A stretch of DNA of 64,000 nt from Anaeromyxobacteraceae bacterium (GTDB lineage: Bacteria > Myxococcota > Myxococcia > Myxococcales > Anaeromyxobacteraceae). Location of the stretch: assembly GCA_047602405.1 (NCBI GenBank), contig JASGHJ010000002.1, forward strand, positions 1,696,001 through 1,760,000. Reading direction: 5' to 3'. Shown piece by piece: positions 1-64,000 of this stretch. Within the stretch, counting starts at the first letter, position 1. Every line of letters begins with the position of its first letter. Below the pieces are notes generated by a model, which saw nothing but the letters and a program-made list of their open reading frames with translations, had not been told where the DNA came from and searched no databases. Made by a program: the position numbers and the translations under genes.

Positions 1-2
1 CG

Positions 3-131
3 GACGACTACTGCCGCTACGTGGAGAACCGGTTCCGGGATGCTTTCGGGCTCGAGGTCCCGATGCTGCTCGTCTTCAAGGAGCGGCGCCGCGAGCGGCG
101 GCGGAACCCGCACCGGGACCGGAAGGAATAG
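3..131 (+). CDS. der: 3' end of ribosome biogenesis GTPase Der/EngA (partial)
   Basis: Frame 3 reads DDYCRYVENRFRDAFGLEVPMLLVFKE...*, resembling the Der C-terminal KH-like tail; lies next to yfgM/bamB-like genes. Confidence 0.7.
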   Translation, partial: DDYCRYVENRFRDAFGLEVPMLLVFKERRRERRRNPHRDRKE

Positions 132-262
132 CCGCTCCGGCGGTTACACGGTCCAGTGTCTCCTTGACCGGCCGGGGGGACTCCCCCTAGATTGTCGCGG
201 ATTTTCTTCGAGATTTTCGCCCGCCGCCCCGCGACCCCGGGGCCGCACCGACGCGAGGAACC

Positions 263-988
263 ATGAGCAAGACCGCCGAGCTGAGCCGCAAGGACATGAA
301 GGAGCCCGACCGCTTCCAGGTGGTCGCCACCCAGGCGGCCGGCTGGATCGGCGCGCACCGCCAGCAGGTGACCCTGCTCGGCGCGGCCGTGGTGCTCGTC
401 TTCGTCGTGGTCGGCGCCGTGTCGCTCATCCAGTCGTCCCGCGCCGAGCACGCCGGCACCGAGGGCGCCGCGCTCCTCGCCGCCGTCTCCGCCGACGTCT
501 CCTCGATCCCGCTCCCCGGGGCGACCGGCAAGACCTTCCCGGACGAGGCCTCGAAGCAGAAGGCGATCATCGCCGAGGCCGAGAAGGTGCTGAAGGACTA
601 CCCGGCGAGCCCCCCGGCGGCGCTCGCGCTGCTCGCGAAGGGCGACGCGCACTTCCGCCTCGGCGAGATGGAGCCGGCCCAGAAGGCCTACGAGCAGTAC
701 CTGGCGCTCACCGACCCGAAGGACTCGCTGCGCTTCGGCGCGCTCGAGGGGCTCGCGCTCGTGGCCGAGTCGAGGAGCGATTCCGACGGCGCGGCGGCGG
801 GCTGGGCCCGCCTCGGCAAGGAGGCCCCGGAGTTCGCGGACCGCGCCGAGCTCGAGGGCGCGCGGGTCCTCGCGAAGGCCGGCAAGAAGGCCGACGCGAA
901 GAAGCTCCTCGAGGGCTTCGGCGAGCGGCACCCGACCTCGTTCCTCACCCCGCAGGCCACGAAGGCCCTCGGAGCGCTCGCTCCGTGA
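263..988 (+). CDS. YfgM-like membrane-anchored TPR protein
   Basis: N-terminal KEPDRF motif, single TM helix, TPR-like helices; GAGG RBS; upstream of BamB-like gene. Confidence 0.75.
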   Translation: MSKTAELSRKDMKEPDRFQVVATQAAGWIGAHRQQVTLLGAAVVLVFVVVGAVSLIQSSRAEHAGTEGAALLAAVSADVSSIPLPGATGKTFPDEASKQKAIIAEAEKVLKDYPASPPAALALLAKGDAHFRLGEMEPAQKAYEQYLALTDPKDSLRFGALEGLALVAESRSDSDGAAAGWARLGKEAPEFADRAELEGARVLAKAGKKADAKKLLEGFGERHPTSFLTPQATKALGALAP

Positions 989-2082
989 TGCTCCCGGTCG
1001 CCCTCGCGCTCTCGCTCACGGCGTCCTTCGGGCCGGGCAACCGGGCCACGCTGCCGGCGGCTCCCCGGGAGCTCTACCGCATCGCGTGGCGGCGCCCGTT
1101 CGTCGAGCCGGTGGCGCTCGAGTGGCACCCCATCGAGGCGGGCGGCGTCGCGGCGGATCCGGCGCGCGGGCTCGCCGTCTTCGGCACGCGCGACGGCTGG
1201 CTGCACGCGGTCAGGAAGGACCGCTCCCTCGCCTGGGAGTACAAGGCGAGCGCCGGGTTCGCCGGGCCGCCGACCATCGCGGGCGACACGGTCTACGTGG
1301 GCGCGCGGGACGGCCGCCTGTACGCGTTCGCGCTCGACGGCGGGAAGCTCCGCTGGAGCTACGACACGAACGAGGAGCTCGGGACGCGGCCGGTGCTCGC
1401 GAACGGCCTCGTCTACGTGGCGAGCCTCCAGGACACCGTCTTCGCGGTCGACGCGGCGACCGGCGCGTTCAAGTGGCACCACCGCCGCGAGGCGCGGAGC
1501 GGCTTCTCGATCCGCGGGGCGGCCGACGTGCAGGTCGGCGACGGCCGCGTCTACGGCGGCTACTCCGACGGCGCCGTGCTCGCCCTCGACGCCGCCACCG
1601 GGCGGGTCCTGTGGGAGCGGATCGTCGCCCCGCCGGGCGAGCAGATTGACGTGGATGGGCTCGCGCTCGCCGACGGCAAGCTCTACGCGGCCGCGTACTC
1701 GGGCGTGGTCGCGGCGCTCGACCCGAAGACCGGCGCGACGCTCTGGACCACCCGGCTGCCCGGCGCGCACGTCGTCACCGCCGCGAAGGGGCTCGTGTTC
1801 GTCGTCAGCCCGGACGCGGTGACCGCGCTCGGCACGAGCGACGGCGCCAAGGTCTGGGAGGCGAAGATGGACGCCGCCGCCGCGGGCTCGCCGATCGTGG
1901 TGGGCCGGTGGCTCGCGGTGCCGGCCGGCCTCGCGGGGCTGCGCTGGATTGAGATCGCGTCGGGGAAGACCTTCCGGATCCTCGACGGCGGCGAGGGCGT
2001 CTCCGGCCCTCCCGCGGTCGCCGGCGGCCGGGTCTACGTGCTCTCGAACGGCGGCGCGCTCCTCGCGCTCGACCTGGGGTGA
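988..2082 (+). CDS. PQQ-like beta-propeller protein (BamB-like)
   Basis: ATG overlaps the upstream TGA; signal peptide; repeated AxDxxTGxxxW propeller motifs. Confidence 0.8.
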   Translation: MLPVALALSLTASFGPGNRATLPAAPRELYRIAWRRPFVEPVALEWHPIEAGGVAADPARGLAVFGTRDGWLHAVRKDRSLAWEYKASAGFAGPPTIAGDTVYVGARDGRLYAFALDGGKLRWSYDTNEELGTRPVLANGLVYVASLQDTVFAVDAATGAFKWHHRREARSGFSIRGAADVQVGDGRVYGGYSDGAVLALDAATGRVLWERIVAPPGEQIDVDGLALADGKLYAAAYSGVVAALDPKTGATLWTTRLPGAHVVTAAKGLVFVVSPDAVTALGTSDGAKVWEAKMDAAAAGSPIVVGRWLAVPAGLAGLRWIEIASGKTFRILDGGEGVSGPPAVAGGRVYVLSNGGALLALDLG

Positions 2083-2468
2083 AGCGGGTCCTCGTCGTCG
2101 CCGCGGTCGTGCGGCGCGGGGACGAGATCCTCGTCTCGCGGCGCCCCGACCGGCCGGGCAAGCCCGGCCAGTGGGAGTTCCCGGGCGGCAAGGTCGAGGC
2201 CGGCGAGGGCGAGCCGGAGGCGCTCCGGCGCGAGCTCCAGGAGGAGCTCGGCTGCGACGCGCGGGTGGACCGCCTCCTGCTCCGCCACGCCCACCGCTAC
2301 CCCGACCTCGAGGTCGAGCTCGCCTTCTGGGCGTGCACGCTGCTCGGAGCGCCGCGCGCCATCGGCGTCGCGGAGCTCGCCTGGGCGCGCGTGGGCACGC
2401 TCTCGGGCTACGACTTCCTCGAGGCGGACCGGGCGGTGCTGCCCGAGCTCGAGCGGCTGAGCGGCTGA
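2079..2468 (+). CDS. NUDIX hydrolase, MutT/NudG family
   Basis: WEFPGGKVEAGE...ALRRELQEELG Nudix box. Confidence 0.9.
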   Translation: MKRVLVVAAVVRRGDEILVSRRPDRPGKPGQWEFPGGKVEAGEGEPEALRRELQEELGCDARVDRLLLRHAHRYPDLEVELAFWACTLLGAPRAIGVAELAWARVGTLSGYDFLEADRAVLPELERLSG

Positions 2469-2512
2469 TTTCCCGACCGGCTCGAGCGGCCGAGCGGCCC
2501 GGCGCCCCCTCG

Positions 2513-3049
2513 CTACCTGCGCCGCTTCGCCTTCTTCTTCTCGCCCTTCGCCGGGGCGGCCTTCTCGCCCGCGACGAGGAAGGGCAGGGAGAGCGGCTCG
2601 AGGGCGTGGCCCTCCGCGTCGTGGACCTCCCGGCTGGAGGCGCCGTCGAGGCGCAGCTGGTAGGCGGTGCCCGACGCGAGCGGGGCAGCCGGGGTGAGGA
2701 GGAGCGTCGTGCGCGCCCCGAGCTCCCGGGCGCCCTCGGAGGCCACCAGCGCGTCCCCGCCGTCCAGGAGCGAGAGCCGGGCGTCGGCGAGGCGGCCCTC
2801 GAGGACCACCCGGAACGTGCTCGCGGCGTGGACGACGGGCTGCGGCTCCGCGAGCAGGGGGACGGTGCGCCCCCCGGGCTCCGCGGCCACGCCCTCGACG
2901 ACGAGCGCGCGGAGCGTGGGCGGCGGCTTCGGAGGCGGCGCCGGGGCGGGCGCGGGCACCGCGACCAGCGGCGCCGCGGGCGTACCGTCGGTACAGGCGA
3001 GGAGGGTGGCCAGGGCGAACGCCGCCGGGGCGAAGGTCGGTGTGCGCAT
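2513..3049 (-). CDS. Hypothetical lipoprotein with Ig-like domain
   Basis: Lipobox LLAC, Pro-rich linker, LTPAAPLASGTAYQL Big_5-like motif. Confidence 0.55.
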   Translation of the reverse strand: MRTPTFAPAAFALATLLACTDGTPAAPLVAVPAPAPAPPPKPPPTLRALVVEGVAAEPGGRTVPLLAEPQPVVHAASTFRVVLEGRLADARLSLLDGGDALVASEGARELGARTTLLLTPAAPLASGTAYQLRLDGASSREVHDAEGHALEPLSLPFLVAGEKAAPAKGEKKKAKRRR

Positions 3050-3204
3050 GGAGGCCGGGAGGCTAGCACGAGGCGGCGGCGGCGGCGCGCGGGACCCGGG
3101 TGGGCGGCAACCCCGCGTCGACCCGCGGGATGACCGGGGCTCCGGCTGGTACGGGACATGCTCCGCACGGGCCCGCAGCCCCACCTCACCTGGAGTGACC
3201 TTCG

Positions 3205-3885
3205 ATGTCCTTCACCCCCCGACTGACCGTCGTCCTCGCCGTCCTCGCCCTCGCGTCCGGCGTCCGCGCCAGCGAGGAGCACGCCGCGGGCGGCGCCGCC
3301 GCCGCCGCCCAGCAGGCGCTGACCGAGCTCAAGGAGGGCAACGCGCGCTTCGTCGCCGGCCGTGCCGGCCACCCGCACGAGAACCACGGCCGCGTGGAGG
3401 AGGTGGCGAAGGGCCAGCACCCGCGGGCCATCGTGCTCGGCTGCTCCGACTCGCGCGTGCCGCCCGAGGTCGTCTTCGACGAGGGCATCGGCGACCTCTT
3501 CGTGGTCCGGGTCGCCGGCAACGTCTCCGAGCCCGCGACGCTCGCCTCGGTCGAGTATGCGGCCGAGCACCTGAAGGTCCCGCTCATCGTCGTGCTCGGC
3601 CACGAGCGCTGCGGCGCGGTGAAGGCCACCGCCGAGGCGAAAGGTGAGGTCCCGGGCAACATCGGCAAGCTCGTCCAGGAGCTCCAGCCGCCGGTCGAGG
3701 CCGCCCGCAAGCACCCCGGCAAGCGCGGCCTCGTCGACGACGCGGTGCACGTGAACGTCGTCTACGTGGCCGACCAGCTCCAGATCGAGAGCCCCGTCCT
3801 CCGCGAGATGGTCGAGAAGGGCGAGGTCAAGATCGTCACGGGCGTGTACGGGATCGAGACCGGCAAGGTCGAGTGGGGTGAGTAA
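3205..3885 (+). CDS. Secreted beta-class carbonic anhydrase
   Basis: CSDSRV and HERCGAV zinc-binding motifs; signal peptide; GGAG RBS. Confidence 0.92.
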   Translation: MSFTPRLTVVLAVLALASGVRASEEHAAGGAAAAAQQALTELKEGNARFVAGRAGHPHENHGRVEEVAKGQHPRAIVLGCSDSRVPPEVVFDEGIGDLFVVRVAGNVSEPATLASVEYAAEHLKVPLIVVLGHERCGAVKATAEAKGEVPGNIGKLVQELQPPVEAARKHPGKRGLVDDAVHVNVVYVADQLQIESPVLREMVEKGEVKIVTGVYGIETGKVEWGE

Positions 3886-3923
3886 GGCTGGCGAGCGGGC
3901 CGGCCGTCGGCCATGATCGGCGG

Positions 3924-4733
3924 ATGACCGGCTCCCTCCACCTCGCCTCGCTCGTCGGGTCGTTCCTCGCGCTGATCGCGCTGGGGGCGGGCTGCGCCGC
4001 CATGGCCGGGCGCGACGCGCACGTGCCGACCGGCTTCATCTTCGAGACGCTCGAGGACGGCGGCCGGGCGTACCGGTACGCCGTCTACGTGCCGCGCGGC
4101 TACGATCCCGGCCAGGCGTGGCCCCTCGTGCTCTTCCTGCACGGCCAGGGCGAGAGCGGTACCGACGGGACCCGCATGGTCATCCAGGGGCTCGGCTCGG
4201 CGATCCAGTGGGATCCCGCCTCGTGGCCGGGGATCGTGGTCTTCCCCCAGAAGCCGACCGAGAACACCGAGTGGGAGCAGCACGAGCCCGCGGTGATGGC
4301 GATGGTCGCCCGCGCCCGCGCCCGCTACCGGATCGATCCCGACCGGATCTACCTCACGGGGCTCTCCCAGGGCGGTCATGGCTCCTGGGTCCTCGGGGCC
4401 CGCCACCCCGAGCTCTGGGCAGCGGTGGTGTCGATCTGCGGCTACGCGCGCGGAACCCCGGAGTACGCGACGCCGGGCCACGCGCCGCCGTTCACCGGCG
4501 GTCCCGCCGAGCTCGCCGGGAAGCTGCGGGGGGTGCCGTTCTGGGCGTTCCACGGGGAGGTGGACGACGTCGTCCCGCCCCAGGAGACGCGGGACCTCGT
4601 CGCGGCCGTGCGGGCCGCGGGCGGGCAGCCGAAGATGACGATCCTGCCGGGCGTGAACCACGGCGCGTGGGATCCAGCCTACCGGGACCCGGAGCTGCCG
4701 CGCTGGCTCTTCGCCCAGCGGAAGCAGCGCTGA
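3924..4733 (+). CDS. Alpha/beta hydrolase (esterase/peptidase)
   Basis: LFLHGxGE, GLSQGG nucleophile motif, FHGEVDDVV, terminal His. Confidence 0.85.
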   Translation: MTGSLHLASLVGSFLALIALGAGCAAMAGRDAHVPTGFIFETLEDGGRAYRYAVYVPRGYDPGQAWPLVLFLHGQGESGTDGTRMVIQGLGSAIQWDPASWPGIVVFPQKPTENTEWEQHEPAVMAMVARARARYRIDPDRIYLTGLSQGGHGSWVLGARHPELWAAVVSICGYARGTPEYATPGHAPPFTGGPAELAGKLRGVPFWAFHGEVDDVVPPQETRDLVAAVRAAGGQPKMTILPGVNHGAWDPAYRDPELPRWLFAQRKQR

Positions 4734-4778
4734 AGAAGCTCCAGGAAGCCACGCCCAGGCGGGAGTCCGTAGCCACCG

Positions 4779-4807
4779 TTGACCCGGATTACGTGCGCAC
4801 GTAACCT
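4779..4807 (+). promoter_or_regulatory. Sigma70 promoter of TA operon with palindromic operator
   Basis: TTGACC-N17-TAACCT; perfect 16-bp palindrome TTACGTGCGCACGTAA at 4789-4804. Confidence 0.7.
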
Positions 4808-4813
4808 GTGTGC

Positions 4814-5035
4814 GTGAACCTGACCTTGTCCGTGGACGATCAGCTCGTCGCCCGTGCGCGCAAGAAGGCCGAGGCGCTCGGGAAGAGCCTCAACCAGCTC
4901 GTGCGCGACTACCTCGAGAAGCTCGCGGGCGATGACGACCCCGCGCGGTGGATCGAGGAGTTCGAGCGGCTCTCGGGCCAGGGGGATTCGAAGGGTTGGC
5001 GGTTCAACAGGGACGAGATCCATGAGCGTTCGTAG
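4814..5035 (+). CDS. RHH-type antitoxin (DUF6364/VapB-like)
   Basis: MNLTLSVDDQLV...SLNQLVRDYL...RDEIHER; overlaps the PIN toxin gene. Confidence 0.8.
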   Translation: MNLTLSVDDQLVARARKKAEALGKSLNQLVRDYLEKLAGDDDPARWIEEFERLSGQGDSKGWRFNRDEIHERS

Positions 5036-5507
5036 CTTCTTCGACACGAACGTCCTCGTGTACGCGGACGACAACCGGCACCCGTCGAAGCAGAGGCGGG
5101 CGATCGCGTTGATCGGACAGCACCGGGCCGCCGGGACCGCGGTGGTATCCCTCCAGGTGCTGCAGGAGTACTACGCGACGGTCACCCGGAAGCTCGGGAT
5201 GGCGGCGGACAGGGCCCGGCGCAAGGTCGAGCTCCTCGGCATGCTCGACGTGGCAGTGCCCGACGTCCCCGACGTGCTGGGAGCGATCGATCTCCACCGG
5301 CTCCACGGCCTCTCGTTCTGGGATGCGATGGTCGTGCATGCGGCGAAGCAAGCCGGCTGCGCCGTGATCCTGACGGAAGATCTCCAGGACGGACGGGAGC
5401 TCGACGGCGTCCGCGTCGTGAACCCGTTCCGGGGTGACGCTCCCGTGGCGCACGAGCGCACGGCGTCATACCGGTCGAAGGCGCGACCGCGGCGAGGGCG
5501 GCGCTGA
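5022..5507 (+). CDS. vapC: PIN-domain toxin (VapC family)
   Basis: FFDTNVLVY, QVLQEY, SFWDA and TEDLQDG PIN motifs. Confidence 0.88.
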   Translation: MSVRSFFDTNVLVYADDNRHPSKQRRAIALIGQHRAAGTAVVSLQVLQEYYATVTRKLGMAADRARRKVELLGMLDVAVPDVPDVLGAIDLHRLHGLSFWDAMVVHAAKQAGCAVILTEDLQDGRELDGVRVVNPFRGDAPVAHERTASYRSKARPRRGRR

Positions 5508-5512
5508 GACGC

Positions 5513-5959
5513 TCACGCCTGCGGGCCGGCGAGGCGCAGCAGCCGGACCCGTCGGTCGATGCTGCGGAGCTTGAGCGATACCGTCGCGGCGACGACGACC
5601 AGGAACGTGGCCACCACCACGCCGGGGCCGAGGTCGCGACCTGGGAAGAGGCGGCGAAGCTGCTCGGCCACCGAGAGCCCGGCGGTCACCGCGGCGAGGA
5701 GGCCGAGCACGGCACCGCCCAGGACGACCTTCGCGAGCGCACCGCGGTCGCGCGAGCCGCAGCGCGGGCACGCCGCAAGGCGCGCGGCAGCGACGGCGCC
5801 GACCCTGGCGTCGAGCGCGGCGTTCGAGACGGAGACGCCGGCGACACCGAGGCTCGTGCCGCCGACCTGGACGACCGCCTGGGCGAGGTGGCCGCAGCGT
5901 GCGCAGCGGTAGTCGACGCATTCCTCGGTCAGGGCGAAACCGACGCGGACGGGCAGCAT
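5513..5959 (-). CDS. Hypothetical membrane protein with two CxxC motifs
   Basis: CARC and CPRC plus two hydrophobic segments. Confidence 0.5.
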   Translation of the reverse strand: MLPVRVGFALTEECVDYRCARCGHLAQAVVQVGGTSLGVAGVSVSNAALDARVGAVAAARLAACPRCGSRDRGALAKVVLGGAVLGLLAAVTAGLSVAEQLRRLFPGRDLGPGVVVATFLVVVAATVSLKLRSIDRRVRLLRLAGPQA

Positions 5960-6032
5960 GCTGCAGCCCACGCTAGCGCACCGACGAGGCGCCATGGCAA
6001 CGCTTCCGGAGCCCCGCCGCCCAGGGGTGCGT

Positions 6033-6060
6033 GGGTCCGATAATGTAGATTATGGTAACT
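6033..6060 (+). other. dif: dif-like XerC/XerD recombination site
   Basis: GGGTCCGATAA-TGTAGA-TTATGGTAACT has the 11-6-11 layout and resembles E. coli dif GGTGCGCATAA-TGTATA-TTATGTTAAAT; AT-rich patch in non-coding DNA. Confidence 0.8.
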
Positions 6061-6152
6061 GGACACGGGGCCCGGGTCGGCACCGGGCCGGCGTGCGTTG
6101 GCGGTGGCTCAGGCGTTCCAGGCGCTTCCGGGGCCTGGCTGCGCGGCGGAGC

Positions 6153-6695
6153 TCAGGCGAGCCCGGTCGGCGGCACGTCGCCGCCCCCACCCTCGTCGGT
6201 GGCGTTGCCCGGGGCTCCGCAGCAGCCGGGCTGCCGCGCGAGGACCTTCACGATGCGCGGCGCGCCGCGGTCGGCGGCGACGGCGCAGGCGCACTGCCGC
6301 GCCGCCTCGAGCGCCGGCCCGCCCTCGAGCCGCGCCTGGATGGCCTGGAGCGCGTCCTGGAGCTCCCGCTTCACCTTGCGGAGCCGGTCGAGCCGCTTCT
6401 GCGCCTGCTCGAGGTGCTCGGCGAGCACGTCCTGGAACCGGGCCGCGAACTCGGCGGCCGTGTGGCAGCCGGCGCGCAGCTCCAGCACCGAGCGGATCTG
6501 CCCGAGCGGCAGCCCCAGCTCGCGCAGATCCGAGATGAGCTTCAGCCGTTCGACGTCGTCCTGCGTGTAGCGGCGGTGCCCGCCTCCGGACACCTCCGCC
6601 GGCACGAGCAGCCGCTGCTCCTCGTAGAAGCGGATCGTCCGCACGGTGTTACCCGTGACCCTGGCGAGGTCGCCCGAGGACAGATCCGCGTGCAC
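6153..6695 (-). CDS. MerR family transcriptional regulator, Cys-rich C-terminus
   Basis: GDLARVTGNTVRTIRFYEE...GGHRRY MerR HTH; C-terminal CAC and CC. Confidence 0.85.
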   Translation of the reverse strand: MHADLSSGDLARVTGNTVRTIRFYEEQRLLVPAEVSGGGHRRYTQDDVERLKLISDLRELGLPLGQIRSVLELRAGCHTAAEFAARFQDVLAEHLEQAQKRLDRLRKVKRELQDALQAIQARLEGGPALEAARQCACAVAADRGAPRIVKVLARQPGCCGAPGNATDEGGGGDVPPTGLA

Positions 6696-6875
6696 GGGGT
6701 TCCGAGTAACGGGCGGTCCCGGCCGTTTCAACGATCGCTTCAGGTTGGACGAGCCCCGAACAAGGGGTGGTATCCGCCTTGACCCGGGCCGATCCCGGCG
6801 ATTAAGGACCGTCTGCAACCGGCTGACGCCTCGTGCCGAAGGCAACGAGGCCACTACCAGCGGAGCAAGGACCCC

Positions 6876-7544
<669 letters not shown>

Positions 7545-7547
7545 GGC

Positions 7548-8690
7548 TCAGCCCTTCAGGAGCTCCCGGGCGATCACGAGCCGCTGCACCTCGCTCGTGC
7601 CCTCGTAGATCGTCTGTACCCGCGCGTCGCGGAAGAGCCGCTCGACCGGGAAGTCCATGGTGTACCCGTAGCCGCCGTGGATCTGCACGGCCTGGCTCAC
7701 CGCCCGCTGCGCGGCCTCGCTCGCCCAGAGCTTCGCCATGGCCGCCTCGGTCGAGAACGGCCTCCCGGCCTCCTTGAGCGCCGCCGCCCGGAGCGCGAGC
7801 AGCCGCGCCGCCTCGTGCTCGGTGGCCATGTCGGCGAGCTTGAACGCGATCGCCTGGTGCTCCGCGATGGGCACGCCGAACGCATGGCGCTCGAGCGCGT
7901 AGCGCCGGGAGAGCTCGAGCGCCGCCCGCATCGTGCCGACCGCCTGCGAGGCGATGCCGATGCGGCCGCCGTCGAGCGCCGAGAGGGCGATCTTGAACCC
8001 CTCCCCCGGCGTCCCGAGCACGGCGTCGTCCCCCACCTCGACGCCCTCGAAGGCGAGGGAGACCGTCGAGGAGGCCCGGATGCCCATCTTCTCCTCGTGG
8101 CGGCCGACCGTGAGCCCCTTCGCGCCGCCCTCCACCGCGAAGGCGGTGATGCCGCGCGCGCCCGGCCCGGCCGAGGTGCGGGCCCACACGACGAGCACGC
8201 CCGCCACGTCGCCGCTCGTGATCCACTGCTTCTCGCCCTCGAGGACCCAGCCGCCGCCCCGGCGGGTGGCGCGCGTGCGCATCGCGGCGGCGTCGGAGCC
8301 GGAGTGCGGCTCGGAGAGCGCGAACGCGCCCGCGACGGCCTCGCCGGACGCGAGGCGCGGCACGAGCCGACGCCGGGTGGCCTCCGGGGCGTAACGGGCC
8401 ACCGTCTCGGCCACCATGTTCGTGACCGCCATCGTGACCGCGACCGCGCAGTCGGCGGCGGCGACCTCCTGGACGGCGAGCGAGTACGCGACGGCGCCCG
8501 CGGCGGACCCGCCGAGCTCCTCCGGCACGTTGACCGCGAGGAGCCCGAGCTCGCCGAGCCCCTTCACGAGCTCGAGCGGGAAGCGGGCGAGCCGATCGTT
8601 CTCGGCGGCGGCGGGCGCGATGCGCTCCCGGGCGTAGGCGCGCGCGGCCTCGGCGACCGCGCGCTGGACGTCGTTGGGCTCCAGGTCCAT
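7548..8690 (-). CDS. Acyl-CoA dehydrogenase
   Basis: FALSEPHSGSD, KQWITSG, IYEGTSEVQR. Confidence 0.95.
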   Translation of the reverse strand: MDLEPNDVQRAVAEAARAYARERIAPAAAENDRLARFPLELVKGLGELGLLAVNVPEELGGSAAGAVAYSLAVQEVAAADCAVAVTMAVTNMVAETVARYAPEATRRRLVPRLASGEAVAGAFALSEPHSGSDAAAMRTRATRRGGGWVLEGEKQWITSGDVAGVLVVWARTSAGPGARGITAFAVEGGAKGLTVGRHEEKMGIRASSTVSLAFEGVEVGDDAVLGTPGEGFKIALSALDGGRIGIASQAVGTMRAALELSRRYALERHAFGVPIAEHQAIAFKLADMATEHEAARLLALRAAALKEAGRPFSTEAAMAKLWASEAAQRAVSQAVQIHGGYGYTMDFPVERLFRDARVQTIYEGTSEVQRLVIARELLKG

Positions 8691-8744
8691 CCGACATGCT
8701 CCTGGCGATGCGGGGCGCCCGGGGCGGCCCCGGTTGCCTGGCGG

Positions 8745-9527
8745 CTAGGCGCCCTTCCACTGCGCGGCGCGCTTCTCGAGGAAGGCCTTCATGCCCTCCC
8801 TCGCGTCGGCGCTGCCGAACAGCGCGGCGAACGCCTGGCGCTCGAGCTCGTTCGCGGCGCCGAGCTCCGGCTCGGACCCGGCGCGCATGATCCGCTTCGC
8901 GACCGCGACCGCCACGGGTCCCTTCCCGGCGATCTTCCTCGCCTGGGCCTTCGCGAACGCGACGAGCTCGGCCCCCGGCACGACCTCCAGCGCGAGCCCG
9001 ATCTCCTTCGCCTTCGCGGCGTCCACCATGTCGCCGGTGAGCACCATCTCCATCGCGCGCCCGAGGCCGATGCGCCGCGGGAGCCGCTGCGAGCCGCCGA
9101 AGCCCGGCACGAGGCCGAGGTTCACCTCCGGCTGGCCGAACTTCGCCCGGTCGGAGGCGTAGACGAGGTCGCAGGCCAGCACCACCTCGCAGCCGCCGCC
9201 GAGCGCGAAGCCGTTCACGGCCGCGATGACGGGCACCGGCAGCCGCTCGAGCCGCTCGAGGACGCCGTGCGCGAGCTCCGCGAACCGGCGCGCCTCGACC
9301 GGCCCCATCTCGCTCATCGCCGCGATGTCCGCCCCCGCCGCGAAGGCCTTCTCGCCCGCGCCGGTGAGCACGAGCGCCCCGACGCCGCGGTCGCGCTCGA
9401 CGATCCCGACGACGTCGGCCAGCTCCTCGAAGACCTTGGTGTCGAGGGCGTTCAGCACCTTCGGGCGGTTGAGCGTCACGACCCCGACGCCGCCCTCGAC
9501 CTCCCACAGGATGTGCTCGTAGGCCAT
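8745..9527 (-). CDS. crt: Enoyl-CoA hydratase (crotonase)
   Basis: AFAAGADI, GFALGGGCE, PEVNLG. Confidence 0.93.
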   Translation of the reverse strand: MAYEHILWEVEGGVGVVTLNRPKVLNALDTKVFEELADVVGIVERDRGVGALVLTGAGEKAFAAGADIAAMSEMGPVEARRFAELAHGVLERLERLPVPVIAAVNGFALGGGCEVVLACDLVYASDRAKFGQPEVNLGLVPGFGGSQRLPRRIGLGRAMEMVLTGDMVDAAKAKEIGLALEVVPGAELVAFAKAQARKIAGKGPVAVAVAKRIMRAGSEPELGAANELERQAFAALFGSADAREGMKAFLEKRAAQWKGA

Positions 9528-9531
9528 GGCG

Positions 9532-10386
9532 CTAGCCCTCGTACCGGTAGAAGCCGCGGCCGGCCTTCCGGCCCACCCAGCCCGCGGCCACGTACTGCCG
9601 GAGCAGCGGCGCCGGCCGGTACTTCGGGTCGCCGAGCTCCTTGTGCAGCACCTCGGCGATGAAGAGGCAGGTGTCGAGGCCGACGAAGTCCGCGAGGGTG
9701 AGCGGGCCCATCGGGTGGTTGAGGCCGAGCTTCACCGCGGCGTCGATGTCCTCCGCCGAGGCCAGGCCCTCCTGCAGCGCGAAGCAGGCCTCGTTGAGGA
9801 GCGGGATCAGGATCCGGTTCACGATGAAGCCGGGCGAGTCCTTCGAGGTCACGACCGTCTTCCCGAACTTCCGGGAGAGGCCGGCCACCGCCTCGTAGGT
9901 CGCCTCCGAGGTCTGGAGCCCCCGGATGATCTCGATGAGGGCCATCACCGGGGGCGGGTTCATCCAGTGCATCCCGATGAAGCGATCGGGCCGCTTCGTG
10001 GTCGCGGCGAGCTTCGTGATCGAGATGGAGCTCGTGTTCGAGGCGAGGATCGCGGTGGGCGCGAGCATCGCGTCGAGCTTCCGGAAGAGCTCGGCCTTCA
10101 CGCCCTCGTTCTCGACGATCGCCTCGACGACGAGGTCGGCCCGGGCGCAGTCGTCGAGCGTCGCGGCCGGCCGGATGCGCCCGAGGGTCGCCTCGCGGTC
10201 GGCGGCGGTGAGCTTGCCCTTCTCGACGAGCTTCCCGAGGGTCGCGCCGAGCTTGTCGACCGCCTTCCTCGCGAGGTCCGCCGACGCGTCGGCGAGCACC
10301 ACCTCGAGGCCGTGCTGCGCCGCCACCTGCGCGATGCCGGAGCCCATCTGCCCGGCACCGATCACCGCCATCCGCTCGATCGCCAT
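9532..10386 (-). CDS. hbd: 3-hydroxybutyryl-CoA dehydrogenase
   Basis: GAGQMG, SNTSS, HWMNP, GFIVNR. Confidence 0.95.
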
Positions 10387-10591
10387 GGTGTCGTTCCTCG
10401 TTGTCGACGCGCGCTGCCGGGGTGGGGCCCCGACGATCCCTCGACGAGCTCGGGACCGGCGGGGCGGGGGGCGCCGAGCCCCCCGGCAACGCAGTAGGGC
10501 GCCCCCGCGCCCTTGTCAACGAGCGCGATCGCGTGGGACGATCCCGCCCGACGGCAAGCGCCCGCGCGGGTGCCGCTGCCCTCCCTCCTCG

Positions 10592-12440
10592 ATGGAACGC
10601 GTCCACCGCGAGATCGCCCGGGACGTCGCCAGGCTCACGGGCGGCGCGGTCGCCCAGGTCGTCACCCTGGGCCCCGACGGGCCCCGCACGGCCGGGCTCG
10701 AGCTCACCCTGCCCGGCGACGCGGAGCGGGACGCCGTGGCCGCGCTCCTCGACCGGGAGCCCGGGGTGGAGCCCGCGCGCGCCCTCCTCCTGCCCGGCGC
10801 GCGGTTCAGGGTCGTCGTCCGCTGCGAGCCGGAGCTGGAGCGCCTGCTGCCCGCGCCTCCGCGCGGCGCCGGCCCCTGGTCGGTCTTCCACCTCCTCGCC
10901 GGCGAGCCCGACCCGGCGGTGCTGCGCGTGGCGGTGCCCTCCCGGCCAGGGGCCGCCACCCTGCGGGTCCACGACGCCGCCGCCCGGCTCGCGGCGGGGC
11001 GCCTCGAGGCCGCGCGCACCCGCCTCGACGTCTCCCGCGAGCGCCGGGCCCTCGCGGACCTCCGGACGGCGCGCGACACCCTCGCCGGCCTCCACGGCGC
11101 CGGGACCCAGCTCATGGGCGAGACCGACGAGGACGGCGTCTTCCGCGTCATCGCCCGGGAGCTCCACCGGCTCGGCCACCACGCGGGCGTCCTCGCCCCG
11201 GCCCCGGAGGGCGGCAACCGCCTCGCCTGGCGCTTCACGAGCCTCGCCCCGCCCGTGCAGCGGGCGATGGAGCGGGTGATCGGCCAGCCGCTCGGCGCCG
11301 TCCGCGTCGACCTCTCCGCCGCGCCGCTCGTCCGCCGCTGCCTCGCGATCGCCCGGCCGGTGGAGTCGAGCCAGAATCCGGCCGGTGGTGCGGCAGCTCT
11401 TCGCCACGGCCGGGCTCCGGCAGCTCCGCCTGCTCGGCCGGCTGCTCGGCTTCCGGCGGGCCATCCTCGCCCCGCTCGGCCGCGCCGGCGGCGCCCCCGT
11501 GGGCGTCCTCGTCGTGGCGGCGCCGCGGCACCGCCGGGGCGACCTCGAGGCCATCGACGCCTTCGCGCAGCAGGCCTCCATCGCCCTCGAGAAGGCCCGG
11601 CTCTTCGCGGCGCTCGAGCGCGGCCGCTCCGGCCTGGAGCGCGAGGTCGAGCGCCGGACCCGCGAGCTGACCCTCGCGGTGAGCGCGCTCGAGGAGGCCG
11701 GCCGCCGCCGCGACCACTTCCTCGCGAACGTCTCGCACGAGCTGCGCACCCCGCTCGTCACCGTGCTCGGCTGGTCCGACCTGCTCCTCCAGGAGAAGCT
11801 CGGCGCGCTCGCCCCGCGGCAGCGGGCGGCCCTCGAGGTCATCGGCACCTCCGGCCGGCGCCTGCGCGGGTTCATCGACGAGCTCCTCGAGCTCGAGCGT
11901 CACGAGCTCACCCGCGGCGGGCTCACCTTCGCCGAGCTCGACGTGGGCGACGTCCTCACCCAGACGCTGGTCGCGCTCGCGCCGCGGTACGCCGAGCGCG
12001 GGCTCCGGCTGCGGGCCCGGGTCGCGCGCGGCACGCCGAAGCTCTGGGGCGACCGGGAGCGGATCCTCCAGGCGCTCTCGAACCTGCTCGTGAACGCCGA
12101 GCGCTACAGCCCCGACGGCGCGCTCGTGCGGGTCGCCGCGGCGCGGGTGCGCCCCGGGCGCCTGGAGATCGCGGTCGCCGACCGCGGGGCCGGGATCCCC
12201 GACGAGCACCTGCCGCACGTCTTCGAGCGCCTCTACCAGGTGCGGGACGACCGCGGGGCCGGGCATCGCGGCGGCGCGCTCGGGATCGGGCTCGCGCTCG
12301 TGAAGAGCATCGTGGAGGCCCACGGCGGCGCGGTCTCGGTCCGCTCGAAGGTGGGCCACGGCACGACGTTCCGGCTGTCGCTCCCGACCGTGGAGGTGCT
12401 CGAGGGCGAGGCCCTCACCCGCGCGTCGACGACCGCCTGA
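10592..12440 (+). CDS. GAF-like sensor histidine kinase (apparent frameshift at 11374-11378)
   Basis: SHELRTP H-box, N box, DRGAGI and GIGL boxes; removing one A from GAATC joins the two frames (Q-I-R-P-V-V-R). Confidence 0.8.
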
Positions 12441-12972
12441 GGAGCTCGTCCGGCGCCCCGGGCCCGAGGTGGCTCCAGGCGATCCGGCCGAGCGCCTCGA
12501 CGTCGGGGACCTCCCAGGCCGGCCGCCGCCGGGCGTGGACCCGGGCGGCGTAGCCCGCGAGCGCGTGCAGCTGCTCGGGGCTCGGCGAGACCACGGGGCG
12601 CGCGCGCTTCAAGGCGACGAGCGCCTCGAGGGGCGCCATCCCCCGGGCGACGAGCACGCAGGCCGCGACGAGCGCGCTGCGGCCGATGCCGTACTGACAG
12701 TGCACGAGCACCCGCTCGCCGGCGTCGAGGCCGGCGCCCGCGAAGGCGACGGCCTCGTCCAGCGCCGTGGGCGAGACCGCGCGCGTGTCGCAGGTCGGCA
12801 GGTGGAGCAGCGTGATCCCGTGCGTGCGGAGCACCTCGGCGTCGTCGCAGGCCTCCTCGCGTACGTCGATCACCCGCGCGAGGCCGTGATCGGCGGCGAG
12901 CCGGGCCGCGAGCTCCATCGGGAAGTGCGCGCCGACGGCGAGCCCGGGGGTGACGAAGTGGAGGTCGAGCAC
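12415..12972 (-). CDS. Dual-specificity/tyrosine protein phosphatase
   Basis: VHCQYGIGRS (HCX5R) P-loop. Confidence 0.85.
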   Translation of the reverse strand: MLDLHFVTPGLAVGAHFPMELAARLAADHGLARVIDVREEACDDAEVLRTHGITLLHLPTCDTRAVSPTALDEAVAFAGAGLDAGERVLVHCQYGIGRSALVAACVLVARGMAPLEALVALKRARPVVSPSPEQLHALAGYAARVHARRRPAWEVPDVEALGRIAWSHLGPGAPDELLRRSSTRG

Positions 12973-15900
12973 TACGCCCGGATGATGCTTCGTGAGGGCC
13001 CCTCCGGCGAGCCCCCGGGCCGGCCCGCATCCCCCTCCGGGAGCCGGAAGGTCGCCACCATGGAGGACAGCTCCTCGGCCTGGCTGGAGAGCTCGGCCAC
13101 GGTGGAGCTCGTCTCCTCGGCGCTCGCGGCGTTCTGCTGGGTGACCCGCTCGACCTCCGCGATGGCGCCCGCGATGCCCTCCACCCGCGTCGACTGCAGG
13201 CGGGCCTGGTCGCGCAGGCCGGAGATGGCCCCCACGACCTCCCCGACGCCCGCGGCGATCTCGCCGAGCCGCGCGTTCACGCGGACGCCCACCGCGCGGC
13301 CGCCCTCGGCCTCGGCCACCGAGGCCTTGATGAGCTTCTCGGTGCGCATCGCGGCGTCCTTCGAGCGGAGCGCGAGCGAGCGCACCTCCTCGGCGACGAC
13401 CGCGAACCCCCTCCCCGCCTCGCCGGCGCGCGCGGCCTCGACCGCGGCGTTGAGGGCGAGGAGGTTCGTCTGGAACGCGATGTCGGTCATGTCCTTCAGG
13501 ATGTGCTCGGTCCCCTCGGCGGAGGTCCGCACCCGCTGCATCGCGCCGTCCATCTCGGCGGCGAGCACCTCGCCCTCGCGCGCCTTCGCCTCCGCCTTCG
13601 TGGCGAGGGCCGCGGCGCGCTCCGCGTCGCCCGCGCTGTCGCGGGCCGCGACGGCCATCTCCGACAGCCTCGCGGACGCGTCGGAGACCGCGTGGGCCTG
13701 CGTGGAGGCCCCGTTCGCGACCGCCTGGGCCGCGCCGGCGATCTGCGACGAGCCGCCGGACACCTGGTGGGCCGCCTCGGCGACCTGCGCGATCGACTGG
13801 CCGAGCGCCTGGCCGGTCGCGTTGACCGCCCGGGCGAGCCGGGCGTGGTCGCCCGCGAACCGCCCCTCGACGCGGGTCGAGAGGTCGCGGCGGGAGAGCG
13901 CCTCGAGGGCCTTCAGGGTCGCCTCGACCGGCGCGGTGACCGCGTCGAGCGTGCGGTTCATGCCCTCGACGACCTTGCGGTACTCGCCCTGGTGCCGGGC
14001 CGACTCCGCGCGGGCCGAGAGGTTCCCCTCCACGCCGGCGCGGGCGAGCACCTCGACGTCCTGGACGAGCGCCCGGATCGCCGCGGACGCCCGGGCGAGG
14101 CTCTCCTGGACGCGCGCGAAGTCCCCGGGGTAGCGGCCCTCGACGCGCTCGGGGAGGTCGCCGTGGGAGATCCGGTCGAGCGCCTCGCTGGCGGCGCCGA
14201 CCGGGGCGAGCACCGCGTCGAGGGTGGCGTTGACGCCCTCCACGATGCGGCGGAAGTCCCCGCCGTGCCGGCCCGCGTCGGCGCGCGCCTCGAGGCGCCC
14301 CTCGACCGCGGCCAGCGAGAGCATGGAGGCGTCGGCGACGAGCGCCCGGATCGCCTCGCTGCACCGGTCGAGGCTCGACTCCACCCGGGCGAAGTCGCCT
14401 CGCCAGCCGGCCGCGAGCGGCGGGGGGATGTCGCCCGCCGCGATCCGCTCGACCTGCTGGGCCGCCACCGAGAGCCGGGACACGAGCGCCTCGACGGCCG
14501 CGTTGGTGGCGTTCACGACGTCGAGGTACGCGCCCCGGAAGCGGGCGGTGTCGGCGCGCTCGGCGAGCCTGCCCTCGACGACGTGCGCCCCGAGCCGGGC
14601 GACCTCGTCGTGGATGGCGGTCACGGCCTCGCGGATGCCGAGGAAGCTGCGGGTGAGGGCGTCGGCGTCCGAGCGCGGCACGAGCGCCTTCCCGAGAATC
14701 GCCCCGCGCGATCGCCTCGGCCGCCGTGGAGGTCTCCCGGAGGTAGTCGAGGGTGGACCGGAAGGCGTCGGCGAGCCGGCCCACCTCGTCGCCGCTCCGG
14801 TGGGTGACCTCCGCCGTCACGTCGCCCCGCGCGATGCGCTCCGCGGCGCCGGCCATCTCCTCCACGGGCCGGGCGATGTGGAGCGCGGCGCGGCGCGCGA
14901 CCGAGGCCGCCGCGCCGAGGAGCGCGAGCGTCACGAGCAACACCGCGAGGCCGCCGAGGAGCAGCGTGCGGTGCATCCCGGCGGAGGCCTCGAGCGCCTC
15001 GGCGCGGGAGAGGTCCGCGAGGATCACGAAGTCCCAGGGCTCGAAGTACGCGACCGCGCCCAGGCGGGCGTCCACCGCGCCGCCCTTCCCGGCCGCCTGC
15101 CGGTCGAAGCGGGCGAGGGCGGTCCCATCGAGGGCCTTTGCCGCGTCGAGGAGGCCCGGCAGCCAGGGCTTCCCGGTCGCGTCCGGCTCCTCGAGGAACG
15201 TCTTGCCCTCCTCCGCCGCGTCGGGGCCCATGAGAAGCTTCCCGCGCTGCGCGCCCGAGGCGCCGTAGACCGCGACGTACCCGGTCTGCCCGATCCGCGT
15301 CTCGGCGATGGCCGTGCGGATGCTGTCGAGCGCGTCGAGGCGGATGCCGACGAAGAGCATGCCGGAGACGGCCCCGGTGGCGTCGCGGAGGGGCTCGTAG
15401 GACGTGAGGTACCAGGCGTCCACCACGAACGCGCGGCCGTCGTACCGGTTCCCGGCGAGCACGGCGGCGGTCACCGCGTTCGGCTTGCCGGAGGGGTCGA
15501 CCGCGGGGATGTACGTGCCGATGGCGCGCTCGCCCTTCGCGTTCGCGACGCTCGTGGCCACGCGCAGCATGTCGCCGCGCGCGTTCATGCGCTGGAAGAG
15601 CGTCACCTTCGCGCCGGTGAGGCGCGAGACGTCGTCGACGAGCGGCAGCCGCATCGCGAAGTCGTTCGTCTGCGGGATCGGCGTCGCGCCGAGCGCGAGC
15701 CTGGGGAGCTTCACCTCGACCGTGGACTTGTCGAGCTGGTTGACGGCCGTCCACGTGACCGCCTCCGCGGTGGCCTGGACCCCGCCGCCGCGGACGAGCG
15801 CGTCCTTCGCGACGCGAAGGGCGGAGCCCACCGCGCGGGACACCTCCGCGTGCGTGGTCTCGCAGACGAGGCGGAGGTCGCGCACGGTCCGCTCGACCCC

Positions 15901-16065
15901 GCCGCGCGCGAGCGCCTCCACGTCCTCCTCGACCTGGGCGCCGATGCGCCAGCGTGCGGCCACGAGGATGCCCGCGAACGCGACGGCGAGCGCCACGGCG
16001 GGGACGATGGAGACGACGAGGATGCGCTGACGGAGGGGGCGATGGTCGCCCAGGAGGCTCGACAT
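12972..16065 (-). CDS. Methyl-accepting chemotaxis protein, Cache plus multiple HAMP domains (apparent frameshift at ~14696-14700)
   Basis: TM-Cache-TM-HAMP N-terminal half; [30 protein letters not shown] signalling hairpin; one-base removal at GAATC fuses the frames. Confidence 0.9.
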
Positions 16066-16227
16066 GGTGCGGGAACCATTGCGAGAATCCGGCCCGCCGT
16101 CCTGTCGGTGCCGCGGCGCGTGGTCGCAGGTAACTGCCCGTCGAGTCTACGGTTTTTGGATCGATCCGCGGTCGGCGTACCCCCTGGGTCAGGGGTCGCC
16201 GCAACCCCCCGGGTTGGCCCGGGGCCA

Positions 16228-16566
16228 TCAGCGCGCGAGCGGCACCACGATGGTGCCGTCCTCGGTGACCTCGAGGGGGCGCTCGCCGGCGCGGGCGGAG
16301 GCCCCCTGCCCGAGGCGCCAGCGCAGCACGTAGGTCCCGTCGGAGAGCTTCACCGCGTGCCGGACCTCGCCGCCCGCGGTCGGCGCGGCGAGCTCGGCGT
16401 GGCGCACGGGCTCGCCCCCGCGCACGAGCTCCACCTCGAGCACCGCGGGCGCCGGGCTCGGCGGCAGGCCGTAGACGAGCACGACGTCGCGGGGCGCCGA
16501 CCGGAAGAGGAACACCCCCACCCCGACCGCGCCCAGCACCGCGACGAGCCGCGCGAGCGGCTTCAC
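16228..16566 (-). CDS. Hypothetical exported protein
   Basis: GTG overlapping the upstream TGA, GGAGG RBS, N-terminal hydrophobic segment. Confidence 0.6.
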   Translation of the reverse strand: MKPLARLVAVLGAVGVGVFLFRSAPRDVVLVYGLPPSPAPAVLEVELVRGGEPVRHAELAAPTAGGEVRHAVKLSDGTYVLRWRLGQGASARAGERPLEVTEDGTIVVPLAR

Positions 16567-17009
16567 TTCCTCGCCTTCCTCGTGGGCTTCCGGCGGGCGG
16601 TCGCCTTCACCTCCGGCCTCGGCCGCCCGGCCGCGTCCGGGCGGACCCGGATCTCGGCGTGGAGCTCGATCGTGCTCTCGGAGAGGGCCTTCAGGAACTC
16701 CCGCCGCACGGTCTCCGACTCGAGGAAGCGCCGGACCTCCTGGCCGAGCAGCCGGAGCACCTCGTCCTTCGCCGCGGAGGCCTGCGAGCCGACGAAGCCC
16801 ACGACCTCCTTCGGGAGCTTCCAGTCGCGCGCGAGCTTGCGCGCCCCCTCCTCCGTCATGAACAGGGCGCCCACGCCCGCGAGGAGCGCGCGCTTCACCG
16901 TCTCCGGGATGAGGCGCCTCGACTCCTCGGACGCGGCCTCGTCGCCGGGGCTCGCCTCCTCGCCCGCGGCGTCCTCGTCCTGCCCGAAGGGATCCCTGGG
17001 GAGCGGCAT
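16563..17009 (-). CDS. Conserved hypothetical protein (phasin-like LAGVGA motif); host gene of the group II intron
   Basis: KRALLAGVGALFMTEE motif; typical codon usage; ATG lies at the intron 3' junction. Confidence 0.7.
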   Translation of the reverse strand: MPLPRDPFGQDEDAAGEEASPGDEAASEESRRLIPETVKRALLAGVGALFMTEEGARKLARDWKLPKEVVGFVGSQASAAKDEVLRLLGQEVRRFLESETVRREFLKALSESTIELHAEIRVRPDAAGRPRPEVKATARRKPTRKARK

Positions 17010-18937
17010 TGGTCGATCCTGGCGCAGTACCGGCCGTTAGGCCAGCCTGGTTCCAGGGCCTCCTTTCAAACCGTGCGTGCGGGTTTCCCGCACACGGCTT
17101 AACGATGGTCTTCGCGCGGCAGCTTGCGCGGGGTAGCGGACGCGGCCCATGCAGCGGTGCAGGCCAAGCTCGAAGAGACGTTCGAAGGGCCAAGCCTCGT
17201 ACTGATAGCGAGTCCGCTGACCACCGCGCCGATGGAGCCAGCGCGTGATCCGTTCGTGCACGTACCAGTCGACGCGGTTGAACTCCCGATCCGCTGTTCC
17301 GGTCCGGAAGTAGTTGGCCCAGCCCCGGATGACGGGGTTCACGGACGCGATGACCTCCTTCACGTCCTTCGCCCCGCTCCTGCGCACGTCCGTCAGCTCG
17401 TGGACGCGCTCGCGGACGCGGGTCATCGCCTTCGGTGAGGGCCAGCGGTGCATGTAGTGCCGGTCGGGGCGCCGCTGGATGCTGCGCCGCTTCCGGTTCA
17501 CGCACCCGAGGAAGGTGAAGCCTTCCTTTCCTCGCCTCAGATCGACGATCCGCGTCTTCTCCGGGTGCAGCGTCAGGCCGAGGCGCGCCATGATGAGCTC
17601 GACGCGCCGCCTCGCCTCGTTCACCTTCGACTCCGTCCCACACATCACGACGAAGTCGTCGGCGTACCGCACCAGGACGCCGAGGTGCTTGCACCTCTGC
17701 GCCCAGATCCGGTCGAGCTCGTGCAGGTAGACGTTGGCGAGCAGCGGCGAGATCACTCCACCCTGTGGCGTTCCCGCCACGGGGTTTCTCACCGTGCCCT
17801 CCTCCATCACCCCGGCCTCCAGCCACTTCCGCAGGAGCTTCAGCACCCTGCGGTCCGAGATCCGCTCCGCCACCATCGCCATCAGCTTCTGCTGGTCGAT
17901 GCTGTCGAAGTACGCCTTGATGTCGGCGTCGAGCACGAAGTTGTGACCCTGGTTGCCAGCCTCGCGGATGGCCTCCAGCGCCTGCGTCGCGCTCCGCTTC
18001 GGCCGGAACCCGTAGCTCGACGACAGGAAGTCGGCCTCGAAGATCGGCTCGAGCACCAACTTCGCAGCCATCTGCGCCACGCGATCCCGCACCGTCGGGA
18101 TCCCGAGCGGCCGCTGCTTTCCGTCTGCCTTCGGGATGTACCGCCGCCTCACCGGGAGGGGGCGGTATTCGCCTGCCAGGAGATCGGCCTGGATCCCTTC
18201 GAGGAACGCCTCGACTCCGCTCTCCTCGATGGCCCGGATGGACTCGTCGTCCACCCCTGCCGCGCCTCCGTTGCTGCGCACCCGCTTCCACGCTTCCCGC
18301 AGGACGTCACCCCTGCAGATCCGGTCGTACAATGCGTGAAAGCGCCGCGTGCTGCTCCGCTTGGCGGCCACGTAAAGCCGGCGCTGGAGTTCTCGCACTT
18401 TGTCGATGGGGGTGTTGGGCCTCACGGCCATGCCCTCGCGCTTACCCCCAGTGCCGACGCGACCAAAGCAGGGCCCCTTCCCTCCGCGCGGTTATCCCGC
18501 GCCTCACCGGTACTACGGGCCCCTCGGACTCCCTTCCGGCTCCTCGCGCTTTCGACTCCCGTCTTATGCGCTCGGTCTCTGCCCGACGCGGGCTGCCGGC
18601 GAGGGTCTCTCGTGTTCCACACCGATCCTTCGCGACGTGCCGCCGCCCCTACCCCGGGGAGCCCCAGCGTCCGTTCCGGACCAAGGACGCTGTGCATCGC
18701 CTTCGCCGTGGCATGACCGGCTCGGCGCTCCCGAACACCTTTCGGCTGAGGATTTGTCGAGGCTGAAGCGTTCACCTTGTTGCGGCCCGCCGCTTCGCTT
18801 CCTCCGTACGTGAGGCTTTCGACGCACCGCTCGGCATGCCCGGTCTCCCGGACAAGCTGGTGCCTGCTTCCGGGCTCTCCGGCGATTACCCGGACCGGAC
18901 TCTCACCGGCTGGATCGGTGCAGCTTCCACGACGCAC
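17007..18937 (-). mobile_element. Group II intron, 1931 nt (boundaries could shift by 1 nt to 17008-18938)
   Basis: 5' GTGCG at 18937; domain V AAGCCGTGTGCGGGAAACCCGCACGCACGGTTT at ~17068-17100; DVI hairpin CCTGG...CCAGG ending ACCAAT(G); internal RT ORF. Confidence 0.92.
17037..18431 (-). CDS. ltrA: Group II intron reverse transcriptase/maturase, no endonuclease domain
   Basis: RPLGIPTVRDR, GTPQGGVISPLL, YADD, FTFLG, GWANYF (X domain). Confidence 0.96.
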   Translation of the reverse strand: MAVRPNTPIDKVRELQRRLYVAAKRSSTRRFHALYDRICRGDVLREAWKRVRSNGGAAGVDDESIRAIEESGVEAFLEGIQADLLAGEYRPLPVRRRYIPKADGKQRPLGIPTVRDRVAQMAAKLVLEPIFEADFLSSSYGFRPKRSATQALEAIREAGNQGHNFVLDADIKAYFDSIDQQKLMAMVAERISDRRVLKLLRKWLEAGVMEEGTVRNPVAGTPQGGVISPLLANVYLHELDRIWAQRCKHLGVLVRYADDFVVMCGTESKVNEARRRVELIMARLGLTLHPEKTRIVDLRRGKEGFTFLGCVNRKRRSIQRRPDRHYMHRWPSPKAMTRVRERVHELTDVRRSGAKDVKEVIASVNPVIRGWANYFRTGTADREFNRVDWYVHERITRWLHRRGGQRTRYQYEAWPFERLFELGLHRCMGRVRYPAQAAARRPSLSRVRETRTHGLKGGPGTRLA

Positions 18938-18963
18938 CATGACCCCATCCTAGCGCGTCGGGG

Positions 18964-20044
18964 CTACCGCGGCGCGCCGATGACCGGGAGCTTCGGCGCC
19001 TTCACGACGGCCATCGAGACCGCGCCGCCGACGTTGCGGGCGACGTCGAGGAACGCGGCGGCCTGCGGGCTGTCGGGGTGCCCGGCGACCACCGGCACGC
19101 CCTTGTCGCCGCCCTCGCGGATGGCGAGGTCGATCGGCACCTCGCCGAGGAACTTGATGCCCATCTTGGTGGCCGCGGCGCGGGCGCCGCCCTTGTCGAA
19201 GATGGCGGTCTCGGCGTGGCAGTGCGGGCAGACGAAGGCCGACATGTTCTCCACGATGCCGAGCACCGGGATGTTGACCTTGTCGAACATGAGCTTCGCG
19301 CGGATGACGTCGGCGAGCGCGACGTCCTGCGGGGTCGACACGAGCACCACGCCGGCGGCGCGCACGTTCTGGGCGAGGGTGAGCGGGACGTCGCCGGTGC
19401 CGGGGGGCAGGTCGAGCACGAGGTAGTCGAGCTCGCCCCAGCGCACGTCCTTGATGAGCTGCATGAGCGCGCCGGTCACCATGGGCCCTCGCCAGACCAG
19501 CGCCTCGTCCGGATCGATGAGGAAGCCGATCGACATGACCTTGAGGCCGTGGGCCTCGAGGGGATCGAATCTTCTGCCCGTCGGTGGAGGTCGGCTTCTG
19601 GTTCACGCCGGTGAGGATCGGCAGCGAGGGGCCGTAGATGTCGGCGTCGAGGAGGCCGACCTTCGCGCCGAGGCGCGAGAGCGCCACCGCGAGGTTGATC
19701 GAGACGGTGCTCTTGCCGACGCCACCCTTCCCCGCGCCGACGAGGATGATGTTCTTCACGCCCGGGGTCATCTGGGACTCGACCGCGCCCGGCGCGCTGC
19801 GCACGACGGCCGTGAAGGCGAGCTCCACCCCGGAGAAGCCCGCGCCGGTGAGCGCCGCGGTGACGTCCTTCTGGAGGGTGTCCTTGAACGGGCAGGCGGG
19901 CGTGGTGAGCTCGACGGTGAGCTTCACGCGGGTGCCCTCGACGGCGAGGTTCTTCACCATCCCGAGCGAGACGAGATCGCGCTTCAGCTCGGGGTCGAGC
20001 ACCTTCTTGAGGGCGGCGGTGGCGGCGGCGTTGTCGAGCGTCAT
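18964..20044 (-). CDS. apbC: Mrp/ApbC Fe-S cluster carrier ATPase (apparent frameshift at 19567-19571)
   Basis: [39 protein letters not shown]. Confidence 0.9.
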
Positions 20045-20487
20045 GGGGCGAGCGTTTTAGCATCCAGCGCGTCCACCCGCCATGCCCCGCGCTCGGCCAC
20101 GAGGAGCGCGTACCGGCCCTCCCCGAGCGCCAGGCGGGCGGTGCCGTCCTCGAGGGCGAGCGGGGCGCCCGCGGCCGCCCGCCGCGCCCTCGCGACCGCC
20201 TCCCGCCCCGCGGGTCCCGCCCCCGCGTGGTCGCGCGCGAGCCGGGCGGGGCTCGTGCGGGTGCGCCACCGCGCCGAGAGGAGCGCGCAGGCGCGCTCGA
20301 AGTCCCCCTCCTCCACGGCGGCGGCGAAGCGCGCGAGGACCTCCCGCGCCGCCTCGGCGTCGAGCCCGCGGGCCTCCGGCGCGGCGCCCACGGCGCCGTG
20401 GTCCCCGGCCCCGGCACGCACCGCCGGGCCGGCGCAGGCGGCGATCACCGGGGCGAGGACGAGCGCGGCCGCGCGGACGAGGTTCAC
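20041..20487 (-). CDS. Hypothetical lipoprotein
   Basis: IAAC lipobox; stop overlaps the apbC ATG. Confidence 0.55.
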
Positions 20488-20535
20488 CCTCCGGCAGATA
20501 TCGCATCGCGGACCGGGGCGCCACGGTGCTAGGCT

Positions 20536-21979
20536 CAATGCCGATCGGTTAGCGCCAACCGATCGAGACCGATGGGGATTTTGGAGGCCGGGGCAGCAGA
20601 GTTGCCGCGGCGATCCAGGAGATCATGATGCGGCGATCGCCCGGAGGGCGATCCCATGCCGCGTCGCCCCGTTTCCGCCCAAGAGGACAGCTCGGGCGAG
20701 TTGCTGGATAGGTTCCAGGCGAGCCTCGATCCCGAATGGATCGAGGAAGCCCTTCAGGCCACCGGGACGGCCACCATCCGCCGGCGCCGCCTTCCAGCCG
20801 AGCAGGTCGTCTGGCTCGTGCTCGGGATGGGCATCTACCGTAACAAGCCCATCGCCGAGATCGTCGCGGAGCTCGATCTCGCGCTACCGGGGCGGCGCCC
20901 GCGCGCGGCCTCGAGTTCGGTGACCCAGGCGCGCGAGCGGCTGGGCAGCGAGCCCATCCGCTGGCTGTTCGAACGCAGCGCCGAAAAGTGGGCGCACGAG
21001 AGTGCGCGCCGGCACGCGTGGCGCGGGCTCGCCGTCTACGGCGTGGACGGCACGACCGTCCGTCTCCCGGACTCCGAAGCGAACCGCGATCATTTCGGCT
21101 ACGCCGTGAGCTCCCGAGGCGAGAGCGCGTATCCGATGGCACGCCTCGTCACGCTGATGGCCCTCCGCTCGCACCTGCTGGCGGCGGCCCGCTTCGGTCC
21201 ACAGTCGGGCAGCGAGAATCGCTCTCGCCAGGGAGTTGTGGCCGCTCGTGCCGGACGAGTCGCTGTGCATCGTGGATCGCAACTTCCTCTCGTCGGCGCT
21301 GCTCATCGGCATTGCGAGCCACGGGCATCGAAGGCACTGGCTCATCCGCGCGAAGAGCGACACGGCCTGGAAGGTAGTCCGCTCGCTCGGGCGCGGCGAC
21401 TGGCTCGTCGAGAAGACCGTCCACCGGGACGCCCGCCGAGAGAACCCTGACCTCCCCGAGCGCTGGGAGATGCGGGCAATCCGCTATCAGCGGAAGGGCT
21501 TCAAGCCTCAGACCCTGCTGACGTCGATGACGGACCCGGAGGTTTACCCGGCGGCCGAGATCGTCGCGCTCTACCACGAGCGCTGGGAGATCGAGCTCGG
21601 CTACGACGAGGTCAAGACTGTCATGCTCGACCGCGAGGAGACGACGCGCAGCAGGACTCCTCGCGGCGTCTCCCAGGAGCTCTGGGGCCTCGCCCTCGCG
21701 TACAACCTCGTCCGGCTCGAGATGGAGCGCATGGCCGAGGACGCCGGCGTCACGCCCGACCGCGTCAGCTTCAAGAACGCGCTCATGTACATCGAGCACG
21801 CCCTCCTAACGCTCTCCCTAGAGAGCGCGGGACGCATCCCGGAGCACCTCCGCCGCCTCCGGGAAGACGTCGTGCACTTCATCCTGCCGAAGCGACGGCT
21901 GCGGTCCTACCCGAGGGCCGTGAAGATCAAGATGAGCAACTACCCCCGGAAACGCCGAGGGCTTAAGTGAGCGGCATTG
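20536..21979 (+). mobile_element. IS4-family insertion sequence, 1444 bp
   Basis: IRL CAATGCCGATCGGTTAG and IRR (reverse complement) CAATGCCGCTCACTTAAG; direct repeat GTGCTAGGCT at 20526-20535 and 21980-21989. Confidence 0.93.
20656..21970 (+). CDS. IS4 family DDE transposase (apparent frameshift at 21216-21220)
   Basis: [37 protein letters not shown] (YREK motif). Confidence 0.92.
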
Positions 21980-22000
21980 GTGCTAGGCTCGGCCGCACGC

Positions 22001-22949
22001 ATGCTGAGGGTGCTCCGGGCGGAGGGCGGGCGGGTGATCTCGGGCGGGCGCGAGCTCGTCCGGCCCGGCGCGCCCACGTGGATCGACTGCGACCCGTCCG
22101 ACGAGAACCTGGCGTTCCTCCGCGACACCTTCGGGTTCCACCCGCTCGCGCTCGAGGACTGCCAGACCGAGGACCAGCGGCCGAAGCTCGACCTCTACGA
22201 CGGCGCGAGCTTCCTCGTCGTGCACCGCCTCCAGCTCGCCCCGACCGACGCCGAGATCGTCCCGCTCGAGGTGGACACGTTCCTCACCGCCGAGGCGCTC
22301 GTCACCGTCCACAAGGAGCGGATCCCGGAGATCGACGCGCTCGTCTCGCGGTGCGAGGCCGACGCCGCCCTCCTCGCCCGCGGCGCCGACTTCGCGCTCT
22401 ACCTCGTGCTCGACGGCTTCGTGGACGCCCACTACACGCTCGTCGACGCGCTCAACGAGCAGATCGACGCCTTCGCCGACCACGTGTCCGGCGGCCACGC
22501 GCTGCGGGACCCCGACGGCACGCTCGAGCACGTGGTGGCCGCCCGCCGCGCGCACGGGGTGCTGCGCCGCCGGCTCGCCCCGCAGCGCGAGGTCCTGCTC
22601 GGGCTCGCCCGACCCGGCCAGACGTTCGTGAAGGAGCAGACGCAGCTCTACTTCCGCGACGTCGTCGACCACACCATCCGGCTCACCGAGGAGGTCGACA
22701 ACGGGCGGGAGCTCCTCGCCTCGGTGACCGACGTCCTCCTCTCCCGCCAGAACAACCGGCTGTCGGCCATCAGCGCGCGGCTCACCCTCATCGCGACGAT
22801 CTTCCTGCCGCTCAACTTCATCGTGGGCTTCTTCGGGATGAACCTCGACGTGCTCCACCCGGCGGCCGCGGTGCCGGTGGTCGTCGCGTCGAATCGTCCT
22901 CCTGCCGCTCGGCCTCTGGCTCTTCTTCAGGCGCAAGGGCTGGCTCTGA
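22001..22949 (+). CDS. corA: CorA family Mg/Co transporter (apparent frameshift at 22891-22895)
   Basis: HPLALED, QRPK, FFGMN; corrected C-terminus IVLLPLGLWLFFRRKGWL*. Confidence 0.88.
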
Positions 22950-22979
22950 GCGCGGCCCCGCCGGTCCGCCGGGGCGGCT

Positions 22980-24059
22980 TCAGCCCCGCGGCGCGACCCG
23001 GACCTCGCCCTCCTCGCCGTCCCCGCCGGTCACCTGCACCTCGACGTCGAGGAACCGGCGCACCACGTCCGCGTTCGTGAGGAGGTGCCCCGTCACGCGG
23101 GAGACGGTGTAGCGCGTCGCGCGGTCCACGCCCGCCGGCCGCGGCGCCCTGCCCGCCGCGACGAGCGCGGCCGGGACGAGCAGCTGGTCGGCGAGCCACG
23201 GGTCCACCGCCCCGCGCGCGGCGAGGTGCGCCGCGAGCTCGTCGACGGCGAGGTCGGCGGTCTCCTCCGGGGTGCGCTCGAACGCCGAGACCGCGCCGGC
23301 GCCCGCCCGGAGCCGCTCGAAGGTCGCCACGAGGAGCACGTGCCCGCCGCGGGAGCCGTTCGCGGGCATGGGCACCCGCTCGGCCTCCGCGGCCACGCCG
23401 AGCTCCCGCAGCCGGTGCAGCGCGCGCTCGGCCTGCCGCCGCGCGATGTCGTAGCCGAGGCCGCACACGAACGAGACCGCCTCGACCTCGAGGAGCGTCC
23501 CGCGGTGGCGGAGGTCGAGCGTGGGCATCGCCTGGGCCGGCTCGACCCGCGCCGAGAACTCGCCGCCGCCCTCGGGGTAGAAGCCGGCCGCGCCGAGCTC
23601 GAGCGAGAAGCGGAACCCGAGGCGCGCCATGGCGGGCGCCCAGACGAGCGCCAGGTGGTGGAAGCTCGGGGCGTGGTCCTGGTGCGTGCCGCCCCGCAGC
23701 CGGAGCGTGCTCGGGCCGCCGGCGAGGGCGAGCGGGAAGGCCACCGCGTGGAACAGGAGCGGCGTCGACCCCGCGGTCCCGACGTCGAGGTCGAGGTCGG
23801 CGGGAGTCGGCGCCCGGGTCGGCCGGAACGCGAGCCGCGGGGAGCCCACCTCCGCGCCCTCGAGGGAGGCGCCGCAGAGGCCGGCGACGGCGCGTGCGGC
23901 GGCCACGTGCTGGGGGCGCAGGCCGGGCTTCGGCCGCCGGACGCGCAGGCGCTCGACCTCGAAGGCCTGCCCGGTGATGGCCGACAGGGAGAGGGCCGTG
24001 CGGAGGATCTGCCCCCCGCCCTCGCCCGCGGCCCCGTCGAGGATGATCGGTTCGGACAC
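22980..24059 (-). CDS. rtcA: RNA 3'-terminal phosphate cyclase
   Basis: GEGGGQILR, PGLRPQH, GFYPEGGG, LADQL, HLLTN. Confidence 0.93.
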   Translation of the reverse strand: MSEPIILDGAAGEGGGQILRTALSLSAITGQAFEVERLRVRRPKPGLRPQHVAAARAVAGLCGASLEGAEVGSPRLAFRPTRAPTPADLDLDVGTAGSTPLLFHAVAFPLALAGGPSTLRLRGGTHQDHAPSFHHLALVWAPAMARLGFRFSLELGAAGFYPEGGGEFSARVEPAQAMPTLDLRHRGTLLEVEAVSFVCGLGYDIARRQAERALHRLRELGVAAEAERVPMPANGSRGGHVLLVATFERLRAGAGAVSAFERTPEETADLAVDELAAHLAARGAVDPWLADQLLVPAALVAAGRAPRPAGVDRATRYTVSRVTGHLLTNADVVRRFLDVEVQVTGGDGEEGEVRVAPRG

Positions 24060-24157
24060 GCCCGAAATCTAACATGGCGATTTGATTGGAGGTCTCTCGA
24101 AGGCCTGCCCTGCCCCCACCCGGGACGTCACCGGGGGTCCTGAACCGCCTCGCCCGC

Positions 24158-24183
24158 CGAAATACCCGGAACGACGGGACGTA
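24158..24183 (+). promoter_or_regulatory. Putative autoregulatory ECF (SigW-like) promoter
   Basis: CGAAAT-N16-CGTA compared with SigW consensus TGAAAC-N16-CGTA; ends 9 nt before the ECF ATG. Confidence 0.45.
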
Positions 24184-24192
24184 TGTCGGGTC

Positions 24193-24855
24193 ATGGTTGT
24201 CGCCGCCACGATCGACGGGCTAGGGTTCGCGCTCTCCTGGCAGACGGAGGAGCGAGCCACGGCCCCCCAAGAGACCGTCGGTGAAGCTGGGCTCGCCCGC
24301 GCGGCCGCGCGTGGCGACCGGCGCGCCTTCGGCCAGCTCGTCGACCTCCACAAGCGCACCGTGTACGGGCTCTGCTTCCGCCTGCTGCGGGACGCCGAGG
24401 AGTCGCGGGACGCCGCGCAGGAGTCGTTCGTGCGCGCCTTCGCCGCGGTGGGCACCTACGATCCCACCCAGCCCTTCGCGCCGTGGGTCCTGCGCATCGC
24501 GCGGAACCACTGCCTCGACCTGCTCCGCCGCCGGACCCCCGCCGCGCAGAAGCTCGAGCTCGACGCCGAGGTCGAGGAGGGCGGCGCGGCCCGCGAGCTC
24601 CCGGATCCCGACGCGGTGCGCGGCGACGACGCCATGGAGCGCCGCCAGCTCGCCGGCGTGCTCGAGAAGGCCGTGGCGGAGCTGCCCGCGAACTACCGCG
24701 AGGTGGTCCACCTCTTCCACGTCGAGCACCTGTCGTACAAGGAGATCGCGGCCACCCTGGACGTGCCGATCGGCACGGTCATGACCTGGCTGCACCGCGC
24801 CCGCGGCAAGCTGCGGGTGGCGCTCGAGGAAGCCGGAATGGAGGCGACGCCGTGA
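24193..24855 (+). CDS. ECF sigma factor (SigW/RpoE-like)
   Basis: DAAQESF, WVLRIARNHCLD, LSYKEIA...GTV regions 2 and 4. Confidence 0.92.
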   Translation: MVVAATIDGLGFALSWQTEERATAPQETVGEAGLARAAARGDRRAFGQLVDLHKRTVYGLCFRLLRDAEESRDAAQESFVRAFAAVGTYDPTQPFAPWVLRIARNHCLDLLRRRTPAAQKLELDAEVEEGGAARELPDPDAVRGDDAMERRQLAGVLEKAVAELPANYREVVHLFHVEHLSYKEIAATLDVPIGTVMTWLHRARGKLRVALEEAGMEATP

Positions 24856-25370
24856 CCACGTTCACCGGACACCTCACCGACTCGCAGGCCCAGCGGATCG
24901 TCGACGGCGCGCTGCTCGACGCCGAGCGCGACATGGTCCACGCGCACGAGGCCGGCTGCGTCGAGTGCCAGGCCCTCGTCGCGTCGTACCGCGCCCTCTC
25001 CGGCGCCCTCGACGACCTCGAGGTCCCCGAGCTCGACCTCGACTTCACCGGCGACGTGCTCGCCGAGATCGACGTCCGCGCGAAGGCCGCCGCGCGCGAG
25101 CGCCGCGCGGCCGCCCTCATCTCCGCGGCGAGCGTGGTGGCCTTCCTCCTGGCCGCCGGCCTGACCGTGCCGCAGTGGGGCGACGCCGTCGTCCGCTCCC
25201 TCGACGTGCTCGGGAGCGTCGGCGCCGGCCTCCGCTTCGCCCTCGAGGTGGCGACCCCCGTCGTCTCCGCCCTCCGCCTCCCCATCGCCGCGGTGTGCGC
25301 GCTCGTCGCCGCCCCGGCCCTCCTCGCCCTCTCCCGGCTGATGCCCGCACCCGCGACCGAGACCGCCTGA
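24852..25370 (+). CDS. Zinc-binding (ZAS) transmembrane anti-sigma factor
   Basis: HEAGCVEC (HxxxCxxC) followed by TM segments; GTGA overlap with the sigma gene. Confidence 0.8.
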   Translation: MTTFTGHLTDSQAQRIVDGALLDAERDMVHAHEAGCVECQALVASYRALSGALDDLEVPELDLDFTGDVLAEIDVRAKAAARERRAAALISAASVVAFLLAAGLTVPQWGDAVVRSLDVLGSVGAGLRFALEVATPVVSALRLPIAAVCALVAAPALLALSRLMPAPATETA

Positions 25371-25381
25371 CCGGAGAACCG

Positions 25382-27232
25382 ATGCTCTCCATCGTCCTCA
25401 CCAGCCTGCTCCTGCAGGTCCCCCCCGCCCCCCCGGCGCCGGCGGCCCCCGCCGCGCCGCAGGCCACCCCGGCCCCCAAGGCTGCGCCCGCGCCCCGCGC
25501 GGTCCCCGCCCCGCCGACGCCCCCGCCCGGCTTCGACGTCGAGGCCGGCCGCCCCGCCGCGCGTCCGCCCGCCGGCGACGTGCTCCGCGGCGACTGGGGC
25601 AAGCCCTCCGGGAAGCGCGTCACCCTCGAGGACACGAACTCGATCGACGACACGCTCCAGGAGATCGCCGACGCCGCGGGCTGGAACGTCTCGATCAACA
25701 CCGGCCGGACCGGCCACAAGCTGCTCGTCCTGAAGCTCAAGAACGTCCCGGTCGAGGACGCGCTCCGTGCCACGCTGCACGGCACCGGGCTCATCGCGAC
25801 GAAGACCGGCGAGATCGTGGTGGTCTCGCCCCCGGACGCGGAGCTGCCCGACCTGGCCGGCCCGAAGCCCACGCTCTCGGGGTTCGAGAAGTCGGCCGGG
25901 AAGTTCACGGGCGAGTTCAAGGCGACCGACGTCTCCGACGCGCTCCGCCAGATTGCGAAGTCCGCCGGGTTCTCGATCCTCGTGCCCCCCGGGACGCACG
26001 GGAAGGTGAACGGCATCTTCAGCGGCGTCCCCGTCGAGGACGTGCTCCGCGCCGTGCTGCAGCAGGCCGACCTGCGCGCCGAGAAGCAGGGCCAGCTCAT
26101 CACCGTGCTGCCCGCCGACGGCCAGTTCGACTTCCCCATCCCCCCGAACTTCCCTCCGGAGGCCCGCGAGGCCCTGCGCGAGGCCCGCCAGGCCGCCCGG
26201 GAGGCCGCCCGCGAGGCCAGCCGCAGCGCCCGCGAGGCCGCGCGCGACGCCGCCCGGGAGGCCCGCGAGGCGCTCCGCAACGCGGAGATCGATCCGGACG
26301 ACGGCCGTGACCGTCAGGTCACCGGCTCCGACCTCACCATCGCCCCCGGCGACCGCGTGCGCGACGTCAACGTGGTGCGCGGCAACCTCGAGATCCAGCG
26401 CGGCGCCGTCGCCCGCGACGTCTCGGTGGTCCAGGGCAACGCGGACGTCCGCTCGGGCTCCGTCACCCGCGACGTCGTCACGGTGCTCGGCAACGTCCGG
26501 CTCGAGGGCGGCGCGGTCGCCCGCCAGGTCGTCGCCGTCGGCGGCAACGTGGAGGTCGCGGCGGGCGCCTCGATCGAGAACGACGTCATCGCCATCGGCG
26601 GCCGCGTCCAGGTCGACCCCGAGGCGCAGGTCGGCGGCTCGAGGAAGTCCTTCTCGGTGCCCGGCATCGGCGGCGTGCTCAACCTCGTGGGGCCGGGCCT
26701 CATCAACCACGGCAGCCCCTCCCCGCTCTGGGCCATCCTCCAGATCATCGTGAAGTTCGTGGTGCTCTTCCTGCTCGGGCTCGTCGTGCTCTCGCTCTTC
26801 CCGCGCCGGATCGAGGCCGTCACGGGCTCGATGCTCCAGAACCCGTTCAAGTCGGTGCTGGCGGGCCTGCTCGGCTGGCTCGTGATGCCGGTCCTCACGC
26901 TGCTGCTCGTGGTGACGATCGTCGGCATCCCGCTCGTGGCGGTGCAGGTGCTCGCCATCGTCGCGGCGACGGTGCTCGGCCTCACCGCCCTCGTCTACTA
27001 CGTCGGCCGCACGCTCCCGCTGCCGACCCAGGGTGGCCCGGCCGTGGCCCAGCTCGCGATCGGCGTGGGGATCTTCGCGGTCGTCACCGAGATCCCGTTC
27101 CTCGGCGCGATCGTCTGGATCTCGGTGCTGCTGTTCACCTTCGGCGCCGTGCTCCGCACGCGCTTCGGCCAGCCCCGCGAGCCGCTGCCCACCTCGCCCG
27201 TGCCGCCGGCCGAGGGGTTCGGCTCGCCGTAG
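25382..27232 (+). CDS. Multidomain membrane protein: signal peptide, 2 STN-like domains, coiled coil, beta-helix repeats, multi-TM C-terminus
   Basis: Two units of D.LxxIA...VPVEDxLRAxL; ~17-aa VxxxxGN repeats; about 5 hydrophobic helices. Confidence 0.7.
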   Translation: MLSIVLTSLLLQVPPAPPAPAAPAAPQATPAPKAAPAPRAVPAPPTPPPGFDVEAGRPAARPPAGDVLRGDWGKPSGKRVTLEDTNSIDDTLQEIADAAGWNVSINTGRTGHKLLVLKLKNVPVEDALRATLHGTGLIATKTGEIVVVSPPDAELPDLAGPKPTLSGFEKSAGKFTGEFKATDVSDALRQIAKSAGFSILVPPGTHGKVNGIFSGVPVEDVLRAVLQQADLRAEKQGQLITVLPADGQFDFPIPPNFPPEAREALREARQAAREAAREASRSAREAARDAAREAREALRNAEIDPDDGRDRQVTGSDLTIAPGDRVRDVNVVRGNLEIQRGAVARDVSVVQGNADVRSGSVTRDVVTVLGNVRLEGGAVARQVVAVGGNVEVAAGASIENDVIAIGGRVQVDPEAQVGGSRKSFSVPGIGGVLNLVGPGLINHGSPSPLWAILQIIVKFVVLFLLGLVVLSLFPRRIEAVTGSMLQNPFKSVLAGLLGWLVMPVLTLLLVVTIVGIPLVAVQVLAIVAATVLGLTALVYYVGRTLPLPTQGGPAVAQLAIGVGIFAVVTEIPFLGAIVWISVLLFTFGAVLRTRFGQPREPLPTSPVPPAEGFGSP

Positions 27233-27235
27233 CGG

Positions 27236-28915
27236 CTACACGAGCACCAGCCCCTCGTCGGTCCACTCGGCGTGGCCGGAGAGGATGGCGTCGAGGTTCT
27301 CGAGGCGCTCGTCGGACAGCTCGGAGACGAGCTCGAGGATTTGCGGGTAGGTCAGCACCAGCATGTCGAAGTCGCGGCGCGGCAGCCTGAGGAGGGTGCC
27401 GCGCCGCTTCACGACGCAGGTCGCGGTGGCGGGCGTCTTCCTGAGGCAGCTCATCTCGCCGAAGAGGTCGCCCTCGCGGAGCTCGCCGACGACCACCTCG
27501 GCGCCCTCGTTGAGCTTCTTCACCTCGACGGAGCCCTCGAGGATCACGTACAGGCCGTCGGAGGGCACGCCCTCGCGGATCACCACGTCGCCCGGCTTCG
27601 CCTCGCGGGCGAGGAACCGCTCCATGATGATCTTCCGGTCCCCCTTCCCGAACGGCCGGAAGATCGGCGAGACCGCCATGGCGTTCGCGAGCAGGCGCTG
27701 CCGGTAGAACTTCCTGAGCGACGTCGCCATGTGCGGGTGATGCTTCGCGATGGCGAGCAGCACGTCGGCCGGGAACTCGAGCACCTCGCTCGGCACCTCC
27801 GCGGTGACGGTCGCGGCCCGCGCGGCGCCGGAGAGGATCGCCATCTCGCCGAAGAAGTCGCCCTCGGCGAGCTTCGCGAGCGGGATGACGTGCCCCTTGT
27901 CGTCGCGCTTCGTGACCGCGAGCGCACCCGAGGCGAGCACGTAGAAGCTCGTGCCCTCCTCGCCCTCGCGGAGGATGACGTCGCCCTCACCGAACCGGTG
28001 CAGCACCATGCCGGCGGTGAGCGCGACGAAGGCGTCCCTCGAGAGGTCGGAGAAGATCGGGATGTGCGGCAGCGGCGCGGGCTCGTCGGCGGAGGCGGGG
28101 AGCTCGGGCTCCAGCACCGGCTCCTCCGGCACGACCGGCGGGGGCTCGTCGCCCTCGGGGACGAGCTCGAGCTCGACCTCGGGCGGCGGGGCCGCCCCCG
28201 CGAGGGGCAGCACCGCGGTCGGCACCGGCGCCGCGACCGCCTCGACCTCGTCGGCGGGCAGGAGCTCGACGTCCTCGATCACGTCCGCCTCGAGGTCGTC
28301 GATCTCGATGTCCTCGACGACGCCGTCATCGACGGCCTTCTGGGCGACGAGCGAGATGCGCGCGAGCGGGGTGGGGATCGGCGGTGGCGCGACCGGCCCG
28401 GGCGGCGGGATGAACTTCACCACCGGTGGCGGGAATCCCCGCTCGGGCGGCGGCGGCGTGCCCTGGAGCTTGAAGGAGACGAGCTCCTCGGGCGCCTCCG
28501 CCTCGGGCGCCGGGGCCGGGGCCGGCGGCGGAGGCTCCGGGCGGACCGCGGCCATGAAGAGCGTGGCGCGCTTCTGGGGGCGCTTCGCCTCCGAGGCGGA
28601 GCGGGCGGCGTAGAGGCCGGCGAGGGCCGACTGCGTCTCGACGTGCGCGGCGTCGAGCTCGAGGATGGTCTTGCAGATCGCGATGGCCTTGATGAGGAGG
28701 CCGTCCTTGCCGAAGCGCTCCGCGACGACCGCGTACTCCGCGATCGCCTCCTTCAGGCGCTCCGCGCGCCGGAGGACGTCCGCCCGCTTCTGGCGGGTGT
28801 TGACGTCGTCCGGGTCCGCCTCGAGGACCTCGGCATAGACCTTGGCGGCCTTGTCGAGCTTGCCCTTCTCGGCGTACTCGGCGGCCTTGTCCTTGAGCTT
28901 CCGGAGATCGGCCAT
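27236..28915 (-). CDS. TPR plus tandem cyclic-nucleotide-binding domain protein
   Basis: FFGEMA...RAATV and LFGEMS...ATAT cNMP-binding motifs; N-terminal TPR; Pro/Glu linker. Confidence 0.85.
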   Translation of the reverse strand: MADLRKLKDKAAEYAEKGKLDKAAKVYAEVLEADPDDVNTRQKRADVLRRAERLKEAIAEYAVVAERFGKDGLLIKAIAICKTILELDAAHVETQSALAGLYAARSASEAKRPQKRATLFMAAVRPEPPPPAPAPAPEAEAPEELVSFKLQGTPPPPERGFPPPVVKFIPPPGPVAPPPIPTPLARISLVAQKAVDDGVVEDIEIDDLEADVIEDVELLPADEVEAVAAPVPTAVLPLAGAAPPPEVELELVPEGDEPPPVVPEEPVLEPELPASADEPAPLPHIPIFSDLSRDAFVALTAGMVLHRFGEGDVILREGEEGTSFYVLASGALAVTKRDDKGHVIPLAKLAEGDFFGEMAILSGAARAATVTAEVPSEVLEFPADVLLAIAKHHPHMATSLRKFYRQRLLANAMAVSPIFRPFGKGDRKIIMERFLAREAKPGDVVIREGVPSDGLYVILEGSVEVKKLNEGAEVVVGELREGDLFGEMSCLRKTPATATCVVKRRGTLLRLPRRDFDMLVLTYPQILELVSELSDERLENLDAILSGHAEWTDEGLVLV

Positions 28916-28957
28916 TCCCCGGAAACGTACCACAGGGCCGAGAGCGGCCCGAATTTC

Positions 28958-31033
28958 TCAGGGTCGGACGCGGGGTGCACCCGCCGGGAGCTTCGCGAGC
29001 GCCTCGACCGCGGCCTTCCGCACGCGCCCGTAGTAGTCCGCGCGCAGCGCCTCGAGCGCCGGCGAGGCGCCCTCGAGCCGGAGCCGCCCCACCGCCCGGG
29101 CCGCCGCGGCGCGCACGTCCGGCCGGTCCCCGGTGAGCTCCGCGGCGAGGAGCGGGCCCGCCTCGCTCGGGGCGAGCTGGGCGAGCGCCTCCACGACCTT
29201 CGCGCGGCTGCCGGCCGCCGTCCTCGGCAGCGCGAGGAGCAGCGCCGCCCCCGCCTCCGGCGAGCCGATGCGGGCGAGCGCGGAGGCCGCGGGCCCCGCC
29301 CCCGGCCCCTCGAGCAGCGCCGCGAGCCCCTTCACCGCCTCGGGGCCTCCGGCCCCGGCGAGCGCGTCGCTCAGCACCTGGAGCCACTGGGGATCGTCCG
29401 CCGTGTAGGCCGCCGCGGCCGCCGAGCGGCTCGCGATGGCCTGGGCCGCCGCGGCGAGGGCGGCGGCCCCGCTCGGGCGGGCCCCGAGGCCCTTCGCCGC
29501 CGCCATGCGCACGGCGGCGTCGGGGTCCCCGAGCGCCGCGGCCACCTCGGCCTCCGCCGTCCCGAGGGCCGCGAGGCCGGCGATGGCGCCCGCGCGGAGC
29601 GGCGGCAGCGGATCGCGCGGGAAGCGCTTCAGGAGCTCCTCGGCGCCGGGCGTGCGCAGGGCGCCCGCGGCCGCGAGGAGCGCGGAGAGCTCGGCCACCT
29701 CGCCCGCCGAGATGGACTCGAGCCACTCCGGGGCCGCCTGGGCCTTGCCCGGCGGGGGCCCGCCCGGCGGACGCGCGAGCACCGCCTGCACGCGCTCCGG
29801 CCCCGCGGGGAGCCGGGGCGCGTCCTCGTACGATCCCCGCACCCAGCGGCTCCGGGCGTCGGTGAGGCGCGCCAGGGCCGAGGCGAGCCGCTTCGCCACG
29901 GCGGGGCCCGCCGCCGGGCCGCCGAGCCGCGCGAGCGCGGCCGCCGCCGCGGCCCGGAGCGCGGGTTCGCCCGGCGCCTCGAGGAGGCGGACGGCGCGCT
30001 CGATCGCCGGCGCGGCGGCGTCGCCCTTCGGCCCGAGCTCGGCCAGCGCCGCGAGCGACGCCTCCGCGCCCACGCCGCCCGGTCCGAGGCGGTTCACGAG
30101 CGGGCGCAGCGGGCAGTCCACCTCGCGGTCCGCCGCCGCGCGCGCGGCCCGCGCCGACACCGCGGGGTCCAGGGTCTTCGCGGCGACCTCGCAGAGGCCG
30201 AACCCGACCTCGCTGCCGTTCGGCAGGGCCGCGAGCGCCTCCACCGCCGCCGCCGCGAGCCGGCCGCTGCCCGCGCTCGCCGCCGCCGCGAGCGCGTCCG
30301 CCGCGCGCGCGTCCCCGAGCCTTCCGAGCGCGAACGCCGCCGCCTCGGCCACCGGCCCGGCCGGCGCGTCGAGGAGGTCCTCGAGCGCGGGCCGCACCGC
30401 CGGGTCGCCGGTCTCGCCCAGGCCGCGCGCGGCGGCGACGAGCACGGCGGGATCCGGGGTGCGCTTCGGATCGGCGAGCGCGAGGAGCTTCTGGACCGCC
30501 TCCTGGCGCTGGCTCGCGCCGACCTCCTCCGCCGCGCCGTGCCCGGACCCACCCCCGCGCCCGAGCGCGGCGAGGTTCCGCTCCCAGAGCGTGCGCGACT
30601 CGAGCTCCACCGCGGCGCGGAGGGAGACCCCGAGCCGTTCGAGGGCCCGGGCCATCGCCGAGCGGGCCGCGGGCGACGCCGCGCCGTAGGACGCGACGAG
30701 CGCGTCGCGCGCGGTGGCGACGCCCGGCATGCCGCCCAGGCCGTCCGCCGCCGCCACGGCGACCGCGGGGTCGGGGTCCAGCAGGAGCCGCCCGAGGGCC
30801 TCCGCGGAGGCCTCGCCCGGCGCCCGGGAGAGCGTCCGCGCCGCCGCGAGCCGCACCTCGGCCGAGACGTCGCGCTGGGCCACGAGGAGCGCCCCCGCGT
30901 CGCGATCGGGGCGGAGGCCCTCCACCGCGGCGGCCCGGCGGGCCGGGTCGGCGGAGTCGAGGTCGCCACGCCCGCACGCGGCGAGGAGCGCGGCCAGCGC
31001 GAGCGAGGCGAGGGTGAGGCGGCGGGTCGGCAC
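28958..31033 (-). CDS. HEAT-repeat lipoprotein
   Basis: LAAC lipobox; repeated D...VRxAAAxAL HEAT units. Confidence 0.75.
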   Translation of the reverse strand: MPTRRLTLASLALAALLAACGRGDLDSADPARRAAAVEGLRPDRDAGALLVAQRDVSAEVRLAAARTLSRAPGEASAEALGRLLLDPDPAVAVAAADGLGGMPGVATARDALVASYGAASPAARSAMARALERLGVSLRAAVELESRTLWERNLAALGRGGGSGHGAAEEVGASQRQEAVQKLLALADPKRTPDPAVLVAAARGLGETGDPAVRPALEDLLDAPAGPVAEAAAFALGRLGDARAADALAAAASAGSGRLAAAAVEALAALPNGSEVGFGLCEVAAKTLDPAVSARAARAAADREVDCPLRPLVNRLGPGGVGAEASLAALAELGPKGDAAAPAIERAVRLLEAPGEPALRAAAAAALARLGGPAAGPAVAKRLASALARLTDARSRWVRGSYEDAPRLPAGPERVQAVLARPPGGPPPGKAQAAPEWLESISAGEVAELSALLAAAGALRTPGAEELLKRFPRDPLPPLRAGAIAGLAALGTAEAEVAAALGDPDAAVRMAAAKGLGARPSGAAALAAAAQAIASRSAAAAAYTADDPQWLQVLSDALAGAGGPEAVKGLAALLEGPGAGPAASALARIGSPEAGAALLLALPRTAAGSRAKVVEALAQLAPSEAGPLLAAELTGDRPDVRAAAARAVGRLRLEGASPALEALRADYYGRVRKAAVEALAKLPAGAPRVRP

Positions 31034-31190
31034 GGTGCGGCATCGTCCCTTGCGAGGGACCGCGAGGCAAGCGGGTGGGCCCCCGGAGGGAAAGCGTACG
31101 GCCCGGCGAATCCTCGCGCGGGCGCCGTGTCTCTCCCCGGACGAGAGCGACTCACCGCACCCCACCACCCCGAACCACCCGGAGCACACC

Positions 31191-31376
31191 ATGACCAACG
31201 AAGGCACCCTCGACCGCGCGGCTCGCATCGTCCTCGGCCTCGGCCTCATCTCGCTGGTGTTCGTGGGCCCCCAGACGATGTGGGGCCTCGTCGGCCTCGT
31301 CCCGCTCGCGACCGGCGCGCTGGGCTTCTGCCCGCTCTACAGGGTCCTCGGCATCTCGACCAAGCCGGCCGCCTAG
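31191..31376 (+). CDS. DUF2892/YgaP-like small membrane protein
   Basis: NEGTLDRAAR...GFCPLY..LGIST; GGAG RBS. Confidence 0.85.
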   Translation: MTNEGTLDRAARIVLGLGLISLVFVGPQTMWGLVGLVPLATGALGFCPLYRVLGISTKPAA

Positions 31377-32407
31377 CGCGAGCGCGGGCCGCCGCGGGGC
31401 TTGCGCCCGCCCTGGGCGTGGGCTCCGCGGCCCGGTCGGTCGCGCCGCTCGACGCCCGGGCCGCCGCGGACCGGGCGCTCGCGCCTCGGATCGCCGGAGG
31501 CCGGGCGCTCCCGCTTCGGATCCCCGGAGGTCGGGCGTTCGCGCCTCGGGTCGCCGGGAGCCTTCCGCGGCCGGTCGGGCGTCGTCGGGATGGCCGACGG
31601 CGGCGCCGGCGGCCCGTGGCCGTGGCGGCGCGCCGCCTTCGGCAGCTCGGCCGCGCGGGGCACGCGGGCCTTGCCGTCCCCGAGCCCGACCGCCCCACGC
31701 ATCGCGGCGAGCTCGTCCGGCGCGAGCGCGCGGAACGTGCCGGGGCGGAGCCCCTGCACGGTGACGCCCCCGAACTCCGGCCGGAAGAGCCGCAGCACCT
31801 GCATACCGACCCCCTCGCAGAGCCGCTTCACGAGGTGGTAGCGCCCCTCCCCCACCACCACGCGGATCCAGGTGTTCTTCTCGGCCTGCTCGTGCACCGC
31901 GATCTCGAGCGCCTTTGCCGGTCCGTCCTCGAGGCGCAGCCCGTCGCGGATCCGCTGCAGCTGCTCGGGCTCCGGCTCGCCCTTCACCTTCACGAGGTAG
32001 ACCCGCCGGTGGCCGTAGCGCGGGTGCGCGAGGCGGTTCGCGAGCTCCCCGTCGTCGGTGAAGAGCACCGCGCCCTCGGCGTCCCAGTCGAGCCGGCCCA
32101 CCGGGAAGACCCGCTCCCGGACGCCGCGCAGGTAGTCGTAGGCCGTCGGACGGCCCTCCGGATCGGAGGCGGTCGTGACGCAGCCCGAGGGCTTGTAGAG
32201 GAGGTAGTAGGCCCGCGCCTCGCTGCGGGACACGAGCCGCCCGTCCACCTCGACGAGATCCGCGCCCGGCTCGACCTTCGTGCCGAGCGCGGTGACGGTC
32301 TTGCCGTTCACCTTCACGCGGCCGGCGGTGATGAGCTCCTCGGCGTGGCGCCGCGAGGCGACGCCGGCGCCGGCGAGGTACTTCTGCAGCCGCTCGGGCG
32401 CGCTCAC
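31373..32407 (-). CDS. rluB: rRNA pseudouridine synthase RluB family
   Basis: ERLQKYLA S4 domain; PVGRLD catalytic Asp; follows scpB. Confidence 0.9.
   Translation of the reverse strand: MSAPERLQKYLAGAGVASRRHAEELITAGRVKVNGKTVTALGTKVEPGADLVEVDGRLVSRSEARAYYLLYKPSGCVTTASDPEGRPTAYDYLRGVRERVFPVGRLDWDAEGAVLFTDDGELANRLAHPRYGHRRVYLVKVKGEPEPEQLQRIRDGLRLEDGPAKALEIAVHEQAEKNTWIRVVVGEGRYHLVKRLCEGVGMQVLRLFRPEFGGVTVQGLRPGTFRALAPDELAAMRGAVGLGDGKARVPRAAELPKAARRHGHGPPAPPSAIPTTPDRPRKAPGDPRRERPTSGDPKRERPASGDPRRERPVRGGPGVERRDRPGRGAHAQGGRKPRGGPRSR
31465..31555 (-). repeat. Three 30-bp coding repeats (DP[RK]RERPxxG) in the RluB tail
   Basis: DPRRERPTSG/DPKRERPASG/DPRRERPVRG. Confidence 0.7.
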
Positions 32408-33432
32408 GGCGTCCCTCCGCCGGTGGGCTCGCCGGAGCCGGAGGCCGCGGGCGCGGCCGGGGCAGGCGCCGCCGCGGGCGCGCCGGGCACCGGCTCGGGC
32501 TCCTCGGGCTTCGGCGGCTTCAGCGCCTCCGCCGCCGCCTTCGCGCGCTGGTCGGCCTGCTCCATGATCGCCTCCAGCTCCTCGAGGGCCTTGTCGCCCT
32601 CGGCACGGGTCTTCTCGAGCTCGGCCTGGAGCTTCCCGTCGGCGAGGTCGTCGACGATGCCGGAGATGCCGGCCGGCGTCTCGCCCTCCGGCGTCTTCTC
32701 CACGATCTCGCGGTGCTCCTCGGAGAGCTCCGCGAACTCGCGCAGGGTCGGGAGCGAGGCGAGGTCCTTCAGCGCGAAGAACTCGAGGAACTCGCGCGTC
32801 GTGCCGTACAGGATTGGCCGGCCCGGCTCCTCCTTCTTGCCGAGGATCTTCACGAGCTTCCGCTCGAGGAGCGCCTTGACGACCGCGCCGCAGTCCACGC
32901 CGCGGATCTCCTCGATCTCCGGGCGGGTCACCGGCTGGCGGTAGGCGATGATCGCGAGCGTCTCGAGCGCGGCGCGGGTGAGCCGCTGCGGCTTCACCTT
33001 GAGGAAGCGGCGCGCGAACTCCGAGTTGTCCGGCGAGGTGCGCAGCTGCCAGCCCCCGGCGACCTCGTGCAGGACGATGCCGCACACGCCCTCGCGGTAG
33101 TTGCCGGAGAGCTGGTCCATCGCCTTCGTGATGCGGTCCGGCTCGAGGCCGGTGCAGGCGCGGAGCTCCGGGATCGCGAGCGGCTTCTCGGCCAGGAACA
33201 GCAGCGTCTCGATGACCGTGCGGACGCGGGCCTCCGAGAGCCGCTTCGCCGCCGCGGCGAGCTTCTCGAAGGGCTCCTCCTTCTCGTCCGGCACGTCGAT
33301 GTCGGCGGGGTCGACGTCGTCGAGCTCGGGGTCGCCGGCCTTCGCCTCCTCCGCGGCCTGGAGCGCGGCCAGCTCCTCCGGGGCGGGGCCCGGCGCGGCG
33401 GGCGCGTCTGCGCCGCTCTTCTTCTCGCTCAT
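32404..33432 (-). CDS. scpB: SMC-Scp complex subunit ScpB
   Basis: LETLAIIAYRQPVTR, IRGV, GRPILYGTT..FL. Confidence 0.95.
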   Translation of the reverse strand: MSEKKSGADAPAAPGPAPEELAALQAAEEAKAGDPELDDVDPADIDVPDEKEEPFEKLAAAAKRLSEARVRTVIETLLFLAEKPLAIPELRACTGLEPDRITKAMDQLSGNYREGVCGIVLHEVAGGWQLRTSPDNSEFARRFLKVKPQRLTRAALETLAIIAYRQPVTRPEIEEIRGVDCGAVVKALLERKLVKILGKKEEPGRPILYGTTREFLEFFALKDLASLPTLREFAELSEEHREIVEKTPEGETPAGISGIVDDLADGKLQAELEKTRAEGDKALEELEAIMEQADQRAKAAAEALKPPKPEEPEPVPGAPAAAPAPAAPAASGSGEPTGGGTP

Positions 33433-34328
33433 CGGTAGTCCTCCGGGCCGGTCTGGGGCACGTCGTCGCCCAGGGTGTCGCGCGCCTCGACGAGGATCTC
33501 GGCGCCGGGGCCGGCGTCGTCGAGCGCGGCCTGGTAGATGCGCACCAGCCGGAGCTTCGCCATCTCGAGGATGGCGAGGAAGGTGGAGATGATGGCGGGC
33601 TTGCCGTGGGGCCGGTCCGGCGGCCCCGCGAGCAGCTCCGCGAAGGTGGCCCGGCGGTTCAGCCGGAGCACCTCGGCCACCCGCGCGATGGCGTCGCCGA
33701 TGGCGAGCCGCTCGACGTTGACCTGGTGGAAGGTCTCGGGCTTCGCGTGCTCGAGGGCGCGGGCGAGCGCCTCGATGAGCTTGAACACCGAGACGTCGGC
33801 GAGCCCCTCCGGGCCCTCGACCGAGATCTTCTCGACGCGCGCCCGGCGGGTGAAGACGGTGCGGTCGAGGATGTCGCGCTGGCCGAGCTCCTCGCCGGCG
33901 GACTTGTACTTCTGGTAGACGAGCAGCCGCTTCACGAGTTCGGCGCGCGGGTCCACCCCCGCGTCCTCGGCCGGCGCGTCCTCCGCCACCTCGGTGCGCG
34001 GCAGGAGCAGCCTCGACTTCATGAGGACGAGCTGCGACGCCATGTGCAGGAACTCGCCCGCGAGGTCGATGTCGAGCTCCCGGAGCGCCTCGAGCGTCGC
34101 GAGGTAGCTCTCGGTGATCTTGGCGATTGGGATGTCGAAGAGGTCGACCTCGTGCTCCTTCACGAGGTGCAGGATCAGGTCGAGGGGCCCCTCGAACGGA
34201 GGCTCGCCCGCCTTGAGCGGCGGCAGCGTGACGCGGAACGCCTCGGCGGCCGCGCGCGCGCTCGCCTCCGACGCCGGATCGGCCGGGTCGGGACGGTCGT
34301 CTGCCTCGCTGTCCTTACGCCGGGCCAA
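33429..34328 (-). CDS. scpA: Segregation/condensation protein A
   Basis: FEGPLDLILHL, KSRLLLP, FLAILEM. Confidence 0.93.
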   Translation of the reverse strand: MARRKDSEADDRPDPADPASEASARAAAEAFRVTLPPLKAGEPPFEGPLDLILHLVKEHEVDLFDIPIAKITESYLATLEALRELDIDLAGEFLHMASQLVLMKSRLLLPRTEVAEDAPAEDAGVDPRAELVKRLLVYQKYKSAGEELGQRDILDRTVFTRRARVEKISVEGPEGLADVSVFKLIEALARALEHAKPETFHQVNVERLAIGDAIARVAEVLRLNRRATFAELLAGPPDRPHGKPAIISTFLAILEMAKLRLVRIYQAALDDAGPGAEILVEARDTLGDDVPQTGPEDYR

Positions 34329-34340
34329 TGGCCGGGGGCC

Positions 34341-35341
34341 TCACGCGAGCTTGAGCTTCATGGCGGTGCGGACCTCGTCCATCGTCCGCGCCGCGACCTC
34401 GCGAGCCTTCCGGGTGCCGAGCTGGACGAGGTCATCCACGTCCTTCGGCTTCTGGAGCAGCGCCTCCCGGCGGGCCCGCATCTCGTCCTGCTGCGGCGAC
34501 AGCCTCTCGAGCAGCTTCTTCTTGCAGTCGACGCACCCGATCCCGGCGGTGCGGCAGTTCTGGTCCACCCACGAGACCGTCTCGGGCTCGCTCGTGACCT
34601 TGTGCAGGTAGAAGACGCCGCACACGTCCGGGTTGCCCGGATCCTTGCGCAGCTTGCGGGCCGGGTCGGTGACCATGCCCATGACCTTCTTCTGCGTGTC
34701 GGCCCCGGGCTCGCCGAGGTCGATGGTGTTGCCGTAGCTTCTTCGACATCTTCCGGCCGTCGGTCCCGAGGATTCTTGGGCGCGGCGGTGAGGAGCGGCG
34801 CCGGCTCGGGGAAGACGTTGCCGTACTGGGTGTTGAAGCGCCGCACGATCTCGCGCGACAGCTCGAGGTGCGGGACCTGGTCCACGCCCACCGGCACCTG
34901 GTTCGCCTTGTAGAGGATGATGTCGGCGGTCTGCAGCACCGGGTAGCCGAGGAAGCCGTAGAGCGCGAGGTCGCGGTCGGTGATGTTCTCGCGCAGCTCC
35001 TTGTACGAGGGCGACCGCTCGAGCCAGCCCACCGGCGTGATCATGCCGAGGAGCAGGAAGAGCTCGGCGTGCTCCTTCACCTCGCTCTGCACGAAGAGCG
35101 TCGCCTTCGCGGGGTCGATCCCGGCGGCGATGAAGTCCACGAACATCTCCCGCTCGGCCGCCTTGATGACCTCGGTCTGGTGGAAGTTCGTGGTGAGCGC
35201 GTGCCAGTCGGCGCTGAAGAAGAAGCAGGTCGCCTCGTCCTGGAGGCGGACCCAGTTCGCGAGCGCGCCGTGGAGGTGGCCGACGTGGAGCCGCCCGGTG
35301 GGGCGCATGCCGCTGAGGACGACGGGACGGTTGGCGGGCAT
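34341..35341 (-). CDS. trpS: Tryptophan-tRNA ligase (two apparent +1 errors near 34737 and 34771)
   Basis: SGMRPTG.LHVGH, YPVLQTADI, GVDQ, KMSK(S); essential gene, so errors are more likely than a pseudogene. Confidence 0.92.
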
Positions 35342-35346
35342 CTCGT

Positions 35347-35984
35347 TCACGCGATGAGGTAGATGAGCTTCTCGAGCTGACGGTACACGGCGGAGATTGG
35401 CCCCGCCACCAGGCGCCCGCCCCAGAGGAAGACCGCGATGAGCAGGACCGGCGCGTAGAGCTCGATGCGCCGCCAGCCCTCGGCGAGCGTGCGGGGCATG
35501 AGCCACGCGACCACCCGGCTCCCGTCGAGCGGCGGCACGGGCAAGAGGTTGAAGATCGCGAGGGCCACGTTGAGCACGACGAGCTCGCGCAGGAGCGGGA
35601 AGACCGGCCCCTCGACGAGCGCGGGCGCCCAGCGGATGAGGAGCCCGATGGCGATTGTCGACGCGAGCGCCAGCACGAGGTTCGACAGCGGGCCCGCGCC
35701 GGCGGTCAGCGCCATCCCCCCGGACATCGACACGTCCCGCCGGAAGCGGGCGGGGTTCACCGGCACCGGCTTCGCCCACCCGAACGGCACGCCGAGGAGG
35801 GGCAGGATGATGGTGCCGAGGAGGTCGATGTGCGCGATGGGGTTGAGCGTGAGCCGCCCTGCAGGGAGGCCGTGTCGTCGCCGAGCTTCCAGGCGCTCCA
35901 CGCGTGGGCCCACTCGTGGACCGTGAGGGAGATGATGAAGAGGGGGAGGACGGCGATGCGTCCGAGAAGTTCGTCGGGAGACAC
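35347..35984 (-). CDS. Site-2 protease, M50 family (apparent frameshift at ~35855)
   Basis: HEWAH in one frame; GWAKPVP, AGP and FNLLPVPPLDG in the next. Confidence 0.85.
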
Positions 35985-36076
35985 GGGGATATCGGGACCT
36001 CGGCGCGACCGAGAACAGGGGCGTGTAACACCCCCCTGCCCCCACCGTCAACGCGCACGGCAGGCGGGATAACCCC

Positions 36077-36982
36077 TCATGCCCTCGGGTGGAACCTGGC
36101 GTGGAGCCGCTGCGCGTGGGACCGGTCGACGTGGGTGTAGATCTGGGTGGTGGACACGTCCGCGTGGCCCAGCATGGCCTGCACCGCGCGCAGGTCCGCC
36201 CCGCCCTCGAGGAGGTGCGTCGCGAACGAGTGGCGGAGCTTGTGGGGGGAGATGCGCCGCCGGATCCCGGCGGCCCGCGCGTAGCGGTCGAGGAGCTTCG
36301 CGAAGCCGTGGCGGGTCATGCGCTTCCCGCGCGGCGTGACGAACAGGTCCCGGACCCGCTTGCCCTTCAGCATCCGGTCGCGGGCGGGGCCGAGCCAGGC
36401 CTTCACCGCGTCGGCGGCCGGCGCGCCGAGCGGCACGAGCCGTTCCTTGTTCCCCTTGCCGCGCGCGACGAGCACCCGCGACTCGAGGTCCACGTCGTTC
36501 ACGCCGAGCGACACGAGCTCCGAGACGCGCAGGCCGGTCGCGTAGAGGAGCTCCAGCATCGCGCGGTCGCGCACGCCGGCCGGCTTCCTGAGATCGGGCT
36601 GGCGCAGGATGTCGGCGATCTCGTCCCGCGCCGCCGGCTTCGGAAGCGCCCGCCCCGGCCGCGGGGAGGTGAGCTCGTCGCAGGGGTCGACCTCGACGAG
36701 CCGCTCGGAGAGGAGCAGCGCGTGCAGCCCGCGGATGGCGGAGAGCGCCCGGGCCTGCGACCGCGGCGAGAGCCCGCGGGCGACGAGCCCGGCGAGGTGG
36801 TCGCGGATCTCGGTGCGCCCGACCGCCCTCCAGTCACGGACGCCGAGCTGCTCGAGGTGATCGAGGTAGCGGCGCAGGTCGCGGCCGTAGCCCTCGACCG
36901 AGTTCGGGGAGAGGCCCTTCTCCACCCGGGCGTGGGCGAGGAAGAGATTGAGGGCGGCCTCGAGCCCGCTCAACGTCGTCAC
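36077..36982 (-). CDS. xerD: Site-specific tyrosine recombinase XerD
   Basis: LLYATGLRVSEL, GKGNKER, HKLRHSFATHLL, TTQIY. Confidence 0.92.
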   Translation of the reverse strand: MTTLSGLEAALNLFLAHARVEKGLSPNSVEGYGRDLRRYLDHLEQLGVRDWRAVGRTEIRDHLAGLVARGLSPRSQARALSAIRGLHALLLSERLVEVDPCDELTSPRPGRALPKPAARDEIADILRQPDLRKPAGVRDRAMLELLYATGLRVSELVSLGVNDVDLESRVLVARGKGNKERLVPLGAPAADAVKAWLGPARDRMLKGKRVRDLFVTPRGKRMTRHGFAKLLDRYARAAGIRRRISPHKLRHSFATHLLEGGADLRAVQAMLGHADVSTTQIYTHVDRSHAQRLHARFHPRA

Positions 36983-37602
36983 CCCACGAGGTCGGAGACG
37001 TCGCCCTTCCCCTGCCGGATCACGATCGGCTCCGGGCCGGAGAGGTCGATGACCGAGGACGGCTCGTTCGGCTTCACGCCGCTGTCGAGGATGAGGTCGA
37101 GCCCGTGCCCGAGCCGGTCCTTGATGTCGCGCGCGTCGACGAGCACCTCGCCCTCCGGCGTCGCCGCCGAGGTCGAGATGAGCGGGTGGCCGAGCTTCTT
37201 CACGATCTCGAGCGCCACCGGGCTGTCCGGGATGCGGATGCCGACCGTCTTCTGCCGGCGCAGCACGAGGTCCGGCACGAGCCGGGTCGCGGGGAGGATG
37301 AACGTGTAGGGGCCCGGCACCTTGCGCCGCAGCACGCGGTACGCGGCGTTGTCGACGATGGCGTAGCGCGAGATCTCGGCGAGATCCTGGCAGACGAACG
37401 AGAGCTCGTGCGTGCGCGGCAGGCCCTTGAGGAGGTAGATGCGCTCGATCGCCCGCTTGTCGAACAGGTCGCAGCCGATGCCGTAGTACGTGTCGGTCGG
37501 GTACGCGAGCAGGCCCCCGGACGCCAGCGCGGACACCGCGCGCTCGACCACCCTCGGCTGCGGGTGCTGCGGGTCGATCTCGACGATGGGCGCGGCGGCC
37601 AT
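36979..37602 (-). CDS. Sua5/YciO/YrdC family protein
   Basis: YPTDTYYG, PGPYTFIL, GIRIP, STSA. Confidence 0.9.
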   Translation of the reverse strand: MAAAPIVEIDPQHPQPRVVERAVSALASGGLLAYPTDTYYGIGCDLFDKRAIERIYLLKGLPRTHELSFVCQDLAEISRYAIVDNAAYRVLRRKVPGPYTFILPATRLVPDLVLRRQKTVGIRIPDSPVALEIVKKLGHPLISTSAATPEGEVLVDARDIKDRLGHGLDLILDSGVKPNEPSSVIDLSGPEPIVIRQGKGDVSDLVG

Positions 37603-37668
37603 GGGACTGACTATCTAGCAGCTTTCCCGGGCCCCCAAAAGAAACGCTGGGCGTCGCCGGGAAGCGGC

Positions 37669-38285
37669 CTAGCCGGTCGCCCGGGGCGCGAGGCCGGCGA
37701 GGCCCTCGACCGTGCTCACGAGCACCTTGAAGTCGATGGGCTTTCTGACCCAGGCGTCGAAGCCGGCCTTCTGCAGGCGCGCCTCGGTCTCCGGGCCGCG
37801 CATCGAGGTGCAGGCGACGACCGGGATGCCCTTCGACTCCTCGCGCTCGCGCAGGAGCGCGAGGACCTCGTAGCCATCGAGCCCGGGCATCACGAGGTCG
37901 AGCATGATCACGGCGGGCGTGTTCTTGCCGACGAGGTAGCCGGCGAGGAAGCCCTGGCGCGCGGTCTCGACCGTGAAGCCGTTCGCGCCGAGGAGCTCCT
38001 TCACCACCTCGAGGAACGCCTCGTCGTCGTCCACGACGAGCACGCGCCGGCCGGGCCGAGCCTCCGCGGTCTCCTCGACCGGGTCGCTCGCGAGCTCGGG
38101 GGGATCGGGATCGAGCGCGACGTCAGGAAGCGCCGCAGCTCGTCGACCGCGACGCGCCCGTGCCCGCCGACCGTCTTGTGCGCTCGGATGGCGCCGTCCC
38201 GGATCCAGTTGGTGACGGTCCGCGGGGAGACGCCGCAGGCGGCGGCGACCTCCACGCTCGTCAGGTATCTCGTCGGCTTTTGCAA
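37669..38285 (-). CDS. Excisionase-like HTH plus receiver-domain regulator (1-nt loss in G-run ~38098-38103)
   Basis: EVAAACGVSPRTV..W...T.GGH.R; VLVVDDD, DLVMPGLDG, KP. Confidence 0.8.
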
Positions 38286-38434
38286 CGGGCCCCCGCCCGG
38301 CCTACCACCCGGGAGTCGGGGACCGTAGCAGCCGGTCCCCCGGCGGTGCAACCGTCCGTCGTGGCAGGCCCCTGAGTTTCACCCCGGGGTACACCCGGGT
38401 GGGGTCTCGGGGCCTGCCGCTTCGCCGGCGCCCC

Positions 38435-38647
38435 TCAGCGGCGGGTCTTCCCGCGCTCGATCAGCTCGCGGACCCGCTGCCCTCCCTTCCTGCCGATCTC
38501 CTCGTAGAACGCGTGCCCGCGCTCGTCACGCACGGCGATGCCGCCCTTGCGGCCGGCCTCCGACACGGTCATCCCGCGACGGGTCGCGCCCGCGCCGTCC
38601 TCGGGCTCGGCGCGCGTCGCGCCGTCCTTCCCTTCTTCCTCGGCCAT
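38435..38647 (-). CDS. KGG-repeat general stress protein
   Basis: MTVSEAGRKGG...FYEEIGRKGG. Confidence 0.85.
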   Translation of the reverse strand: MAEEEGKDGATRAEPEDGAGATRRGMTVSEAGRKGGIAVRDERGHAFYEEIGRKGGQRVRELIERGKTRR

Positions 38648-38689
38648 CTTCCCCTCCCCCTGTCACCGCGCCCCCGCGCGGATGCCCGC

Positions 38690-39079
38690 CTAGCGCTCGT
38701 CCGGCGTGGTGGGCGCCTCGCCCTCGCTGGCGCCGGCCTTCCCCTTCTCGATGAGCTCGCGGACCTTGTGACCGCCCTTGCGCCCGATCTCCTCGTAGAA
38801 GGGCGTCCCGCGCTCGGCCTTGATGGTCTCGCCGCCCTTCTTGCCGATCTCCTCGTAGAAGCGCGGGCCACGCTCGGCCTTCACCGTGTCCCCGCCCTTC
38901 TTGCCGATCTCCTCGTAGAACTTGCGGCCCCGCTCGGCCTTCACGGTCTCGCCGCCCTTCTTGCCGATCTCCTCGTAGAACTTCCGGCCGCGGGTCTCGC
39001 GCACGCGGACGCCGCCCTTCCGCCCCGCCTCGGAGACGGTCATCGCTCCCTTGCTGCCGCCCTTCTTCTCATCCGCCAT
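38690..39079 (-). CDS. KGG-repeat (GsiB/Em-like) general stress protein
   Basis: Four FYEEIG[KR]KGG repeats with a 20-aa period. Confidence 0.88.
   Translation of the reverse strand: MADEKKGGSKGAMTVSEAGRKGGVRVRETRGRKFYEEIGKKGGETVKAERGRKFYEEIGKKGGDTVKAERGPRFYEEIGKKGGETIKAERGTPFYEEIGRKGGHKVRELIEKGKAGASEGEAPTTPDER
38771..38990. repeat. 60-bp coding tandem repeats
   Basis: CCGCCCTT...CCGATCTCCTCGTAGAA recurs every 60 bp. Confidence 0.85.
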
Positions 39080-40010
39080 GTGTGACCCCCGTGCTGACAA
39101 TGTGGGCGCTCGCCCCCCGGCGCCGCAGCGCCCGGGCGAGCACGTGGTCGGCGATGGGCTCCGCCATGTCGAGCCCGGTCGCGCCGAGGATCCCGCGCCA
39201 GCTGGGATTCCCGTTCACCTCGATCACCCAGGCGCCCACGCGCCCGAGCACGAGATCGACGCCTGCGTAGTCGAGGCCCACCGCGAGCGCGGCGGCCTCC
39301 GCGGTGGACGCGAGCACCGGCGAGAGCTCCACCGCCTCGGCCTCCCCGCCCCCGGCGACGTTCGTGCGCCACTCGCCGGGAGGCGCCACCCGCGCGATCG
39401 CCGCGCGGGCCCGTCCCCCGACCACGAACACCCGGGCGTCGCGGCCCGGGTGCTCGACCCAGGCCTGAAGGTAGATCCCGCCGTCCCGGGCGGCGCGCTC
39501 GCGCACCGCCGCGCGGCCGGCCGCGTCGTCGTGCACGCGCACCACGCCGTCGCCGAGGGAGCCCGCCACCGGCTTCATGACCGCGTCGCCGAGCCCGGCG
39601 AGCACGCGCAGGGCGTCCTCCTCGCGCTGGGCCACCGCCGAGGGCGGCGTGGGGACGCCGGCCCGGGCGAGGAGTCGCGAGGTCCGGAACTTGTCCTGGG
39701 CGGAGAGCAGCGCGTCGAGCCGGTTCACCACGAGCGCGCCCTCGTCCTCGAGCGCGCGGTAGAGCTCGAACTGGAGGTCGGCGTCGCCGACCCGGCCGAG
39801 CCCCCGGACGAGCACGAAGGCGTCGAGCGACCGGGCGGGCTCGTCACCGGCCCAGAGCTCGGTGCGCTCGCCGCGCACGCGGGCCGAGAAGGACTCCGGC
39901 GCGAGGGTCACCACGCGAGCGCTCCCGGAGAGGACGGCCACCAGCCGGTCGCTGTGCCAGTCCACCTCCGGCCAGGCCGTGACCACCCCGATCCTGACCT
40001 CACGGTTCAT
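39069..40010 (-). CDS. RimK family ATP-grasp ligase
   Basis: DKFRT..LL..AGVPTP, KP..GS.G.G, WRTNVAGGG, GVD, IEVN. Confidence 0.88.
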   Translation of the reverse strand: MNREVRIGVVTAWPEVDWHSDRLVAVLSGSARVVTLAPESFSARVRGERTELWAGDEPARSLDAFVLVRGLGRVGDADLQFELYRALEDEGALVVNRLDALLSAQDKFRTSRLLARAGVPTPPSAVAQREEDALRVLAGLGDAVMKPVAGSLGDGVVRVHDDAAGRAAVRERAARDGGIYLQAWVEHPGRDARVFVVGGRARAAIARVAPPGEWRTNVAGGGEAEAVELSPVLASTAEAAALAVGLDYAGVDLVLGRVGAWVIEVNGNPSWRGILGATGLDMAEPIADHVLARALRRRGASAHIVSTGVTHGG

Positions 40011-40219
40011 GCGCGCCCTTCCCGGAGACACCGCGCGGGCCCTTCACCCCGCGGGAAGGCGAGCACCTCCCCTTCCGCTCGACCTGCCGGGGGAAAGGGT
40101 GGACACGCCCCCCTGGCCGGACAAGGGCGCGCACTCCCGAGCGTTTCGGTGGAGGTCTCCCGGGCACGCGCCCGGGCGGGGCGACCCCCCGGGGACGCCC
40201 GCCGGTTCCTGCGCAGGGC

Positions 40220-43003
40220 TCAGGCGTCGGCGCGCGAGAGCGCGGCCCGGACCGACTCGACGACCTTCGCGCCGAGCTCGCCCTCGAGCCGCCGGCCGTC
40301 GGCCGTGCGGACGTAGAAGGCGTCGCTCGCCCGATGTCCCTCGGTGGAGATGCGCGCGAGGTCCACCGAGAGCCCGAGCTCGAAGAAGGTCCGGGAGAGC
40401 GTGTGCAGGAGCCCCACGCGGTCGGTCGTGAAGACGTCCACAACGCTGTGCGTGCGCGAGCTGTCGTTGTCGACGACCACCTTCGTCGCGAGGCGCGGGA
40501 GCGGCTTCTGCGGCAGCGCCGAGGCCTTGAGCCGCCGCGCCATCAGCGCGTCGAGCGGCTCCTCCCCGGAGAGCACCCGGACGAGGTCGCGCCGGCACGC
40601 CCGCCAGCGGAGCGCCTCCACGGCGGTCTCCTCCGGCCCGCGCAGCTCGAAGACGTCGAGCGCCCGCCCGGCGAGCACGCCGTGGGCGGGATCCTCGGGC
40701 GTCGAGAAGACCTCGGCGTGGTGGATGTCGATGCGGTGGGCGGCGAGCACCCCCGCGATTGTGGCGAGGAGGCCGGGACGGTCGGCCGCGACGAGCGTCA
40801 TCTCCGACTGGTTGCGCTCCGGGCGGTGCCGGATGGCGGTCACGACGGCGCGGCCCCTCCCGAGGTGGAGGAGGCGCTGGTGCGCGGGCGCCTGGGCGGG
40901 CGGCTCGGTGACGAAGTAGCGCGCGGGCATCGCCGCGAGGAACGCGGTCCGATCCGCGGACGAGCCGTGGCCGCGGAGCTCCAGGGCGGCCGAGACCGCC
41001 GCCCGCCCGGCCGCCTCGGCGGTGCCGGGCTCGGGGCGCCGCTCGCCGAGCGCGAGCGCGTCGCGGGTCTTCTGGAAGAGCTCGCGCAGGAGCCTGGCCT
41101 TCCACTCGGTCCACGTGCGCGGGCCGACGGTCGCCATGTCCGCGTAGGTCAAGGCGTAGAGCTTCTCGAGGCGGTCGATGGTGCCCACCTCGTCCGCGAA
41201 CGCGTGGATGAGGTCGGGGTCGGAGAGGTCGCGCCGCTGGGCGATGGCCGACATGCGCAGGTGCTTCGCGACGAGCCACTCCACGTCGGCGGCGTCGGCC
41301 GGGTCGATGCCCATGCGCACGCAGGCGGCCGCCGCGATCTCGGCGCCGCGGACGGAGTGGTCCTTGCCGGAGCCCTTCCCGATGTCGTGGAACAGGGTGC
41401 CGAGGAAGAGCGCGAGCGGCCGGGCCATCCGGCGCGTGACCTCGCCCACGAGCTCCTCGTCGACGTCGGCGCACCGGAGCGCGAGCAGCCGGCGCACCGC
41501 GAACAGCGAGTGAACGTCCACGGTGTACACGTGGTAGACGTCGAACTGCCGCCGCGCCGTGACGGCCGCGAACTCCGGCACCAGCCTGGGGAGCACCCCG
41601 AGCTCGTGCATGACGGTCAGGAAGCGGCCGCGCGTGCCCTGCCGGATGAGCCCGGAGAGGAGCTCCTGGTTGAGCTCCGGGTCCGCGGCGGCCTCCGGCG
41701 GGAGCTCGTCCGCCGCCTGCGCGGCGAGGTCGCGGGCGTACGGGTAGAGATCGAGCCCCTCGAAGTCGGCGGTGGTGAAGAGCCGGACGAGCGCCGCCGG
41801 CGAGCGCCAGAGCACCTCGCGGTCGACGACCGTGATCCGGTTCCGGAAGACCTTGAACTCGCCGCCCACGATGAGCCGGTCGGCCGTGCGGGTGGGCTGG
41901 CCGCGGAGCACCGGGACCGGCCGCTCGGCGCCGATGATGGCGGCGGGCGGCGGCACCATGCGCCAGCCCTGCTGGGTGACGGGCTCGAGGCAGCGATCGA
42001 TGACGGCGTCGCACGCGACGAGCACGGTCTTCGCGGCGAGGTAGTAGTGGCGCGCGAAGGCCTCCACCGCCGGCGTCCCCTCCTGATCGCGGTACCCGAG
42101 GGCCTCGGCGACCGAGGGCTGCACGTCGAAGGTGAGCTGGTCCCACTTCCGGCCGGCCTGGTAGTGGAGCTCGTTGCGCACCCGCCAGAGGAAGTCGCGG
42201 GCCCGGCGCATCTCCTCGATCTCGGTCGCCGGGAGGAGCGCGCGGGAGAGGAGCTCGCCGAGGCCGCCGACCTTGAAGCGGACGCGGGCGCACCAGAGCG
42301 CCGACTGCAGGTCGCGCAGCCCGCCCTCCGACTCCTTGACGTTCGGCTCCAGCATGTAGAGGGAGTCGCCGAACCGCTCGCGGCGCTGCCGCATCTCGGC
42401 GAGCTTGTCGGAGAGGAAGCCCTCGACCTTCGCCTCGGAGAGGCCGTGCAGCTGCTCGCGCTCGAGCTCGCGGAAGAGGTCCCGGTCCCCCGCCAGGAAG
42501 CGCAGGTCGAGGAGCGCGGTGCGCGCGGTGTGGTCCTCCCGGGCGATCTGGTCGCAGGCCTGGAGGTTGCGGACCGCCCAGCCCACGTCGAGCTTCAGGT
42601 CCCAGAGCGCGTAGAGGAGCCGCTCGCCGCACTCCTTCACGAAGGCGTCGGGCTCCCTGAGGCCGTGGAGCAGCATGAGGTCGACGTCGCTGTGCGGGGC
42701 CTGCTCGCGCCGCCCGTACCCGCCGAGCGCGACGAGCGCCACCGGCGACGGGCGGTGCTGCCGGCCGGCCGTCTCGACCGCGCGCTCCCAGAGGAGCGTC
42801 ACGATCCGGTCCAGGGCGGCGGCCTGGAGCCGCACCACCGTGTGGCCGCTCCCGCCCTCGCGGTGCACCTGCTCGACGTACCTCCGCTGGGCCAGGAAGT
42901 CGGCCTTCACGTCGCCGGTCAGGGCGGGCAGGCCGGGCAGCTTCTCGTCGAGGAGGAACGGGGCGGTCTTCGGGAGGCTCGGCTGCAGCGAGGCTGGACG
43001 CAC
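40220..43003 (-). CDS. glnD: [PII] uridylyltransferase
   Basis: ALGGYGR...SDVD, EPNVKESEGGLRD, YTVDVH, HDIGKG, C-terminal ACT domains. Confidence 0.95.
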   Translation of the reverse strand: MRPASLQPSLPKTAPFLLDEKLPGLPALTGDVKADFLAQRRYVEQVHREGGSGHTVVRLQAAALDRIVTLLWERAVETAGRQHRPSPVALVALGGYGRREQAPHSDVDLMLLHGLREPDAFVKECGERLLYALWDLKLDVGWAVRNLQACDQIAREDHTARTALLDLRFLAGDRDLFRELEREQLHGLSEAKVEGFLSDKLAEMRQRRERFGDSLYMLEPNVKESEGGLRDLQSALWCARVRFKVGGLGELLSRALLPATEIEEMRRARDFLWRVRNELHYQAGRKWDQLTFDVQPSVAEALGYRDQEGTPAVEAFARHYYLAAKTVLVACDAVIDRCLEPVTQQGWRMVPPPAAIIGAERPVPVLRGQPTRTADRLIVGGEFKVFRNRITVVDREVLWRSPAALVRLFTTADFEGLDLYPYARDLAAQAADELPPEAAADPELNQELLSGLIRQGTRGRFLTVMHELGVLPRLVPEFAAVTARRQFDVYHVYTVDVHSLFAVRRLLALRCADVDEELVGEVTRRMARPLALFLGTLFHDIGKGSGKDHSVRGAEIAAAACVRMGIDPADAADVEWLVAKHLRMSAIAQRRDLSDPDLIHAFADEVGTIDRLEKLYALTYADMATVGPRTWTEWKARLLRELFQKTRDALALGERRPEPGTAEAAGRAAVSAALELRGHGSSADRTAFLAAMPARYFVTEPPAQAPAHQRLLHLGRGRAVVTAIRHRPERNQSEMTLVAADRPGLLATIAGVLAAHRIDIHHAEVFSTPEDPAHGVLAGRALDVFELRGPEETAVEALRWRACRRDLVRVLSGEEPLDALMARRLKASALPQKPLPRLATKVVVDNDSSRTHSVVDVFTTDRVGLLHTLSRTFFELGLSVDLARISTEGHRASDAFYVRTADGRRLEGELGAKVVESVRAALSRADA

Positions 43004-43054
43004 GAGGAGGAGTCTAGCTGCCCTCGGGCCGCGTTGCAGCCTGGCTTCGGCCGC

Positions 43055-44896
43055 TCAGCGCGCGGCGGCGACGCGCGCGGCGCTGCGGGAGAACGCGGTC
43101 ACCGCCCGGGCGATGCCGGACGCCACCTCGTCCTGGTAGCGGGCCGAGGCGAGGCGCCGCTCCTCCTCGCGGTTCGAGATGAACCCGGTCTCCACGAGCA
43201 CCGCCGGCATGCGGGCGCCGAGGAGCACGTAGAAGAGCGCGCTCTTCACGCCGAGGTCGCGCACGTCGCCCACCCGGGCCCTGACCCCGGCGGTGACCTC
43301 CTGCTGGACGAGCGTCGCGAGGCGGCGGGAGCTCAGGGCGGAGGCCTTCGCGTCGAGGTCGGTGAGGATCCGGGCGGCCTGCTCGTCGCCCTCCCCGAGG
43401 TCGAGGCCGTTCTCGCGCTCGGCGAGGCGGGCGGCGTAACGGTCCGCCGCCACGTTCAGGAAGTAGGTCTCCACGCCGTCGCGGTTGCGGCGCGGGTGCG
43501 CGTTCGCGTGGACCGACACGAAGATGTCCCCGCCCGCGGTGTTGGCGAGCGCCGTGCGCTCCTCGAGCGCGAGGGTGCGGTCCTCGTCGCGGGTGAGCAC
43601 CACCTCGAAGCCGGCGCCCCGGAGCTTCGCCGCGAGCTTCTTCGCGATCGCGAGCGTCACGTCCTTCTCGCGCACCCTCCCCGGCCCGATGGCGCCGGGA
43701 TCGCGGCCGCCGTGCCCGGCGTCGACGACGATGCGGCGGACCTCGCCTGGCCCCTGCGGCGGACGGGCGGCGGGCGCCTCGGGCGGAGGCGGCGGGAGCG
43801 GCAGCGGGGGCTCGCGCGCGGGCGCCTCGGCGACCGGCACGTCCGCCGGGGCGGGGCGAGGCTCCGGCGAGCCCACGTCGACGATGAGCCGCGGCGGATC
43901 CTGGAGGGTGAAGAGGTGGAGGCCCTCGGTGCCGGGCAGGTCGAGCACCACGCGCACCGTGTCGGCGGCGTTCTGCGCGGCGCGCACGCGGTCCACCTGC
44001 CTGCCCTCGACCTCGGCGCCCTTCGAGAGCGACGGGTCGAGCTCGGCCGGGCGAAAGTCGAGGGCGAGCCGGCGCGGCTGGCCCGGCGAGGCGGGCAGCT
44101 CGAGCTTCTGCCAGCCCACCCAGTGAGAGAGGTAGATGGCGACGCGGGTGTAGTCGCGGGACGACCAGCTCTTCACCTCGGTGACGCGCGCGGGCTCCCT
44201 CGACTCCGCCCCGCCCTGCAGGGCGGGGCCACGCTCGGGATGGTCGGCCGCGGTGGCCTGGAGATCGGCCAGCGCGGCCGCGAGCGCGGGGTCGGTCGGG
44301 GTCTCGGCCTCGGCGCGGTCGGACTCCGGCTCGTCGGCGTCGTCGGGCTCCTCGACGGGCGCCGCGGGCTTCGCGTGGGCGGGGGCCTTCGGCGCCGCCT
44401 TCACCGCGGGCTTCGAGGCGACGGCCGGCGCGCGGCGCGGAGGCTCGGGCTTCTCGTCGTCGCCCGCCTCGCGGCGGATGGCGGCGGCCAGCGCCGGCGC
44501 CTTCGCGGAGCCCTTCTTCGCGGCCTTCGCGGCGAGCGAGAGCGCGGCGTCGCGGTCGGCGTCGTTCGCGGACCAGCGGAAGAGCGCGTAGCGCGCGCGG
44601 GCGGCCTCGAGCAGGGCCTCGGCCGCGTCGCGGCCGCCGTTCGCGCGCGCGGAGCGCTCGAGGTTGGTGATCGCGCGGTCCCAGTGGTGGCGGAAGCGGC
44701 GCTTCGAGCGGTCGCGCTGGAGCGCGGTCATCGCGGCCTTCGCCTCCGCGAGCGTCGGCGGGCGAGACGAGGACGGGCGCACCGCCTTCTTGCCCGGCCG
44801 CGCCGCGGCAGGCGCACCGCGCGTGACGCGAGGCGCCGCGCTCACCACTTCGGGCGAGAGCAGGACCAGCGCGAGGATCGCCGGCGCGGCACGCAT
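43055..44896 (-). CDS. amiC: N-acetylmuramoyl-L-alanine amidase (AMIN plus Amidase_3)
   Basis: VDAGHGG.DPGA, EKD, SVHANA, LVETGFISN. Confidence 0.9.
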   Translation of the reverse strand: MRAAPAILALVLLSPEVVSAAPRVTRGAPAAARPGKKAVRPSSSRPPTLAEAKAAMTALQRDRSKRRFRHHWDRAITNLERSARANGGRDAAEALLEAARARYALFRWSANDADRDAALSLAAKAAKKGSAKAPALAAAIRREAGDDEKPEPPRRAPAVASKPAVKAAPKAPAHAKPAAPVEEPDDADEPESDRAEAETPTDPALAAALADLQATAADHPERGPALQGGAESREPARVTEVKSWSSRDYTRVAIYLSHWVGWQKLELPASPGQPRRLALDFRPAELDPSLSKGAEVEGRQVDRVRAAQNAADTVRVVLDLPGTEGLHLFTLQDPPRLIVDVGSPEPRPAPADVPVAEAPAREPPLPLPPPPPEAPAARPPQGPGEVRRIVVDAGHGGRDPGAIGPGRVREKDVTLAIAKKLAAKLRGAGFEVVLTRDEDRTLALEERTALANTAGGDIFVSVHANAHPRRNRDGVETYFLNVAADRYAARLAERENGLDLGEGDEQAARILTDLDAKASALSSRRLATLVQQEVTAGVRARVGDVRDLGVKSALFYVLLGARMPAVLVETGFISNREEERRLASARYQDEVASGIARAVTAFSRSAARVAAAR

Positions 44897-45143
44897 GCGA
44901 AATCGACCGTGCCCTGCCGGTGCCGAGGCGTCCACTTTTCAGCGGAGGCGCCCCCGGGCGAACGCACCGTGCGCGAGTGCGTCATGGCGTCGCACCAAAC
45001 GAGCTTTTCGAGACCGTTTCGCAACAAGAACCCAGCTAACTCACTGGGCAAATTCGATGTACCCGGTTGAATATCGAGTATGCTCCCGCGTCTTACGAAA
45101 CACAGGGCGGATGGTCCGCCCCCTCGCACGCAGGAGCACGCAA

Positions 45144-45417
45144 GTGACCAAGTACATCGTCGGTCTGATCGCCGCCTTCGCCTTCTCCGTCGCTTACGCG
45201 GAGGCCCCGGCCTCCGTGAAGCTCACCGCCAAGAACGGCGACGTCACCTTCGAGCACGCCAAGCACAAGGCGCTCGACTGCACGAAGTGCCACGCCGACG
45301 CCAAGGGCGGCAAGATTCGAGCTCAACAAGGACAAGGCGCACGGCCTCTGCCTCGAGTGCCACAAGGGCGGCGGCAAGGGCCCCACGAAGTGCAACGACT
45401 GCCACAAGAAGGCGTAA
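45144..45417 (+). CDS. Triheme cytochrome c7 (PpcA-like), apparent frameshift at 45314-45318
   Basis: Signal peptide, GDVTFEH..H, CTKCH; after correction AH..CLECH and GPTKCNDCH; AGGAG RBS. Confidence 0.85.
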
Positions 45418-45444
45418 CTTCCTTCGAGTAGGCTGAAGTGTGCG

Positions 45445-45469
45445 AGGGGGCCGGGCGACCGGCCCCTTT
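45445..45469 (+). terminator. Intrinsic terminator between c7 and mutS
   Basis: GGGGCCGG-GCGA-CCGGCCCC-TTT. Confidence 0.7.
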
Positions 45470-45470
45470 G

Positions 45471-48129
<2,659 letters not shown>

Positions 48130-48170
48130 GGGAGCCGATGCTTGTATCACGTGCTAGAGTCCCGGCGCTC

Positions 48171-49857
48171 ATGCTCGAGCGCGCGTTCCAGGACCTCAAC
48201 CGACTCCGTCAGATCACCGCGACCGTGGCGAAGCACGGCTTCGGCGCGTACCTGGAGCGCTCGCGGCTGAAGGACATGCTCGGCAAGGACGGCGTCCCGC
48301 CCGCCGAGGGCGGCCCGCTGCCCGAGCCGGACCGCCGCACCGCCGCGCGGTTCCGGACCCTGCTCACCGACCTCGGCCCGACCTTCATCAAGTTCGGCCA
48401 GATCCTCTCCACCCGCCCGGACCTCCTCCCCGCCCACTGGATTCGAGGAGCTCGAGGGGCTGCAGGACGACTGCCCGCCCTCCCCGTTTCCTCAGATCCG
48501 CGCCGTCATCGAGGAGGGGCTCGGGCACCCGCTCGCGGAGCTCTTCGCGTGGGTCGAGGAGGAGCCGCTCGCGAGCGCGTCCATCGCCCAGGTCCACCGC
48601 GCCCGGACGCACGCCGGCGAGGACGTGGTGGTGAAGGTGCAGCACCCGCGGATCCAGGAGAACATCGACAGCGACCTCGCGCTGCTGCACTACCTCGCGA
48701 AGGTGCTCGAGGCGGTCGTCGAGGAGGTCGGCGTCTACACGCCCTCCGACGTCATCGCCGAGTTCGACCGCACCGTGCACGAGGAGCTCGACTTCTCGAA
48801 CGAGGCGCGGAACGCGCGGGCGATGCGCGACGCCTCGGTCGGGCGCGACTTCCTCGTCATCCCGAAGGTGCTCGGCGACCTCACCTGCCCGACGGTGCTC
48901 ACGCTCGAGCGCGTCGAGGGCCGCCACCTCTCCGACGTCGCGAACGCGCCCGACGGCCTCGACCTCGAGGCCATCGCCCGCAACCTCATCGAGGCCGCCT
49001 TCCGGCAGCTCTTCGAGGACGGCCTCTTCCACGGCGACCCCCACCCCGGGAACATCCTCGTCCTCCCCGGCAACCGGATCGCGCTCCTCGACTTCGGCCT
49101 GGTGGGCCGCCTCTCGCGCCAGCAGCAGGAGGCGCTCGTCACGCTCATCGTCGCGGTCGCGCTGCGGGACCCGGAGAGCGTCGCGCGGATGCTGAACCGC
49201 ATCGGCATGCCCGACACGCACGGGCCGATCGGCGAGTTCAAGGAGGAGATCCGCGGGCTGCTCGACCGGTACCTCGGCCTGAAGCTCGACGAGATCAGGA
49301 GCGCCACCCTCGCGCGGGACCTCCTCGACCTCGCGGTGCGCCACAAGATCAAGGTGCCGAAGGAGTACGCGGTGCTCGGCAAGGCCGCGATGACGATCGA
49401 GGGAATCGTCCGGCGGATTTACCCGAAGCTCGACATCCTCGAGGTCGGGATGCCGTACGCGAAGGAGCTGCTGCTGGCGCGGTTCAACCCGTCCGACACG
49501 AGCGGCCTCCTCATGAAGTCGCTCCTGAAGTTCCAGGGGCTCGCCGAGGACGTCCCCGGGCAGCTCAGCCAGATCCTGCTCGACCTCGAGAGCGGCAAGT
49601 TCCGCGTGCACGTGCAGCCCGAGGCCATCGACCGGCTCGGCGCGCACCTCAGGAGCGTCGGGATCACGCTGTTCCTGGGCCTCCTCGCCGCGTCGCTCGC
49701 GGGCGCCGGGATCGTCGCGATGGCGCTGCACGCGCCGGGCGTCGTCGGACCGGCGGCGGTGGCGGGCGCGGCGATCCTCTCGGGCGTCGCGACCCTGCAT
49801 CACCTCGCGCCGACGAAGCTGCCGAAGATCTCGGTGCGGAAGTTCCTGGGGAAGTAG
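48171..49857 (+). CDS. ABC1/UbiB family atypical kinase (apparent frameshift at 48440-48444)
   Basis: LGPTFIKFGQ, ASASIAQVH, VVKVQ, ELDF, FHGDPHPGN, DFG. Confidence 0.9.
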
Positions 49858-49864
49858 CGGCGCG

Positions 49865-50474
49865 TCAGCGTGCCTCGAAGGCGAACGCCTCGTCGCGGGT
49901 GACGCGGGTGTACCGGGTGACGTGAACCCGGTTGAAGAGGCAGGAGGTCCTTCGAGCTCGGCCAGGCCCGCCACACGATGACGTCCCGGCGCGCATGAAA
50001 CGGGAAGACAATGTCGTAGGTGCCGGGCGCAGGCGGCTGGTCGTACCAGTTCGGCGCGGCCTGCCAGGAGCCTCCCACGGTCCCGTCGAGATCCCGTAGG
50101 AGCACGGCAAACGAGCGCGACGGGCCCGTCCCGAAGGCGAGCCTCCAGGTCTCATCGATTCGGAGGATCTCGTCGCCTTCCGGCGCCTCGTGCGAGATGT
50201 AGTAGCCGGAGACGGGCTCCAGGAGCCTTCCGACGACGACCATTGGGAGCACGACCCCGGCGAGCGCCCCGACCATCGCGAAGGGAACGGCTTGCAGTAC
50301 CCCGAACCGCGAGCCTCGGAGCGCGAGCGAGGGCGCGACGATCGCCACGAGCAGCGCGAGGATCCACTGCCCGTCGTCCGGCACGAGCGGCATGAACCGC
50401 AGCACGAGCGGCATGAGGCACGCGCCGGCGAAGATCGTCCACCAGAGCGGTTTCAGCGAGAAGCGGCGGAGCAC
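49865..50474 (-). CDS. Hypothetical membrane protein (3' end uncertain, 49800 or 49865)
   Basis: Three hydrophobic segments; atypical codon usage; a possible frameshift near 49945 would avoid overlap with the ABC1 gene. Confidence 0.4.
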
Positions 50475-50674
50475 GACGCGATTCTACTTCCAGCGAACGG
50501 CAAGAGTGAGTCTCAAAGGCTCCCGCTGGAGGGAGTTGGCGCACTTGCGGGGGCTTCCTCGACCCAGGCACCCGGACGGATTCGTCGCCACGAACGAACC
50601 TGCCCGAGCACCCGCGGCGCGGATCCGGTCACTTATCCAGGTGCACGGTCAGCGCTCGGCCCTATGCTCTCCCG

Positions 50675-51475
50675 GTGACACCCGCTCCTCCTCGCTACTC
50701 GGAGCTCCCGCCGCCCCCCGCGCTCGCGCGCTGGGTGGCGAGCGTCTGGGAGCTTCGCGGCGTGGCCGCAGCAGGCGGCGAGCGGCACCGCGTCCTCCCG
50801 GACGGCTGCATCGACCTCATGTTCACGCCGGACCGGCCCTCGGCGACCCAGCTCGTGGGGCCCATGTCCACGGCGGTCGAGGTGCCACTCGAGGGCGAGG
50901 TCGACGTGCTCGGGCTGCGCCTCCGGCCCGGCGGGCACGTGCTGCTCGGCGCGCTCGACGCGCGGGCGCTCGTGGACCTCATGGTCGAGCCGGCGGCTCA
51001 GGGCACCCTCCTCCGCGACCGCGCGCTCGCGCTCGCGCGCGGGATCGAGACGCGGCCCTCGCTCGCAGAGCGTGCGTCCCGGATCTGGGCCGCGCTCTTG
51101 CCGCTTGCCTCCACGGCGCCGCCGCCCGACCCGCTCCTCGAGCACGCGCTCCGGCGCTGGAGCCGGGAGCCTGCGACCGTCCGCGAGCTCGTGCGCGACT
51201 CCGGCTACACCGAGCGCACGCTCGAGCGCCGTTTCCTCGCGGCCGCGGGGTTCCGCCCGGCCGAGCTCCGCCGCCTCGCCCGCTTCCGCGCCGTCCTCCG
51301 CCGGCACGCGGCCGGTGATACGCGCTGGGCTGCGCTCGCCGCCGCGGCCGGCTACGCGGACCAGGCGCACCTCACCCGCGAGTTCCGCAGCTTCGCCGGG
51401 GTGTCACCCTCCGCCTGGGCCGCCGAGCAGGCCGGTGTCGGGATCGTTCAAGACGGGCGGGTCGCGGCGCTCTAG
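50675..51475 (+). CDS. AraC family regulator (DUF6597-type)
   Basis: VLPDGCIDL; GYADQAHLTREFR..G.SP. Confidence 0.88.
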   Translation: MTPAPPRYSELPPPPALARWVASVWELRGVAAAGGERHRVLPDGCIDLMFTPDRPSATQLVGPMSTAVEVPLEGEVDVLGLRLRPGGHVLLGALDARALVDLMVEPAAQGTLLRDRALALARGIETRPSLAERASRIWAALLPLASTAPPPDPLLEHALRRWSREPATVRELVRDSGYTERTLERRFLAAAGFRPAELRRLARFRAVLRRHAAGDTRWAALAAAAGYADQAHLTREFRSFAGVSPSAWAAEQAGVGIVQDGRVAAL

Positions 51476-51505
51476 GCTGCCTCCCACCACACACCGGAGG
51501 CCACC

Positions 51506-51910
51506 ATGTCCGTCACGCTCAAGAAGTCGACCCCCGTCCTCGTCGTCGAGCGCATCGAGCCCGCGCTCGCGTTCTGGAAGAAGCTCGGCGTCGAGAAGGT
51601 CGTCGACGTGTCCGAGGGCGATCACATGGGCTTCGCGATCCTCGCGGGCCAGGGCATCGAGGTCATGTACCAGACGTCCGAGAGCGTGAACTCGGACCTC
51701 GTCGCGTCGTCCGCGACGCGCGGCGCCTTCAAGCAGGCACCGCAGCAGGGCTACCTGTTCCTCGAGGTCGCGAGCATCCAGGAGGTCGCAAAGGCCCTCG
51801 CGGACGAGAAGCTCATCCTGCCGCTCAGGAAGACGTCGTACGGCGCGACCGAGCTCGGGTACCTCGACCGCGCGGGCAACGTGATCGTGCTCGCGGAGAT
51901 GGCGGGGTAG
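51506..51910 (+). CDS. VOC/glyoxalase family protein
   Basis: PVLVV..IE..LAFW; YGATE...DRAGN; GGAGG RBS. Confidence 0.8.
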   Translation: MSVTLKKSTPVLVVERIEPALAFWKKLGVEKVVDVSEGDHMGFAILAGQGIEVMYQTSESVNSDLVASSATRGAFKQAPQQGYLFLEVASIQEVAKALADEKLILPLRKTSYGATELGYLDRAGNVIVLAEMAG

Positions 51911-51916
51911 CGCGGG

Positions 51917-52843
51917 TCAGGGCGAGCCGCGCGCAGACGTCTGCGCGGGTTCCCCCGCGCACGCGAGCGCCGCGACGGTCCCGAGCCAGCCGAGGTCGAT
52001 CGCCGCGGTGACGACCGTCGCGAGCACGCCCATCATCAGGCTCGGGCCGGCGAGCACGAGCGGGTTCGCGTGCGGCGCGAAGCCGGTCGCGATGCCGGAG
52101 AAGCCCTGCACGGTCGAGGGCGCGATGACGCCGGCGAGGCCGAACCCGAGCACGGCCAGGATGAAGGTTCCAGGCCGGGCCAGGAACCGCCGCGTGGCGC
52201 CGGCGAAGGCCTGGCCGGGCGCCTCGCCGCGGAGCGCGGCGCGGGCCACGCCGGCGTCGCTCCAGCCGGAGAGCGCGAGCGGGACCGCGACGGCGAGGAC
52301 GAGGGCCACCGCGGTCGCGAAGGCGAGCAGCGCGGCGCCGCCCGCCCCGGCGGCGTGGCCGGAGATGCGGAGCGCGGCGATGACGAGCACGGCCGCGAAG
52401 CCGGTGCCGGTGAGGTCCGCCACGAAGCCGAGGGCGGCGGCGGGGAGCACCCGGGCGAAGCCGAACGCGGCGCCGGTCGCGAAGCGCGGCCCGGGCGTGC
52501 CGGCCATCTCCCCGGCGAGCTGCGGAAAGGCGCCCGCGAGGAAGGCGACGCGGAGCGCGCCGCGGGCGGCGAGGGAGGTCAGCCAGAGGCCGCCCACGAG
52601 GAGGACGAAGCGCGCCGAGGTGAGCATCGCGAGCGCGCCGCCGATCGGGGCGCCGGGAACGAACGGGCGCGCCCGCAGCGCGTGGAGTGCGGCCTCGGCC
52701 ACGAGCGCGGAGCCGACCGCGACGACCGGCCAGGCGAGCGCGCGGGAGAGGAGCGCCACGCCGAGGCCTCCCGCGATGAGCGCAGGGGAGCGGGACACTG
52801 CCCGGAACGACATGCCCATCGCGCGGAAGAGGGTCGGAGGCAC
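51917..52843 (-). CDS. Hypothetical multi-pass membrane protein
   Basis: Long hydrophobic ORF with typical codon usage. Confidence 0.6.
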   Translation of the reverse strand: MPPTLFRAMGMSFRAVSRSPALIAGGLGVALLSRALAWPVVAVGSALVAEAALHALRARPFVPGAPIGGALAMLTSARFVLLVGGLWLTSLAARGALRVAFLAGAFPQLAGEMAGTPGPRFATGAAFGFARVLPAAALGFVADLTGTGFAAVLVIAALRISGHAAGAGGAALLAFATAVALVLAVAVPLALSGWSDAGVARAALRGEAPGQAFAGATRRFLARPGTFILAVLGFGLAGVIAPSTVQGFSGIATGFAPHANPLVLAGPSLMMGVLATVVTAAIDLGWLGTVAALACAGEPAQTSARGSP

Positions 52844-52934
52844 GGCCGGACCGTAGCGGCCCACCACCCGGCCGGCAAGCACTCTCCCCGTGAACACGTC
52901 CCGGTGAGGGGCCCTGCGGGCGCCCGCTTGCCTT

Positions 52935-52966
52935 CTGAACGCCCCCACAGTATACCCCTGTTCAGG
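52935..52966 (+). promoter_or_regulatory. Tandem Myxococcus-type LexA boxes
   Basis: GTATACCCCTGTTCAGG matches CTRHAMRYBYGTTCAGS at 15/17; a second, weaker inverted box starts CTGAAC at 52935. Confidence 0.75.
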
Positions 52967-52977
52967 AGACCGCGCCC

Positions 52978-53672
52978 ATGAACGCCCTTACCGATCGGCA
53001 GCTCGAGGTGCTGCGCTTCATTGCCCAGCAGATCGAGGAATGCGGCTACCCCCCACCATCCGCGAGATCGGTGAGGCCCTGGACATCCGTTCGACGAACG
53101 GCGTGAACGACCACCTGAAGGCGCTCGAGCGGAAGGGCTTCCTCTCGCGCGACCCGGTGAAGTCCCGCGCGCTCATCCCCACCCCGCAGGCCCGGGAGAT
53201 CCTCGGCGCCGACGCCCGCCGCCACTCGAACGTCGTCCCGTTCGTTAAGCCGGGGTCGAAGGCCGCGGCGCAGAGCCGGCTCGTCGAGATCCCGATCGTC
53301 GGCCGCGTCGCCGCGGGCCAGCCGATCCTCGCCCAGGAGCGCATCGAGGACACGGTCCAGGTCGACAGCTTTCTCCTGGGCACCAACAAGAAGGTGTACG
53401 GCCTGCGCGTGCAGGGCGACTCGATGATCGGCGACGGCATCCTGCCGGGCGACTACGTCTTCGTGAAGAAGCAGCTCCACGCGACCGACGGCGAGATCGT
53501 GGTGGCCATGATCGACGAGGAGGCCACCGTGAAGCGGGTCTTCTTCGAGGGTGACCGCGTGCGGTTCCAGCCGTCCAACCCGCGCATGGCGCCCATCTAC
53601 GTGCGGGAGTCCGACTTCCGCTCGACGATGATCCTCGGGGTCGTCGTGGGCGTGTACCGCAAGCTCCAGTAG
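52978..53672 (+). CDS. lexA: SOS repressor LexA (1-nt loss in C-run ~53049-53054)
   Basis: LTDRQ.EVL..I, PPTIREI, VAAG cleavage site, GDSM, TVK. Confidence 0.94.
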
Positions 53673-53787
53673 CGCGCGCCCGCGCTCGCCGCGGAACCCA
53701 GGGCGGGCTTCCCGCCAGGGTCGGCTTACCTCCCCCCACCCACGGCCCTATCTTGCGCCGGGACCGGGATCCGGGGGGATCAACGCG

Positions 53788-54018
53788 ATGACGAAGCCGA
53801 ACGGCCGCCTCGAGGCGGCCCGACTCGCCTACCGCGAGGCGCTTGAAGCCGCGCGCGCGAAGCCTTCACAGGAGGCGTGGGCACGCCTGCTGGCGGCCGG
53901 GAGGGAGCTCTCGGTGGCCGAGCAGCCGCCGCCGCGCTCGAGGCGCCGCCGCCAGCCCGAGCGGCCAGCCGAGCCTGTCGAGGTCGAGCCGGAGGCTGAG
54001 CTGGATCCGGCGGAGTAG
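53788..54018 (+). CDS. Small hypothetical protein
   Basis: 76-aa ORF with GGGGA RBS-like sequence. Confidence 0.5.
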   Translation: MTKPNGRLEAARLAYREALEAARAKPSQEAWARLLAAGRELSVAEQPPPRSRRRRQPERPAEPVEVEPEAELDPAE

Positions 54019-54073
54019 CGTCCCTCGTCCTTCGGGCCGCTGCGCGGCCCTACGCTCCGGACGAACGGACGGG
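54019..54073 (+). repeat. REP-like palindromic element, copy 1
   Basis: CGTCCCTCGTC..GGGCCGC-TGC-GCGGCCC-TACGCTC-CGGACG. Confidence 0.65.
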
Positions 54074-54079
54074 ACACCG

Positions 54080-55396
54080 TCAGCCGCGCGTCTTCGCCTG
54101 CCGGACGTAGCGGTCGAGGTCCTCGCGGTCGATCAGCGAGAGGATCTCGATCTCGTTCTGGCGATCGCCGGTGCGGCGGTAGAGGAGCCGCACGTCGGTC
54201 GCGACCCGCACGCGGTAGTACCCGGGCAGCCCCTCGAGCGCGAGGGCCCGGAGGCTCGGGTGGCGGTGGTCCTGCGCGAGCAGGTAGGCCTGCTTGAACG
54301 CGGCGCGCTGGATGCGACGGTCCCAGCCCTGCAGCGAGTCGTAGAACTCGCGCGAGAAGATCGGCAGGAGGAACGTCGCGGGGACCTCCTCGACCTCGTC
54401 CCCGGCGGCCTCGACGGGCGCGGCCGGCGCGGCGTGCTCGGACTCTGCCCGGCCCCGCGCCTCGGCGGCCGCGAGGCGGCCCTCGAGCTCGCGCTCCCGC
54501 TCGGCCGCGCGCGCGAGCAGGGCCTCCGCGCGCTCGGCGCGGACCTCCTGCTCCTTCGCGGCGGCGCGGGCGCGCGCGGCCTCGGCGGAGGCGTCGGTCG
54601 CCCTCGCGGCGGCGAGCGCGGCCTCGGCCTCGCCGCGGGCCCTCGCGGCGGCGACGGCCGCCTCGCGGGCGCGGGCGGCCTCCTCGACCGCCTGGGCCTC
54701 GCGGGCGCGGGCCTCCTTCAGCCACTCGTTCAGCTTCTCTCGCTGCTCCTCGCCCTTCTTGCGCTGCGACTCGACGCGGGCCTTCCACTCCTCGACCTGC
54801 TTCTCGAGCGCGACGACCTTGCCGGAGAGGTCCGGGCCCCGGGGGCCCGCCGGCTCCGCGGGGGCGGCGGCCTTCGCGCCCTCCGGCAGCGGCCCGTAGT
54901 GCTCCTTCACGAGCGCGTCGAGCAACGGCGCGGCGCGCTCACGGACCGCCGGGTCCGGATCCGCGAGCAGGCGCCAGAGCGCGAGCGTGAGCCCGTGGTC
55001 GGAGTCTCCCGTGACGAGGAGGTCCTCCGCGGCGGCGGGGTGGAGCGGCACGTCCACGAGCGGCGGCGCGCCGAACGCCTTCTGGAGGAGCTCGATCACG
55101 CGCCGGCGCGCCGGTGGCGCGGCGCGGATCTCGTCGGCGAGCACGTCGCACCGCTCGACGTCCCCGAGGGCGTCCGGGCGGAAGCCGGGCACGGTCAGGC
55201 CCAGCTCCTTCACGAGCGCGCGCGACTCGTCCGGCGTGAGGGCGACGAAGATGAAGACGGAGAGCTGGTCGCGGGTGAGCGCCTCGAGCGGCGCGTCGCC
55301 CTTCGGGTCGGGCAGCGCGCGCGGCGGCGCCGCCGCGGGAGCCTTCTTCCGGGGCGCGCGGGGCTTCTTCGGGGGCGTGGCGGGCTTCTTCGCCAC
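54080..55396 (-). CDS. Coiled-coil protein with C-terminal RelE/ParE-like domain
   Basis: Long A/E/R coiled coil; FSREF...HPSL...YYRVRV..DVRLLY. Confidence 0.7.
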   Translation of the reverse strand: MAKKPATPPKKPRAPRKKAPAAAPPRALPDPKGDAPLEALTRDQLSVFIFVALTPDESRALVKELGLTVPGFRPDALGDVERCDVLADEIRAAPPARRRVIELLQKAFGAPPLVDVPLHPAAAEDLLVTGDSDHGLTLALWRLLADPDPAVRERAAPLLDALVKEHYGPLPEGAKAAAPAEPAGPRGPDLSGKVVALEKQVEEWKARVESQRKKGEEQREKLNEWLKEARAREAQAVEEAARAREAAVAAARARGEAEAALAAARATDASAEAARARAAAKEQEVRAERAEALLARAAERERELEGRLAAAEARGRAESEHAAPAAPVEAAGDEVEEVPATFLLPIFSREFYDSLQGWDRRIQRAAFKQAYLLAQDHRHPSLRALALEGLPGYYRVRVATDVRLLYRRTGDRQNEIEILSLIDREDLDRYVRQAKTRG

Positions 55397-55398
55397 CG

Positions 55399-56327
55399 TC
55401 AGCGCTTCGGCTTCGCGCCGGGCTCCGGCTCGACCGTGCGGATCTCGCCCTGGAACGCGGTGCCGGGCGGCAGCTTCCACGTCTCCGGGATCGGCAGCGT
55501 GAGCTCGAAGGGCGACGGGTGACCGACGCCGGTCGCGCCACGCACCTCGGCGAGGAGCTCGATCTTCACGGTCGCGGCCTCGCGCGGGAGGAGCTCATCG
55601 ACCAGGTGCCGAACAGCGCGCCGGGCGGGAAGTCCTCCACGAAGCGCTCCGGGTCGACGAGCTTCTGGTACGGCTCGCCGCCGCCGGACATCTCGCCGAA
55701 CGGCTTGCCCTTCTCGTCGAAGAGCTTGAACGCGAGCGAGCGGAGCGCCACCGGCACCTGCGTGCGGGTGACCGCGCCCTCGCGCTTCTCCTCGCGCTCC
55801 TGGTACCGCGGCGCGCCCCAGAGGGCGAAGTCGATGCGCAGCCCCGGCCCCCCCTGCGGAGACGGGCCCGCGTCGACCGCGACGAGGTCGAGCCGGAGCG
55901 AGCCCGCGGTCGCCGACGCCACCGGCGCGTAGGTGCCCTTCTCGAGGAGGGCCCAGCGCCCCTGCGCGTACCTGAGGAAGTCCTCGAACTGCGCCTTCTC
56001 GTCCGGCTTGAACGGCGCCCTGCGCTCCGCCTCGGCGGCCTCGACGGGCGAGGCGCGCGGCGGCTCGTCCGGGTGGCGGTTCTTCACGCCCTGCAGCCGG
56101 TCGACGTACCAGCGCGACAGCGCGAGCACCTCGTCGCGCCACTCGGCGCCGCGGTCGGGCGGCAGCATGCGCAGCGCGCCCGCACGCTCGGAGAACTCCC
56201 GCTTCAGCCGCGAGCGCTCGAGCCGCGCCTCGTAGGCGTCGGCCGCCGAGCGCTGGCGCCCGAGCAGCACGATCACCACGACGAGCGCGAGCCCCACCGG
56301 CAGCGCCACCGCGAGCAGCCTCTTCAT
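55399..56327 (-). CDS. Hypothetical membrane-anchored protein (apparent 1-nt loss at ~55597)
   Basis: N-terminal TM; frames join as WSIELLPRE if GATC is restored. Confidence 0.6.
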
Positions 56328-56331
56328 GGGA

Positions 56332-57180
56332 TCACTCCGCTCCGGAGACCAGCGCCTCGACGCTGCGGACGCCCGTCCGGTCGATCTCGTAGACGTACGC
56401 CCGGGCCCGCCGCACCGGCTCGTCCGCCACGCGCGAGACCGAACCCGCGCAGAGGACCGGCGTCGTGGCGCCCTGCCCCTTCGCGCTCGGGAGGTCCACC
56501 CGGAACGCGGTGTGGCGGTGGCCGTGCAGCACCGCCGCCACGGGGAGCTCCGCCACGAGGCGGACGATTCGGTCGGCGTCGGCGAGCGGCATCCGCGCGA
56601 CGCGCGCGTCGGACTCCACCCGGTCGGGCGGCAGCACGACGTGGTGGTGGAAGGCGAGGACGACGGCCTTGCCGGCCTTCGCGTGCTCGCGCACGAGCTC
56701 GCGGGCGGACTTCACCTGCTCGGAGCCGAGCTTGCCTGCGGTGTCGTACGGCTCGGGGCCCCAGCGGGCGCTGTCGAGCGCGACGAGCACGACCTCGTCG
56801 CCGAGCGGCACGACGTGCGGGTACGTGGGCTGCGCCTTGCGCATGCCCTTGCCGTCGGCCCCGATTGCGCGGAGGAACCGCCCCGTCTCGACCGACTCCT
56901 CGGTCCAGACGTCGTGGTTGCCCGGCACGACGGTGAGCTTCCTCGCCTCGGCGAAGTGCTTGAGGAGCTCGCCGGCGCGCTCGAACTCGCGCGGCTCGGC
57001 GGAGAAGGTCAGGTCGCCGGTGACGACGAGGTGGTCGACGCCGACCTCGCGGAGGGCGTCGATGAGCCCCTTCGCGAGCTTCGCGGAGTGGCGGTCGCAG
57101 TCGCGCGCGGTGAACCCGTTGCGCGGGTAGCGGCTGCGGTCGGCGATGTGCAGGTCGCTGATGTGGCCGAGGCGGACGAT
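56332..57180 (-). CDS. Calcineurin-like metallophosphoesterase (likely start reads ATC)
   Basis: HISDLH, VTGDL, PGNHD, FHHH, HGHRH motifs in one frame. Confidence 0.85.
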   Translation of the reverse strand: MVRLGHISDLHIADRSRYPRNGFTARDCDRHSAKLAKGLIDALREVGVDHLVVTGDLTFSAEPREFERAGELLKHFAEARKLTVVPGNHDVWTEESVETGRFLRAIGADGKGMRKAQPTYPHVVPLGDEVVLVALDSARWGPEPYDTAGKLGSEQVKSARELVREHAKAGKAVVLAFHHHVVLPPDRVESDARVARMPLADADRIVRLVAELPVAAVLHGHRHTAFRVDLPSAKGQGATTPVLCAGSVSRVADEPVRRARAYVYEIDRTGVRSVEALVSGAE

Positions 57181-57232
57181 GGGCGCGTTCTCCGGAGGGC
57201 GAGCGGATGCTAGCGGGGGCGTCGTCCGGGTG

Positions 57233-58046
57233 TCAAACGCTCGTCGCGAGCGGGAAGCTCACCCGGAGCGTGCGGCCGTGGGCGCCGGCGGGCTCGAGCT
57301 CCAGGCGCGCGCCCCACGGAGCGAGCGCGGTCTCGAGCAGCGCCCGTGCGCCGCCGTCGCCGCCGCCGGTCTCCGAGGCGAGCTCGAGCGCGGCCACGTC
57401 GCCCCGGCGCGCGACGCTCACGCGGAGCGATCCCGCGACCGGCGCGGCCCGCGCCAGCGCGAGGAGCGCCTCGCGGATCGCGGCGCGGGCCCGCGCGGCG
57501 TCGATCCGCACGGCCGCCGGCTCGAGCGCGCGCCGGTACCGGGCCGCCGCGCGCGGCGGCAGCGAGGCGAGCGCCTCGCCCACCAGCCGCGCGAGGTCCG
57601 CGCGCCCTCCCCCGTCCGCGCAGGCCTCCGCGCCGGCGACGACGGCCACGCGCCGGCGCAGCTCGTCGAGCGCGTCCTCGAGCGCCGCGAGGTCCCGCTG
57701 CGCGCCGGTGCCCGCGAGCCGGAGGTACGCCGCGGCGGTCGCGGCCCGACCGAGCGGGTCGGCGAAGGCGTCCACGAGCGCGTCGGGCTTGCACGGTGCG
57801 ACCCGCACCGCTGGTCGGGCCTGGGCGGGCGCGAGCGCCTCGCCGCCCGCCGGCGCGCGGCGCTCCGGCCCGAGCCGCAGGAGCGCGGTGGCGAAGCGAT
57901 CCACGCCGGGGCCCGGGCGCCGCCGCGAGCGCCACCCGGACGCCAGGACCCCCGCGAGGCGCCTCGCGAGCGATGAGAGGGCCTGGCCGGCCGAGTGCGC
58001 GACGGCCAACCCGAGCACCGTCGAAACGTGCCCACCGGCTTGCCAT
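57233..58046 (-). CDS. Degenerate histidine-kinase-like protein (start uncertain)
   Basis: VAHS H-box-like segment, ETGGG, WGARLEL...GRTLRVSFP. Confidence 0.45.
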
Positions 58047-58073
58047 ACGTGGAAGAGGGGTTAAGTGGGTGAC

Positions 58074-58307
58074 ATGGGGAAGAAGGCTTGGAGCCCGGCC
58101 GATGGCCCGGGTGTGGCCCCGGAGCAGCTCCCGGGTGGTCATGGTCACCTCCGCGGTGACGGCACCGTCGACGGCGACCGGCCGCTGTGGGCCCCGTCCG
58201 AGGGGCCCGCGCGCACCGAACCGGGCGGCCCGGGCGGAGAGCCCGACGGACGTGGCCCCGACGAAGGCGCGCCACCTCAGGCCACCACCTCCACGAACGA
58301 GAAGTGA
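58074..58307 (+). CDS. Small hypothetical protein
   Basis: 77-aa G/P/D-rich ORF. Confidence 0.35.
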   Translation: MGKKAWSPADGPGVAPEQLPGGHGHLRGDGTVDGDRPLWAPSEGPARTEPGGPGGEPDGRGPDEGAPPQATTSTNEK

Positions 58308-58479
58308 TGCACGTCACGCACCGCGGCTGACGCCGCGGGTGGTCACGCCGTCCGCGCCGCCAGGACAGGGTGCGTGGCGGTGAGTCGCAGCGACCCGGGC
58401 TGCACACGCAGCGAATTTACGTTGTCGGCGGGTGCACCGGCGGGTATTCGAGAAGAGAAAGAAGGACAAGGAGATCGAG

Positions 58480-60957
<2,478 letters not shown>

Positions 60958-60959
60958 GG

Positions 60960-61016
60960 CGTCCCTCGTCTCCGCCGCCGCTGCGCGGCGGCTACGCTCG
61001 GGACGTACGGAGCGGG
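60960..61016 (+). repeat. REP-like palindromic element, copy 2
   Basis: CGTCCCTCGTC..GCCGCCGC-TGC-GCGGCGGC-TACGCTC-GGGACG. Confidence 0.65.
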
Positions 61017-61092
61017 CGTACGGAGCGGAGCTGTACGGACCGGAGCTGTACGGAGCGGGCGTACGCAGCGGCGTGCGGAGCTGTACGGAGCG
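61005..61092 (+). repeat. Imperfect 10-15 bp tandem repeat (GTACGGAGCGG core), 7 units
   Basis: Units start at 61005, 61018, 61033, 61048, 61061, 61073 and 61083. Confidence 0.8.
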
Positions 61093-61131
61093 ACTTCGGA
61101 GCGGCGAGAACGGTCAGGATGGACTCGCGAG

Positions 61132-61161
61132 GCCCCCGGGAGACCGGGGGCTTCGTTTTTT
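61132..61161 (+). terminator. Intrinsic terminator downstream of lon
   Basis: GCCCCCGG-GAGA-CCGGGGGC-TTCGTTTTTT. Confidence 0.85.
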
Positions 61162-61187
61162 CCCGGTTCCGGTGTTCCATGGGAGCG

Positions 61188-62258
61188 ATGCCCCGCCTCG
61201 CCCTCCTCACCGGTTCCCACGGCGCCGTCCTCGAGGCCGTCCAGCTCGAGCTCGAGCGCGCGGGCTGGCGCGTGCACCACGTGCCGGGCGGCGCCGACGG
61301 GCGGCTGCACCAGGAGGTCGACACCCGCGACGCCGAGGCGGTCGTGCACCTCGGGCTGCGCAGCCCCCGCGAGCTCGACGAGCCGCTCCGCGCGGCCGCC
61401 GAGGCCGGCGCCGCGTCCGCGTCCGGAGATCTCGCGCGCCGCGCGGGCGTCCGGCGCCTCGTGCACGTCTCGACCGCCGCCGTGTACGGGGCGCCCCGCA
61501 ACCTGCCGTGCCGCGAGGGCGAGCAGAAGCTCCCCCGCACCGCCCTCGAGCGCATCCGCTGGCGCGCGGAGCAGGCGAGCTGGGCGGAGTTCCGCCAGGG
61601 CGCGCCGCTCACCGTGCTGCGCCCGAGCATCCTGTACGGCCCCACGCTCCGCGGCGGCCCCGCCCGCGCGCTCTCCTTCGTCACCCTCTTCAACGATCGC
61701 CGCCGGCGCATCCCCATCGTGAGGCGCGGGCCGGTCGCCCACCTCCTGCACCTCGAGGACCTCGCCCGCGCGGTGCGCCACGTGCTCGAGCACCCGCGCG
61801 ACGACGAGGTGGTCGGCCGGGCCTTCAACGTCGCCGACGACGCCCCGCTCCCGCTCGGCGAGCACCTCGCCGCCGCGCTCGAGGCCCTCGGTTACCTGCC
61901 GGGGCGCATCCTGCCGACCCTGCCCAGGCTCTGGGCGGTCGGGCTCTGGCTCATCCGAAACGTCCCGGACCGGGCGCTGCTCGACCGGCTGAACGGACGG
62001 CTCTCGCACCACTGGCGGCGGCTCTCGGGCCGGGCGGGCGTCGCCCCGGTCCTCCTGCCGAAGGTCGACCGCGAGGCGCTGCACTGGATGAGCGCCGACC
62101 ACTACTACGACACGAGCCGCCTCTCCTCGCTCGGCTGGAGGCCCCGCTACCCGGTCACGGTCGAAGCCTTCCCGGAGACCATCCGCGCGCTCGTGCAGGC
62201 CGGCATCCTGCCCGGCCCCTCGGGTGGGACCCCGGCGCCGACGGCCCTGCAGGGCTGA
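61188..62258 (+). CDS. NAD-dependent epimerase/dehydratase-like protein
   Basis: LTGSHG, VHVSTAAVYG, LRPSILYGP, HLEDLA, FNVAD. Confidence 0.8.
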   Translation: MPRLALLTGSHGAVLEAVQLELERAGWRVHHVPGGADGRLHQEVDTRDAEAVVHLGLRSPRELDEPLRAAAEAGAASASGDLARRAGVRRLVHVSTAAVYGAPRNLPCREGEQKLPRTALERIRWRAEQASWAEFRQGAPLTVLRPSILYGPTLRGGPARALSFVTLFNDRRRRIPIVRRGPVAHLLHLEDLARAVRHVLEHPRDDEVVGRAFNVADDAPLPLGEHLAAALEALGYLPGRILPTLPRLWAVGLWLIRNVPDRALLDRLNGRLSHHWRRLSGRAGVAPVLLPKVDREALHWMSADHYYDTSRLSSLGWRPRYPVTVEAFPETIRALVQAGILPGPSGGTPAPTALQG

Positions 62259-62410
62259 CCCGAGCGGCCGGGCAACGGGCGTGACATTCCTCCCTCGACA
62301 CCGCGCCTTGCGGTGCCACGCTCCCGCTCCCGCAACTTTCGCCACCGGGACATGCGTGACATAGTGCGCCCGGTGATCAGGGCACCGGTGTCACGGTTCG
62401 CGAGGCCGGC

Positions 62411-64000
<1,590 letters not shown>

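Follow-up and report, generated by a model that had tools for sequence, protein, structure and literature searches.

Group II introns located at or next to the initiation and termination codons of their host genes are known from the IIB1/CL1 clade, which includes Avi.groEL and EcKTE56.groEL (PMC12584367), and the Azotobacter groEL intron had been put forward as a precedent in the original prediction for the locus described here. The comparison holds for insertion at or next to a host start or stop codon, but the lineages differ. According to the excerpts of that paper used here, IIB1/CL1 introns carry a CL1 RT with an endonuclease and a subdomain Ia of 300–700 nt, and the groEL member has one homing site, whereas the present intron encodes a 464-aa protein with RVT_1 and GIIM only, has no such subdomain in this copy (approximately 410 nt from the 5' end to J2/3) and belongs to a clade inserted in many unrelated target genes. 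Members of the latter measure 377–470 nt over the same interval, within a search span that would miss larger insertions in relatives. An AUG end and a -10 box as target distinguish this intron from the IIB1/CL1 clade as these excerpts describe it.

Other known systems, likewise taken from excerpts of the papers cited, share further features with this locus. Class C introns also employ a generic expression signal as target, short exon pairing and many loci, but are found after intrinsic terminators and are rarely transcribed, whereas the present intron lies at a predicted transcription start (PMC7306698, PMC4028801). RmInt1 (class D) resembles it in the absence of an endonuclease, in a bias towards the lagging-strand template, in EBS1/2/3 and gamma-gamma-prime pairing and in a penultimate pyrimidine, but its homing target is an IS element and its CC end goes with a gamma G; in our clade gamma is C and the end is G, while the natural gamma pairs given in these excerpts are G-C or A-U (PMC8914252, PMC4238363), compared with C-G here. 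Class F, g1-g4 and unclassified endonuclease-less introns have in common with it an RT-X protein of similar size, an IIB-like RNA and a 5-nt-type domain V loop, and the class F intron Ge.ur.I1 is reported to splice at AC (PMC3552965, PMC3753933); the nearest named relative is the unclassified Rh.sp.I1, at 45% identity (PMC3552965). C.te.I1 of Clostridium tetani also places the annotated start codons of downstream ORFs in domain 5/6 and has a non-canonical splice site; however, in the excerpts used, it is ORF-less, class B-like and confined to a single locus with no start-codon targeting, and its start codons are lost on splicing, whereas that of the present intron is duplicated at the junction (PMC3919590). 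We found no description of this intron lineage in the literature, where Michel et al. 2007 was judged only via excerpts of PMC12584367. The lineage forms a single clade (SH-aLRT 99) spanning ten bacterial phyla and lies apart from the g1, g2 and g3 references and from Rh.sp.I1 in an RT tree built without g4, So.us.I2, Ge.ur.I1 and Pe.th.I2. Its carriers include cultured strains of Nannocystis, Sorangium, Saccharopolyspora and Embleya.

The features of the locus within the window, the 64,000-nt stretch of DNA that was analysed, are as follows.

18964..20044, minus strand: apbC/mrp gene for an Fe-S carrier, upstream, with a frameshift in this assembly (ORF list, Pfam, NCBIfam)
18947..18952, minus strand: TAGGAT, predicted -10 box (sigma-70 type) of a leaderless promoter, separated from the host ATG by 6 nt; its 3' portion doubles as IBS2
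18940, minus strand: predicted transcription start (leaderless box spacing)
18938..18940, minus strand: host start codon, the three closing nt of the 5' exon and IBS1 core (empty allele, EBS1 register)
18422..18940, minus strand: 172-codon frame from the host ATG through domains I-III, ending 7 nt inside the RT ORF (ORF list)
17007..18937, minus strand: group II intron (junctions, Rfam, copies, structure scan)
18764, minus strand: delta-prime (A), partner of delta (U-A / G-C covariation by eye in the alignment)
18748..18753, minus strand: EBS2 AUCCUC, complement of the 3' portion of the -10 box (covariation, tree pairs, genome target bias)
18716, minus strand: delta (alignment)
18715-18710, minus strand: EBS1 CAUGCC, complement of the start codon plus the bases immediately before it (alignment, register)
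18649, minus strand: EBS3 (G), partner of the first base after the terminal AUG (covariation)
18526, minus strand: gamma nucleotide in J2/3, C, matching the terminal G, gamma-prime (alignment)
17037..18431, minus strand: RT/maturase, 464 aa, YADD (Pfam RVT_1 and GIIM, TIGR04416)
17068..17100, minus strand: domain V, catalytic hairpin, AGC triad, 33 nt (alignment, folding)
17011..17063, minus strand: domain VI (folding, structure scan)
17020-17017, minus strand: AGGA in the 3' strand of domain VI (domain VI structure)
17013, minus strand: branch A, 7 nt from the intron end (domain VI structure)
17007..17009, minus strand: ATG at the intron end, a spare start codon that shares the frame of the host gene (EBS3 covariation, frame count)
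16563..17006, minus strand: 3' exon, conserved hypothetical protein from codon 2 to codon 148 plus stop (ORF list, homologue search)

The host ATG (18940-18938) is followed directly by the GTGCG of the intron, from 18937, and at the other end AGGA-N7-ATG (ATG 17009-17007) closes the intron before CCG; as originally read on the minus strand, AGGA-N7-ATG stands at both junctions with 1931 nt between them. The intron RNA matches Rfam group-II-D1D4-4, and the six-domain structure includes the catalytic domain V and the bulged A in domain VI expected of a group II intron, with EBS1/2/3-IBS and gamma-gamma-prime pairings borne out by covariation. A short domain V is a mark of class C, whose members lack EBS2 and lie after a terminator hairpin; here domain V has 33 nt, EBS2 covaries, the targets are promoter-type and the end is not of the class C type. 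The host protein is present in 30 of the 31 genomes searched (its own included) and has no Pfam or NCBIfam match. In genome G010 its orthologue, 99% identical, is uninterrupted and reads TAGGAT-N6-ATG-CCG, so that alignment to an intron-less allele gives the predicted ATG-CCG; two further intron sites of our genome are also empty in G010. Eight copies of the intron are present in the genome, and the seven compared differ by at most 4 mismatches, for which reason we consider these insertions recent. All eight lie directly behind a start codon, hence this position is not due to chance. Across the clade, homologous introns follow the same rule strictly: a start codon precedes the intron in 117 of 118 junctions (ATG 96, GTG 18, TTG 1, CTG 1, ATT 1), the remaining one, L047, being left out for a doubtful 5' end. 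Junction counts cover loci with at least 30 nt of 5' exon and overstate independence, since the lineages are related. Insertion at a start codon with a spare terminal ATG is thereby confirmed. Among public RNA runs, 24 were listed, none from this organism and each with less than 1/10 of the query words; contigs of four of them held mostly introns of other organisms, with no intron-spanning joint among the matches listed.

The intron reads GUGCG...CCAAUG. Its 5' end conforms to the canonical GUGYG...AY, but its 3' end does not, the last base being G, with a gamma C. The original prediction had left a choice between an AUG end and an extra G at the 5' end; four structural lines, all read from sequence, resolve it in favour of a predicted AUG end. 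First, the EBS1 register, fixed on 10 outgroup rows that each pair at least 5 of 6 nt from exon position -1, assigns the G of the ATG to the 5' exon. Second, all 121 junctions with a C as the J2/3 gamma end in G, and gamma is G in the 13 AC-ended outgroup junctions; one gamma-G row with an ATG end call was taken as a motif mis-call. Third, a structure-only scan (domain VI branch A plus 6 nt) placed an AUG-type end in 95 of 120 clade junctions and chose other hairpins in 25. Fourth, the EBS3 column of domain I covaries with the base after the AUG (mutual information 1.51 bits versus 0.26 for the next column), with Watson-Crick pairs in 105 and G-U pairs in 6 of 117 sites. Twintron loci are omitted from the 3' end counts. 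The register with an extra 5' G (AT|GGTGCG...AAT|G) is ruled out by EBS1 register, gamma C, branch distance and EBS3, and is also disfavoured by relatives that begin TTGCG or TCGCG after the ATG. A target-site duplication was rejected as the source of the 3' ATG, as introns at GTG, TTG, CTG and ATT sites still end in ATG. The base after CGAAGGC was tried as EBS3 and did not covary; the true column follows GGGGUA.

Upstream of the start codon, TAnnnT was found at 6-8 nt in 110 of the 117 junctions of the genome and its relatives (spacers of 6, 7 and 8 nt in 68, 34 and 8), compared to a mean of 3 and a maximum of 8 in shuffled upstream regions. Seven sites are without it, and eight of the 117 carry a perfect TATAAT. 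Seven G031 sites outside this count have TAnnnT at spacers of 6-10, five of them within 5-8. The -35 signal is weak, with TTG at spacer 17 in 5 of 110 junctions. A TAnnnT at about -12 marks leaderless genes, according to an excerpt of PMC3160421. At the host site the first T lies approximately 12 nt before the start codon and no Shine-Dalgarno (SD) sequence is present; we predict that the host gene is leaderless because TAGGAT is a sigma-70-type -10 box 6 nt before the ATG. Gene starts of the genome itself, derived from a rough codon model, show a TAnnnT peak of 199 at spacer 6 and 128 at spacer 7, versus 7-30 outside spacers 6-10.

These sites are probably found by base pairing, as judged from alignments. 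EBS1 is fixed as CAU/CAC across the clade, and its positions 1-4 pair in 116, 117, 115 and 111 of 117 sites. EBS2 covaries with the -10 box over 63 lineages (L051 left out): the fraction of lineages with a pair between position 2 and box position 5 is 0.81 versus 0.42 in shuffles (maximum 0.60), and for position 3 it is 0.48 versus 0.24. On independent pairs of the tree, EBS2 position 2 gave a median p of 0.016-0.03 and EBS3 a p of 0.001-0.008; EBS2 position 3 (U against A) was not significant on these pairs, and positions 4-6 showed no covariation with the box across the 63 lineages. In the genome, 1037 sites fit EBS1, the EBS2 core and EBS3. GA, which matches EBS2 perfectly, opens 67 of them and TA 10; despite this rarity, the leading TA is present in 6 of 7 comparable occupied sites. 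A bulged-register pairing of EBS2 with this TA performed no better than shuffles. Some of the bases that pair are located ahead of the predicted transcription start, so the target would be DNA; an RNA target, namely the 5' end of a leaderless mRNA, is unlikely, since EBS1 position 4 and EBS2 pair upstream of that start.

The RT/maturase matches Pfam RVT_1 and GIIM and TIGR04416 above cut-off, with no endonuclease domain, and its ORF reads through domain V to a stop in the domain VI loop. The frame opened by the host AUG is free of stops through domains I-II in 50 of 63 lineages, versus 1 and 0 for the other two frames, and is fused to the RT in 25; stops interrupt it in 13 lineages, and most keep a GAGGG-ATG start of their own for the RT. 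Outgroup introns have stops in all three frames in 9 of 10 cases, and in the equivalent of the host-AUG frame in 10 of 10. The 172-codon frame of this copy, for which no Pfam match was found, is predicted to be coupled to the RT by translation. The intron thus likely borrows the promoter and start codon of its host to make its own enzyme.

We favour, with good confidence in the whole, a model in which promoter and start codon are targeted jointly. Covariation shows that EBS1, with CAU and one further base, pairs with the start codon together with the preceding base, that the partner of EBS3 is the opening base of codon 2, and that EBS2 recognises the final 2-3 bases of the -10 box, while the leading TA, which lies beyond pairing, is likely read by the RT protein or by a host sigma factor. 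The target would be lagging-strand template DNA, in line with the strand bias given below, with a fork mechanism suggested by analogy with RmInt1. Because it lands at +4 of the promoter, the whole intron would be transcribed. The host AUG begins an open frame across the ribozyme, which would be translated; this frame continues into the RT in some lineages and stops at the start of the RT in this copy. Splicing would restore a leaderless mRNA, either from a 5' exon of 3 nt, for which no precedent was found in the literature, or from read-through RNA; read-through from the apbC/mrp gene is a possible source of a longer 5' exon. In the least certain step, the terminal AUG or GUG would likely act as a reserve start on RNA that is still unspliced or has reached the lariat-3' exon intermediate.

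This last step is where the strongest rival applies. The terminal AUG shares the host frame, as originally claimed, and opens an ORF of at least 80 codons in 102 of 109 junctions; in 7 the terminal triplet opens no such frame, and one end is ACG. An AGGA does lie in domain VI as had been predicted, but rebuilding of an RBS is not a family trait, since only 20 of 64 lineages have an AGGA ahead of the terminal AUG; GGAG/GAGG takes that place in 4, no SD-like or -10-like signal is seen in 42, and the AGG of this copy is paired in the domain VI stem. General rebuilding of a -10 box in domain VI was rejected as well (9 of 64 lineages, and absent here, where the sequence is CAGGAT). For this copy, translation of the host gene without splicing is plausible given that the RT stop lies 27 nt upstream. 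Alternatively, the AUG could be kept for ribozyme reasons, by pairing with EBS1 in the excised intron or an intermediate, its use as a start codon being incidental. The GUG end in 2 of 3 lineages with an EBS1 CAC versus 2 of the 61 remaining lineages (Fisher p 0.009, on few independent events) speaks for this view, as do the ACG end and the lack of a ribosome-binding signal in most lineages; the restriction of variants almost entirely to AUG and GUG, in frame with the host, speaks against it. We consider it unlikely, albeit a serious contender; it is compatible with joint targeting of promoter and start codon and bears only on the last step.

A second rival concerns the single-stranded target, which could be the non-template strand of an open promoter complex, with a sigma factor reading the TA, rather than a fork. 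The bases read are those of the -10 element, their spacing of 6 to 10 nt is like that of start sites and the TA is required beyond pairing, but 43 of 44 copies (15 genomes) are co-directional with replication versus 229 of 429 leaderless-like starts (53%) in this genome, and a route through the bubble alone predicts no bias. We therefore regard the open complex as improbable. The strand test omits fragments, copies off the dnaA contig and two G033 copies beyond the presumed terminus, as well as the four copies on the second contig of our genome, three of which agree by GC skew, the copy in the window being at the skew turn. An open-complex route could be reconciled with the strand bias if priming of reverse transcription still needed a fork.

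It is very doubtful that insertion occurs at any NCATG-like site with survival only behind leaderless starts, that is, by selection instead of targeting. In its favour, EBS1 pairs over just 4 bp and base pairing does not account for the leading TA; however, the copies of this genome, at most 4 nt apart, are recent, EBS2 covaries with the box, and only 0.4% of the 122,739 C[AG]TG sites of the genome have a TAnnnT box, so that tolerated intergenic sites would be expected among the 117 junctions. Selection may nevertheless lie behind the TA part of the target.

Least probable of all is that the intron targets SD-led starts and rebuilds RBS and ATG for normal host translation without splicing: although both junctions of this copy read AGGA-N7-ATG, one of the 8 occupied sites of the genome is GAGGAT, 20 lineages carry the AGGA before the terminal AUG and the nearby RT stop could melt domain VI, GGAG/GAGG is confined to 5 of 117 upstream regions (shuffles average 9.9), the invariant letters are T-A-n-n-n-T, with TATAAT in 8, the 42 lineages mentioned above have no signal before the terminal AUG, and the same gene in 16 farther relatives of the genus is SD-led, without a TAnnnT box and without an intron at its start. 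The upstream AGGA, originally taken for an RBS, is the middle of the TAGGAT box, and that role is ruled out by the prevalence of TAnnnT and by GGAG/GAGG counts below chance.

Joint targeting of promoter and start codon leads to a broader proposal, towards which we lean slightly: that these introns form an undescribed, pan-phylum class of retroelements which would recognise leaderless genes by their sigma-70 -10 box and start codon, insert at transcript position +4, be translated through their own ribozyme from the host AUG, have a 3' splice site rewired to a start codon, and splice with a three-nucleotide 5' exon (pppAUG), as a mirror image of the terminator-targeting class C. Two questions become testable, namely whether a triphosphorylated exon of 3 nt suffices for splicing by a ribozyme, and what effect translation has on splicing when ribosomes cross a ribozyme that is folding. 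In practical terms, each insertion flags a likely leaderless promoter, automated annotation will misplace these intron ends by one base, and a promoter-targeting intron is a possible gene-targeting tool in GC-rich bacteria. The clade shows that a C-G gamma pair occurs naturally and that a group II intron can end in G, and its nearest Bacillota relatives include AG-ended forms, which bears on the origin of spliceosomal AG ends. For bacterial group II introns, takeover of the transcription start would represent a survival strategy distinct from hiding after terminators or in mobile DNA.

The insertion lies directly behind the start codon of its host gene; the locus comprises the following elements:

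18940-18938, minus strand: host ATG, followed by GTGCG
After GTGCG, minus strand: group II intron domain I (Rfam RF02003), followed by the RT/maturase and domains V and VI
Inside the intron, minus strand: RT/maturase of 464 aa, without endonuclease
17009-17007, minus strand: second ATG, opening a 148-codon conserved hypothetical protein

The junctions described in the original prediction, with the host ATG and GTGCG at the 5' side and a second ATG at the 3' side, were confirmed on the minus strand. The same genome carries eight copies of the intron; the seven that were aligned differ from the window copy by at most four substitutions, apart from an extra nucleotide inserted in one copy and 240 nt deleted from the RT of another. 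All eight adjoin a start codon on their 5' side (seven ATG, one GTG) and share the terminal ...CCAATG, beyond which the flanking DNA differs. Their host genes are unrelated (two sensor kinases, RecG, a LysR regulator, methylglyoxal synthase, a TPR protein, GalT and the window's gene), and in the LysR, MgsA and GalT hosts the family profile starts within the first 8 residues, indicating that the ATG is the true start. When intron-less alleles were compared, all three sites examined were empty in G010, a close relative with a 99%-identical orthologue of the host gene. The copy that G010 itself carries (L109) is 94% identical to the window copy and sits at a GTG start; EBS1 is changed from CAU to CAC, the target codon and the terminal triplet both from ATG to GTG, and EBS3 with the +1 base from G-C to U-A, all four changes being joint.

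Since an ATG is present at both ends, the register of the intron must come from structure. Group II consensus ends have been published as GUGYG...AY (PMC4028801), and gamma pairs as G-C or A-U (PMC4238363). EBS1 corresponds to positions 3-8 of a 9-nt loop, its first base pairing with exon position -1, as set by ten outgroup rows; in the clade this base is the C of CAU, and thus the G of ATG belongs to the exon. The gamma base (J2/3) is C in 121/121 G-ended gamma-C junctions (ATG 112, GTG 6, ACG 1, TAG 2) and G in 13 AC-ended junctions, in a comparison where ends were placed by motif and one gamma-G row with an ATG call was regarded as a mis-call. A scan for the 3' end by domain VI pairing and the branch A plus 6 nt alone yielded the AUG-type end in 95/120 junctions. 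One domain I column, EBS3, covaries with the base after AUG (MI of 1.51 bits, versus 0.26 for the next column), with Watson-Crick pairing at 105 of 117 sites (72 of 78 when counted by domain I type), and this covariation was upheld on phylogenetically independent pairs. As the EBS1 register, the gamma C, the branch distance in the domain VI scan and the EBS3 covariation agree, the predicted ends of the intron are GUGCG...AUG, which was one of the two options initially considered.

Homologous introns show the same regard for start codons, one of which lies immediately 5' of the intron in 117 of 118 distinct junctions. Upstream, TAnnnT is found at spacers of 6, 7 and 8 nt in 68, 34 and 8 of 117 sites (110/117; mean 3 and maximum 8 in 1000 shuffles), and GGAG/GAGG in 5/117 (shuffle mean 9.9). 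The AGGA upstream of the host ATG, initially read as a ribosome binding site, is better described as one variant of this -10 box, since the middle bases vary (TAGAAT, TAGGCT, TAGGAT, TATAAT and others) and GGAG/GAGG falls below the shuffle mean. TAnnnT approximately 12 nt before the start has been reported as a leaderless-gene signature in GC-rich bacteria (PMC3160421). In the window's genome it precedes 199 and 128 gene starts at spacers 6 and 7, with a smaller bump at 8-10 and 7-30 elsewhere; at leaderless spacing it occurs in about 442 of 5328 roughly called genes versus 0.4% of all C[AG]TG sites. The -35 signal at target sites is weak, and transcription is predicted to start at the host start codon itself. 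The window's gene lacks such a box, and carries no intron at its start, in 16 farther genus relatives. In the intron lineage of genome G031 (L011, L113, L142, L151-L154), box-ATG spacers are 6-10 nt, and thus near-leaderless genes are also targets. Sites with rare starts (ATT, TTG, CTG; L034, L056, L191, L122) acquire an ATG from the intron end, which at L122 is immediately followed by a stop codon.

EBS1 positions 1-4 pair with exon positions -1 to -4 in 116, 117, 115 and 111 of 117 sites, position 4 following the identity of the base that precedes the start codon. EBS2 presents an invariant A opposite the last T of the box. Across 63 lineages, the fraction in which its position 2 complements box position 5 is 0.81 (0.42 in shuffles, maximum 0.60), a result that phylogenetically independent pairs also support (median p 0.016-0.03). 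For position 3 (U against A) the fraction paired with the box is 0.48 (0.24 in shuffles, maximum 0.39) and the test on independent pairs falls short of significance, while positions 4-6 show no covariation with the box in these lineages. The pairing rules fit 1037 unoccupied genome sites, among which a GA start, matching EBS2 perfectly, is found 67 times and a TA start 10 times; by contrast, 6/7 comparable occupied sites in the window's genome start with TA. The leading TA is therefore not read by pairing, and the preference for it would have to come from the RT, a sigma factor or selection. The predicted target is DNA, because the pairing extends upstream of the expected transcription start. 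With dnaA as origin proxy, 43/44 copies from 15 genomes are co-directional with replication, versus 229/429 leaderless-like starts in the window's genome; this bias matches the lagging-strand-template route used by the endonuclease-less RmInt1 (PMC8914252).

A scan of species-representative genomes gave relatives in at least 594 stretches, of which the best 80 were used; 63 of these are AUG-type and come from ten named phyla, mostly Actinomycetota, Pseudomonadota, Acidobacteriota, Myxococcota and Planctomycetota. Extra copies were drawn from 28 genomes among those with the best 80 relatives. A midpoint-rooted tree was computed by a quick method from 105 RT proteins, and all 71 AUG-type rows group in a single clade (SH-aLRT 99). 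The sole other row within this clade, L055, was interpreted as a twintron from which the inner intron had been parsed. The named references included in this tree were g1, g2, g3 and Rh.sp.I1 (Table S2, PMC3552965), and all of them are placed outside the clade. At L055 another intron apparently lies inside the 3' part of domain I, and in three copies of genome G032 a g2-type intron lies within the AUG-type intron at the domain V 3' end (L012, L114/L141, L155). Many clade members (for example L013, L019, L020, L035, L044) carry a variable 30-60 nt hairpin within the first 20-80 nt, the position taken by the large subdomain Ia in the unrelated IIB1 start/stop clade; this hairpin is absent from the window copy.

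Neighbouring Bacillota introns that are not class C (full domain V, 6-nt EBS1; L068, L071, L073, L082-L084, L140, L194-L198, L218) lie directly after terminator-like sites with a hairpin and T-run, in 13/13 junctions folded. The end is AG in those Paenibacillaceae members whose 3' end was parsed (L068, L073, L218, also L058), with gamma C where parsed, and AC with gamma G in Neobacillus members. Terminator targeting may have arisen independently in this group, which may also offer a natural example of a group II intron ending in AG.

In 102/109 junctions, a frame of at least 80 codons starts at the terminal triplet (26 and 58 for the other frames). The proposal that a ribosome binding site is rebuilt in domain VI did not hold as a general trait: before the terminal AUG, AGGA occurs in 20/64 lineages, GGAG/GAGG in 4/64, TAnnnT in 9/64, and any of the three in 22/64. 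In the window copy the AGG of AGGA takes part in the stem pairing of domain VI, but the RT frame stops in the loop of that domain, 27 nt before the terminal AUG, which makes re-initiation at this AUG plausible. Since such a binding site is not general and the RT stop is 100-122 nt from the terminal AUG in most lineages, splicing back to a leaderless mRNA would be the most likely route for the host gene. The 5' exon would measure 3 nt, or be longer if produced by read-through, for which the apbC/mrp gene ending 23 nt upstream could be the source at the window locus; the terminal AUG would be a back-up start. The triplet may, less probably, have a role in the ribozyme. Overall, the original prediction is partly supported.

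The apbC/mrp gene (18964-20044, minus strand) contains a frameshift near 19560, adjoining a C run, which is likely an assembly error. Two further ORFs, labelled from translation by eye, are apparently broken across frames, one chemotaxis-receptor-like (12972-16065, minus strand) and one transposase-like (20656-21970), which suggests indel errors in the assembly.

No stop interrupts the frame opened by the host start codon between the 5' end and the vicinity of J2/3 in 50/63 lineages (1 and 0 for the other frames), with 27 stops in total versus 193 and 282; outgroup introns have stops in this frame in 10/10 cases. It continues into the RT in 25/63 lineages. In the window copy it spans 172 codons and ends 7 nt within the RT ORF, a layout predicted to allow translational coupling. 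Most lineages also retain a GAGGG-ATG start of the RT's own, so the RT may not depend on the host AUG.

The known start/stop-codon clade, IIB1/CL1, has an endonuclease and subdomain Ia (PMC12584367), both absent from the window's intron. Class C introns target terminators (PMC7306698), whereas AUG-type introns lie at a predicted promoter and start codon; in C.te.I1, start codons are located within domain 5/6, without start-codon targeting (PMC3919590). A review (PMC4424553) makes no mention of start or initiation codons, Shine or ribosome binding, and no description of a start-codon/leaderless-promoter habit was found in the full-text literature searched, mostly from outside subscription journals. 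The sequence comparisons strongly support the view that these introns would constitute a new group II variant, one that targets promoter and start codon together.
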